From: Raja brachyura
Taxonomy: Eukaryota
Reading direction: 5' to 3'
Assembly: GCA_963514005.1 (NCBI GenBank)
Contig: OY740821.1
Location: 12,462,001 to 12,526,000 of the forward strand
DNA length: 64,000 nucleotides
Program-made: the position numbers and the translations under genes
Shown: positions 1-64,000 of the stretch, in pieces
How positions within the stretch are numbered: the first letter of the stretch is position 1
Layout of the letters: each line of letters starts with the position of its first letter
Notes under the pieces: model-generated
What the model saw: only the letters and a program-made list of their open reading frames with translations
Told to the model about the DNA's origin: nothing
Database searches by the model: none

Positions 1-124
1 TAAATAGCAGTAATACATCAGCAGTAATTAATTCAGTAATATATCTACAGAGTTGTAAATGTGTGTGTTTTTAGAGGATTTGTTTCAGAATAACTTGTAA
101 TGCTATGGTTTTGTTTCTTTTCAG

Positions 125-229
125 GACATGTGTGTGGTATGTGGGAGCTTTGGACGGGGAATAGAAGGACAACTGTTGGCCTGTGCACAGTGTGGGCAGT
201 GCTATCATCCGTACTGCGTCAATAGCAAG
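125..229 (+). CDS. KMT2D: KMT2D exon (human ex14 equivalent), PHD4 N-terminal half: DMCVVCGSFGRGIEGQLLACAQCGQCYHPYCVNSK
   Basis: tttcag|GAC...AAG|gtatgg; 105 nt, phase 0-0; Cys/His PHD pattern. Confidence 0.96.
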
Positions 230-1258
230 GTATGGAGGAGGAAAAAAAGAAGATTGATGATTGTCATATTTACAGTGATGATGTTATTAAACATTTAAGA
301 AGGATGAAGGCAGAGCTATTTATTCTTTGCACATAAGACCTGTTGCATTGCACAGTAACCAGTGGTTCACGATTAATGCCACATGCTTCTGCATAATAAA
401 GGATGAGCAAATCATAGCAGATTAAAGAAGTGCCAGCATAAGACCACCCTTTGAACAGCAACATTTTCGTGTTTTAATAAGTTATGAAATAAATAAGTAA
501 AATTAAATCGGTGAACATCTCCAATGGAGATCATTCAGTATACCAAGAACCAAACTTCCTCTTTTGATGCTTTGGTATGCAGAGAAAATACAATAAACTT
601 GTTTATTTTTTGAAAAACTTCTTGAATATTTGCATCCATTGACATGAGCAACTGAAACTCTCATTTTTTGTAATGCATCCAGGTACAGACTAAAGACTGT
701 TCTGTGTGCATCTTTGCAAAAAAACATGGAAATCTTTTGTGCGCCATATCAAACAACAGTAGCATTTCTTATGTTGATTATTTTTTTGTTAAGAATAGAA
801 TGCAGGGTAGTTTTTTCCCAGAATATTAAAACAAAATGTAAAGAGAGTAACGCAGTATAACTCTGATAATCATTATCTGACAAGTCGTAAATCCTAAAGA
901 TCATCGGGGCTCTGGTCCCTCTGCTCCCTTAATGGTCACCAAGACTCCTGTACCCACGCATCCTTAACATTTACAGGAAAATGTATCATTCCAAAATAGA
1001 ACCCGTGGAAAATAGTGAATTAAAAGTGCATTGAAGTATTAATGTGAATAGAATAGAGTAGTCCAGAAATTCTGATAGTCTGGCATCACTACAGTTTGAA
1101 CCTGCCGTATTAACGGAGTTTTACTGTAGCATTGGCATCATTATATATTTCAAATCGTCATTCGTGACAGACACTGTCAATTTTGAGTTTAAGCTGATCT
1201 TTCATCAGAATGCTGTATAAAACCGTGTGTTTTTCTGAACCTGCTGTTTGTCTTGCAG

Positions 1259-1440
1259 ATCACAAAAGTCATGTTGAGCAAAGGATGGCGTTGCTTGGAA
1301 TGTATTGTGTGTGAAGCATGTGGCAAAGCATCTGATCCTGCTCGTTTATTGTTGTGTGATGATTGCGATATAAGTTACCACACATACTGCCTGGATCCAC
1401 CATTGCAAACTGTGCCAAAGGGTGGTTGGAAATGCAAGTG
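1259..1440 (+). CDS. KMT2D: KMT2D exon (ex15 equivalent), PHD4/PHD5: [15 protein letters not shown]...KGGWKCKW
   Basis: ttgcag|ATC...TG|gtgagt; 182 nt; overlaps ORF 1253..1444. Confidence 0.96.
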
Positions 1441-1715
1441 GTGAGTGCAAAATTCATTTTGGTGTGACAGCACACACAAATAACTTTATTATTTGCGAGT
1501 GAGTACAGTTATTTCCCTGAATACAGTTAACTCTGCAATATTTGTGACCACAGTCGTGGATGTTTCCCTCCATTCTTTCCTCCACCCGACCCTCGTTTTT
1601 AAAGCCAATTGAGTCAGAGTTGGGGAGTTTCAACCGTTTTTTCCCATATGTTAAGGAAATATGATTCTGTATGTTAATGAAATATGAAAGTGTAACTTCA
1701 TACTTTGTCATACAG

Positions 1716-1880
1716 GTGTGTTTGCTGTACACAATGTGGTGCCACAACACCTGGTTTTCATTGTGAATGGCAGAATAACTACACTCACTGTGCACCTTGT
1801 GGCAGCCTTGTTACTTGTCCAAGCTGCAATGAAGACTATGAAGAAGAGGACCTTCTCATACAGTGTCACCATTGTGATAG
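1716..1880 (+). CDS. KMT2D: KMT2D exon (ex16 equivalent): CVCCTQCGATTPGFHCEWQNNYTHCAPC...LIQCHHCDR
   Basis: atacag|G TGT...AG|gtaggc; 165 nt, phase 2-2. Confidence 0.95.
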
Positions 1881-2430
1881 GTAGGCCAGAGAAATATAGG
1901 TACCATTAGTTTCATAAACCAAGTTTTATATTGTCCCGATGTTGCCCAGATTTTATCATTTTGAGTGTGTAATTTGTATACTATAAAATGTTAGTATAAA
2001 AAAAACACATTTGTTTATCTAGCTTTTACATTAAAATCACAGTCTTTTATTTGGGCGGGGGAGAGGAATGACTGTTTTGAAGATGGGGAAGGAAATTGAG
2101 TTTTGAATGAATAATCCCATAGAGTGAATTGGCAGAATTTATTGGTACCTCTTAACTCTCTTGCATGGAAGGACGATACTTAGTGAAGGGCCTGACTGCT
2201 GATACTAGCCAAGCATGGTAGCTTCACTTTATTTATATTACGACTGTGAAAGCTTGCTTATTCTCAGGTTATTGCCAACACGGAGCTCAGAGTGCAGAAT
2301 TGTTATGGGTTTTAATGCTTTCAACACTCATTTTAAATGAAAAGAATAATAGGAACGTTTAAAGTGATTGACTGGCGCATCAGATGTCTGAATTATGTTT
2401 TGATAACTATAATTGGATTGTTGCTTGCAG

Positions 2431-2540
2431 GTGGGTCCATGCAATTTGTGAAAATCTTTTCACCGAAGAGGAAGTAGAGCAAGCGGCAGACGAGGGCTTT
2501 GATTGTACTGCATGTGAGCCATTTGTTGTCCGTCCGATTG
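2431..2540 (+). CDS. KMT2D: KMT2D exon (ex17 equivalent), PHD6 end: WVHAICENLFTEEEVEQAADEGFDCTACEPFVVRPI
   Basis: ttgcag|G TGG...G|gtgagt; 110 nt. Confidence 0.95.
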
Positions 2541-2937
2541 GTGAGTGTCAGTGTTGGCCACTTTCAGTGCTTGGAATGTAGTGACAATCCTTTACTTAAT
2601 TTGGAGATAAGAACCCGATTGCAATTCTAAAATTATTTTTTAATGTTTTTGTGCAACTTTGTTTCACTCTTCAACTTCATGACAAAAATAGTGAGTTGCC
2701 TTATTTTGCAGATGATGAAAACCTGTACACTGGATATTACACCACAACATTCTTCATGTTTATCTTTTAAGGATTTCATGTTGTTTCTTGAAACGCATTT
2801 TAATGTAGTGTTAAAGTTCTTGTTGCTTTATTGGGCGAGTCTCCAAGCTAATCGAACTATTGACATGTGCGTGCTATTTCTAGTTTTTAGTTTTTGATAT
2901 TTGGCATGAGGGTTCCTAGTTTCATTTGTATTTACAG

Positions 2938-2988
2938 TTCGAAGTGAATCCCCTGTGATTACACCTATCATCAAAGTGAAGGATCCAG
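2938..2988 (+). CDS. KMT2D: KMT2D short exon (ex18 equivalent): (V)RSESPVITPIIKVKDP
   Basis: ttacag|TT...CCA G|gtgagc; 51 nt, phase 1-1; KVKDPE resembles human KVKEPE. Confidence 0.88.
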
Positions 2989-3082
2989 GTGAGCATCTAT
3001 TTTGTTTGAAGAGGTTATGTTCACACTGTTTGATTCTTTTATTATGCTAAATTTATCGTAGACTTGATATATTCGTTTGTAG

Positions 3083-3295
3083 AACCGCGGTTTTATAATC
3101 AGGATGGAGTATGGCTGACGGAATCAGGAATGTCACAGTTCCGAAGTATGGTACTCTCACCACCGCACAAGAAAGGACCAAAGCCAAAATTAAAGAACAA
3201 ACCTTCAACTCCGTGTAGTGAACCAATGTTGGTCAGTATAGATGGCTCATCTATAGAAATAAAGAAAGAAGAAGGCGATGGAGAGGAGGAAAAAG
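3083..3295 (+). CDS. KMT2D: KMT2D exon (ex19 equivalent): EPRFYNQDGVWLTESGM...GEEEK
   Basis: ttgtag|AA...G|gtgaga; 213 nt; conserved GVWLTE motif. Confidence 0.92.
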
Positions 3296-4186
3296 GTGAG
3301 ATAGAGATTGTATAGTCACCATGAAAACTGTGTTGTTCCATAATGTTAAACCTCTTTTCGCAGATTTTTATTTCTAAAACTTGTAATCTAGTGCAATCTT
3401 AGAAATTGGGATTTCTCTTTCGAATTGAGCTTTTCCAATTGTCAACAAAATCTCTACTGAGGTATTGAGCTAACTTTTTTTAAAAAACCAAAGTATTAAG
3501 ATGACATTTGCATGAAGAAAGCTGCACTTTCATCCCCCACCCCCCCCCATTGTTGACAGAACACGGGGTTACAACAGATATGTGGTTAAATCACTGCTTT
3601 TCTGGAACAAAGATTCAGAGGAATGCTGAATTGTGCCTTTAAAACGGTTGCGATGTGAAGCTGTTTTTCCATTTTTTGAGCATAGACTGGAAACTAATTG
3701 GAAACCCTTGCATACTATGGTTCATTCTGGAAGTTAGATCCATTGACTATTTCAGATGGCAGAAACCAAATTCGTCTTGCAGCTTCACACCTCCAGACAC
3801 ACATATCAACTCTGAATCCTCCCTTTTGGGAGAAGCTGAGGCCAAGTAAAAAAAAACTCCTGAAACCATTCACAGACAAACAAGAAAATGAGTGGGTAAA
3901 TGTAACCAAATTGTGAAATATGTAGATCGAAAAAATATTTATTTTCGTTATCACTTATTTTGAACATTCGACAATTGAAGAACTGACGGGAGAAAAATAG
4001 TAAAACCCTTTGCATGTAGTGGATGTAGATGAGAACTATACAGATTGAAGTCTTTTGCAATGATTTTATAGAGTTAGGAGAAAAATTCAATGGAGGTGCT
4101 TGTCTGTGCTAACTCCCATGGTAAATTTTATTTATTTATTTATGTGACTGAATGTAATTTGCGGTTGGGTTGTAATTCTTTTAAAG

Positions 4187-4330
4187 TTGCCATGGAGCCA
4201 GGAGAATGTGACATAAAGCCTGATGCACCTGTCTGCCAGGAACATGACATGTGTGCAGTCAACAATCCTGGAAAAATAAGTGAGGAATCTGAGGAAGGGA
4301 AAAAGAGGAAGAGGAAGCCATACCGACCTG
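4187..4330 (+). CDS. KMT2D: KMT2D exon (ex20 equivalent) ending KKRKRKPYRPG (basic, NLS-like)
   Basis: ttaaag|TT...G|gtaagt; 144 nt. Confidence 0.92.
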
Positions 4331-4839
4331 GTAAGTGACATGTCTGGTTGCATAACCCGTTATAAAAGCAACGATTTTTCTGCAAGCAGGTCGAAAAGCT
4401 TTGATGTCTATTTGATAGCATACTTTATTTTTAAGGTTTCTATTTCTTATTGGAAGGCCCAGCCTATCCAGTAGACCTGTTCCTCTCAATTTAATTTAAA
4501 TCGGCAAGCAAATAGCATAATTCAGCATTTTTTTTTGTACGGTTCATTTAAAAGAAGCAAACAATGTTTGGTTTCAAATCAGGATGTTGCATTTGTATGG
4601 CATGTTAGGTGCTGATGGAATGGGTTATAACCAACTGAAGGAAACTGACAGGATGCCATGGCTGTAGCTTGAACACTTGAAAGTGTTCCCTTTACACTCT
4701 GGTTGATGCTTATTGGAATGTCTTTAGCCTGCTGCACCATATCTTGACTAGTAAAGCTAAATAATAGAGGTGCGTTATGAAAGGGAAAGTAAATGGTATT
4801 AAGAAGACCGAACAATCACACTTCAGATTTTTGTTTTAG

Positions 4840-4959
4840 GAATTGGTGGATTTATGGTCCGTCAGAGGCAGTCACGGATGAAGAATTTGAATAAAATGGC
4901 TGTGACACAGCCTGGAATGTCCATTGACTGTCCAAATATTGACAGCAACAAAGAAGAAG
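4840..4959 (+). CDS. KMT2D: KMT2D exon (ex21 equivalent): GIGGFMVRQRQSRMKN...NKEE
   Basis: ttttag|GA ATT GGT GGA TTT ATG...G|gtgtgt; 120 nt. Confidence 0.93.
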
Positions 4960-5903
4960 GTGTGTTTACATCTCTTTAAAAACAATATAGGCATGAAGTT
5001 GCTGCATAGCTTGTGTGAAGTTTTAGCTGTTTGCAACTTGATTTTTACGAATTAATATTCTTTTAGGCCAAAGGCTTTGTTCTGTTTTAAAATCACTTGA
5101 GCTACGTATTTAGCCACTGTTCCAAGACAGATTTATGGGCTACACATTGTAAACTGACTTATTTTGCCTCTTAGGATGGAAGGGTTTCTTAATTTTACAA
5201 ATGGGTCTTCCATCTCACTTGTTTATCTAAAATGTAATGGGAAGATTACCTACAGGGAGAGAGTGGGTGGTGGAAACCCAGTTCTTATTCTCCATAGTCT
5301 GTATCAATTACATTTTAATAAATGTTATAATTTAGGAAAACACAGACTGGCCAGCAGTGGAGTAATGGAAGGTTTCTGCAACTAATACTGTCCTTCAATC
5401 ACAGAACCATTTTCAAGCTCTGAGCTTTGGAGAAAACTGTAGGACACTCGTGCTTGCCCACAGAAAATTTCTAAAGCCATGAAAAGAGATGCGTTTTGGC
5501 TCCAGCTCAAGATTGTACTGCATTGTTAGTGCAAATTGCGCCCAAGCCATGATCTGGAATGGAAGTGCTGCCAATTGCCGTAATAATTTAATATTGTGGT
5601 TGTACCTTCCAAGTTCTGATTGAACCTTGAAGAAGAATCCTACTCTTAAGAGTGCAATTTAAAATCAGTACAACCTGCTTCTACTTTTATTTAAACCAAG
5701 AGAACCAATGACCTTTTACACCTATTTTCAGATGTTACTTAAATCTTATTTTACTCTGAGGGACTGAACTATTAGCATGAAGGGTCGTCGTTAATCTAGA
5801 ATTAGTAGCTCTCACTCATGATACAGCTCCTTTGCACTGCTTGAGAGCAGTTGGGTGAGCTTTCCTAATCCTTATCATTGCTCATTTTCTCTTGATTTGA
5901 TAG

Positions 5904-6037
5904 GGACTCAGATGGAACTTCCACCTGAGAGCGCCAGTGATATACCTATGGCAGGACCAGATGTAGGTGAGAAAGCAAAGAAACGGCAGCGCCGAAAGAA
6001 AAGCAAGTTGGAGGATTCCTTTCCAGCATATCTGCAG
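5904..6037 (+). CDS. KMT2D: KMT2D exon (ex22 equivalent) ending KKRQRRKKSKLEDSFPAYLQ
   Basis: tgatag|GG...CAG|gtactg; 134 nt, phase 1-0. Confidence 0.92.
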
Positions 6038-6717
6038 GTACTGCCATTTTACTGTGCACATAGGTGATTGTTCAACTCTGTTGGCATTTCTCAGAGAAAA
6101 ACGCCTTGAAGATTAATATGCCATGATGCCGAGTTTGCAGCTAAGTGATTTGTTCCTACGGAATTGTCTATATGTCTGGTCTCCAAGTCCTTTAAGGGCA
6201 GCATTAGCAATTCTGCGTCATATTCTTTCTTAATCATTCCTCGTTAAATGTTCTGAATGTAATTTGTTTTCTTAATTGTAATCGAATATTAATAGGTATT
6301 TGGATGGAAATGTACAGAATTTGACGTTTGGGTTAATTATATTTGTAATTTTATTTCTATTGCTGCTGATCTTTCTTCATAAACTGTTGAGTTATTCTCA
6401 AAGCTACAAAGTAATTGGCATACTATTATCACAGCAGCATATTCATATTCTTAGCCAGACCACCAGGTGGAATTATTCAGGTAAAAGGTAAGTCTCCCTC
6501 AATAATTTCATGCCTGTGAAGGAACCTCTGGTGTTTGTTAAATAATTCCTTCCAATGCTTTAGTTGCAACCAACAGTGCTTTATTTCAGGTGGTTCTTGC
6601 ACAATCTCTCTTAAAATGGGTGACATCAAACTGATTTTGACATTGACTGTTTGGATCTTGGTATTCTTTGGAAGCAGAATCTCTTAAATAATATTTTGTC
6701 ATTTTCACATGTTAGAG

Positions 6718-6863
6718 NNNNNNNNNNNNNNNNNNNNNNNNNNNNNNNNNNNNNNNNNNNNNNNNNNNNNNNNNNNNNNNNNNNNNNNNNNNNNNNNNNN
6801 NNNNNNNNNNNNNNNNNNNNNNNNNNNNNNNNNNNNNNNNNNNNNNNNNNNNNNNNNNNNNNN
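6718..6863. other. Assembly gap (146 N)
   Basis: Run of N. Confidence 1.
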
Positions 6864-7549
6864 ACCTATTTTAGTAATAAATAAATGGTAATAGCAAGAC
6901 AACAAATCAAAATGTCAATGATATGGTTTGGAGCAGTGATTTGATTCTGGCGTTTAGTTGTTGTAGCCTATTATAATTATTTAATTTAATGGAACTTTAA
7001 ATGTGACTACTTTTTAGGTTGACAGCAAATTTCTATACATTCTGTGTGTAATGCAGTATGATCAGAGAAATTAACTGTCTATACTATTATTACAGGTTAA
7101 TGAGGGCAACGTATACATTTGTTCCTGGTTGTTGCAGACTGTTAACTGAAACTGATGTAGCTGTCATTGGTCTCTATAAATGCTCAGATTCAGGGTCATG
7201 GTATAAGTTTCCAAGTTCAGCTTTACCCCAGAGCCTCATCAGTGTATTGTTGCTTCAAGTTTAAATCGGCCTAAAACTGTCACACCAGTAATGAAATCTA
7301 AAGTGTACTCTCTTCAGTTCTTGTGAATGTTCCTCAGTGTTCTTAATTGCATTCTTAGTTAAGTCTTTTTCTGATTGGTAAGCAATGAAAGTATAAAATA
7401 CTTCATTCCATTTCATATAAGCATTTTAACATATTTTATATTTCCATTCAAAGCTCTAACCCTTTGTACTGTTGTCAAAGGGACATTATAATTTTGTTGT
7501 TACGCTCAGGCATTCTGTTTGGTTGCTTTGACGCAGAATGGGGTTGGAC

Positions 7550-8375
7550 CGGTTGCATCGCTGTTGAGTGGGTCTTCCGAAGTGCATTAGTGCAAAATTA
7601 GGCTAGATGCATTGGCGCCAATTTGGACTGTGCAGTTTGAATATGTGCAAAATTGGCTTGTGGGGTTTGCATTGGCGCAAAATTGGGCTGAGTGGTTAGA
7701 TTTACGCAAATCTAGGCCGAGCGGTTGTAATGACAAAATTGGCTGAGTAGTGGCATTGGCACAAAACTGAGTCTGAGCGATTGTATTGGCGCAAAACTGC
7801 TTCATAGTGGTTGCATTGATGCAAAATTACATCCGAGCAGTTGCATTTGGCGCAAAACTGCATCTTAGCAGTTGCATTGATGTAAAATTACATCCAAGCA
7901 GTTGCATTTGGCGCAAGACTCCATCTTAGCAGTTGCATTGATACAAAATTGCATCCGAGCAGTTGCATTGGCGCAAAACTGCATCTTAGCGGCTGCATCG
8001 GCGCAAAAATTGCACCTGAAGTGTTGCATTGACGCAAAACTGCGTATGAGCGGTTGCATTAGCGCAAAACTGCGTCTGAGCTGTTGCATTGGCGCAAAAC
8101 TGCGTCTGAGCTATGCATTGTTGGGAAACTGGGTCTGAGTGGTTGCATTGGTGCGAAACAGAATCTGAGCTTACATTGGCGTGAAGCATGGGCTAAAGGG
8201 TTGCATTGGCACGAAGCAGAGTCTGAAGGGTTGCATTGGCGCAAAAGCAAGTCTGAACGGCTGCATTAGCGCAAAACCAAGTTCCAGTGGCTGCATTGGC
8301 ATAGAATGGTGTCTAGGCCAGTTACGTCGGCGTGGTGTGGGGGCAGTACTTGTTGCATTGGCGCAAACTGAGTGT
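7550..8375. repeat. Intronic minisatellite, ~30-bp unit (consensus approx. GCAGTTGCATTGGCGCAAAACTGCATCTGA), about 25 degenerate copies
   Basis: Recurring TTGCATTGGCGCAAAA every ~30 bp; repetitive ORF translations (QFCANATAQT). Confidence 0.92.
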
Positions 8376-8964
8376 GTTCTATACAAATTAGGAGGTGGCA
8401 AGTATGGTGATCACTCCATTTGACAAAATAATTACCTGCACCTAGGCAAAGTTGCTACTCTGATTTCAGATGCCTTTTTATCTAAACGTTACTTTAAATG
8501 TTCTTAATTGAGGGTGATTACTATATGTTAAAGTTAATCATGAGATCGTAGTCGAAGAGATGGTGCACACATTTTTGTTACTCTTTGGTGAGAATAGTGA
8601 TGGTGGTGAAAGATTGCATCATTTAAGAATTGACTGTACTCTCATTCAGTACTTGTAAAGTTGTCTAATTCCTTGCTGTGTGTCGTCTGCTGGTTTCATG
8701 GAATTTACTCTGCTTCAAAAAGGACACTGTTTTGATCCTGACAGATCCTCAGTTCTGTCAACCTAGACTTTGTAGCTGCTAGTGTTGTAAATGTTTTATT
8801 TATAGCATGAATTGATTTAACATTCTGTTTACTTTTGTCCCAAAAGGCTGAGACTCAACAGTTACAGGAATTGTACATTTTAATTTAGTCTTGTGTGTTC
8901 TGTGTAATCTTTGAAACTTCCTTTCCTGCTTTTCTTGCTCGCCTCCCAAATTCAGAGGCTCTGC

Positions 8965-9112
8965 GTGTTAAGAGCCTTGTTATCTTATCATGTGTCTCAA
9001 ATGTCTCAAAGCACTTCATATACAATGAATAACTGAAATATTGTGACATGTGTTGCGAAATGCATTTGCTATTCTCTGTGCACCAAGATCCCACAGGCAG
9101 GTTTGAGACATG
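8965..9112 (-). mobile_element. Deu-domain SINE 3' fragment
   Basis: Reverse complement aligns by eye to 39100-39230 (GGGATCTTG..GTGC; TGAAGTGCTTTGAGACATTT). Confidence 0.6.
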
Positions 9113-9859
9113 ATAATAATGATTTTTAATGAATATGTGCATTATAATTGGTGTTTAATTTAGATACTGTGTGTAGTGGCTATTGTACATTTTCTATTGT
9201 ATTGCTTATTAATTGCATCTCTTTATTAACTTTGTATTAATATTTGCATATCTCCGTATTTATATGCAAAATTGTTCTTACCAGTGAATGTAATTATTAT
9301 AAGTGCGTTGCATCAAAGCATTGTATAAAGCATTGTTTTCTTGTTTTAAACTGATGACACCACTAAGAAATTAGACTAACCTGAGACTTCATGTTGCAGC
9401 ACTACAACTGGCTTATATTAGTTTGGTCAGGATATAGCAGAATTGGATTCCATCTGCTACCCCCTTTTTTTTGCTAGCCGTCTCCTCCTCTGGTTTAAAT
9501 GCATTATTAGTCGCCTTTTCTGTCCTACATCATTTCTGGTCAGGTTTTGATCCAACTATTTATTTTCATTTCCAAGTTAGCTTTGAATATGGACAAGAAG
9601 ATGGCAATTCTGCTATTTGAAGAGTTTAAGATGATCTTTTGCCACCTCTTTATTGTTAAATGACACAGAATTTTATGAGTAAGATCTCCTGACATCTTAT
9701 TTGGAGGAATTCAAATGAAGAAGGTAAATGGAGTAAAGGAGGTGTGGGCAAAACTAGGTAGCACCTATCTACGAGGTAGGTTAGAGAATGGTTAATTTCA
9801 TATGACATCTTTATCCTAAACTCTAATGTAAGTCTGCACTCCAGATTTTTATCCGATCA

Positions 9860-10050
9860 TGAGTTTGAATGTTGCTGGCAAGGTTGCTGTTTATTGCCCA
9901 TCCAAAATTACCCTTGATGTGCTGGTGAGCTGATGTTTTAAACTGTAGCATTTAATCCCTGACGTAAAGCTCCAAGATTTTGACCCAGCAGCGAAGAAGA
10001 AACAACCATACATGTCCAAATCAGAATGATGTGGGATTTTAGGAAAAGAT
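9860..10050 (-). mobile_element. Old degenerate LINE 3' fragment
   Basis: Resembles the reverse complement of 63800-63990. Confidence 0.45.
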
Positions 10051-11351
10051 GCACCTGCCACTCTTCCTTTTGGGGGTTTCTGTGGAAATTTTGATTAATT
10101 GATTTAATGCATCTTGTTGATGGTATTTGCTCGATACTCCATTTGGTTAGTTATTGGGATAACTATTACAAAACTGATGTGACAAAATTATTGATTTCTG
10201 TAAACTGGAAGCTCTGCATCTTTTATCTTTTGGAGTTTGTATTTTGATGCCACTTAGGCTGATGTATTGACGGTTATATTTTACGAAATCTGGGCAGAGC
10301 AATTTGTCATGAATTCAGCTTCCACATACCATCCACTATAAGTTGTTTTTTTGTCCAAACTGAAAAAAACCACAAAGATGGAATGCTTTGAATCTTGGTG
10401 CATCCATACCAATGGGACTGCCCTATTCTAATTGCGAGAGGTGATGTAATGTATATAAGCTTTGTCGTGGAAGTATTTCTCAGTTTGCACTCTTGCTGCT
10501 GGTTCCAGTACCTTGTGGGAAGAAGGTTATTTTAAAGTTATTTTATTTTTAAGTTGTTATGCAGTTTAATTGTATGATGCTTGCAGGAGAATGCATCAGC
10601 ATTACTTTATGTACTTATGATTTCTCTTGCACCTTTTACTCTTGCTTTTAACACAAGTTTAAAAAAATCTGTCCTTTCCATGTTTTGCAGAACCAGCATT
10701 TGCCTTCGGGCCTGAAATATGCTCTCTAATTTTTCTGCACCAAAATGCTATCTGAATTCTCTGCATAACTCTATTGAATTCCAGGCCATAAAGAATCATT
10801 AAAATTCACCTGACTAAACGTAATACCCATTGCTTAGACAAGTATACTCGGAGCTGTAGTTACTGTACTACAATTAGACCACCAATATATATATATTTTT
10901 GACACACTCTAGTCATCCAGCAGGCAGCTGTTACAAGGCACTTGCCTTTGTGCAATCAGCAGACGATGTTCAAAGCGGTCCATTGAATAGTGTATTTTCA
11001 ACCATAGGTACAGAGAGGGAAAAAATGTGTTAGACGTTCCAAACTATAGCTGCCACTACAACCAGAGGTTTCCATTGTAGAGCACTAATCTAAAGCTGTT
11101 ATTAGCAACATGGCAAAATTGAGGTCAGTCAGGAAATTTGTTCTGTTTGTCAAACCTAATTGATCTCCCATTTAACAATGATTGAGTTTTTGGATCCTGA
11201 TTGCAGTTGCATGAGTGCATCTAGCTGCTGATTTGCTTGCATGAGTTTGGAAGTATTTATTTGATTTCTCAGTTGCTTGTTTTTCAGGAAAGTAAAGATA
11301 CTTGAAGTTAATGGCAGATACCTACATTGAAAATTAGTTTGACATTAGTAA

Positions 11352-11500
11352 GCTTTTTCACACAGAGAGTGGTGGGTTTATTGAATGAGCTGCCAGAGGA
11401 GGTAGTAGAGGCAGGTACTATAATAACATTTAAAAGATATTTGGACAGGTCCATGGATAGCAAACGTTTGGAGGGATATGGGCCAAACACGGACAGGTGG
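11352..11500 (+). mobile_element. CR1 LINE 3' fragment (older subfamily)
   Basis: TTTTTCACACAGAGAGTGGTGGG...GAGCTGCCAGAGGAGGTAGTAGAGGC encodes the CR1 ORF2 C-terminal FTQRVV motif. Confidence 0.8.
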
Positions 11501-12704
11501 CAATAAAAATATTTACAGGCAATCCCCATTGTGGCTTAAATGACCAGAGCCCTTCTACAGGTCTTGATCGTACCACTTAACTCCGTTAACTAACTTTGTT
11601 CTGTTTGGATCCAAATATCAGATGGGGTCCCATAATGTATCTTTAACTTGGGAATTAACAGGACCAAATCAGACATTTGCACCTAGAAATAGTATTTGTC
11701 TTAGGATCTACAATGAATAATTGGGAATTGCTTGGGAGCATTACAGCTCATTGCCATTGGGTTTTTGTTTCAGCAAATATGTTTGATGTTTAATTTGCTA
11801 ATGCATTCAAAGGAAGTATCTCTCTCTCTCTCTATCTATATATAGAAACCCGCCATTATTCCACTCAACTTTATTTAGTGGTAAAGCATTAATAACACCC
11901 ATTAAACCCAATAAACTTCGAGATTAAAGAGCCAGGGAGAAAATGTCATTGCTTTTCTTATTGGATACCAGCAAGAATTGTGTGAGCTTGTTACACTTGT
12001 GATCACATAAGCCAAGAGACGTAGCTTTTCCGTGACATTGTAGGGCTTTTGTGAATTCTTGATGTGGCAGCTTGTGATTGACACCAACTTAAGGCAATGT
12101 TCAGCCTTTGACCTCTTGTTAACTGCAATTTTTGTGTGTGGAATTTGAACACTGAGGAATAATGTTACATTACCTTCCTTTGGTATGGAGTTCCTCACTC
12201 TATTGTAGTTCAGCCTCCACATGCAAAGCTTCCTCCATCGAATATGGTGCAAAGCAACTTCCTTTAAGTCTTGTATTTAACTCTCTGATTAAAGCTCTCT
12301 GAATCTGCTGCAGCCTTCTTTCAAGCAAACTGAGGCATGCTCCCAGAATGATGCTGATATACATGCAGTGGAGTGGGTGGTGGGGGGGGGGGGGGGTGGT
12401 CATGTGACCGTCATGGCCTTGTGTGGTGCCAAACTTTTAAAAGGTACATAGTCCTGGTATTTTTACCACCTCATTTCAGCGAGGGCTCATTTGTATGTGG
12501 ACTTTGAACCACCTTAAAATAAGAATGACGATAATATTACCCAAAGGTAGGCAATTTACATTTGTTGTAAATTACATCCATATTTAAAATTGGAGTTTCT
12601 CATATTAGGCAATGAGAATTAATTCAACGTGTTCACACATTTTATTTTCCGTAATGATTTGTAGGTTAGCCGAGATTTTTTTCTTAACCTTCCATATCTG
12701 ACAG

Positions 12705-12876
12705 GAAGCGTTCTTTGGAAAGTCACTGCTGGACAGCAGTCGGAAAGTTTGCCTCAGCTCAGAGGGTTTCTCTGACAGTGAAAGCACTGAATTTCCACAA
12801 GGCACCTCTCAATCGGAGCCAGCACCTCAGCAGAAGGACCCAACAGATGAAAAGCGTGATGGAGTCCTGGAGAGGG
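12705..12876 (+). CDS. KMT2D: KMT2D exon (ex23 equivalent): EAFFGKSLLDSSRKV...GVLER
   Basis: tgacag|GAA GCG TTC TTT GGA...G|gtgagg; 172 nt, phase 0-1. Confidence 0.9.
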
Positions 12877-13954
12877 GTGAGGGCTTGGCAACAGTAATTG
12901 CTAATTGTGAATATATTTCAATTCTGGATATTGACATGAATAGTGAAAGATCAACATTTGTAAAATGTTAGAATGCTGTGTTAATATTTTGGTTTTGGGC
13001 CTCCTTTTGAAATAACTGACTAACAGTTCAATGTCAACTCAGTGTTGTTCCATTCAGTGATCACATTCAGTATAAATTAATGGTAAGCAAGTGGACTGCA
13101 TTTCAGAACCTTTTGGACTGGTTATTTCCCAAGATGTTCATTTAGAACAAAACCTAAAAAATGACGCATCTAAAACAGACAATTACTATTTTGACTTTCT
13201 AATTATCAATTAAATGTACTTACCAGCAGTCTCATCAATTAATACTGTCTTATCAATAATCTATTTATTGTTCTGTTGCCACAACTATGTGGCTCCAGAT
13301 GTGAATACAATAGCTTGAATACTGAACGAGAGTTTAGGCTAGCTGGCCGTGTATGAAGGCAGTATTTTAGTTTTAGCAAAACTGGATTAAAGCGAAAATG
13401 ATCCAACACTTTCGATTTGCAGGGAGATATTTTGATTGTCAGAAGCCAATTGCTGTCCTCGGAGCAATTTCTGCTGGTATTTCATAGGGAAATGTTCTGG
13501 GCTTAATCATCATCGATGATTTTCCCTTCTTATAAATTTATGAGTGGGACTCTTCACTGATGAGAGCAGTTCATATGATTATGAAGCCCTTGTGCATTTG
13601 CAGATAACATTCCCATCATCCATAAGATTCCATAAAATTGTAGTTTGATTGGAAAAAGCAATATTGATTATTTACTTGCACATGTACCGCCACAACAGCA
13701 CTAGAAAAGCTCAGCATCACCTATTTTGGAATAGTTCACCTGATTGGTGCCACTTTTATGGGACTTGATATATTGCTTCAAAGCAAAGAACCGCAGGTGC
13801 TGGATATCTAAAATAAAAACACAGAATACAAGAAATATTCAGCAGATCAAGGACCTTCTGGGGAGAGAGAAACAGAATAAACATGTCAAGTTGATAATCT
13901 TTCATAAGCTTGAATGATAAATACAACCATGGTATCTTCTAAGCATATTAAATG

Positions 13955-14108
13955 CAATGTCCTCCATAATGTTTGGGACAAAGACCCATCATTTAATTAT
14001 CTGCCTCTGTACTCCACAATTTGAGATATGTGATAGAAAACAGATCACATGTGGGTAAAGTGCACATTGTCAGATTTTATTAAAGGCCATTTTTATACAT
14101 TTTGGTTG
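13955..14108 (+). mobile_element. Solo Tc1 terminal inverted repeat fragment (left-end orientation)
   Basis: CAATGTCCTCCATAATGTTTGGGACAAAGACCCATC... matches the TIR of element 42811-45052. Confidence 0.88.
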
Positions 14109-14385
14109 TAGCAGCGTCGCAGCAACAGAGCTTCACCGTGCCAGAGACCTGGATTGGATCCTGACCCCGGGTGCTGTCTGTGTGGAGTTTGTATATTCTC
14201 CCTGTGACCGCGTGGGTTTTCTCCGGGTGCTCCAGTTTCTTCCCACATTCCAAAGACATGCAAGCTTGTAGGTTAATTGGCTTCTATCAATTGCCCCTTG
14301 TTAGTAGAACATAGAACTAGTGTACGGGTGATCGATGGCCGGTGTGGGCTGTAGGCCTGTTTCAACGCTGTATCTCTAAACTAAG
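14109..14385 (+). mobile_element. V-SINE (HE1-like)
   Basis: V-domain TGTGTGGAGTTTG..TTCTCCCTGTGACCGCGTGGGTTTTCTCCGGGTGCTCC..CCCACATTCCAAAGAC followed by a CR1-like tail. Confidence 0.85.
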
Positions 14386-14411
14386 CTACCGTTTTCATTT
14401 AATTTTGGCAG

Positions 14412-14510
14412 TTCCTGATGCAAAGACAATCCAAGGCCCCATCGAACGTAATGGAGATCCAATTCCAGATGACCCACCTAAACCTGAAGAGACTCAGCCA
14501 GATGGAATAG
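14412..14510 (+). CDS. KMT2D: KMT2D exon (ex24 equivalent): (V)PDAKTIQGPIERNGDPIPDDPPKPEETQPDGI
   Basis: tggcag|TT...G|gtaagt; 99 nt, phase 1-1; poorly conserved linker supported by splice sites and phase. Confidence 0.8.
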   Translation, partial: FLMQRQSKAPSNVMEIQFQMTHLNLKRLSQME

Positions 14511-16302
14511 GTAAGTCAAAATGTTGAGAAAATGTTTGATTTCGTAGTTGTATTTAATTGTTCTTTGTGTAGACTATCTAAACAGAATGCTCTTGCAGCT
14601 CTATTTTCCTCATGTTTGGGTTTAGGTAGCACTTTGTAGTAAAGCCTGAACCAGGTTGTCTTCCGATAAGATTTCAAGATTATAAATACAAGAACAAGTG
14701 TACAGTATAAAAGCTTTTGAATTAAATTCAAAATTAAATAAATGATCAATTGATTTAACAATTGTAATTATGATAAACTGTTGAACTGTAACAATGTGTC
14801 ACAGAACCCTTCCAGAATGTGCAGATTTCTGCCAATATTTGTCTTGTTAAATGTTCTAAACTTGGGGTAGTGGGATGTGTCCTTTGGGAAGTGCATGTAA
14901 CGCACATTGGTCAAATAGAAACCCTACAGATGGTTGGATAGTTTCTGTGGATCATAAGGCACTAGCAGACCAGGGAAATGTAGATACATTTTCAGTCCTG
15001 TTCATGGGAACCTCAACTACAACCTCGTGACGTCGGTGCAGAAGCACAATATTGAAGCAGTTTGAAAAGAGCTTTGTTATGCCTTCACCATGCTATTTTT
15101 TTTCTATGGCACTGCATGTTGTCGATAATAGGATGTCTGAAATAAACCAATTTAATTCCACAGCACTACCATTACTTGCAGCGATCACTTAAATCACGAA
15201 GGCATCACTTAAATCTACTACTTTTCCATTGTAACTATATGTCTGGTTTGGTTTCACATTTTGATTGCACTCTACGGTGACTTTTTAATTGAGTCTTCAC
15301 TTTTAGTTTCCATACAAGGCGCTTATTGTGTGAGTTTACTGTATGACCAATTCACGGGCACATTCCAAAATTGGTGGCACTGTTCACAGCGTTACCCGTT
15401 TTGGAGGGGGGTAATAATGGTCTTCTTGCTTGCTTTCTGCTACCTCTAGCATTATAACCACCGATTGCTTTTAAAAAAAAAAAAAAGTTATTTACTTAGT
15501 GTTCCCACAAATTAGTTAAAAGATCATCTGTATTTTCACTATTCTAAAATTGTAAAACTGCAGAAAATGAGTTTGAGGGACGTCAGATTTGTTGTTGTAG
15601 ATCAGGTGTTTGGACTTTGAGATGGAGAATGCAAGTCCAGTTATGGAAGAGTCTGGGAGGAGGAGATGCTACTGGAGACTGTGGTAATAGTGTTTGGACT
15701 GATTTCCTCAATGTGCTTATGTGTGACCCGGCACCTATTTCTACTCAATGATCCCAGGTTCATCATTCTTGATATTGAGTATATATGTCCCTCTTCAGCA
15801 TTCCCTGCCCTTTAACCTGCAGTGCATTCATTGAGCATTCAACAGAAATACTGAGAAGGGTGGAAGTGTTGGGAGTTGAGTTCTAAAGTGGAAGAGATGA
15901 GGTGAGGGACAGAGGAAGGCAAGGCTCAGGGAGTTGAGGAATGTGATGCGCCTTTAGGAAACACCTACATTCCCATTTTTAAAAGCACGTTGTCCATGTA
16001 GTATTCACTAACTTGCTGCTTCCTATACTATTCTCCTTCCCTTGGAGGTATAGTTTTGCTTGTGAGGCCTAAAATCCATTTTATGGCCTGGTTTGATTTT
16101 GAAGCCTATGCTTGGGCTCTGGAAATGAGTTGCCTGCTGACTCCTGCAACATCTGTTGCCATTCCACATTCACACTGAGGGCAGACTCGCCATGTGTATA
16201 TTTGCTTATCCTTTGTTTCTGGTACATTTGGTCTGATCAAAGTGCTTTTTAATCTCAAATTATTTCTTCCCATAAAACAAACCCATCACAATGATGACCT
16301 TT

Positions 16303-16663
16303 CATAGAAACATAGAAATTAGGTGCAGGAGTAGGCCATTCGGCCCTTCGAGCCTGCACCGCCATTCAATATGATCATGGCTGATCATCCAACTCGGTAT
16401 CCCGTACCTGCCTTCTCTCCATACCCTCTGATCCCCTTAGCCACAAGGGCCACATCTAACTCCCTCTTAAATATAGCCAATGAACTGGCCTCAACTACCC
16501 TCTGTGGCAGAGAGTTCCAGAGACCCACCACTCTCTGTGTGAAAAAAGTCCTTATCATCTCAGTCCTAAAGGATTTCCCCCTTATCCTTAAGCTGTGACC
16601 CCTTGTCCTGGACCTCCCCAACATCGGAAACAATCTTCCTGCATCTAGCCTGTCCAACCCCTT
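16303..16663 (-). mobile_element. Young CR1 LINE, 5'-truncated
   Basis: Minus ORF RTRGHSLRIRGKSFRTE..FFTQRVVGLWNSLP; (CATAGAAA)n tail; near-identical to the copy at 43000. Confidence 0.93.
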
Positions 16664-17029
16664 TCATTCTGCAAAGCTTGTAAATGCACTGAGATCAGCC
16701 TTGTAGCCTTGAACAGGTGCCAAGGATATTTTGTTTTTCTTATATTTGATATTTATGTTAACGATGATGGAGTTAGTGATTAGATGAATAACAAAACATG
16801 AAAGGAATATCAAGATATTTTAAATAAATATGTTAGGTGGAGATTTTGTGAGTACTGAACAGAGTCTGAATTCTGTTATCAATATAGAAGAAATAAAAAT
16901 GCCCATCATGTGTTTCATGCTAGCTTACACAGTCAAGCTTTCCAAGAGTTTGTTGGTCTTTCTTTGGAGATGTACTTAGAACTTCTGTTAATTGCCTTTC
17001 ACCAGCCTTTATTCTAGTGTATTGAATGT

Positions 17030-17335
17030 GGACATGGATAGAATATTTCCTCGTGGCAAAAATTGGAGAACTGTACGCTGTTTAATAATGAGTGGTTTCA
17101 AAATTATTATAATTTTTTTTAATTGAATGCAGAGATTTGGTTTGAGGACCGTGAACCTTTGAAATGCTCTTCCACCAGGGGCAGAGACACAGAATATTTG
17201 AACATTTTGAAGGTAGAGATAGATTCTTGACAAGCAAGGTGCTGAGATGTAACTGAAGGTGGATGGGAATGTGGAGTCGAGTTGCCAGTCAGCCTAGCCA
17301 TGATCTTATAAAAGGATAGAGCAGGCTCAAGGGTT
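17030..17335 (+). mobile_element. Degenerate CR1 3' fragment
   Basis: GTGGACATGGATAGAATATTTCCTC...AAGGTAGAGATAGATTCTTG...GAGCAGGCTCAAGGG. Confidence 0.6.
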
Positions 17336-19264
17336 TCTTTTTCTGAAAATAAAAGTCAGGCATTTTATCCATTAATTTTCTGGTCTAGGTGGAGTTAATA
17401 CTTTGAGGCAGCCTTAAATGCCCCTTGGTTAACTGGAGGAACGTAGAAGCTACGCATTGTATGTTTTGGATTGTATGGCTTGGACCATTTGCTACAGGTT
17501 GTACAAGAGGGAATTGGCTTTGAAAAAAACAGGCCACTAAGTTTGTTCTATCTTGGCACGTGGCCATTAGAAATGTCTGTGAGTGTTTGAAGCTGGACCA
17601 CAGCAAAGTGGCAAATATATATTTTATGAGATAGAAATCCAGTAACTAGTATGAATTCCTACATTTAATCTATATTATGAAGCATTTTAAATATAGTTAT
17701 ACATTTTGAGAAAATAGAAATGAGGATCTAATCTAGTTTTATGCAATTTTCTAATTTTCCCAGAGCAATTAAAATTATAACAAATGCAAAATACTGAAAT
17801 CACTCAGCAGGTCAGGCTGCCTCTTGGGGCAAATAATAGTCCGTGTTTTGAGTCGAAAAATTGTCGGAACTGGGGAAAAGAGAAAACGATAAATTGCAGA
17901 AAGAATGGAAGGTGTAAATGGATGAAAAAAGAGATCATCTCTTGTGTGATCATGGTGTAGATAAACTGTAAATTAAGTGAACCCGTTGAGACTTTAATGA
18001 GGGTTTGAGAGAGAGAGAGATAATAACAAAGGAATGCAAGAGCTGCAAAAATGTAAAGCTGGAAGAAATGCCCAGTGGGTTAACCAGTGTTATGCAGAGA
18101 GAAAGTCTGGGTTAATGTTACAGATGGACCTACAACAGAAGTGAACAGTTCTAACGCAAACCGAGGAAGTGAGTTTCCTGAAGTTGTACAATCTGATATT
18201 GAGTCAAGATGGCTGCAACATGGCCAGATGAAAGATGTGTTGTACTCAAGCTTATGATGCGCTTTGTTTTGCTAATGCAGGGGGTCAGAGTGGAGTGAAA
18301 AATTGGCATGCCTTTAAAAATTAAGCTTCCTCCAGTGTCTGATTTTCGGAGAGGTTATTTCATTTTAAATCGATGGTCTGGTTTCCAGCATTTAAAAAAA
18401 AAAATCAAGCTCCTTGTTTTCACAATTATTTGTGGCTCGCAGAAACGAGCTAGGGGACTATGTCTTCTTGCTTACTCTTTGGTATCATTCTACTTTGTTG
18501 AAATGGTGTGGGTACCTATGGAAAGACAGGGCATAATGAAACATCCTCATTGCCATTGTTGAAAATTAACAAGACAATTGCATTTATAATTATGTCTTAG
18601 AATATATCACTCCTGGGCAATAGTTTAAGGGCAGTGGTTGAAACAGTTATGCTGCTTTTTAATATTGTGCATTAATATTTTTCTTCTGCAGTCTTTTAAT
18701 CTTGCTTTAAAGTCACTTTATTTGCGATGTTTCTATTTCCAACTCGTTAAAACTTAAGTTGATTACTATTGACCCGTTTCCAGGAAGAACATTCCCTGAA
18801 TTGGGCTATAGCCACAGTTATCGTCATCCAACTTTCTATCAATTTGATTGTAGAGGTTGGACTACTATTTGCACTGCTAATACAGCAGCTTGGATATCCA
18901 CTTATGGGCTTTGTAAATGTGCACTCAGCTGATGATTTGACTGTAAATGTCAGACCAGGACCCATTTGCTCATGTCTATTTATTTATGAGTATATTAGTC
19001 TGTTTGCAGTTTGGTTAACTACACTGACTACAGTTATTCCTAGAATGTAAGTTTTTTGGCTAACATACTGATAACGGTAGAGACCCTGGAATGCTCCGTA
19101 GCACCTTGATGTTTGTCATGAAACTTGTTTGGTCTGTGCACAGTGAATGGGCTGTGTCGTTGCACAGGGATGGTTGTGGACTCTTGGTTGGAAAGAGTAA
19201 ATGGCTTTTTCTTGCTACTGTTCATTTTTACCCTTTTGTTTTTATTGTACTTTTGGGTTTTTAG

Positions 19265-19312
19265 GTTTCGATCTCAGTCCTTTCCACGCAGACAGCTCCC
19301 TCTCTCCCTTTG
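19265..19312 (+). CDS. Candidate extra 48-nt cassette exon of KMT2D: (G)FDLSPFHADSSLSPF
   Basis: Long pyrimidine tract, tttag|GT...G|gtaagc; phase 1-1, stop-free, inside a phase-1 intron. Confidence 0.55.
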
Positions 19313-20299
19313 GTAAGCAGTCAGACCCTCTCGCCACTATTTGCGTGTTCACGTGTTAACATCAGTAGTTTGTACCTGGGTGCTTGTATGTCTGCTTGCA
19401 TTTTCATAGAGGATATTTGCGTGACATCACCAGTCTATTCGGCGAGTGACTGGTCAAATGCTAAAAAAATATTTTTTAGCAATTGTGAACGTAATTTTTT
19501 TTTTGTTTGCTTTCCTGCCTTAAATCTTCTGAAATTTTGTCTGTAAAATGCATGTCAAAGTCAGTTTGCATTCACAAAATATCTCAGAAGTAACAATTGT
19601 GAACATAGATTGTCCTGCGTCATAGTTCATACTTAATCAAATATTTGTATGGCTGTAAAGGTGTAGTGAGTTGAATATAAAAACTGTTTTCAGGCATGGG
19701 AGTCGTTTGGCAATTATTGGTAGACTGAGCATGCACAAGTTTGTCACTGATTATTGGTGCAAATTTCATTCATTGTATTAAATGTGCAAACAATGATTTT
19801 TTTTTGCACCATGGCGTTTATTTATCAGCTGATTTGGCAGTTTGTTCAAAGCTTTTTCAGTCTCCTGTATATAAGTATAAAAATGTTATGATGGTTCTCC
19901 AAGTTGATAATCACACAAAATAGAGTGATCGTTAAATATCCAAAATGTGAAGCTTTGCCTGTGGTGAACTGGCTGATTTCAAAAGGGTTGCAGTTGTGGT
20001 GTTCCATTCCTCTCACAGCTGATCACCACCGATCAACCCTACCGCCTGTGTGCTGTGTGAATTTTGGGCAAGTTCACCATTGGACTTGGCTGTGATGTGC
20101 TTTAATATTAATGGGCTGCAGAGCTTGATTGGGTAATGGCCACTCAAAATGGATTAAAGTTGTCAGCACCGTTTTGACTTTGTCAGGGAGGGTCAGGTGG
20201 ATTCAGCAGAGGAGGTTTGGGAGCTTTTTTTTTTATATAAGGGGGGTATAAATTGTGATCAGCACTATTAGCACAGAGTGAAGTACAGTAACCTCCATA

Positions 20300-20457
20300 A
20301 TGGTAAAACCAAAATGTGTAAAAATGGCCTTTAGTAAAATCTGACAATGTGCGCTTTAACCACATGACCTTTTTTCTATTACAAACCTCAAATTGTGGAG
20401 TACAGAGGCAAATAAATAAATGATGGGTCTTTGTCCCAAACATTATGGAGGGCATTG
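20300..20457 (-). mobile_element. Solo Tc1 terminal inverted repeat fragment (right-end orientation, followed by TA)
   Basis: ...GATGGGTCTTTGTCCCAAACATTATGGAGGGCATTG|TA. Confidence 0.88.
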
Positions 20458-20521
20458 TATGTTGCCAGATTTCAGATTTGATACTATTGCATCCAAGCTA
20501 ATCAATGTACAAGCAGTTGAT

Positions 20522-20751
20522 GTGTAGGAAAGAACTGCAGATGCTGGTTTAAATCGAAGGTAGATCACAAAATGCTGGAGTAACTCAGCGGCACAGGCAA
20601 CATCTCTGGAGAGAAGGGATGGGTGACGTTTCGGGTCAAGATCTTTCTACAGACAAAGAAGATGAAGGGTCTCGATCCAAAACGTCATCCATTCCTTCTC
20701 TCCAGAGATGCTGCCTGTCCCGCTGAGTTTCTCGAGCATTTTGTGATCTAC
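20522..20751. mobile_element. Penelope-derived palindromic (fold-back) element, ~90-bp arms (20560-20751)
   Basis: GTAGATCACAAAATGCTGGAGTAACTCAGCGG... versus ...CCGCTGAGTTTCTCGAGCATTTTGTGATCTAC; arms match the terminus of the Penelope fragment at 27437-27533. Confidence 0.8.
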
Positions 20752-21277
20752 AAGCATTTGAGTTCACTGTTTGAGATTGTTGGCAAATGCCATTTTATTT
20801 TGCTGCCTGTCTGGTAAAGAGTTGAACATTGAGATTACAAGAAATTATACTTATTGATGGCGTTTTATTAAATGTGTTGACTGGTGTCCTGTGAATGTCC
20901 TGAAGACATGGTGGCACAACATCTATCTTCCATTCAATTCTTTATAATTTAGTCAGTGGAGATTCACTTTATTGCCTGATTTCTTTTAGGCATTGGTATC
21001 CATCAGAATAGCTTGCAAATTATTTTGCAATTCATGTGAAGATGAGCAAATCCAGCCTACATGAAGATAATATGTTCCACTGGGATACCAGTATCGAATG
21101 GGAAAAACTTTTAGGAAATTAAAATTTATCAGTAACCAAACTGAATTATAATGAAAGAAGTACTTGCACAAGGAATGGGTCTGTTATGTTATCTGTTATC
21201 ATTAGTATTTATACTGAGAGTTTTTTCCCCAAAAGCAGTTTTTAATAACTAGTAGCTTGAAAATATAATGGGGCCAT

Positions 21278-21387
21278 TGGTTTAAACTGAAGATAGACAC
21301 AAAAAGCCGGAGTAACTCAGCGGGACAGGCAACATCTCTGGAGAGAAGGATTTGGTGACTTTTCGAGTCGAGACCCATCCTCAGACC
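21278..21387 (-). mobile_element. Penelope terminal-repeat half copy
   Basis: Same sequence as the left arm of 20522-20751; flanked by CCATTGGTTT direct repeats. Confidence 0.75.
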
Positions 21388-22144
21388 CATTGGTTTGATT
21401 GTTAATCTAGCCATCTTGCGTTTATCAGGACAAACTTGTTTTTTGTAGCTGGGCAATTCAATAGGAAATAGTTCATGAACGTTTTGTTTGTTTTGTTGTA
21501 TTCTGTACAGTAGTGTGAAAACCTCCAGCTATGATCCAGAACCTGGTCTGAGATTTAAGCTGAAAGTTGTATAAAAATGGAAAAGTCTAAGGAGGGAAAT
21601 AATTTGAGAACTATTCAAAATGTTTAAGGTCGTTTTTTTCCTTGTTTTACTTGCTGAGCTTTTTAACGTATGTCTCAAACTGACTACTTTCATTTGTACA
21701 TTTTTCCTTTGGGTGGCAGATTGTTTTTTGGTTTCAAATCAAGAGTCATGTATGTATAGTTTTTCCACTAAAATTAATGGCGAGACGAATAATGTCGGAC
21801 TTGCATCTGCTTCTACTCTTTATTTAGTAACCAAGGGTAGTTCAATCACAATTATTCCTGATTAGTTACTACCCCAGGAAGTTGTTGAGCAGCGATATTT
21901 CACATATTTGTTCCTGCTTCAGAAATTGATGGCTAATCCAGTATTTAACCGTATGCAGACAAAGCACTTTCCAAATAATGCCACTACCTGGGAATAAGTT
22001 ACACTGGCAAGTGAAAGTTTGTGTCTGCAGACACTGGATTTAATTCAGAATGAAAGTGTTGAGATGTCTTCCTGGGAAATAGCGCACATAGCCTTTGAAA
22101 TGTATTCTTCTTGATATGTATACACCTCTTGTTCCACTCTGAAG

Positions 22145-22500
22145 GAATCATAGAAATTCCAAGGTATCCATGCGAGCCCAAAAAAAAGCTATATGGTCTA
22201 ATTCCACTTCCAACTCTTGGGCTGTAACCATTAACGGCTACAACACAGCACTTATCCAGTAGTACTTAAATGCAATTGAATATTTCTGCTGGTGTCATCT
22301 TTTGAGGGATTGTATTCCAGACCTCCTCTACTTCCAAGGTGAAAAGGTTTTCCTGCTATCATTTCACCAGCTACCAAAAAACCTTTGTCCCCGAGTTACT
22401 GACTTTTTTACTAAGGAAATTGGGTCCGCCTTTGTCTAGGCCTGTCATAATTTTATGCACCTCAATTAAATCCAAACTTCAACTGTTCCAATCTCTCCCC
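22145..22500 (-). mobile_element. Degenerate CR1-like 3' fragment
   Basis: ATCATAGAAAT...TTCCAGACCTCC..GTGAAAAGGTTTTCC...CATAATTTTATGCACCTCAATTAAATC. Confidence 0.5.
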
Positions 22501-23800
22501 ACAACTGAAATTCTCCAGCCCCAGCAAAATCCTTTTGGTTCTTCTCCTGAAACTATGTTAGTGCTAGCACATTGTCCTTCCTTCCTTCCTTCCCCATACC
22601 TTACCTTGTATTTTGTATCTTGGCCAGTAAAGAAAAGTATCTTCTGAGCATTCTTAATCACCACGTTAGCTACTCTGCTGCCTTCAGAAAACAGTGGGCA
22701 TGCTCCTCGAGGTCTTTTTCCATGCCTCTGTATTTACTATTTGTCATGTACTTGTCCAAATGCATTGCCTCAACATTTCTCAGGATTGGCTTTTATCTGG
22801 TGCGTTGCTCATGTTTGTTGCAGTCACCATGCCAAACACTACCCTCTTTCTCTTATGATAACTTACAGTTGATCTGCGCAGATAGGTAATCATTGAGAAG
22901 TTGAACATGATGCCGTTCTTAGCTTTACCAGTTTGAGCAATATGAATGAAATTTAATTCATATTGTATACATTTTTATAGTTTCTTTCTAGCTTTATAAC
23001 GATTTGGAAAATGCAGATTTCTTCTGGAAATCTAAGTTGTGCATGCTTTAATTACTGTTATTGAAATCTCACTAAAATTAGGAAAATTATTTCATAGCAA
23101 ATCCTTAGCTCGTATTTATTTGGGTCTTTTTAGGGTTTGAGGGCACAGGAGCCATTTATACCGCTCCAACTATAAGCAAGCAATAACACACAATCACTGG
23201 TTTGGATAGTTGGTAGACATTGATTTCATCAACTGAGCCACTGAGGGAACTTTAGTTCACTTCCTAAAATGACACTTCAAATTACAAATGCTGATCATTT
23301 TTGAGTTTTGCTCCCTTCGTTCATGGACTGAAGATGACGAAGCCATTAAATTTCAGTGTTGAACATGAAGCAATGATTGTTGTAATATGTTGTGCGCGTA
23401 GTCTGTTTTCCCCAACCATGAGTAAAGAGTCTCGCTGTGTTGTGCTCCACCTTGTATTTTGAGTGGAAATAGGACTGCTAATGAATTTGATTGATAAGCA
23501 GGCCTAAGACTGAAACCTGCCATTATGTTGTTGTGAGTGTTAACAGTATCAGTCATGTCATATTTTGGATTTGTATTTGTTATTATTTGTCTAATTTCCC
23601 ACAAATCAGTAAATGTTTATCTTTTTTTTTAAACTGTTTTTGTTGTTTCCTTTTGGCGGAATTAAAAAAAAAATTCATATTTAACTTTGTATCTGAGGAG
23701 TCGTCCTCTATTTTCCTCCTATTACTGAAATTTAAACTCCATTTTGTTTGTATGCTGCCAAAAATTCCGTTCAGTAACTTATGGTGCTCCTTTCTTTAAG

Positions 23801-23938
23801 CTGGGATTGACGTCTCATCCATTACGGATGAGCTTTCATCCAGTCATCCTGATGAGAGCTCAAAGCGAAACCAAGCTTTTAATGATGCTCCAGTGGAGGG
23901 TGCCCTCAGCTCTGATCTTGACAAGATTGTAACCGAGG
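23801..23938 (+). CDS. KMT2D: KMT2D exon (ex25 equivalent) ending EGALSSDLDKIVTE
   Basis: tttaag|CT...G|gtaggt; 138 nt; matches human EGMLSSDLDRISTE as recalled. Confidence 0.9.
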
Positions 23939-25543
23939 GTAGGTATTAGAATTTGTTTGAAACGGATCCTGGGGTCGATTGGATTGGAATTGCTTTTTGG
24001 GTTTTGTTGAAGTTACATTTTACAAGTTAAGTATGTATAGAGTTACAGACCAATGTTTTCTCTAAAGTTTTAATATTTGTCCATATAACCTTTTAGAATA
24101 CTGAAGTAAAAGATTAAAAGTGACAAATCACCTGGAGTTGGACATTCAAACTGACTGCTTTTCTTTCCCTGACGATTTATCTCTCCCTTTCACTCAACCC
24201 ATCTTGTTTTCCATCATATGAACCCTTGAACTTTTCTAGCACTTGCTTATTCAGGCGAATAACTTGTTTACATATGACGTAACTCTTATGCCAACTGACA
24301 TAAATGGTTTTGTTTCCTCAAATGTTGATTTTGCTTTATTTCAAAAAGACCAAATTTTTAGTTTAAAAAAAAAACAATCTTGACACCCCTGTCCTTGCAA
24401 ACTACTTTTCTATATGCAATTACCCCCTCTAGTCTTTGAAGGTGGTGTTATCTTCCAAATCTGTTTACCATTCCACATTTTAAAATTTGAATATCTCGAA
24501 TCAACACTTTGGCCATAACTGAAGCTGCTAGTGCCAATGATGCGATATAATTTCACTTTCTCCTCGGTTGTATTGAGTGTTTATGGTTTGGCAGAGTCAT
24601 GCTTTCTTCCAGTTAGTGTAGGGAGAACCAAAGTTAATGCCTTTGATTCCAGTCACAGTCTGCGATACCTTATTATTAAAAAAAAATGTTTCAAATCTGT
24701 TCCTGTGCCCGTTCCCAACCTTGGTCTCTGCCTTGATCAGGAAGCATGTAGCTTCCTTCAATAAACCTCTGAAGCTAAGCTTTTTATCTTGTGTTGTCCT
24801 CCACTAAGATGGTTTACTTCTATCTCATCACCTCAGTTGACTCGATTTCTGCTGCAGCCCATCTGCTGTTGGATTTAAGGCATTTGATACATTATTCAGG
24901 TTTACATATCCCTTTGTCATCCTCACTTTCCAAAATAGCATTTCCTTTTGACTTTGCCATTAGTTGTGCTGAAATTCAAACCCCTCTGCGACCAGAAAGC
25001 ACTTATGTTCTTTTAGTATTCATTTCCTTTCAGGGCTTGCCTTAAACCGCATTTTTTACCAACCTCTTTGGTATTTATTTTTATAGTATTTGATGTCAGT
25101 GTTTGCATGGCAACAAATATGTGAAGTGCCTTGGCATGTTTTTCTTTGATAAAAGCGTTCTTGCTCTTGGCACTAAACTTGCCAATGTGATTCTCAGGAA
25201 TTTTTGGTCAGTTTCCCTCGCTCCACTCCCTCTTTCCTCCTACTCTTCGACTTGTTCCACGTAGAATATCGCACCAGGACTCAGTACCAAGATATTATTT
25301 CCAAGCTTTTTTGTTGTAGCATTGTTTTGTCTATGCTAATCACCCAAAGACAGATTGTGAAAGTCTATTTTTGAAAACTAGTTGATTCTTAAAGAATACA
25401 TTGGACCAACGAGGAGTTGGTGACAAAGGATTGTATTCGTTTATATGTTTTTATCTGATTACGTTTCTAGCATGTTGACGTTCAGAATATGTTTAATAAT
25501 TTAATTGATACAGCAGCTTCAATGATACATCTTTCTTCATCAG

Positions 25544-25732
25544 AACTGGCACAAATGGAGAGTAAAGACGTACAGCAGCTCTTCACTGATGTTCTGGGAT
25601 CACAGGGAAATCATCCACTTCCAGAATCAACACTGAGTAGTGTCAAAACAGTTTCTGAAAGTCATCTTCTCACTTCTCATGGGTTAGGCGAACTCATCAG
25701 ACCTTCATTAAGCCAGCAGTCTCTTCTTTCTG
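25544..25732 (+). CDS. KMT2D: KMT2D exon (ex26 equivalent): ELAQMESKDVQQLFTDVLGS...QQSLLS
   Basis: catcag|AA...G|gtaaag; 189 nt. Confidence 0.92.
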
Positions 25733-25801
25733 GTAAAGGAAATACGTTTTTTTTAAACATTGTTAGGTTTTAGCTAGCACGTATTGGACCATTTAATAGA
25801 A

Positions 25802-25996
25802 TGTGTAGGAAGGAACTGCAGATGCTGGTTTAAACTGAAGATAGAGACAAAAAGCTGGAGTAACTCAGCGGGTCAGACAGCATCTCTGGAGAAAAGGATT
25901 AGGTGACGTTTCGGATAGAGACCTTTCCCCGAAATGTCACCTATTCCGTTTCTCCAGACTGACCCGCTGAGTTACTCCAGCTTTTTGTGTGTCTTC
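25802..25996. mobile_element. Penelope-derived palindromic element with centre deleted
   Basis: ACAAAAAGCTGGAGTAACTCAGCGGGTCAG ... CTGACCCGCTGAGTTACTCCAGCTTTTTGT inverted arms. Confidence 0.8.
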
Positions 25997-27152
25997 CATT
26001 TAATACAATACTTGGCAGCAAATTGAACCATATTAGTTTGAGTTTTTCTCGTTTTTAGTCTCTTGCACATTACTTGTTTCATTCCAATTAATCTACAATT
26101 AATTTCAACTGAGGAAAGCCCACATTCTTTTGTTGTCTCATCTTTTTCCTTATGTTCTGCAACGCTGAGTTTAAATGTCCTACCTAGGGGTTTTGTAGGC
26201 TGTCTCTCCTTCGATTGTATGCACAATTAAAGATACAGCTAGTGTGTGAGTGCTACCTACGGCTATATTTGTATAGAATACTAGTTTGGGAAGAACTAGC
26301 ACTGGTTAATGCAGAGACTTGGAAAAGCTTTTTCAGGTTGCCAAGTTTTCCCGTTCTATTTCTTTGTCTCTCTTGTTCATTTACTTGCTCGTTTGTCTGT
26401 CCCTGACAGTTGTTCTGTGTCCCCATGCATGCACTTAGTTCATTCTGTTTGAAAGTTCCCTTATCTGCTAAAATTTGAGCAAGAGAATCTTTGGCGATAG
26501 TGAAAGCGATCCGGAATTTAAAGGACTTGAACGATATTGAGATGATGTGAAATAATAACTTGTGTTTGGTCTTAACAATGCGGGTTGCTTTAGCTAGGAT
26601 AGCTGGTTGTCAAAATACATTATTTTATGAAATCTTCCTTATCGAGTCCACACACAAGATTGGAAGTTGTTCAGCCAGAGTGGAACACACTTCTTGGCAT
26701 CTGCACATTATGGTGTCTGGTTGCTTTTTGTGCTCGGTGGTGGAAAGATTGGTGGAAACGGGGCCGTGACGTGAATGCTCTTTCCTTGACCCCACTTTAT
26801 GAAATGGGAGTACCATTAAAAGAGTCCCATACTCTCTGGGCCACTTGCTAGCACCCCATTGTAAATGAGGAGCAACCTTATTAGCTATTTGCCCTTTCTT
26901 CCCCTGCATGTTCATTATTCTGGGATTAGGTTATGCATCTGAGACACTGCCGATTCCAAGCATCTCAGTATGCTTGCCATTTGTATGACTGTATACAGCT
27001 GTCCCTGTTGCAGCCACCAAGTCCTTTTTTGCATAGACGTTCCAGTTCTCGGTGGATTCTCTCATGTGGCTGTTAGCGTCCTTAATATTTAAAAGCCCCA
27101 GTTCCGTGTCCTTGCATGCATGCTACCCAAAAAGAACTGAAATAAGTATTCC

Positions 27153-27533
27153 TCGGTCCACATTAACCAACCCGACCTCCCGGTGGCTCAGCACTTCAAC
27201 TCCCCCTCCCATTCCGTATCCGACCTCGCTGTCCTGGGCCTCCTCCACGGCCAGAGTGAGCAACACCGCAAATTGGAGGAACAGCACCTCCTACTCCGCT
27301 TGGGGAGTCTGCATCCTCTTGGCATGAACATCGAATTCTCTCAATTCTGTTAACCCTTGCTGTCCCCTCCCCTTCCTACCTCTCCCTCAGCCCTCGGGCT
27401 CCTCCTCCTTTTTCCTTTCTTCCCCCCATCCCCTATCAGTCTGAAGAACGGTTTCGGCCCGAAACGTTGCCTATCGCCTTCGCTCCGTAGATGCTGCTGC
27501 ACCCGCTGAATTTCTCCAGCATTTTGTGTACCC
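27153..27533 (+). mobile_element. Penelope-like element 3' fragment: GIY-YIG endonuclease C-terminus, pyrimidine tract and terminal repeat
   Basis: 27153-27353 translates as SVHINQPDLPVAQHFNSPSHSVSDLAVLGLLHGQSEQHRKLEEQHLLLRLGSLHPLGMNIEFSQFC*, matching the PVA-HF..H / R..E / L.P.G.N pattern of Penelope endonucleases. Confidence 0.88.
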
Positions 27534-28068
27534 TAATAGATATTTCTGGAAGTTTGACATGCCCAAAATATTTCCCGAGTACACTCGTCTCTCTGGCTAT
27601 TTCCTTACCTGATTGTAATATATGAGCATTGGAGGTGCAACATTAAGGATGTGCTGGCCTTAAGAGAAAACAAAGTGACAAGTCATTATGATACTGAGTT
27701 ATTAAGTGCTTGGTAAGCATGGGTAACATGCTTTGGAGAAGAAGGGTTGATAGGATGACTTGAAAATATTGGATAATTGTGCATGAATTGGGAAGAATTC
27801 CTGGTCGTACGGAAATCTGGAACAAAGTGACAATTTGGACATAGTGAAAATGTGAAATGTCAGTTGAAGAAGATAGTCATGGGCAATCGTGGCTAAGGAA
27901 AGTTACTATTACGTTTTAATTCACAGTAGCTGTTATTAGCTAAAGCAATAGGTAATATAAACTGCATACAACGCAAGACATTTGTTAGGCTACTTCTAGT
28001 TATTTTCTCTGTGTAACTTGTGCATCTTGGACCTAAGCAGGGATTCTATTTTCTGTTATGTTCCTTAG

Positions 28069-28180
28069 GAGGGGCAGTGGCTGTTGGGCAACTTGCTCTT
28101 GGTGGTTCTCTGGCGCAGGCTTCATGTGCAACAGGAGAGTCTTTTCCCAATGTCTGTCGGTCACCATTTCTTGAAAGCAG
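28069..28180 (+). CDS. KMT2D: KMT2D exon (ex27 equivalent) ending ESFPNVCRSPFLESR
   Basis: ccttag|GA...AG|gtaatt; 112 nt, phase 1-2. Confidence 0.9.
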
Positions 28181-28740
28181 GTAATTTTTGTCATGATTTT
28201 ATTTTTGGTCTCCTTACGAATAATGCTAGTGATTATTAACAGATTTCAAGCTGGTATGAAAGCTCAATTTTGCTTCTCCGACCATAGTCCCAACATGTGC
28301 TGCAGAAGGAGCCTGGGGGAAAAGCAAGCAAAACAGCTTGCAAATTGAACATTGTGTAATGTCATATGTTCATCGCGTCTTCTCAAGGTTTTTCCCAGCC
28401 AGCTGGATCTGTAGAGTACATACTTGCAATGAAGAAACGGTGCAGATTTAGGGAGCCCAATATGAAGAATGTGCAGGAGTACTCCTGAAATTAACCACTA
28501 GAAGGTTGCCCTGTCATCTCAGCATGGTGATCATTTCCTGCTGTGTCACTCGCTCAAAAACCCTACTTACACCATTGGCTAAAAAGCTTAATTGAAGTTA
28601 AGCAATGAAAATACCAATAATCAATCATCAGATTTCAGAAATGATGCAAGCTGGCTTAGAATCTGTCGTGAGTGCCCCAAACAAACTGTTCATCTCAGCT
28701 CCTTCTTCTAAACTGTTAATTCTAACATTTGCTGAGTTTG

Positions 28741-29049
28741 TTAAGAATAAGGAGTAAGCCTTAAGAATAAGGAGTAAGCCATTTAGAACGGAGACGAGGA
28801 AACACTTTTTCTCACAGAGAGTGGTGAGTCTGTGGAATTCTCTGCCTCAGAGGGCGGTGGAGGCAGGTTCTCTGGATGCTTTCAAGGGAGAGCTAGATAG
28901 GGCTCTTAAAGATAGCGGGGTCAGGGGATATGGGGAGAAGGCAGGAACGGGGTACTGATTGGGGATGATCAGCCATGATCACATTGAATGGCGGTGCTGG
29001 CTCGAAGGGCCAAGTGGCCTACTCCTGCACCTATTATCTATTGTCTATT
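28741..29049 (+). mobile_element. Young CR1 LINE 3' fragment with an exact 20-bp tandem duplication at its 5' junction
   Basis: (TTAAGAATAAGGAGTAAGCC)2 then ...CACAGAGAGTGGTGAGTCTGTGGAATTCTCTGCC...CCTACTCCTGCACCTATT. Confidence 0.92.
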
Positions 29050-29361
29050 CATAACCGTGCCAGGTGAATGGGAAGATACGAATCATGACTGATAATTGAA
29101 TTATGTACCACCTTAAAGATATATCGTATCCCATCTTGCAGTTGCTTCGTCAGGTATAGATAGGTGCAGAGCTACAGCAGGGACAGTTTGTGCATCAGTG
29201 GCAGCTACTGAATCCCAAATACAACATGGTATTCTTCAATCATGTAACACCTGTCATTCCTATGCCTATGTTCCCCTGGCCAAATAGGTTTATTTTGGAC
29301 AGATTGTAAAGTACAAAACGCATTGAGGATGCATAAAATAACATCTTTGATTGATGTGCAG

Positions 29362-29612
29362 GGAAAGGAGTATTCCTTTCAGCCCAGACAGTGGAGAGCA
29401 ACAGAGCCCGTGGACAACTCCTGCTACCCCAGCTACCCCAACCACTCCGACCACACCCACCACTCCCACCGAGGGAGAAGGCGATGGACTTTCGTATAAC
29501 CAGCGAAGTATATTGAGATGGGAAAAAGATGAGGCTTTGGGAGAATTATCAACCATATCACCCGTTCTCTACGCAAATATCAATTTCCCTAACTTGAGAC
29601 AGGATTACCCAG
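29362..29612 (+). CDS. KMT2D: KMT2D exon (ex28 equivalent): TP repeats, EGEGDGLSYNQRS, start of HMG box
   Basis: gtgcag|G GAA...CCA G|gtatgc; 251 nt. Confidence 0.96.
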
Positions 29613-29959
29613 GTATGCTATCTCTAATTTCTAGTTTATAAGATTAGTTGAAAGAAAAACTGTTAACATTTTAGGTTGAAAAACGTTTAATTGGATGTTC
29701 TGACGAACTGTCTACAACTGCAAACGCAATGGCTGTTTCTCTTTCCACAGATGCTGGGGAGTGTTTGCAACATATTCTGTTTGTTTATTTCAGATTTCCA
29801 GCATGTGAACTTTTATGTGTAATTAATGAACAAGATTCTCACTGTAGATTTATTTGTGGAATAGATTATGAAAATATTTAAAACGTATCATTTTAATTGC
29901 TGGTAATCTTAAATAGGTAGAAAGTCATTGATTATTTTTTCCTGTGATAATTTCTTCAG

Positions 29960-30033
29960 ATTGGGCAAGTCGTTGTAAACAGATTACTAAGATTTGGAGG
30001 AAGGTACCAGCAGTTGATAAAGCACCATTTCTG
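29960..30033 (+). CDS. KMT2D: KMT2D exon (ex29 equivalent), HMG box: DWASRCKQITKIWRKVPAVDKAPFL
   Basis: cttcag|AT TGG...CTG|gtaagt; 74 nt. Confidence 0.95.
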
Positions 30034-31136
30034 GTAAGTGCTCATCTCCTTCTGGCGCACCATCTTGAGATCTCGTCAGAGTCAACATTTTCGGTACAAA
30101 TGTAAAGAGAGAGAGAGAGGAAAAAAAATTCTGGTTGTATTTCTCTCCACAGAGTAATTGAGCAAAGGAATGAGAGGAAGTTTATACTTTTTCCCTTAAG
30201 TCGTTTTGTGGTATCGGTGTTTTGGGCTCTAGAGGGTGATTTTATGTTAATTTGCACACTTGCTAAAATGCATTTCGATATGGTGCTATATGTGATTACC
30301 CACATTCAATTCCTGAATAAATTTGATTAATGGTTTGACCAATACGTTTATTCAGTACGAATTTATGTTACGCCATATTTACATATGCTGGAGTCACACT
30401 GCGATAAATGGCAAAAGGCTCATTTTATTCAGATTCTTAATCACATAGACAAAGTACGTCTACTCTCACCTTGCACAGTAACACGACCTGTCGAGACAAA
30501 CGGTGATTAGTCTCAGTCAGACTTGTGGCTTCACTTTGAATGGAAGAACCTCCCCTAAAGTTGAGAGGGTCTTTTTGTCATCACTTTTTTACATGCTTTT
30601 CCAGTGTTCATTAGGGAGTCGAAGCAAGACCCGTTTCCAATCTATTCCCTCTCTTCAATGAGACTATACCAACTACTCCCTACACTTGTATTCTATACCC
30701 CGATGTGGTACTATATTATACAACATTGCTTTTAGCAAAGCTGGATTATTGTGCATTGGCACTAAAAACTGCTTCGGTAAAATAAAGTAATTGGGTTTTT
30801 TTAATTGTTTCCTTGAAGGAGATGTAGTTTAAAATGTTATAGGGATTATATGTGCTGATACGTTGCATATCCAATTAATGTTTTTTATTTGTTGGAAAAG
30901 CTTGGAAAGGAAATTGGTGTCCTTGATTTTAGTGGGCGTGGTTGGATTGGAAATTGAGTTATGACCATGCGTGATTTTTGAGACCAATTGTCATCGGCAT
31001 GTTCATTGTGCAGATAAAAATTTCTGCTGACTTGAACTGCAAAGCATCTTTTTGGCACAGATTTTGTTGATGATAAATATTCTTTTGATCCTCAAAATAT
31101 TATTTTGTTTAAGTCACAATCTATCTTGCTTTTCAG

Positions 31137-31187
31137 CAAAAGGCCAAAGACAACAGGGCAGCTCAGCGCATCAACAAAGCACAAAAG
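31137..31187 (+). CDS. KMT2D: KMT2D exon (ex30 equivalent), HMG box end: QKAKDNRAAQRINKAQK
   Basis: tttcag|CAA...AAG|gtaaat; 51 nt. Confidence 0.95.
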
Positions 31188-31352
31188 GTAAATGAACTTG
31201 ATGTCATTGACGTTATCCAGCTTGTAGTCGTGCTTTTTGTTCATTTACTGAAAATGATTTTCTCATTCGGCACCCTGATGTGTGCTTTGTCTTTTTTCCA
31301 CCTTGGTCCACCTCGATTAACATGAAATGGAATCTGTTCTTGATTTTTGCAG

Positions 31353-33278
31353 CAGGTTGACATGCAAGGTAACAAGCAACCGAAAATTGAGAGACAAGAT
31401 TCAAAGCAGGATCGTAAACCACCCCGTCAACCGCACGGCCTGAGTCCTACAGTCACCAGTCTCACTCCAGCAACATTAGTTGTGGGGAATTCTGGTTCCC
31501 CGGCAGAAATGAGGATTGAAGGTTTAGGCCAGAATGCTTCATTACATGGTAATAAATCATTTGCTACCTCGACTAATGAATTTGTCAAAATGCAGACAAC
31601 CAGCCCATCCCCAAAGGACTCCAGCAGTGACTTGTTCCCGAATTTGCATTTGCAGTCTCCGACTGGGGTTGTAGCCCAAGATCCTTTTGGACATTCACTA
31701 TCATCGTATCCTCAGGAACCAAATGTTCAGTCTTCCAGTAATCCAAGTCAAGCATCGGCATGGAATAGTTCTCATCACCAGTCAAGTGTACCTCGCCCTG
31801 TTGTTCCAGGCCGACCGCAGTTACTTGCCTCTTCAGAGCTACACTCTGCCATGCCAGGGATGTCTCATCATCAGCATCCTCTCGCCCCAGACTCATTCCT
31901 CCGATCTAGAATGCTTGGCGAATCACATGATACCCACACAATTGACCAGCCTTTAGGAAGTCCAGGGTTTCGATCATCACAGTCGACAGACTGCTACACA
32001 AAGCCACTTGAAGCATTAACGCTGGCATCACCAACTAGTGACCAGTTAAGGCGACTTACGGATACAGAAATTGGAGCACAGCATCCAAGAAATGAACAGT
32101 TTGCCGGAGTTATGAGACAAGATTTAAGTACAAATTCCTTGGCATCCCTTTACAGAGCTGCAATGTTGGATCCAAATATGAATGTACGGTCACTTTCGGA
32201 TGGGAGAGATAGAGATATCTTCAAAGCACCTTTAACTCCCAGATCATCGTATGTGGACCAAACACCTCCAGTACCTACTCAACGTTCTCAGGAACTACAC
32301 CCTCAATCTCAGGGTGTCTCGCCACAGAGCCAGACCGATTTGTACCGCCAGTCCCCTTCCACCCCATTTTCTGATCCATATCATCAATCTTCATTGCCAC
32401 CAAGACCATCATCCAGTGAGAGTTGCTCTCCGTTACCTCCTAAATCACTTCCAGCTGATTCTCTCTCCAGGGTACCCATGAGTCCGCAGTCTCAATGCAG
32501 TTCACCATTGACACCCAGGCCGCATTCCAATGAGGCCTTTCCCCAATCTCCCATTGCTTCCAGATTCCAATCACCAGATCCTTACTCAAGGCCACCTTCA
32601 AGAGATCCTTACGCTCAGCTTCACAAACCGCAGAGATCCCAAATGGTTGACACTGGATTTAAATCCTCACCAGTGCCAAGTAGTACCATTCAGCATTCAG
32701 CAATGTTTTCTCAGCACAGTGACCCACATCCAAAAGCAGCTTATGTAATGCAGCCCCAGTCTCCACGGCCTCACACTTTTGAGCCATGTGCCAAGACATT
32801 CGCCAGCGGTCAACCACAAAATCAATTTCCTTTCACTTCTTCACCCGGAGATATGCTGAAAGAATCCCATTCTCAGCAGACGGTATCCCAAATGCCTCGA
32901 ACAAATAATTTTCCACCAAGTCATCTAATGGGAAATCAGCTCAATGTAACTGATGCTCATTGCTCTCAACTCAATGCCAGTAATCAGTCTGGACCTCAAG
33001 ATGCAGCATCTGTTGCAAGAGATGAAGCTTTCACCAACATGCCTTTAAGGCCATCCTTGATCAAGCAAGATACGCTACCTTTACAGCAGGATTGCCCATA
33101 CCAGACGTCTTCTAACAGTCGATCAGTGAGTAATTCATCTCCATCAGAGAGAAGCAGCGAGAGTTCCGCGCAGGTCCACACTCCAGCATCTCCCAGCAGA
33201 GATTTGCATGATCTTCCATTCAACCGGGGAGCACAAACAGGAAATCTGAGTCAGACGGAGCTTGAGAAACAAAGACAG
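31353..33278 (+). CDS. KMT2D: KMT2D large exon (ex31 equivalent), Pro/Ser-rich disordered region ending LSQTELEKQRQ
   Basis: ttgcag|CAG...CAG|gtaatg; 1,926 nt; motifs FKAPLTPR and SRFQSPDPYSRPPSR. Confidence 0.95.
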
Positions 33279-33487
33279 GTAATGATATGTAACATTGGAG
33301 AACGCTTGTGAGTGCATGTACTTAACTACCATGTTACTGATGTTTTAATTGACGTTATCCCAGTAGACTACTAGGAACTGTGAAATTTTAAGTATTAAAA
33401 GACCAGTTAAAGGTGTCAATAGGGCATACTGGGCGGCATATGCATTCCCAGTAGGAGAGAGTTGCTACACCATCTGAGTTGAGTTTA

Positions 33488-33776
33488 GAGGTACAGCATG
33501 GAAACGGGCCCTTTGGCCCACCGAGTCCACACTGCCATCGATCACCCCGTTCACGCTAGTTCTGTGTCATCCCACTTTCCCATCAGCCCCCTATACATTG
33601 GGGGCAATTCACAGCAGCCTAATGACGTACAAAACCACAAGTCTTTGGGATGTGGGAGGAAACCCATGTGGTCACAAGCAGAACATACAAACTCCACACA
33701 GATAGCACCCAAGGTTAGGATTAAGCCTGACTGGCGCTGTGAGGCAGCAGCTCTACCAGCTGCTCCACTATGCTGA
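33488..33776 (-). mobile_element. V-SINE (HE1-like)
   Basis: GTCTTTGGGATGTGGGAGGAAACC...CAAACTCCACACAGATAGCACCC...GCTGTGAGGCAGCAGCTCTACC is the reverse complement of the V-domain and tRNA-like head. Confidence 0.85.
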
Positions 33777-33809
33777 GCGGATGTATTTGAAATGAAACGT
33801 TTAAATTGA

Positions 33810-34112
33810 GATTTTGCCTGCTCCTTCTGGTTGATTTAAAAGTCCCATGGCACGATTTTGAACCAGAGCAGGCAGGTCTTCAGTGTTCTGGACAATAATT
33901 ATCTGCTGGACAATAATGACCTGTAACCAGTAAAAAGCATGATCTGGTCATTATTACATTGCTTTTGGTGGAAGCAGGTTGTGCAAAAGATTGCCACCTA
34001 ATTTCCTACAATAGAGTGGGGACTGCACTTGTTAAGAAGACCATAATTAGCTACAAAGTGTTTTTCATGGTCCCGGGGTTGCAAAGGCATCCCATAAATA
34101 CATGTTTCTTCA
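33810..34112 (+). mobile_element. Deu-domain SINE (SacSINE1/AmnSINE-like), degenerate
   Basis: TAAAAGTCCCATGGCAC...ATCTGGTCATTATTACATTGCT...ATTTCCTACA resembles the Deu-domain consensus as recalled. Confidence 0.7.
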
Positions 34113-34395
34113 CCCCCTCACCCAACGATAGAAAAATTGTGCTACTTGATGTAGTTCTGTGAGTGGTGTTGGATCCTGGTTTGTAAAACCCTCAATATGA
34201 AGTAATGTGTGGACTGAGGGCATTCAGCCAGCTGATAGGGGGCATTGGCAAAGTTAGATCTGACTTCTGTAACCTTGAGCTGATAAATAAATACTGTTAT
34301 CGTTGCATTGTCAACCTGTGCCAATGGAACTGTTTGCTGTTCAGATGTGAAAGAAGAAAACTTTGTTGAAATTAAAATACTTTGCGTTTCTTCAG

Positions 34396-34575
34396 CGCCA
34401 GAGGTTACGTCAGCTTTTGATACGTCAGCAAATTCAACGGAATAACTTGCGACAGGAGAAAGAACAGGCTGCTGCATGTGGTAGCAGCACTGCTACAACA
34501 AATTGGTCTCAAGAAAATGCCAGCCAGCCTCATGAGCTGCAAACAAGAGCACCACCTCCATACCCCCTCTCTCAG
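34396..34575 (+). CDS. KMT2D: KMT2D exon (ex32 equivalent): RQRLRQLLIRQQIQRNNLRQEKE...PPPYPLSQ (LxxLL, PPxY)
   Basis: cttcag|CGC...CAG|gtactg; 180 nt. Confidence 0.95.
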
Positions 34576-35007
34576 GTACTGACTGATCCTGGATATCTGA
34601 TACTTTAAACATCTTTTCAAATAAAGGTTTTCTTCTGTAGATCTCGTCATCAGCTGATATCTAATTAGGTTTTGTATCCTCATATGGAAAGGTTGAAGCT
34701 TTCACTTGTAGAATTGTTTAGTGCAAAATGTTTTGTGTCTATGTCCCTATATTTGTCCATCTAGCTGTGCCTCTTGTATTTGCTCCCTGGAATTATTAAA
34801 TGGACTATGCTTTGAGATTGAACACTTGGAATCTCATGTATTAAAATTACTGAACGGATCAAGCTTGAAGATAATTTGTAAGAAAACGTGGGAAGAATTG
34901 GTTCAATATTTCAGTGCCAAATTATGTTGTCGCAAATACGTCACAAGCACTTTGTGTTGAGGTTTAATGTTTGCAGTTTAAGGGCTAAAAGTTATTTTGT
35001 TTTGCAG

Positions 35008-35165
35008 GATCGGTCTGGTCTGCGAGGTCTGATCCCTGGCTCTGGAAACGGCAGGTTAATGAATCCAGTGGTAATAGAGAAACAGCATTTATTTCCTCAG
35101 GAGGAGAGTCTCTGTCGGCCTCAACAACCAGGCATTTCCCCTGCTGGTGAAGTGAACACTCCCAG
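35008..35165 (+). CDS. KMT2D: KMT2D exon (ex33 equivalent): DRSGLRGLIPG...EVNTPR
   Basis: ttgcag|GAT...AG|gtatgt; 158 nt, phase 0-2. Confidence 0.88.
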
Positions 35166-35704
35166 GTATGTGCGATTTAATAAACATCTGCATGCATCAA
35201 AATGTCAAAATGCACGCTGGTTGTTTTAGTAGTGTAGTTTGTCAAAGCATGTAGAGGATAGTGTTTAAAGCATGTGATTACTTGTGGATATACAAAAAAA
35301 AAAACGTCATGCTCCTCAGCTGGATCGAGCATAATTGCTTACGACTGTTGTATTTGTCTGTATGCTATTTTTTATAAATTCCAATTCAAGTTGTCCATTA
35401 ATACATTTAATCTTTTGAATGACTATGTGCAATATGTACATTATATCCCTGCACTGATTTACAATAAGTGTGCTTCTGTCATGTAGGTACATGGGGTAAG
35501 AGGCCCAATCACAACTGATTTAATAACTAGAAAATATCAAATTCCAATTTATCACGACTTTCTGGTTTTTGAAATTGATCCTTGGTAAAGCCTCCAAGTT
35601 ACCCATTTTCATCTAAATATAAATCAAGGATATTCTGTTCCTTTAACTTTAATCCTCAAATGTTCTTAAAGACAGAGAAGGCAGATAAGAATAATGCGTG
35701 TGCC

Positions 35705-36075
35705 ACAGAAGAGCTACAGATTCATGGAAACGGGCACTTTGCCCCAACTTGTTCATGTCAACTGAGATGTTTATCTAAGCTAATCTTGGTTATCTATATC
35801 CTTCATAATCTTTCCTATCCATGTACCTGTCCAAATATTTGAAGACGTTGTAATGTTACTTCTGCTATCTCTTCTGCAACTAATTCCATATACCCTTCAT
35901 CCCCAGAGCGGGAAAAAAATGCCCCTCAGATCCTCTGAAAATCTTTCCCCTCCCACCTAAGCCTAGGCCCTCTAGTTTTAAATTCCACTATCCTGAGAGA
36001 AAGACTGTGATTATCTATACCCCTCTTTAAGTTCACCCTCGGCTTCCTTCGCTCCAGGGAAAACAGTCCCTGTAA
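35705..36075 (-). mobile_element. Degenerate CR1 3' fragment
   Basis: CATGGAAACGGGCAC...AAAAAATGCCCCTCAGATCC...GCCCTCTAGTTTT...CGCTCCAGGGAAAACAGTCCC. Confidence 0.65.
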
Positions 36076-36501
36076 GTGTTCATTTTCCTATGTGCATCGT
36101 AATTCAGCATTATCCAAACACTACATTTTATCCAAAGGAATTGTAGCATATGTTGTGCAGCCAGCAAGCAGTGCGATCTGGTATTTGATCTTGAAAGGAG
36201 TTGTGGGACACGTACTGATGGCATAATTGCTGAGCATTGGCTCGGCTGAGTTCTGGTTTCAAAGGTTTGCTGACATCGCATTTTCATTGAATGCATTTCT
36301 CTATATATTGATGATCCTGGGGACTACAATATTAAATAATATTTTGTGCCAGTGGTCACTTGCATATTTTAAAGACTTTATTTCCTCACCTACCCCTCCA
36401 GCATATCAAATTACCCCCATTTGAAAAGCGGCCTTAAAAGAGGGCCCTAAGTACTGCTGCCTTTCATTACTTGTATCTACCATAAATGTTTTATTTTCCA
36501 G

Positions 36502-38885
36502 GCAACCAGGGGTTGGTAACCCGCAAGGATTCCACCCGAGAGGCAAACCAGCTAATCAACAGCAACAGTGGCAGCAGCAGTTAATACAAAGGCTTCCTGG
36601 GCAGACCCGTTTCCAGCAACCTGAATCTTTGCATGTGAACAGGCCTGGAATGACAATGCAAATGAACAGCACAGCTGGGCTTAACCCTAGAATTGCCACT
36701 CAAATCACTTTTCAAAATGCACAACAGCAAATTGTAGCTTCTCCAATTCCGGTGAGTCCTCAGTATATAGAACTGAGGCACAATTCCCAACGATTACCCA
36801 TTGGTACCCAACTGGTACAGCGTGGTCCCCAGCCAAGACCACGCCTTCCATTACCAAATCAAGAAATTGGTTCATTTGTGCATCAAATGCAGGGGTGCAA
36901 GGTCATATCAAGAGGTCCAAGTACACCTTTGCCACAGTCACCAGTTGGGATAACGCTCTTACCCCAGCAGAATATTTCTGCTCCATTGCCATCTTCACCT
37001 CATTCGGTGGAAGTATCAAGTGCCCATCAGCACATCCAGACAAAAGATCCATTGGCATCTACAGTACAGGGTGAAGCACAACAGACATTTCAGACTAGTT
37101 CATCGACTACAACGTCCACTTCAAGTTGCAGCACTGACGCCTTGAAGGATAACACGGTACCTTTTCCACTTAACTCTGTCTCATCCATCTCCAGTGTAGT
37201 CAGACAGCACACCGAGTTAGATCCTCGGAAGATCTCTTGCGATGATTCTGTTGTAAAAGCTTTGGATGAAGAACTTGATTCACCAAAAGAGCTGGATGAA
37301 GAAGATGACCTTGCCAATTTGAGTCTTGACCCAGACAGTAAGACAGATGATGAACTTGGTAACCTTGATAATCTAGAAACCAATGATCCCCACCTCGATG
37401 ACCTTCTGAAATGCGAGGAATTTGATCTGTTAGCTTATACTGACCCCGAGCTAGACACTGGTGACAAAAAGGACATATTTACCGAACAACTGCGTTTAGT
37501 AGAATCTGCAAATGAGAAAGCAGAAGAAAATCAGGATATCCTAGCGGATCAGGATGCTGTTGGCCCAGCTGGTGAATGTACAACTGATAATATCAGCCGC
37601 TCTGACACAGAAAAGACTGCGAAGGAAGAAGAGAATGAAAAAGCAAAAACTAAATCTGATATTGCAGATACTCTATCCACTTCTGATAGGATTACTTGTG
37701 AGTCGGTGAATAATGTCAACTCTGAAACGATCACTAACAGTCAATGCAGTGATCCAACCACTAGGGCTCCGTCTACTGATAATTCTCCAAAGCCTACTCT
37801 TGACTTGGTATTGAAGGTTGAAGAGAATGTTTCCCAAAATTCAGCTTGCCAGTTTGTTGCAAATACTTCGACGGCTCAGACCGTTCTGATAAAACCGGAA
37901 AGCCCACCGAAGGGGGACGATGAGAGGGGAGCCGTGTCAATGCTACTCAATCTGGGTACTGGACTTAACGTCAACACAAGTGTAGCACTGTGTCAGAGTT
38001 CTACATGTACTACCAGTGGAACACAGACATCTACTCAAAGTGGTACGGTTGTTTCAGGTAGTCATGGGACTCCACGGATGCCTAACAATGAGCATTCTAA
38101 TATGGATTTAGAAAGTGTTCCGTGCACATCTTCAACCCAGATAATTTCCAAGTTGCCACTGGTCGTCCAGTCTCGGCCATCATTGGCTAAATTTGGACTT
38201 GATGAAATGTGTCAACATGTGCCCAGTATGGAACCGAAACGCCGGTCTGTGGATGACCTTGTCAAAGTGGAGAGCTCTTTGGAGGCAAGTGAACTTCCAC
38301 TACTTCTCCATGATTTACTTGAACAAGAGAAAATGGAACTGCAGCAGCAGCAGCAGCAGCAGCAGTTGGGAGGATCGCAGTGTATATCTGCTCAACAGCA
38401 GCAGCATTCAGGACCAAAGGCCCACCTTCCAGTTCTGCATCAGCAGCAACAGCTTGAGGTTTCACATCAGCCGACTCATCCAGGGCTCTCCCAACATCTT
38501 CCAACATCACAGCAGTCGCAGCATCTTGAGGGGCCACCTCAGAATTTAAACCTGCCACAGCCACATATCCTAGGGGTGATACAGCATCATCAGTTGGGGA
38601 TCCCAAGATCCCTTGCATCTTCACAGCAGCAACAATTGACAGCATCACAGCAGCGCCTTGGAGCCTCACCACATGTAGCCATGCCCCAACAGCAGCAGCA
38701 TGTGGCAACAGGGCAACATCCAACACAGCAGATAGTGGCCTCACAGCAGAGTCAACATTTGACCTCACCGCAGTTATTGCCAGCTCAGCAGTTGGCTGTA
38801 TCGCAAATGGGCATCATGCAGCAGACGCAGCAAGTTGTGATGCAACAGCAGCAACAGTTAGCCAATGCTTTCTTCCCAGATACAG
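36502..38885 (+). CDS. KMT2D: KMT2D large exon (ex34 equivalent): QYIELRHN, NLETNDPHLDDLL, EFDLLAYTDPELDTGDKKDIF, polyQ, ending FFPDT
   Basis: ttccag|G CAA...ACA G|gtacag; 2,384 nt; contains most of ORF 36629..38917. Confidence 0.96.
38342..38365 (+). repeat. Coding (CAG)8 polyglutamine tract
   Basis: Pure CAG x8 encoding ELQQQQQQQQLG. Confidence 0.95.
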
Positions 38886-38994
38886 GTACAGTAGGTAATG
38901 AGCAAGCTTACAAATAATGTCGGCTTCCTTCTGGTTGGCCGTTAATGGCGGCTGCACTGAATTAGCAATAGAAATGTCAAGCTCTGGTCTTCAT

Positions 38995-39232
38995 GATTCC
39001 TTGTTCAGGTGGTCAGTAAAAATCCCATGTCACTGTGTCTTGGCTAATATTCCCCTTGGAATCATCACCAAACGTAGACTGTAACCTATCATAGATCTCA
39101 AAGCTGTTTAAGGGATCTTGTGGTGCGCAAAATGCTGTTGCAATTACCATCACTGTGCTTCAAAGTAATGTACGTGAAGTGCTTTGAGACATTTCTGAGA
39201 GACACGATAATGCGCTATGTAGAAGCAAGGGA
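38995..39232 (+). mobile_element. Deu-domain SINE fragment
   Basis: GTAAAAATCCCATGTCACT...GGGATCTTGTGGTGCGCAAAATGCTG...GTGAAGTGCTTTGAGACATT. Confidence 0.65.
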
Positions 39233-41670
39233 CTCTGTTTACTTGTTTAATTTCAATTGCTGTTGTGCAGAAAGTAGGTTAGGATGGGCTTTTGTGTTCC
39301 TTTTTAAAACCTGTTTTGTTAACCTCCAACTATTCAAAGTTCATTTGTGCTTTGCAATGCTATTTAATCACATTTCACATTATTGTGTGAATGAAAATGA
39401 TAGCATTGAATAATTTGAAGAAATTACCATTAACAAATGGAGGCAACAGATTTAAAAAGAAAACCTGCAAAATATAAGAAAATACACACATTAGCATCTT
39501 ATCAGAGCTCTGCTTCTGGATTGACTACGATTAACTGAATACACAAGTGGAGCTTGTGTGTATTCTGGATGCATTGCAGATCAATCATAGGAATTCATTT
39601 GCTTCAATCCAGTTCATTTTTCATTCTTCCTCCTCCTCCACATACTATAGGAGAATTGCCTATTTTTGTATGCTCTCAGGAAACCATGTGTCATGTTTGC
39701 TCACAAAAAAAGTTACCATGATGTTGCAGAAAGGTGATGCTTGGAACGATTGCCCTTGCAACATGTGAACTTCTCGGAACTGTTTCATCGTACCGCTTCC
39801 GTCTTTCTCAATTGTATATTCTGTACTCTTCATATCACGTGCTGGTCTACAGAAATGTCGACAGGCGTCTCCTCAGGTCTAGGTTTGATGAGAGAGTGTT
39901 AAACATTTTTGTTCTAGTTTGTTCAGGTTATTTATAGCATGTTTTTTTTTTTAAGTTCAATGGGCTAGCACACAGTCAAAACACAATGTTGTCCCTTTCA
40001 GCTGCTGTTTGGAGAAGACTATGTTCTTTAGTTTTATTTTGGAGTGAAAAAGTTCAAAGTTTGATGCTTTGCAAAAAAGGTTCATCTATGGAATGTGCAA
40101 ATTGCCTCAGCTGGTCATATACATTGGGAGTTTTTGGGGGGGGTTTCAGTAACTTGTGATTAGGGACTGGTGTTTCCCTCTGATATTGGGTATCGTGTAA
40201 GATGTTAACCTGAACTGGTGCTATCAGGAGTGTAGGCTGAAGCTTGACCTGTGAGTTTCAGGCAGCAATGCTGCCACTGGGTTAATGGCATTGTTCTTGT
40301 TCTTTAGATTATACAGCAACATCAGTGCTTCTTTGACTGTGATTATGGGAAAAAAATTGCTCGGAACACATGAGTGATAAACACATGAGTGAAGCAATCA
40401 CTACGAACCTTTATGCTGATCATACTGTTTTCAAACTGACTCGTGTTGGTTGCATCCATCTCAGTGCCCGTGATAATGCAACAAAACAAAATTAACTCAG
40501 CGGTTTCATGAATGGGGGAGGACATCTGCCCTGATTCCTCCATCAGGCTAATCACATTTTCAGTCGCCCATTCTCATTTGCTGACTTTGGTGATTGTGGT
40601 ATTGATGCTTGCTCCTTAAACATGCAGCAGTTATCATAAATGTTCATGGGTTTCGAGAACTACTTCATGGCCAAGCAACCTTTTGTCTGCTAAACCTGAT
40701 TAGAGGGTACATCATTAACCCTGGTCTCAATATCAAATCCATGGCTTTCAATGTAGTGGTCCACAAACTGGTACCTGCATTTAATATGACTTCCTTTAAT
40801 ATTATGATGGATATCGCTTCTGATTAATGAGGCAGATGTAGGACCTATGGAAATTTGATTAAAACTAGAAGCTGACAGAAAATGAATAGTTTTACAGGAA
40901 TGCATAGGAAAAAAAGCAGGATCCTTTGAGATCTCCCGTCCCTCAACAAAGCAGCTATGAAAAAGCCATTCATAACTGCAGTTCTTTGTTTGCAGCCCAG
41001 GTTTGCTTACAGGCTTCTGAACGATAATCCATTTCTAGACATCTCTCGATGATTATGGATTGCTGAATACTGCATGCGCATTGGAACTTCCTGCAGGAAT
41101 TTGCAGCCCCATTGAGATTATTCGTCATTTCTGAAATGCATCCCCAGGGAGCCGTAACATAATGCAATATTTAGGCACTATCATGTTAGCAGGACTGTCA
41201 GACGCAAGACAAAGTGTGAGCATTGTGGACTTGAGAATGAGGTTGCTCCAGTTGCGAGGGAGTAGACATGTACTGCGTGTAGTTTGTTCAAAAATGAATG
41301 CACTGTACTAAACCTCAAATGTGCAGGATGTCACAAGTGGCAGATGTAGTGCAAGACATTTCCTGTTAGCATGTCGATGATTGTGGCGGATCTCTGTTTT
41401 TGGCTCTCAAGATACTATTCCTAAGATCGCCCACACAGTCCATAGGCAGGATAGGTAGGGAGCTCCAGTTTCCTCCCACAAGATGCGTGGTTAGGAGGTT
41501 AATTGACCCGAGTGTGTAGGTGAGGGATAGAATAGGTGAGGTGTGCAAGGGTGGGGCAGGGAAGGAGTTGTTGAGAATGTGGAAAGAATATAGAATAGGA
41601 TTCATTGAGGATTAGTGTTGATGGCAGTTGACGCTACGTATGGACTACTTTGGCTAAAAGGCTAGTGTCA

Positions 41671-42332
41671 GTTCTGTATTTCTTTCTATAATGCCATGTT
41701 AAGCAGATCTTGTTCTTCAGGATCTAGGCATCATTGCTAAGGTAAGGCCAGCATTTATTGTTTGAACATAGTGGCTTACAAAGCAATTTAAGAATCAACC
41801 ACCCTGATGGGTCTGATAACATATATAGTCATGTCAGGATGACAACAGTCTTTGACCTGAAGCATTAACTGTACCTGAAGCTGAGTGTTTCCAATATTTT
41901 TAGCTATTATCTCCAGATTTCCTCCCTTGAAGGACGTTAGTGGATCAGGTGCTTTTTTTGCCACAATCTAGTAGATTCATATTATTAAGACTTACTGTAT
42001 TTATTGTTCTGTATTTCTTTCTATAATGCCATGTTAAGCAGATCTTGTTCTTCAGGATCTAGGCATCATTGGTAAGGCCAGCATTTATTGTTTGAACATA
42101 GTGGTTTACGAAGTAATTTAAGAATCAACCACCCTGATGGGTCTGATAACATATATAGTCATGTCAGGATGACAACAGTCTTTGACCTGAAGCATTAACT
42201 GTACCTGAAGCTAAGTGCTTCCAATATTTTTAGCTATTATATCTCCAGATTTCCTCCCTTGAAGGACGTTGGTGGATTAAGTGCTTTTTTGCCACAATCT
42301 AGTAGATTCATATTATTAAGACTTACTGTATT
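41671..42332. repeat. Tandem duplication, 2 x ~335 bp (41671-42001 and 42006-42332)
   Basis: Both copies begin GTTCTGTATTTCTTTCTATAATGCC and end TTAAGACTTACTGTATT, with few differences. Confidence 0.95.
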
Positions 42333-42999
42333 GCTTCTCTCCCCTCCCCCTGGTCCACCTTTTAAAAATGAATAAATAACACCTTTAATTGATTTTAAAT
42401 TCCACAAGTTCCATGCTAGGATTTAAATTCTGCTCTCTGAATTGTTAGTCCATGCCTCTGACTTATTTGATGTAATTTAATGACCGTGCTACTGCATAGT
42501 TCAATGTCCTCAAGGTCTGGACCATACGTAACTATCCCAAAACAATGTGCTTGACTCTTAACTGATCTTTAAAATGGTTGAGCAAACGGTTAAAATGTCA
42601 CAAAATTAAAAATAGGCCGCAAGTGATGCCTTCATCAGTGTCCGCTTCCCGTGAATTAATTTGAAAGAAAGTGCGTTGTTTAAATTGAGGATGTCTTGCA
42701 CGCATGGGCATTAGACACACACTCATTTTTATCGACACACATATTTCTGTTGTTTTTTTCCATATTCCATGAGTTCGTTAATAGTTGTAAAGGTCAAACC
42801 AGGCTATATGCAGTGCCCTCCATAATGTTTTGGACAAAAACCCATCTTTTTTTTTTTTTGCCTCTGTACTCCACAATTTGAGCTTTGTAATAGAAAAAAA
42901 TCACATGTGGTTAAAGTGCACATTGTAAAATTTTAATAGAGGCCATTTTGATACATTTTGGTTTCACCATGTAGAAATTACAGTACTGTTTATACATAG

Positions 43000-43622
43000 A
43001 AACATAGATATTAGGTGCAGGAGTAGGCCATTCGGCCCTTCGAGCCTGCACCGCCATTCAATATGATCATGGCTGATCATCCAACTCAGTATCCTGTACC
43101 TGCCTTCTCTCCATGCCCTCTGATCCCCTTAGCCACAAGGGCCACATCTAACTCCCTCTTAAATATAGCCAATGAACTGGCCTCAACTCCCCCCTGTGGC
43201 AGAGAGTTCCAAAGACCCACCACTCTCTGTGTGAAAAAAGTCCTTCTCATCTCGGTCCTAAAGGATTTCCCCCTTATCCTTAAGTTGTGACCCCTTGTCC
43301 TGGACCTCCCCAACATCGGGAACAATCTTCCTGCATCTAGCCTGTCCAACCCCTTAAGAATTTTGTAAGTTTCTGTAAGATCCCCTCTCAATCTCCTAAA
43401 TTCTAGAGAGTATAAACTGAGTATGCAGTCTTTGTTCATAAGACAGTCCTGACATCCCAGGAATCAGTCTGGTGAACCTTCTCTGCACTCTATGGCAATA
43501 ATTTCCTTCCTCAGATTTGGAGACCAGAACTGCACGCAATACTCCAGGTGTGGTCTCACCAAGACCCTATACAACTGAAGTAGAACCTCCCTGCTCCTAT
43601 ACTCAAATCCTTTTGCTATGAA
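43000..43622 (-). mobile_element. Young CR1 LINE, 5'-truncated, nested in the Tc1 left TIR
   Basis: ORFs [19 protein letters not shown] and LYSLEFRRLRGDL...FFTQRVVGLWNSLP. Confidence 0.94.
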
Positions 43623-43723
43623 GGACTTGCTACATAGTTCCCCCCCCCCCCCCCCCCCCCCAAATTTCAGAGCACCATAATGTTTGTGATACAGCAATGT
43701 CATGTAAATGAAAGTAGTCATAT

Positions 43724-44703
43724 TTAGTATTTTGTTGCATATCCTTTGCATGCAATGACTGCTTGAAGTCTGTGATTCATGGACATCACCAGTTGCTGGG
43801 TGTCTTTTCTGGTGATGCTCTGCCAGGCCTATATTGCAGCCATTGTTAGCTTATGCTTGTTTTGGGGGCTAGTCCCCTTCAGTTTTCTCTTCAGCATATC
43901 AAAGGCATGCTCAATTGGGATCAGATTGGGTGATTTACTTGGCCAATCAAGAATTGACCATTTTTTAGCTTTGAAAAACTCCTCTGTTGCTTTATTTGAG
44001 GCATTTGTCTGAGGTTGAGCAGATAGGATGTGTCTATACACTTCAGAATTCATTATGCTACTACCATCAGCAGTTGTATCATCAATGAAGATAAGTGAGC
44101 CAGTACCTTCAGCAGCCATACATGCCCAGGCGATAACACCCCCACCATCGTGTTTCACAAATGAGGTGGTGTGCTTTGGATCTTGGGCAGTTCCTTCTCT
44201 CCTCCATACTTTGCTCTTGCCGTCACTCTGATATAAGTTCATCTTTGTCTCATCTGTCCACGACCTTTTTCCAGAACTGTGGTTGCTCTTTTAAGTATTT
44301 ATTGGCAAACTGTATCTAGGCCATCCTATTTTTGCAGCTAGCCATTCGTTTGCATATTGCAGTGTAGCCTCTGTATTTCTGTTCATGAAGTCTTCTGCGG
44401 ACAGTGGTCATTGACAAATCCACACCCGACTTCTGAAGAGTTTCCGATCTGTCGGGCAGGTGTTTGGGGATTTTTCTTTATTATAGAGAGCATTCTTGTG
44501 TCATCGGCTGTGGAGGTCTTCCTTGGCCTGCCAGTCTCATTGCGATTAGTAACCTCACCAGTGCTCTCTTTCTTCTCAATGAGGTTCCAAGCAGTTGATT
44601 TTGGTAAGCCCAATGTTCGGCTGATGTTTCTAACAGTATTATTCTTGTTTCTCACTCGCATAATGGCTTCTTTGACTTTCATTGGCACAACTTTGGTCCT
44701 CAT
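43724..44703 (-). pseudogene. Tc1 transposase pseudogene (frameshifted, segment with the second catalytic Asp deleted)
   Basis: Paired-like HTH with GRPRKT; WTDETKMNL; KHDGGGVIAWAC; WPSKSPNLIPIEH; C-terminal GYATKY*; the usual QQDNDPKH block is missing. Confidence 0.9.
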
Positions 44704-45182
44704 TTTGATAAACAGCAATAAAAGTTTCCAAAGATGATGGAACGACTGGAGGAAAGATTAGGTGCTGAGAGTTCTCTTATACCTGCATTAAGGAGGCACT
44801 TAGACCTGAGCAATTACAAATACCTGTGAAGCAAGATGTCCCAAACATTATGGTGCCCTGAAATGGGGGGACTAAGTATAAACACAGCGGTAATTTCTAC
44901 ATGGTGAAACCAAAAAGTTTAAAAACAGCCTAAAATAAAATCTGACAGTGTGCACTTTAACCACATGTGATTTTTTTCTATTACAAATCTCAAAGTGTGG
45001 AGGCAAATAAATAAATGATGGGTCTTTGTCCCAAACATTATGGATGGCACTGTAAATGATATACTGGAAAGACATTTGTTAGCCTGGGGGATTCCCTATA
45101 TTGTGCAATATTCTTGTTTGAAATCAGCCTGACAAGATGTGGAGAATGAGGAAAGGAGGTCTCCGGGAATGAGATGGACTTG

Positions 45183-45248
45183 GGGTACACAAAATGCTGG
45201 AGAAACTCAGCGGGTACAGCAGCATCTATGGAGCGAAGGAAATAGGCT
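45183..45248 (-). mobile_element. Penelope terminal-repeat fragment
   Basis: Near reverse complement of 27469-27533. Confidence 0.75.
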
Positions 45249-46254
45249 TGGGGTGACTTGCTAGTTTTTGAAAATTCAAAATTAAGCCACTGCTGCTTGG
45301 TATATTGGTATAGTCTTAAGGCAGGGCAGATTATTTTCCTTTGAGATACAGATAAATGAACATCTAGCTTGGCTTAGAATCTGTAGTGATAAGTATGTGT
45401 CTGGCAACTGTAATTTTACCTGGTCATGTCTAAATAGTTTCCCTTTGCATTTGCACTGCTTGACTGATTCATTGACAGTTCTAATAACATTCATTAAAAA
45501 AGGAACTTTTATAGCAGACGACAGGCAAGCATTTTACCCTATGTTCAAGGGGGGAAAGAAAAAGAGATCAAGGGAATTGTAACAACATTTCTTCCTCTTT
45601 GAATTTCTGCACCAGGTCGGAGATTGTCAAATTCAGGATACTTTCTGCTTGCTGAAGTGGGACAGGCGATTCATTTTGTGTTGAGCACCACAGGTTTATT
45701 ATGTTTCTGCTTGATTACTCTTTGAAATTCCTTGGGTGCAAATCTGTTAAAACATGGCACATAGGACACGCAGCTAACTTCAACGTACTGTAAAATTCTC
45801 ATCTCGTGATCGTCTTAGTCTTGGCTTTCTAAATATTGTATCTTAAATTATTTTTTTGTTAAATGCATTTCATGCTGGCGTTGTTTTTGTTAGTAGTATT
45901 CTATCTCTATCAATTGATTAGGACTTTTCTGCCAATTAGCAAATGTTTGATGCTCACAATTGATTGGGTTTTTAAAATTCTGTTCATAGTCAGTGAACCA
46001 AACTCTTGTTCAAAAATTGTAGAAAGAAGTGCACCTCTTTTAAGTAGGACAGTTATTCGAACATCTGATGCGTTATTGGAAGAAACTCTGAGAGTCTAAA
46101 TCACCTGCAGTCAGCATAGATTTATTAAAAAAAGATCATGCCTGACTACCTTTAATTTTTGAGGCAGTTATAAAGGTGGTCTTATTAATCACAATTCCTA
46201 TAATAAAGATGAAGGTTCAGAGAATATTTTAGAATTTATTTACCCCCATTCGGT

Positions 46255-46560
46255 AGTTGTGCCAATGGGATGAGCAGAGCCACCGACTCTCAGTTACAGC
46301 AACACTGATCCTGACCTCTGATGCTTTCTCTGTGGAGTTTACATGTTCATCCAGTGACTGCATGTGTTTCCTTCCACATTCCAATGATGTGCCAATTGGT
46401 AGTTTAATTGGCTGCTGTAAATTGCTCCAAGCACATTGGTGAGTGGTCGAATCTTGGAGGAGTTGATGGGAATGTGGAGAGAATAAACTTGGAGTAATAT
46501 AGCGTTGGTGTAGGGGTTTGATAGTTGACGGACTTGGTGGGCCACAGGGCCTGTTTTGGC
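46255..46560 (+). mobile_element. Degenerate V-SINE
   Basis: GATCCTGACCTC..TGTGGAGTTTACATGTT..CCACATTCCAATGATGTGC..TTAATTGGCTGCTGTAAATTG. Confidence 0.7.
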
Positions 46561-47211
46561 CAGCGCCACTCTAGAAACGATAGCTGTAGAAATTGGAGAT
46601 TTTGTCTGTCAGGGATATGGACTATTTGGTTTCCAATTACATTAAATGTTAGTTCTGTGCTTTTTGTTTCTGGAAAATTGCATAGTTTGCTGGCAAACTG
46701 ACATCAAAGTACCTTTGCAAATTTCTTACCTATCATCATGTCTTGTTCAGGTGAGTTTAATGATACTCCATTTTTGCAACCTCGGCTTTTCCATGTTTTT
46801 AAACTTTATTTTCTCCTGTCTGGTATTTGTAAGGCTTGTTTAAATAAAAGATAAGTTTGTTCTGGCATTTTGGGGAGTAGTCCAATAGTTCAGTTTGCCA
46901 CTTGTGACCCAACCAGTTAGATCATTCTGTGATTCCGATCAAACCTTATCGGAAAACTCCAAAAACTCTCAGTCCTTTGATCTTGCATATGTCATTATTT
47001 CCATCATTTTGCCCAAGTACATGTGTGATCAATAGCCCACGTTTAGCATATTTACTGAAGCAAAACAGGCTGCTGAAGGTGGCTGTTCCAACTTGAAGTC
47101 CACCTTAGCCAATCCTATGCTGAAATTCCCAGTAACGATCATTTTGATAATTCAGAGTGGCAGTTTCTCTTAACCTTTTTGTTGCGTTCATTGTTACATC
47201 ACATGTATGTC

Positions 47212-48335
47212 GTCAAGTTGAGTTTATTGCCATATGCACATGTATGGTGAGTTACAGATACAATGAAAATCTTTGTTGCAGCTGCATCACAGTCACGTAG
47301 ACTCAGACAGCTCACAACATAAATAATACATAAATTACTGAAATTCTGCAAGACTGGATAAAGACTGCAAAAAACAAGACATCAGTGCAACCACACAATT
47401 AGAAAACAAGTCCATGGTAGTGCAAGAGGTGGTCCGTGGTGTAAGATTAGGGTTGTGCAGGTCGGTGCAAGAACCCGATGGCTGTGGGAAAGTAGCCGTT
47501 CCTGAACCTGGTGATGTGGGACCCTGGGCTTCTGAACCTCTCACCAGATGAGAGCAGCGCCCTGTATAAGTGCTTGCAATGGTGGGGCAGGCTATGCCCA
47601 TTACCGATTGGGATTAATCTACCATCCGCTGCAGCCTTGTGCATTCGAATTGCTGTGGAATGGACCAGAGTTTAAATCTCTCCACCACTGACCCACCAAT
47701 GAAAATTGCACAAGAACTCCCAACTTTCTGAAGTCAACAATTAGTTCCTTGTTCCAGTGTTTCTGTCTGTCTCCTGCATGCTGGCTCATCATTTCTGTGA
47801 TTCGGCCAATAGCAGTGTTGCCGTCAGTAAATTTGTAGATGGCATTTGAGTTGTGCTTAGCCACACAGTCATGGATGTGAAGAGATTAGAGCAGGGGGCT
47901 GAGTACACAGAGGTATACCTTTGTTAGGAAGGCGGAGGAGAGGTTGTTTCCAATGCGCACTGATTGAGCTCTGCAGATGTGGATCCAGTTGCAGTAGGAG
48001 GTACAGAGGCCCATGTCTTGGAGCTTAGTAATAGAGTTTGAGCGGGATAATTGTGTTGAACTGTAGCTGCAGTCGATGAACAACAGCTTGACATTGTGTT
48101 CCTGATATCCAGATGGTCCAGAGCAGAATGGAGAGCAGTGAGACGGCATTTGCTGTGACTCGTAGCAATTGGCAAATTGAAAGTGAGCCAGGTCGTTTCT
48201 GAGGCAGGAATTAACTTGCACCATAACCATCATTTTGAAGCATTTAATTGTGGCGATTGTAAGGCAGGTTATTATGCTCCTCTTGGTCATGGATGCCCTT
48301 CTGAAGCAGTTGGGAACCTCTGGCCGCTGAATCAA
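47212..48335 (-). mobile_element. Rex1/Babar-type LINE, degenerate reverse transcriptase and 3' end
   Basis: Minus-strand fragments ALHSALDHLD, KLLFID, KFTDG.T, KELIVDFRK, TRFRNGYFP. Confidence 0.85.
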
Positions 48336-48535
48336 GATGAATACAAGATTGTGAAGTGTGGAGTCAAGAACATTTTGTTGATGCCACCAAGCTTTGTGCT
48401 GAAGGAATAACGTGCAAAGGTGTTAATAGTATCTCGCATGAAGCATTTAATGATCATTACCCGATTTGCCCTTCCAGGAGAAATATGTAGCATCAGAAAG
48501 TCTTGACTTTTAATCAGAAAGTCTTGACTTGTTGA

Positions 48536-48721
48536 TTATGTGAAATTGGTGCTCTGTTTGGATAATTCCTTAACAGTAAGAGCAGTTTCTCTTTCTGATC
48601 TTTTGTTGTCCATGAGACTTCTAATCTCCCAGGTCATGACAGCCAAAGATATGAATTTATCTTGACAGCTGGCATGAGTAGTCTGGTTGACTGCATTTTT
48701 TGGGTAAGCTGTGCACGGCAT
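48536..48721 (-). mobile_element. RTE-clade LINE endonuclease N-terminal remnant
   Basis: TWEIRSLMDNKRSERETALTVKEL resembles the RTE motif WNVRTL.D....RRTAL..EL. Confidence 0.55.
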
Positions 48722-49224
48722 TTGTCTGAACCCATTGCCAATTGTTTTAATGCTTCTCCGTTGCCATTTACTTACGCTATTGAGAAAGGAAAGAATAACA
48801 AAAGGCAGTGGGAAAAGTTAGCAATGTTTTTGTACAGTATTTTTGCAAAGAATCCAGTGGACAACCTCAGATGGATTGGATCAACAGAGCACCGCAGCTC
48901 TCAAGAACATCTTCAAATTAATGGACAGTCCTAATGCCCACCACTCCCTTCAAAAGAGGCTCCCCTTTGTGTCATCGAGCACAAGAGGAAACATTTTTGC
49001 CCGTATAATCTCATGTGTCTCTCTGGAAGATGGAATGCTACTCTCCTATTCATTCCCTGTATCCCCGCAAATGTTGCATTTAAAAATACATATCCACCAA
49101 GTTTCAGTTGAATTCCTTTTAATCATATTTTCCAATTGTACATTCCAGATCATGTATTTGTATTTAAAGGAATTTTTCTACAATGCACTCTGAGTGTTTT
49201 GTTTTTGTCTTAATGAAAGTCTTA

Positions 49225-49648
49225 AGGGCCTGTCCCACTTGGGCTATTTTTTAGGCGACTAGGCTGTCGCCACACGGCCGCCGGGGTGTCGCCTGTACAG
49301 TCGTGAGTCGTCTCCACAGTCACCCAACGTAGCGTCTTACTAGTCGCAGCTGGATTTTCAACATGTTGAAAAGTTTTCAGAGACAGTCATCGACAGTGGG
49401 TTTGACTCCAATGAGCGTAGCTTGACTTCTCCTGACGTAGGTGCTGTCGTAGTTGTCGCCAGGTTAACGGAGGTTGCCGCCAGGTTAATGTAGGTTGTCG
49501 CCGGTGCTGACTTCATTTTTTTTGTTGTTGTTAAAGTAATGATTCTATTTCAAATTTTATGTCGTGGGGGGGGTCCAGTCGCCGGGTTTTCGACGACCTG
49601 CTACGACTATGGCAGTCGCCTAAAAATAGTCAAAGTGGGACAGGCCCT
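49225..49648. mobile_element. PIF/Harbinger-type MITE
   Basis: TIR AGGGCCTGTCCCACTT..CTATTTTT-AGGCGACT / AGTCGCCTAAAAATAG..AAGTGGGACAGGCCCT; TTA target duplication on both sides; CpG-rich non-coding interior. Confidence 0.88.
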
Positions 49649-50744
49649 TTAGATGATTTGCATCTCAAAATGGGAAATTATTAAATAATAGACTGATAAT
49701 AAGAATAGTTAACTGAAAATACAACATTTTATATAAGTGAAAGGAGCAAAGTGGTTTCAATGTACAGCTATACAAACTATTCAAGGTGTCGATGGACCAG
49801 AAGATGTGTCAATTTTGATTTTGGAAAAGGACAAATTAAATACTTGATTTTTTTTCAAATCTTAGGAAAAGAATACAAAGACAAGTTAAAACTGGGCAAC
49901 AATTCGAACATTGTGTACAGTTGTGGCAAACTGATCAAAAAGTGCAGTGAAACTTTACCAGAACTGATGAGTCAGTCCATTAGTGTGGAGAGACTTGTTT
50001 AAAATTAGGCTTTCACTGAGTTTGATGGCTTTATCCTTGTATCTAACGCCAGAAATATGTTTAGTGCACGGGTTTCTTCCTCGAATTTAAATTGGCATTG
50101 CTGGTGATTACTTCAGTTCACATTAATGAACTGTGAAAACAAATAACAATGAATAACGGAACAGAATAGTGAAATGGATGTTTGAGTTCATTGTTAAAAG
50201 ATCTGATTAATCTGATAATGAGCGTTTCTTCTTCATATCTGCCAAAAAAGGGAATAACATCATTTATCAATGGTGTTTTTAGCTTACTGTTGTATGCAAA
50301 AAAACCCCTGCTGTTTTCTATTGTATAGGTGTTAGTAATTTATATGTGAAAATAACTGGATTATTTGAGGAAGATGAAAACGTGTTGGATGATCTTGTAT
50401 GGCAGAATGATAGGTTGCAAGTTGTAGTGTTAGTTTGTGTTTTATGGCTGATTCATGGGCATTTCTCAATCGAGTTTCTATTAGAGCAAGTCAAGTCCAA
50501 AATAACACTTACAGGAATTACAAATTTACTAAATATGACAACGTTTAAATAGCAAGAGTGGCAGCAGCTTTTGCAAATTGGTATGAACAGTTGGTGTTGT
50601 GATTCTTTATGCAGAGGCTTTTTCCCCCCATCCTAAATCACCATCACATGGGTATGCTTTAATGTTCTTTGAAGGAATGTCAATGAAGATGATAGTTGGC
50701 CTTGTCCAGTGGACAATTTTCATTATTTGTGTATTCGCCTTCAT

Positions 50745-50830
50745 CTCAAGTCAAGTCAAGTCAGGTTTATTCGTCGCATACACATACGAGATGTGCAGTG
50801 AAATGAAAAGTGACAATGCTTGCGGATTGT
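50745..50830 (-). mobile_element. LINE 3' tail with (TCAAG)n microsatellite (Rex1-like)
   Basis: TCAAGTCAAGTCAAGTCAGGTTTATT...GTGAAATGAAA. Confidence 0.5.
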
Positions 50831-52129
50831 AGTGGAATAGGAATTCATTTTTTGATTATTGAAAAATAAAAATGCTAAAGATGCAGAAAATCTGATATTT
50901 ATAAAATCAAAATGCTGGGCATAACACTGCAGATCAAGGGGCATCTGCAGAGAGAGCCAAACAATGAATGTTTCAGGTGTAGTCACTGTTCAGAGCTGGA
51001 AAAGCCACCTGAAACAGTGACTCTTCCTCTCTCCACAGACGCTGCTTGACCTGGGATGTAACCCTTGTATTTTCAACTTTTGCTAAACATTCTGGTTAAC
51101 TAGTTTCAGTTAACTTCAGATTTAAATGAATTGGTGCAGTTGTACAAGTTTTAGGATTTTAAGATACAATGTGGAAGGAAAAACCTGCAGCATCACCTAC
51201 CTGCAACACCAGGACATCATTCTCATGTGTTTGCCCGGCATGGTTTCCTCATACTACCAAGTTAGGCTTTACTCCTACAGTATGTGAAGGATGAATACCA
51301 ATGGAACAGTGAAGATTATCTACCAGGTAGGTAATTTACTTTGACCACCTCCTCTCTCACTTCTTTCAGTCTTGTAGGCTTTGTTCTTATCACATCTATT
51401 TGGAATCTAACCATATCAGCAGTTATTTATCTCTGTTGCAGGGCAGCTACATGCTTTTTCACATATTGCCAAACATCAATTCAGTTGGAAATTATTGTGA
51501 ATCCTCCACGATGTGAAATGGACATGGGGACCCAGGTTTTAACTTGGTGTGTTGCACAATTTGAAAAGATTTTGACCATCAGCAAACATAACCGTATTTA
51601 AATGTGCTTGATGACTCCAGGGTTAATTCCTGAAGTGGGAAATCTGATATTTTAAATGATTTGCCAAAGACACATCCAGTAGATACATAATTTGTGCAGG
51701 TTATACAAAGTCTGACAATCACTTTTCAGTTGCACAAGTTGAAACTTGGGCTAAATTTGAGTTGAATCATGTCATTCCCAACCCAGTTATAATTGTGTTC
51801 CCTTTTAAAAATACAACTTATGCAAAACACCAAGGTTCACATGAAACAATTACAACCCTGTCCTCTCCCTTCGCCCCCATCATTTGTTTAACGAGCTTTT
51901 GACTGGTAATTTATTTAGTACTATCTGTTTTAAAAACGGTGAACTGCTTTTGAAAGATATGATTTAAAATGTTTCCACATTATTAGCTATCTTTTGGAAA
52001 TGTTTACCAATGGATGACAGGGATGATGATGTAAAAAGAGGTGGACGAATATTTTTGAAATTGAAATGTCAAAAAAGTTCTAAACAACCTACATTTTGAA
52101 CGGTTTTACCAGAATCTCTTTCTTTGTAG

Positions 52130-52253
52130 ATTTGGATAAATTTGCAGCCGATGATATCATGGATCCCATTGCCAAAGCAAAGATGGTGGCATTGAAGGGA
52201 ATTAAAAAGGTCATGGCACAAGGGAACATCACTGTAGCACCAGGGATGAATAG
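52130..52253 (+). CDS. KMT2D: KMT2D exon (ex35 equivalent): DLDKFAADDIMDPIAKAKMVALKGIKKVMAQGNITVAPGMNR
   Basis: ttgtag|AT...AG|gtaggt; 124 nt. Confidence 0.96.
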
Positions 52254-52449
52254 GTAGGTTTTAATTTGATTTTGTGCCGAATAATAAAAAATAGAATTGG
52301 GCAGATTTAATACAAATGGAAATATTTTATTTCGTAATCCAGAATTAGATTTATGTTTCAGTGGAAATCAGATTTAAGCTTAAAGAATATTGAATTTTAA
52401 AAAGTCACTTTGCAATATTCATGGTTAATCAATTTTTATGGTTGCTTAG

Positions 52450-52537
52450 GCAGCAAGTTTCATTATTAGCGCAGAGGTTGGCTGGAGCTCCAGGTACAAA
52501 TGAGGCCCAGACTAAATTGCCACCTGGAAACAGTCAG
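52450..52537 (+). CDS. KMT2D: KMT2D exon (ex36 equivalent): QQVSLLAQRLAGAPG...GNSQ
   Basis: gcttag|G CAG...CAG|gtatgt; 88 nt. Confidence 0.93.
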
Positions 52538-53284
52538 GTATGTCACACCTCTTTTAAAAACTCGCTCATCACTTTTGCGATATTCTTAGTCATGCGTTGA
52601 GTACAGGAAAAGAATAAGTAATAAAAGACAAATAAAATAAGAAAAATAGCTGTTCACATTTTTTCGAGCAAGGAGTGCAATGTACCGTAAAATAATTATC
52701 ATCCTCAGAAAGGTGTTTTGGGGGGTGTTGGTAAGAGGATTGTATTTTGTTTTGTTCAGCTGAAACATGATGTGTATGCTTTTATTTCTTCGGGTTCTTT
52801 TATCCCCAGCAATCATTACCTTGTCCATTGCCCTTCCCTCGGCCAAGGTTCAGCAAAAAATAATTGCAAAGCACATGGGAATTACCAGTAGCCACTTTAC
52901 CAAATATGCATTGGTAAAGGGCCAGCATCTGAAATCGCATTGATTCTGGGTATTAACAATATTTGTCGTTAGTTTTCAAAACTAATTCATTTAATTGAAG
53001 TTTAAAATGTGTCATTCCACATGCATACTAAAAAATAGCACTGTTGTTGAAATTATGTAACTTGATTCACTCCTGAGCATATTTGCATTTTAAAAGTATA
53101 AAAGGGAGTTGATACTTCCTTTTTCATTCCTTACTGCTTGGGTTCACTTGGCTTCACTTGGTTTTTGTTTGTTTCCCATTTCAAAAGTTCAGTATTAATT
53201 TATCCGGAAATCATCAAAATGTATAGATCTGGTTTTGCACAAGTCCAGATCCGCTAATGATTAGGGTTTCCATTTTCCCAACAG

Positions 53285-53348
53285 GAAACTAATAGTGAAC
53301 AGGTGCAGACTCGGCCAAATCCACCAACCTTTGTCCAGGGGTTCGTAA
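53285..53348 (+). CDS. KMT2D: KMT2D exon (ex37 equivalent): ETNSEQVQTRPNPPTFVQGFV(N)
   Basis: caacag|GAA...GTA A|gtaagt; 64 nt; only the donor at 53349 keeps frame with the next exon. Confidence 0.92.
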
Positions 53349-53933
53349 GTAAGTGTTTGGCTTTATTAGTGAACTGCGTGGCAGTTTGCAATCTTGTTGT
53401 TTCGAATTTTCTTTTAAACATAACACTGAAATTTAAGTATATCAATTAAAAATAATACAACTTTAAAATAGAAGACGAGAAGTTCAGATCTGAGCATCTG
53501 CCTCTTTGCAGTCATTTGCGGTTTCTTGACTTTGCAAAAGGGCAGTGGTTGTACATTTTGGCACACTCCTTTGAAATCTTAAGATTGGCTTTCTCTGGTT
53601 CAGGTTTCTCTTGTCAAAAACTTGCATGTTTGGCAACATTCCAGAAGGTGCTACTTGCTAAGTGTCAAGTAAATGCCGTACAGAATCTGTGTGAAGCTCT
53701 GCACTCTACAAAATGTTTTCATTCATGTGAATCTGAATCCCTCGCGTCAAGCTTTTCTAAAGAAACTATAGACTTCCAGCTTTTTCCAGCATTCTGCTGA
53801 AAGAAAATGTCACAACCTCTACTGCTGTTAGATTAATATTTTACCTGTACAGAAATTTTTGTAATTATTATAACTGCAAGCGGATTTAACCTGACCAACC
53901 TTTCAGTGTTCTGAGCAGATTCTTTCAGTTTTA

Positions 53934-54253
53934 AAGCCCTGTCCCACTGTACGAGTTTCTTCAAAGAGTTCTCCCGAGTTTGCCCTGATTCGAACTCGGA
54001 GATTTACGGTAATGGCCAATCGTCTGTATTCGGGGCTCTCGTGGACATTTTTCAACATGTTGGAAAATCTTCACGCGTCTTCCCGAGCTTACCGCGTTTC
54101 CCGAGTACCTGCTGTCAGCGTTACGAGCCGCTAAGAGACGTCCCTGAGCTCCGACGTAACCGCTACGTTCATTCTCCGTGCTTACCACGAGTTTGATTTT
54201 TTTTTTTAACTCGGGAGAGCACTTGAATGAACTCGTACAGTGGGACAGGGCGA
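53934..54253. mobile_element. PIF/Harbinger-type MITE, second family
   Basis: TIR GCCCTGTCCCACTGTACGAGTT / AACTCGTACAGTGGGACAGGGC; TTA on both flanks. Confidence 0.85.
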
Positions 54254-55876
54254 TTATATCAGCTAAATGATATTGTTGGTGACAAGAGAATGAGTCTTTG
54301 TTCGAGCACAAATACACTTGCCCAACATTTTGTGAGTTAAGCTGACAACCAGATTTAAACTCAATGGGGAAACATGCCTGTAACTGTCTACATTGTGCAT
54401 TATACTTTCAGGTACACTAAACATTTGTTTGAAACATCCTCATGCTTCAGGGTGGCGGGAGAAAAATGTGCAAGGGTCAAAATTGCAACCAGCTTTTAAA
54501 ACTGCCTATCTGTTGTGATTGGACCGCCACCAAGCCTTACTAGATAAATCTTAGATAAAGATAAAACTAGATACATTTGTTGCCATGGATCACTCCCCAA
54601 ATCTGTGTGAATTGTTTCTTTATGACCAGGCAAGCCTGCAAAGTTAAACTTTCTGGACATCGTAAGAATGGTAACAGCCCTAAACTGGAAAAAATCTGCA
54701 GGCTTGCAATGGACGAATTGACCCAATCGGATTTGTTGATTTTGTGTCATAATTCTGTTCTATGTCCACTCAGTGATTTTCCAGCTTGAAGAGAGTTCAA
54801 GTCGGATGTTATTTTAATGAGAATCCTGCAAATGTCTGGCAAAGCTGTAATTTTTGCTTGTCGGAATGGGCCGTGATTTGTCAAGTGTCTTTTTCTCAGT
54901 GAATTATTATCTTCTGGGAAGAATGTGATCTCTCACATTCTAGGAAATTCACTTTGATCTGGAGCAAAATTCCCAGTTATAATGGTTTGTGAATCTTAAT
55001 TTCCAAACGTCTGCTGTCACACTAGATTGGCAAGTTGCCTTTTACTATTTGAGCTTGTATTCACATCCACCACCAGAGAATGGAAAGACAACCTCTTCCC
55101 TTTTGTCTAATAGTCCTTTATGGGGAGCCTCAAGCTGTTGGGGGAAAAAAACTGCAGAGGGAAATGGACACATGATAAATTAGCACGTTACTATTTTTCT
55201 TCCAAGATCAAAGTTGTAGAAATGTGAAACACGAAAAGTGCTGAAAAAGTCTTCCAGGATAAAGCAGAATATATGATGAGAGAAACAGTTTGGATGATGG
55301 ATCATTATTTTGAAATGTTACCTTTTTTCATGTCCACGTGCCACCTGGTGCACGAGACTGCTACCAGCATTTTCTATTTAAATTTCTGATTTGTAGGTTT
55401 ATAGATTCAGATGTGCTTTAATCAGCTAGTCAGGTTGCGGAGACTAGTCAGAGTTATTTTTTTCACCACAAAAAATAAGATGCGCAGATGCATTGTGAAG
55501 ATGAAAACAAAATTGTATCTGATATACTGGCAGTATTCTTCTTCAGGCATTGATTTCCTGCATTCAAAAGTACATGATATTCTTTTTAAAAAAGCTCCTT
55601 GCCCTTTTGACATTCCAGTTTTATCAGAGGGAAATGGATCCATTATTATATTTGCATAAGGGAATGTTATTTTTGAATTGTTAACAATATTCAACTTTAT
55701 TTTTAGAAGCTGTTGGCAAAATACCTAACAGAATGTATTTGTTCTTCCATCATTTATCGGTGCTGAATTTAACATCTTGTGCAATAGCTTTCAGGCAACT
55801 GTTAGCAAGGGAAGTAGACACCGAATGATTAGGACTTGCACGTTGTCTAATTATACATTTGGTTCTTGTGCTGTAG

Positions 55877-56109
55877 ATGAGGCAGAGCACCGGCAGTATG
55901 AAGAATGGCTGCTGCACACTCAACAGCTGCTTCAGATGCAGCTGAAATTTTTAGAAGAGCAGATTGGTGTCCACAGAAAGTCGAGAAAAGCATTATGTGC
56001 CAAACAACGGACGGCCAAGAAAGCGGGACGCGAGTTCCCCGAGGCAGATGCAGAGAAACTTAAACGAGTTACAGAGCAACAAAGTAAAATCCAGAAACAA
56101 CTTGATCAG
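55877..56109 (+). CDS. KMT2D: KMT2D exon (ex38 equivalent), conserved coiled coil: NEAEHRQYEEWLLHTQQLLQMQLK...IQKQLDQ
   Basis: ctgtag|AT...CAG|gtacgg; 233 nt. Confidence 0.97.
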
Positions 56110-56778
56110 GTACGGTTTGATGATGAGAGAGTTGACTTAGTCCAGTATCTTCCTTTCTTACCTTGATTTAACAATATGTTTTGCTCAGTAGTTGCTGCAT
56201 GTAATATTGTAAATGCATTAACAGGCATGTGAAAGTTGTTGGTTCCATCTATCTTCCCATCCAATTCATCACCACCTTTATGATGAGACAACCATACATG
56301 CTTAAAGGCATGTTTGGCTACTGTTGCGGTGCCTAAGTATTTTTGAAGCCCTTCAGTATTCTTTCCTTGTATGGAACAGGCATATATTGAAAAATGTACT
56401 TCACACCTTTGTGAAATCAATTTTGTCTCGAGTTCCATTTTTTATTCTCTGAAGCTATAAATCCCTGCTTAAAGTTCCACAGAAACGGGTACATATCTTC
56501 AACCTGTCATCTTAACATGAACATTTCTCTTAATAGAACGGTTTCCCTAATTAGAAAAAAAATTGCCAGCGTTTTGTGGAATGAGCTCTGTCAATGCTGA
56601 AAGTAAACTTTAATTATTATATTTACATCCTCGAAGTATGTACATTTGGTTGGAAAATGAATTGCTCCCATTGAAATTTGTGTTAAATTATTGCTTGTGC
56701 TGATTAAGTGGCTTATTATAAAATTGTCCCTTTTTTTTAACAAAGGTATTTCAAGTTTTTCTAAAAATTGTGTTTCAG

Positions 56779-59700
56779 GTCCGCAAACAGCAAAAGGAAC
56801 ATACAAATCTTATGACAGAATATCGGAATAAACAGCAGCAGAAATGCTCCTTATCTCCCTCGGGGGTGATCGGGACAGCCACATCCCAGAATCCTCGCGT
56901 AATGCCTAAGCTTGCAACACCCATGTTATCGGCAGCACTAGCCCAGCAAGGAGGATCAATCCTTGGACCCCAAGCATTATCGCAACAACCAAATACACTA
57001 ATAGGACACACTGGAAATATACGACTGCCACTTCAACAAGGACCAACTTTCTTAACCTCAGCTGTGACCCAACAGCAAGAATATTCTTCTGCCTCAGCAA
57101 CTGTATCTTCTGCCGCTCCAACGAGCTTTTTTCCTGGAAATTCTGCTGCTCAGACACTTGCGAATGAAAACAGACTCATGCAAGAGAGACACCTTCAGCT
57201 GCAAAGAATGCAGCTTGTTCAACAGCAAGGACTCGTTGGGCCAACTCAGCAACAAAGCATCATGGGGAAATTACAACAACAAAATATCATTGGACAGCTT
57301 CAACCGACGACTCAGCAAAATATTGTCGTCAACAAACCAATATTGACGCAGCAGGCTCTCATGGGCCAACAGCAACAAGGCTTCATTGGACAACAGCAAG
57401 GGATTATTGTCCAATCACAACACCAGCCAGGTCAGCAGCAACTGCCCCAGCCGCACATCGGCCAGGGGCAGCAGCAACCAGGAGCACCGCACCAACAGAG
57501 TCTAGCACCTCAACAGCAGCACCTACGGTTGATGAGTCAACAGCATATGTCTCCAATTGGTCAGCAGCAAGGCCTCCTCCTACATCAGCAATCCCATCAA
57601 CAGGGACTTGCCAATCAACCTAAACCTCCAAGGCCTCAGCAAGGTCTCATGGCACAGCAGTTGGCACATCAGCAAGGTCTTGCGGGTCAACAGCAAGTCC
57701 TTGCTTCTCAACAACAGCAACAGAGTCTAGTTTTACAGCAACAGACATCCAATGCTGTTTTGCAACAGCAAGGACTCATAGGACCTCAACAAGTGAATGT
57801 TTCTCAGAGTCAACAGCTGCCGACAATGACTCCATTGCAACAACATCACCTTCAAGCAGTGTCAGGACAGCTTCACCCACAAAGTGTTATCAGGCAAAAC
57901 AACATCCTTCGGCTGTCCACCCCTTTGCAAGGCCAGCAGCAAAGTACAATGGTTCATCATGCCCGAATGCAGGGTATAATGAGGCAGCAATCGCAAGATG
58001 CTTTGGGACAACACTTAGCATCGCAAGGTATAATTGGACAGCAGACTCCATTGCACGTCCTCAGGCACCAGCTGCCTGGTATAATGGGGCAGGGACAGCA
58101 GCAGCATCAATCCCAAGGCATGGTCACACAGAACATAAGGCAGCAGCATCAGCCCCTCGTATCAATGGAACAAGGACTGCAATCCCAGCCTCAGGGTGCA
58201 ATGACCCAGGGTCAGCATCATCAGACCCAGAGCACAATTGGACAGGGACAGGAGCATCTGCCCCTCACTGCAGTGGGAATGGGCCAGCAGGCACAGCCAC
58301 AACCACCACCCCCAGAGCCCCACGTAACAATGGGGCAGGGAATGGCACAGCAACCTCCCCCAGCCCAGAACATGATTGGGCAACAACAACTGCCACCATC
58401 CCAATCCCATGGGAATATAGGTCAGCAAACACCATCCCAAGCACAGGGTACAATCGGGCAGGGAATGGGACAACCGCTCCAGTGCCAGGCCACCGTGAGA
58501 CAACAGCCCTCGGCCCAGGGCATCGGCGGGCAACAGCCCCAGACTCTGCGCATGGGCACTGTGGGACTACAGCCCCAGTCCATGGGGACTGTGGGACAAC
58601 AGCACCAGACCCAGGCCACCACGGGACTGGGTGCTGGCGGGCAACAGGCCCAGGGCATGGTGGGACAACAGTCCCCAACCCAGGGCACGGTGGGACAACA
58701 AGCCCAGACCCAGGGCACATCGGGTCAACAGGCGCAGGGTAGCGCAGGACAACAGGCCCAGACCCAGGGAACAGTAGCACAACAGGCGCTGACCCAGGAC
58801 ACGGCAGCTCAACGTGCCCAAAGTACCGCAGGTCAACAGGCCCAGCCCCAGGGCACTGTGGGTCAACAGGCCCAGGGCACAGTAGGACAACAGGCCCTGA
58901 CCCAGGACACAGCGGCTCAACAGACCCAGACCCGGGACATTAGAGGTCAACGTGCCCTGGGCACAGCCGGACAGCAGCCCCCGGCCCAGGGCACTGCGGG
59001 ACAACAGGCTCAGACCCAGGACATGGCTGAACAACAGGCTCAGGACACGGCCGAACAACAGGCCCAGACCCAGGGCGATGCAGGACAACAGACCCAGGGC
59101 AGAGCAGTTCAACAACCCCAGACCCAGGGCACTGAGGCTCCACAACCCCTGTCTCGGGGCACAGCGGGTCCACAGCCCCAGTCCATGGGCACCAGCGGAC
59201 TACAGCCCCAGTCCCAAGGCACTGCGACTCAACCACACCAGATCCTGGGTCCCGGCAAACAACAGCCCCAAACCCTAGGCCCCCGCATACAACAGCCCCA
59301 GTCCATGGGCACCACGACTCAACAGCACGAGACCCAAGGCACCGACGGCCAACAGCCCCAGTCACTGGGCACCGTGACTCAACAGCCCTCTACCCAAACC
59401 ACTGACAGAGAACACACATCCTCGCAGGGCACCAGCGAGCAAGAGCCCCCGTCCCTGGCTACTGACGAACAACAGCCCTCGTCACTGGACACTGCGACTC
59501 AACAGCCACCGACCCAAGGCAATAATGGAGAACACTCCTCATCGCAAGGCACCGATGGCCAACGGCCCCCATCGCAGGGCACCGACAGACAACAGCCCCC
59601 ATTGCTTGGCACCGACGGACAACAGCCACCATCTCAGGGCACCGGACAACAGCCCCAAACCCTGGGCACCGATGGGCAACACCCCCAGACCCAGGGCACC

Positions 59701-62340
59701 AGTGGACAACAGCCCCAGATACAAGGACAACAGTCCCCATCCATGGGCACCGGCAGACAACAGCCTTTGGACAATGACAGACAGCAGACCACATCACAGG
59801 GCAGCAGTGGACAACAGGGTCAGGGCTCTGATGGACAACAGCACCTGTCCCAGGGCACTGTGGGCCAATGGCCGCAGGTCACTGACGTACAACAGCCCCA
59901 GACTCCGGGCACTGACGGGCAACACCCCCAGTCCCAGGGTGCCATGATGCAACATCCCCAGTTCCAGGGCACCGGGGGTCAGCATCCCCAGAGCCCCACA
60001 GTACAACATTCCCAGTCCCTGGGAGCCATGGTACCACAGTCCCTGGGCATGGGTGGACAACATCCCCAGTCCCTGGGCGCCATGGTACAACATCCCCAGT
60101 CCCTGGGCACTGGTGGGCAACATTCCCAGTCCCTGGGCACCGGTGGGCAACATCCCCAGACCCAGGGTGCCATGGTGCAACATCCACAGAGCCAGGGAGC
60201 CATGGTACAACATACCCAGTCTCTGGGTGCCATGGTACAACACTCCCAGGCACACAGCGCCATGGTACAACATCTCCAGACCCACGGCTCCATGGTACCA
60301 CATCCCCAGACCCTGGGCGCCACAGGACAACAGCCTCATCAGGGCCCTTTAGGGCACGGAGTAGTACAGCAGCAGTCATCCCAGGGAGCTGTGGGAATGG
60401 GCCAGCAGCCTCAGGGGCTCGGTCTGGCAGGAGTTGGACAACAGCAAACGCTATCTCCTGGTATAATTGGAGTGGCACAACAGCAGCTCCAAATTCAGAG
60501 TACAATGGGGGTAGCACAACAGCAACCCCACGGCACAATTGGGATGGGACAATCTCAATCTCAAGCCCCAATGGGGCAGGCAAAGCAACAGCAGCAGCCC
60601 CAATGTTTGATTGGGATAAGGCATGGGCAACAGCAGCAACTACTCCATGGCCTGATGGGACAATGGCAATTGCAGACACAAGGTGTAGCCAGACAAGGAC
60701 AACTACAGAACCTGTCTGGTCAAGAACAGCTATCCCAGACTATGGTGAACCAAGAGCAAGGACAGCAGCAACTGCGCTCACAGAGCATATTTGGGCAAAG
60801 TCAAGGACAGCTGCAACTGCAGAGCTTTATGGCACAGAGGCAGTCTCCAGGTACAATGGGGCAAGGACAGCGGTTTCAGAGTTTAGGTACAATTGGTGGA
60901 GAGCAGCAAGAGCAACAACAAGAGCAGCCGCCTCCAGGTACACTGAGTCAGGGACTGCAACGAGCCCAAATTGCAATGGAGCAAGATTCATTGCTGCCTC
61001 CCCAGTGTGTAATGGGACAGGACCGTAACCAGCCACAGATTCAGAACATGCCTAAGAGCGCAGTAGGGCTGGGACAGTCTCCGGGTATGATGTATCAGAA
61101 TCTGCAAACACGATCAGTGATATCAGTGCAACAAGCAATGCAACAAGGTGTCGCAGGGCAGCAGAGATCAATTGCTCATCAAAATCAATTAATGAGACGT
61201 GTACACCCATCTGTTACAAATCTCCAACAGAATAATGGTCTCGGTTTGCAAGGAGTCGTGCGTGTGGCGACATCTCAGCAGCATGGGACAGTGGGAGATC
61301 CAAGGCAGGGAATGCAAAGCATCATGACTTCACAGTCATTTCAACAGCAGCATCAAGGCCTACGTCCAGTTCAAGTGACCAGTCAACAGATGGGTTTGGG
61401 TCCTCTTCGTCCAGGCATGGTTTATGTGCAGCAAATTAAAGCTGAACATGGAGGGAAACCTCAAGAGATGGCCCATCTAATTCAAAACAAACAAGCAAGG
61501 CAGAACACAGGGTCAACAAATGAATTGGTAACTGCCCAAGCTCATTGCAATCGTTCTCAAAGCCTCCATCCTGAGGTAAACAAAAACAATTCGGGAGATG
61601 TGTCTCTACAAAATGAAACTTTGGAAACAATAGTACAGTCACAATCAGAAGTACTCAAAAGCCACGAATCTGAAGAAAGTACTCATTGTATGGCAAACCC
61701 TATTGGGATAATACATCAGAAGATATTGGATTCTAAATCTGATGCATCGGCAATGAAGCCACACGGCACTGGCGAAAAGGCAAATTCTGTCACTGAGTCA
61801 CAAACTAGAATTAATATGGAGGCGCATGAGCAAAGCGAGTTGACTAAAGCTTGCACATTCGACTTCCCAGTATCCCCCCAAAATCAAGTCACAAAGGAGG
61901 AATACCCTGGACTGCGAGCAGAATCATCGCTGTTGAATCAAACGAATGGGCAAGAGGAATGTGTACACAAAGTCGTGGGAAGACAGGATAGCTGTTCCAA
62001 CTTACAGGATGGTACTGTTAAAGGTCCCAACACCACAAGTGCAGGTCACTTAGTGAAACAGGAAAACATTGAGGCAATTCGCTGTGGGTATTCTGAGGGA
62101 ACCTTAAAACATGAGTTAAATACTGACTCCTTCAATGCCTTGAATGTAGGGGACCAGTCCTTCCTTGCCCCCAGATCTGAAGCTGGACAACTGCTTCTGC
62201 AGAAACTGTTGCGCACTAAGAACTTGCAGCTTGTGGCACAGCGCTCCGGTGATGGAACACACTTAGCTATAAAAGGACACATTGAAAGCAAAGCCGTGAT
62301 GATAGATCGGAAACTTCAAGGTGCAGCTGGAAATCCAGAG
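56779..62340 (+). CDS. KMT2D: KMT2D giant exon (ex39 equivalent), 5,562 nt / 1,854 codons, Q-rich prion-like region with internal repeat array
   Basis: tttcag|GTC CGC AAA (VRKQQKEHTNLM)...LLQKLLRTKN...GAG|gttagt; lies within ORF 56770..62370. Confidence 0.95.
58480..60330 (+). repeat. Coding minisatellite, mostly 30-bp (10-codon) units: QGTVGQQAQT, QGTDGQQPPS, LGAMVQHPQS
   Basis: Recurring CAGGGCAC..GGACAACAG..CCCAG at ~30-bp spacing, with some 24-bp units. Confidence 0.92.
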
Positions 62341-62384
62341 GTTAGTTTACAATTGTGCCAGCAAAGTTGAAAATCGAGAAAAGT

Positions 62385-62575
62385 ACAGGCACTGGAAATC
62401 TAAAATAAAAAAGTAAATGCAGGGAATATTCAGCAAGTCAGGCTGCATCTATAGGGAGAGAAACGTAGAGTTAATGTTTTGGGTCACGACCTATTGCCAG
62501 AATTCAGGAGAGTGTACTTTGCGTTTCTTCTCCCACGGATGGGGCCTGACCTGTTGAGTATTTTCAGCGATTCCT
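62385..62575. mobile_element. Old degenerate Penelope-type hairpin element (similar relics near 13790-13910, 17785-17870, 29690-29800, 50900-51060, 55230-55380)
   Basis: AATATTCAGCAAGTCAGGCTGCATCTATAGGGAGAGAAAC ... TTCTCCCACGGAT..CCTGACCTGTTGAGTATT. Confidence 0.6.
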
Positions 62576-62589
62576 TTTTTTAATCCTGT

Positions 62590-62712
62590 ATGTCAACAAG
62601 GGATTTGGGCCAAACCCCAGCAGATGGGATAAGCTTAGATTGGCGCCTTTTTCGACATGGACGAGTTGGGCTGAAAGGCTTGTTTCCGTACAGCATAACC
62701 CTGACTATCTTA
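62590..62712 (+). mobile_element. CR1 3' end fragment
   Basis: GGGATTTGGGCCAAAC..AGATGGGA..GACATGGACGAGTTGGGCTGAAAGGCTTGTTTCC. Confidence 0.7.
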
Positions 62713-63109
62713 AAAAGCTTCAATAACAATATAATGTGATTGAGCAAAAATAAATATAGTCCCATAGAAACAACAACTGCCGAAATTAATGTGGGGGATT
62801 TTAAAAAATCCCAAATATTTGTTTCTTGTTTTGGCTTGTCGTCTTGGCAGAAGGCATGTTTCTACAATACTAGTGGTAAAAATGGAACAGGCAAAGGCTC
62901 CAATCTTCTTCTTTTCGTGTCCATCTTGTTACAAATGTTGACCTCGCTGTCATCGTCTGTCCTGAAAAGGACGCAAGCTTCCGGCGACAATCAGTGGAAG
63001 CCATCGCTTGTCGCAATAGATGATGGTGGTAGCAGAATTAGCTCGGGATACTTCCAGTTTCCAGCAAGGCTCCAATGATAGTGGTTAACCTAGAGTAATT
63101 AATATCATG

Positions 63110-64000
63110 AGATATGAACAACCAGAGACATTAAGGGACTGAAATGGACAAATGCCCTGGAACCAACTGCAAACATTCATGGTTCTAAGCTGTAAAAATT
63201 GCAGGCGCATTAGCAGTGATACTTCAAAATTCACCATTTTCTAAAAGATTGGAAGGCGGCAAATTTGACATCGCCATTTAAGAAAGCAGGGAGAGAGGAA
63301 AAAAAAGAAACTATAGGCTAATCTGCCATAATGTGCAAAATGGACAGCCCTTAATGCGTAGAAAATCATAATATTATTAAGAGTCAATGCAAATTTAAGG
63401 GGAAATAATCAGAGGGGAAAAAACCCTGACAAATGTGGGGAAATGTGAAATTGTGCCACGTAATCCAGACACTTAAAAGATGGATTAATATCTAAATGGA
63501 GAGAGACTACAAAGAGTGAAGTTCTGAAATCTTGGTGTTCTGGACTATGAATCTCAAAAGGTTAGCAGGTAGGTTCAACATGTGACAAAGCAAACAAGCA
63601 TGTTGGCCTTCATGACAAAGGGCTTGAAGGTCATTTTCAGGTTGACAGGATGGTTATCCTGCATCAAATGCCTCACTTCATACTCCTAAGCCTTTCCACC
63701 ACCTGCAGGGCACAAGTCAGTCATGTCATGTCTACCAGCCTAGGAGATTCAGAAAGCTTGATCGATCCACTTGCATTTCCCAGACTCAACCTCTACTGCT
63801 CAAAAAGAACAAGGGTAGTAATTTAATGGGATAGCCACCCCCTACACATTCTCCACCCCACAGAGATTCTGACTTTGTCGTCACAGGATCTAAGTCCTGG
63901 AACTCCTTTCCTAGCAGCACTGGGAGGATCTTCACCAAGAAAGACGGCTGGAGTTCCATGAGGTGCTTCACCATCCCTTTGTCAAGCAGATGCTGCCCAA
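63110..64000 (+). mobile_element. Mosaic of highly degenerate LINE fragments (CR1-like ORF2 followed by a second LINE 3' region)
   Basis: GATTGGAAGGCGGCAAATTTGACATCGCCATTTAAGAAAG (DWK.AN.T..FKK) and later AAAGCAAACAAGCATGTTGGCCTTCAT. Confidence 0.55.

Follow-up and report, generated by a model that had tools for sequence, protein, structure and literature searches.

The question raised by this locus is how a tandem array of 63 coding units came to lie inside one exon of a nuclear enzyme, and what it might do there. By sequence comparison, the host gene in the window (the whole stretch of 64,000 nucleotides of Raja brachyura contig OY740821.1 that was analysed) is the orthologue of KMT2D (MLL4). 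Gar and shark KMT2D gave tblastn matches that are collinear across the window and a further 21 kb beyond it, reaching the C-terminus. The exons are collinear with PHD fingers upstream and ePHD-FYRN-FYRC-SET downstream, as placed by the Pfam domains of bamboo shark protein P0001. Among the best 120 of 632 matches, all named genes were KMT2D and the rest were hypothetical or unnamed, with no KMT2C name. A second locus on contig C2, with 79% identity, carries an exon that, by resemblance, we take to be KMT2C-like. Two exons of the KMT2D gene concern us here:

55873..56109, plus strand: preceding conserved KMT2D exon (start approximate, the first base matched by spliced contigs)
56779..62340, plus strand: Q-rich KMT2D exon of 5,562 nt and 1,854 codons, stop-free, phase 0, bounded by AG...GT

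The first shows 93% identity to bamboo shark KMT2D and is followed by a donor GT at 56110. The second contains the array:

58501-60327, plus strand: coding minisatellite of 63 in-frame units (609 aa), mostly of 10 codons and in twelve cases of 8
58501..58641, plus strand: four irregular lead-in units of 10, 12, 10 and 15 codons
58642..59109, plus strand: block 1, 17 units, 10 and 8 codons alternating, e.g. QQAQTQGTVA at 58750
59110..59919, plus strand: block 2, 28 units, acidic, Pro-rich and the most diverged
59920..60327, plus strand: block 3, 14 units, His/Met-rich and uncharged, e.g. QHPQSLGAMV at 60058

All units share one stop-free frame within exon 56779-62340. Every unit length is a multiple of 3: 47 units measure 30 nt and 12 measure 24 nt, and there are single units of 21, 27, 36 and 45 nt. 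This is in line with an earlier note on this DNA, which had seen about 60 mostly 30-bp units without a frameshift. Lag-30 identity of the array was 0.595, versus 0.297 ± 0.011 (maximum 0.338) in 500 codon shuffles. The Gln and Gly columns of the units are near-fixed, and in 12 of 12 24-nt units the absent 6 nt begin at unit position 5-13. Coding minisatellites are tandem units of 10-100 nt in spliced coding sequence; the array is of this kind, with splicing seen in related species, and is a candidate VNTR.

The array consists of 27% Q, 15% G and 12% T (Q, G, T, S, P and A together 78%), with only 0.4% aromatic residues. Its longest Gln run is 5, the glutamines sit within the 10/8-residue minisatellite, and Q amounts to 24.5% over the whole segment between the exon's two conserved anchors. 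Judged by composition, it shows the polar low complexity of prion-like or condensate-forming Q-rich IDRs. Three chemically distinct blocks, as described earlier, are apparent from the contents of Ala, D/E, Pro, His and Met. Block 1 has 17% Ala and no His, a within-block identity of 0.74 and higher-order periods of 54, 84, 138 and 222 nt. Block 2 has 20 D/E versus 8 K/R, 12% Pro and an identity of 0.63. Block 3 has 15 His, 7% Met, zero charged residues and an identity of 0.75. Hydrophobic residues make up 8-9% of blocks 1-2 and 20% of block 3. A suggested relationship to glutenin finds no support, with 0.4% aromatics and no Pfam family matching array or exon at E<=0.1. The proposal of regular Thr/Ser modification sites fared no better: the array contains 33 S/T-Q sites, compared to 32.3 ± 4.3 in shuffles, and patterned S/T-Q kinase sites were rejected on this count.

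That the array is transcribed as exon is supported by related species. Their spliced contigs cover it in four of four RNA runs from four studies, with the preceding exon joined to 56779, the GT..AG joint seen and the intron uncovered. An intronic repeat that is open by chance was rejected on the splice joint, the exon-only cover and the silent excess discussed below. The longest exact repeat inside the array is 23 nt, and a contig of a related species (species D) spans the exon with 66 substitutions and 0 gaps; therefore, the array is not an assembly artefact. It occurs at a single place in the genome.

Compared with the window, close relatives have arrays between 138 nt shorter and about 84 nt longer. 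Whole-unit differences occur in species C, E and F, apparently not in species B, and not in species D, which has kept exactly the same length over 5.6 kb at ~1.2% divergence. For species C, E and F, 11 length differences were listed. All of them are multiples of 3, seven being unit-sized at 24-84 nt and another one +114; a 30-nt unit alone yields in-frame indels, and hence the chance figure of 1/3^11 was not counted. Copy number varies between species, with whole-unit gains and losses in all three blocks. Length polymorphism within a species, as suggested by the earlier note, was absent from the one usable pair: two samples of species C had identical structure, with one listed base difference and one 38-nt collapsed node. 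Another run, X13, carries the label of the window's species and gave differences of -6 and -54 nt. We did not take these as alleles, because the run looks mixed: its contigs diverge by 0 bases in two cases and by about 4% in two others.

Selection on the array appears weakly purifying, with a pN/pS of about 0.3 from 20 changes in one species pair. Between species D and the window, the array has 9 replacement and 11 silent differences, for site numbers of 847:278 (pN/pS 0.27, p 0.004; with a transition bias of 5, 0.35, p 0.017), the counts for this species being based on 36 of the 66 exon changes of its contig. The 5' flank showed 4 replacement and 12 silent changes, and the ratio in these 20 array changes did not differ significantly from that in the flank for this pair (Fisher p 0.30). 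Species B (10 replacement : 12 silent) and species C (10:9) share many changes with species D and are not independent; for species C, 40 of 49 rows were available, and 8 rows beside the joint (58984-59018) were excluded from the count.

According to the earlier note, mammalian KMT2D is not known to have such an array, which for this exon was confirmed in the 2 mammals examined (0 of 2 with a tandem array in the segment). The array is not unique, however, because birds, turtles, tarpons, caecilians and frogs carry arrays in the same exon. In our panel, drawn from the best 120 of 632 matches, a tandem array lies between the conserved anchors in 42 of 115 KMT2D orthologues, and arrays cover 8.7% of segment residues versus 1.2% elsewhere. 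This panel is rich in birds and teleosts, contains one other cartilaginous fish, and includes related species that are not independent; repeated protein searches found no cartilaginous-fish KMT2D orthologue besides bamboo shark P0001. Like the window array, those of birds, sea turtles, tarpons, frogs and caecilians are Q-rich, in-frame and tandem between the same anchors, and every array seen in this exon in the panel is Q-rich. They differ from it in being shorter (about 100-440 aa by span) and in their units, of 11 residues in birds, 14 in sea turtles, 7 in tarpons and 8-13 in frogs and caecilians. Bird, turtle and tarpon arrays lie near the segment start, the amphibian arrays in its second half. 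Segment length ranges from 782 to 2073 aa across vertebrates, with 791-841 in the 2 mammals and 1550-2073 in frogs. The cartilaginous-fish segments, of 1758 and 1805 aa, carry the two largest arrays of the panel.

The array of the bamboo shark Chiloscyllium punctatum (P0001, residues 2455-3044) has a 13-residue unit, e.g. QQQAQPQGAVGMG, and 36 of its 46 segmented pieces are 13 long. It lies in the same exon as the window array, at an adjacent site, has related Gln/Gly wording and comes close to it in size (about 590 against 609 aa). Yet its chemistry is different, as it is a near-uniform, almost uncharged 13-mer with 6.9% Met and 1.3% D+E. The two are separated by a landmark:

60325..60405, plus strand: conserved single-copy landmark matching shark residues 2429-2455, 20 of 25 identical

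The landmark scores 103, versus 41 at the next-best place, and lies after the window array and before the shark array. Since the arrays lie on opposite sides of it, they probably had separate origins, yet reached a similar final size. A single ancestral array reworded by turnover is disfavoured by this order. A global alignment lays the arrays on each other and is uninformative on common ancestry; with both arrays removed, the flanks align at 174 of 329.

KMT2D, a gene implicated in Kabuki syndrome and cancer, has a Q-rich region that is reported to drive condensates in human cells (PMC13584762; bioRxiv 10.1101/2025.02.27.640591). According to PMC13584762, the prion-like domain of human KMT2D/MLL4 (residues 3561-4270) forms condensates and requires its polyQ (3898-3974); in the bioRxiv study, KMT2D ranks first in the human IDRome for the length of its cumulative Q patches. 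The window carries the orthologous gene, and its segment corresponds, as placed by the two conserved anchors, to the Q-rich exon segment of the human gene; this exon likely encodes the condensate-forming region. In contrast, the segment is about 1,800 aa long in the window versus 791-841 in the 2 mammals, and its glutamines sit in a minisatellite, as against the human polyQ. The array may sit where the human prion-like domain ends or beyond it, because a bony-vertebrate mid-exon landmark scored only 4.5 bits in the window and 4.2 in the shark, scores that 200 shuffles also reach (top 6.2).

Our best reading is that this exon is a slippage hotspot extending a likely disordered, Q-rich condensate region. 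Replication slippage together with unequal exchange probably produced the 63-unit minisatellite, which is predicted to lengthen this region by about 600 residues. The 10-codon unit would derive from an older Gly/Gln motif of the exon and would have multiplied in bursts, each adding one or several units (54, 84, 120 and 138 nt), the 8-codon variant being a 10-codon unit minus one hexamer. The blocks would then be records of separate bursts instead of a moving front, and selection would hold the frame and the Gln/Gly-rich polar composition above exact wording. From their composition, blocks 1-2 might act mostly as a soluble spacer and block 3 might contribute weak contact sites, so that the array would alter how readily KMT2D clusters at enhancers.

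An alternative explanation, clearly less probable although the strongest competitor, is tolerated drift, in which a permissive disordered exon carries the array as near-neutral filler, array length has no effect, and only frameshifts, stops and sticky residues are purged. This would be consistent with the length variation among close relatives and across vertebrates, with a pN/pS among array units of 0.45-0.63, close to relaxed, and with a second linker of KMT2D that is prone to arrays and that, in birds and mammals, has Pro/Glu units (arrays outside the segment in 23 of 115 orthologues, again from the best 120 of 632 matches). It is at odds with the silent excess between species (p 0.004-0.017), the exact length kept in species D, the two separate expansions that both ended near 600 aa, and the Q-rich wording of all arrays seen in the exon.

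Improbable is the model of the earlier note, in which a graded array grew directionally as in involucrin, with blocks as functional modules, adapted to urea/TMAO and polymorphic within species. In involucrin-type repeats, the 10-codon unit grows vectorially, by addition of units at one end. Involucrin, a cornified-envelope protein in contrast to the nuclear enzyme KMT2D, has in common with our array a 10-codon, Gln-rich, lineage-specific coding repeat. The model could accommodate the three distinct blocks and the long segments and largest arrays of both cartilaginous fishes. However, the window array lacks a one-way age gradient from one growing end, as well as a Pfam match. Neighbouring units do not stand out in similarity: the 47 units of 30 nt show the same mean identity, 0.68, at distances 1, 2, 3 and 4, and the adjacent unit is the best match for only 9 of them. 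Similarity falls weakly with distance overall (Spearman -0.17, p 0.0008) because of the block structure, and is flat within blocks (-0.003, 0.01 and -0.05; p 0.48, 0.53 and 0.33). Directional growth is unsupported because the middle block is the least uniform (0.63, against 0.74-0.75 at either end) and every block contains unit indels. The identical structure of the two species C samples and the near-uniform shark array of other chemistry also speak against it, and the arrays of birds, turtles, tarpons, caecilians and frogs, with frog segments as long or longer, leave the urea/TMAO link without support. A regular fold of the repeats (solenoid, polyproline-II bundle or cross-beta fibre) is very improbable, despite the periodicity with near-fixed Gln and Gly columns and the human polyQ here being modelled as switching to beta structure under load (PMC13584762), given the mixture of 7-, 8-, 9- and 10-residue units, 17-26% Pro+Gly, few hydrophobic residues in blocks 1-2, unit lengths that vary freely across lineages and the lack of a Pfam match.

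By itself, the window array is an ordinary coding minisatellite, and the recurrence of arrays across lineages is of more interest than any single one. Speculatively, selection might hold the condensate exon to a set-point of length or valence, which each lineage reached by tandem repeats of its own; we regard this as rather unlikely. The ~600-residue arrays of cartilaginous fishes and those of birds, turtles, tarpons and amphibians would then be minisatellite alternatives to mammalian polyQ. Vertebrates offer a series within one exon (polyQ and 7-, 10/8-, 11-, 13- and 14-residue arrays; about 780 to 2,070 residues), suited to testing whether condensate regions need specific sequence or merely length and composition.

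We found no description of this KMT2D array in the literature searched. A coding VNTR of mouse Kmt2d with a 6-nt QQ unit, at 15-18 copies among strains, is reported in PMC12903361; it is likewise a length-variable Gln-coding KMT2D repeat, but a microsatellite instead of a 30-nt minisatellite. A co-expansion of partners was rejected, as no periodic array was found in the KMT2C-like exon, with 10.7% Q over about 560 aa, or in a PAXIP1-like Q exon (Q 45%). Unlike the coding array, a 30-bp minisatellite within an intron of KMT2D includes units of 28 and 31 nt, and all 6 of its frames contain stops.

The array at 58501–60327 is enclosed in an open frame of 1,882 codons, counted stop to stop, and belongs to a KMT2D exon of 5,562 nt (56779–62340, phase 0) flanked by AG and GT as acceptor and donor. 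Tandem Repeats Finder detected 30-nt arrays over 58466–60332, together with periods of 24, 54, 84, 90, 120 and 138 nt, and the lag-30 identity was 0.595 versus 0.297 ± 0.011 in 500 codon shuffles. Segmentation on the Gln pair, which sets the unit borders, yields 63 in-frame units (47 of 30 nt, 12 of 24 nt, and one each of 21, 27, 36 and 45 nt). This agrees with the earlier note, which described about 60 units, mostly of 30 bp and some of 24 bp, and no frameshift. The product of 609 residues contains 27% Gln, 15% Gly, 12% Thr, 8% Pro, 8% Ser, 7% Ala and 0.4% aromatic residues. Higher-order copies of 84, 108, 138 and 222 nt occur inside the array. In all 12 of the 24-nt units the 6-nt gap begins at unit position 5–13, a region that reads as two similar hexamers in tandem; these units probably arose by slippage there. 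Regular Thr/Ser modification sites had also been proposed, but S/T-Q motifs in the array occur only at chance level.

The gene is KMT2D, as originally assigned: the KMT2D proteins of gar and bamboo shark (Chiloscyllium punctatum) are collinear across the window and beyond it, reaching the FYR and SET exons in the next 21 kb, and the KMT2C name is absent among the best 120 of 632 matches to the anchor region. Outside the repeats, similarity to the shark protein is 64–100%, exon by exon, which marks the sequence as that of a cartilaginous fish. The preceding exon has one other match in the genome (79% identity), on contig C2, at a locus that we take to be KMT2C by resemblance. A Q-rich open frame on the same contig (L021), ~70 kb upstream of a BRCT-domain match and ~2.3 Mb from the KMT2C-like locus, is presumably the Q exon of PAXIP1. 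Retroelement-like (reverse transcriptase-like) open frames lie in introns of the PAXIP1-like gene (L017, L020–L022). The loci and sites compared with the array are as follows.

C2, about 113199877–113201694, minus strand: L011, the exon that follows this KMT2C-like match, ~560 residues, 10.7% Gln, no period or array
C2, about 115583254–115583871, minus strand: L021 open frame, a plain polyQ with 45% Gln and without a period
Window, 7583–8353: 30-bp control minisatellite in a KMT2D intron, ~25 units, some of 28 or 31 nt, each of the six frames interrupted by stops
KMT2D orthologues P0013–P0063, residues about 330–960: second array-prone site, in birds, pika and sengi, also tarpon and salmon

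The array is real and, judging from sequencing runs of related species that are presumed to be RNA, probably transcribed. It occurs once in the 2.7-Gb assembly, and no exact repeat inside it is longer than 23 nt. Contigs covering the array skip a 669-nt intron at a GT..AG joint in four of four runs, from four studies, and none of these runs has contig cover inside that intron. A processed DNA copy could also yield such a joint; none was seen in searches of the window's genome. In run X12 (species D), 56775–62344 is covered by a single contig, with 66 substitutions and no gaps. Right after the exon, a short repeated element (62368–62486) matches numerous unrelated contigs in each of the four runs.

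Three chemically distinct blocks had been described, and the compositions of the blocks (here delimited as 58642–59109, 59110–59919 and 59920–60327) do differ. The array was further said to be graded, with neighbouring units most alike, and to have expanded directionally. Identity among the 47 30-mers was indeed 0.68 at a distance of 1–4 units and 0.62–0.63 beyond 10 (Spearman −0.17, p = 0.0008), but no trend was found within any block (p = 0.33–0.53), and the closest unit was the adjacent one in only 9 of 47 cases. Blocks 1 and 3 are uniform (within-block identity 0.74 and 0.75), while the internal identity of block 2 (0.63) is barely above that between blocks (0.61–0.63). The array thus consists of blocks rather than a gradient, and is not directional.

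Comparison of unit number among relatives, as the earlier note suggested, revealed differences in species C, E and F, with length changes in all three blocks. Species E differs from the window by +9, −54, −33 and −60 nt (net −138), and species F, over 59000–62344, by +30, −60, −12, +114 and +12 (net +84, worked out from piece coordinates); each piece is in frame. Species C lacks 3 nt and one 84-nt higher-order unit, the latter read from a contig loop on the assumption that a shared 38-nt node is passed twice; its two samples are alike except for one listed base. Species B apparently keeps the window's length. Run X13, labelled as the window's own species, gave two contigs identical to the window over 58504–59926 and two that differ by ~4%, and is likely a mixed sample. 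The intronic control minisatellite is noncoding, and its sequence is not related to that of the coding array.

Purifying selection on the array is weak. In the substitution table of species D, which holds 36 of the 66 exon changes (up to 59606), the array part has 9 replacement and 11 silent changes (847 and 278 sites), giving a pN/pS of 0.27 (binomial p = 0.004), or 0.35 (p = 0.017) when a five-fold transition bias is assumed. The 5' flank has 4 replacement and 12 silent changes (pN/pS about 0.10), a difference from the array that is not significant (p = 0.30). Between units, pN/pS was 0.45–0.56 within blocks and 0.63 overall.

Nor is the array unique. Both anchors bounding the Q-rich segment were found in 115 of 120 orthologues, the best of 632 matches; this panel is weighted towards birds and includes related species that do not count as independent. 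At a periodicity threshold of 5.42, above all 232 local shuffles, 46 orthologues and the window pass, four marginally: all 22 named birds (11-residue unit, e.g. GVMGQASMQQP), sea turtles (14 residues), a softshell turtle, both tarpons (7, seen as 14), both caecilians, the shark (13) and 6 of 11 frogs, where some calls may be inflated because two passing amphibian-like records hold frameshift-like stretches. Among the panel, the gar, alligator, newt, remaining teleosts and both mammals fall below, the last in line with the earlier note, which knew of no such array in mammalian KMT2D. At threshold 6, arrays occur in the segment in 42 of 115 orthologues and outside it in 23, covering 8.7% of segment residues versus 1.2% elsewhere. 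The main outside site is the Pro/Glu linker that follows the first PHD fingers, with units of 9 residues in both mammals and 10–11 in birds; tarpon and salmon have other units.

Segments span 791–841 residues in mammals, 782–997 in most teleosts, 810–1012 in birds, 1550–2073 in frogs and 1758–1805 in the two cartilaginous fishes (window and shark), where the longest Gln run is 5. Amphibian Q-rich segments (newt P0100; frogs P0003–P0078; 1,250–2,070 residues, up to 766 Gln) are the longest of the panel, and many of them lack a clean period. A proposed urea/TMAO link is not singled out, because frogs have segments as long. A hydrophobic-Gly-Gln motif exceeds its frequency in shuffles in the window (29 vs 9.5) and also in shark, gar, bird and caecilian, but not in pika. 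The motif may therefore be an old seed that was amplified in several lineages.

The shark array (~590 residues of 13-mers) arose separately, at an adjacent site. A single-copy landmark of 27 residues (window 60325–60405, shark 2429–2455; 20/25 identical; score 103 vs 41 for the second-best site) comes after the window array but before the shark array, and with both arrays removed the flanks match at 174 of 329 alignment columns. Past the landmark, the window has only a few degenerate 12–13-residue units. With two species compared, the similar size of the arrays could be coincidence.

Minisatellites that code for disordered regions are already known, as is variation of Gln repeats in KMT2D. Full-text searches, whose coverage excludes subscription journals and bioRxiv supplements, found neither this array nor recurrent arrays in the same exon described. 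Published reports describe condensates formed in cells by human KMT2D region 3561–4270, weakened under mechanical load by polyQ loss or Leu-to-Ala change (PMC13584762); a ranking of the human IDRome by longest cumulative Q patch, with KMT2D first, PAXIP1 second and NCOA6 tenth (bioRxiv 10.1101/2025.02.27.640591); co-varying KMT2D and PAXIP1 polyQ lengths in primates (PMC8121095); and a QQ VNTR of 15–18 copies in mouse Kmt2d (PMC12903361). The array lies between the two anchors that also bound the human segment, and may lie at or past the end of the human prion-like domain. From its composition, the array may form a disordered extension of KMT2D, in which blocks 1–2 (8–9% hydrophobic; block 2 net charge −12) would act as a polar spacer and the His/Met patch of block 3 (20% hydrophobic) would add weak contacts. 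With this series of vertebrate arrays, the question of sequence versus length can be tested directly in a gene linked to disease.

Upstream, a further large Q-rich exon of KMT2D (36425–38914), in which no minisatellite was found, carries a CAG run of 8 at 38341–38365. On the reverse strand, intronic pieces of two element types lie in several broken frames at 43089–44757; by resemblance, we take 43089–43850 for the end of a CR1/L2-type LINE and 43832–44757 for a Tc1/mariner-type transposase.
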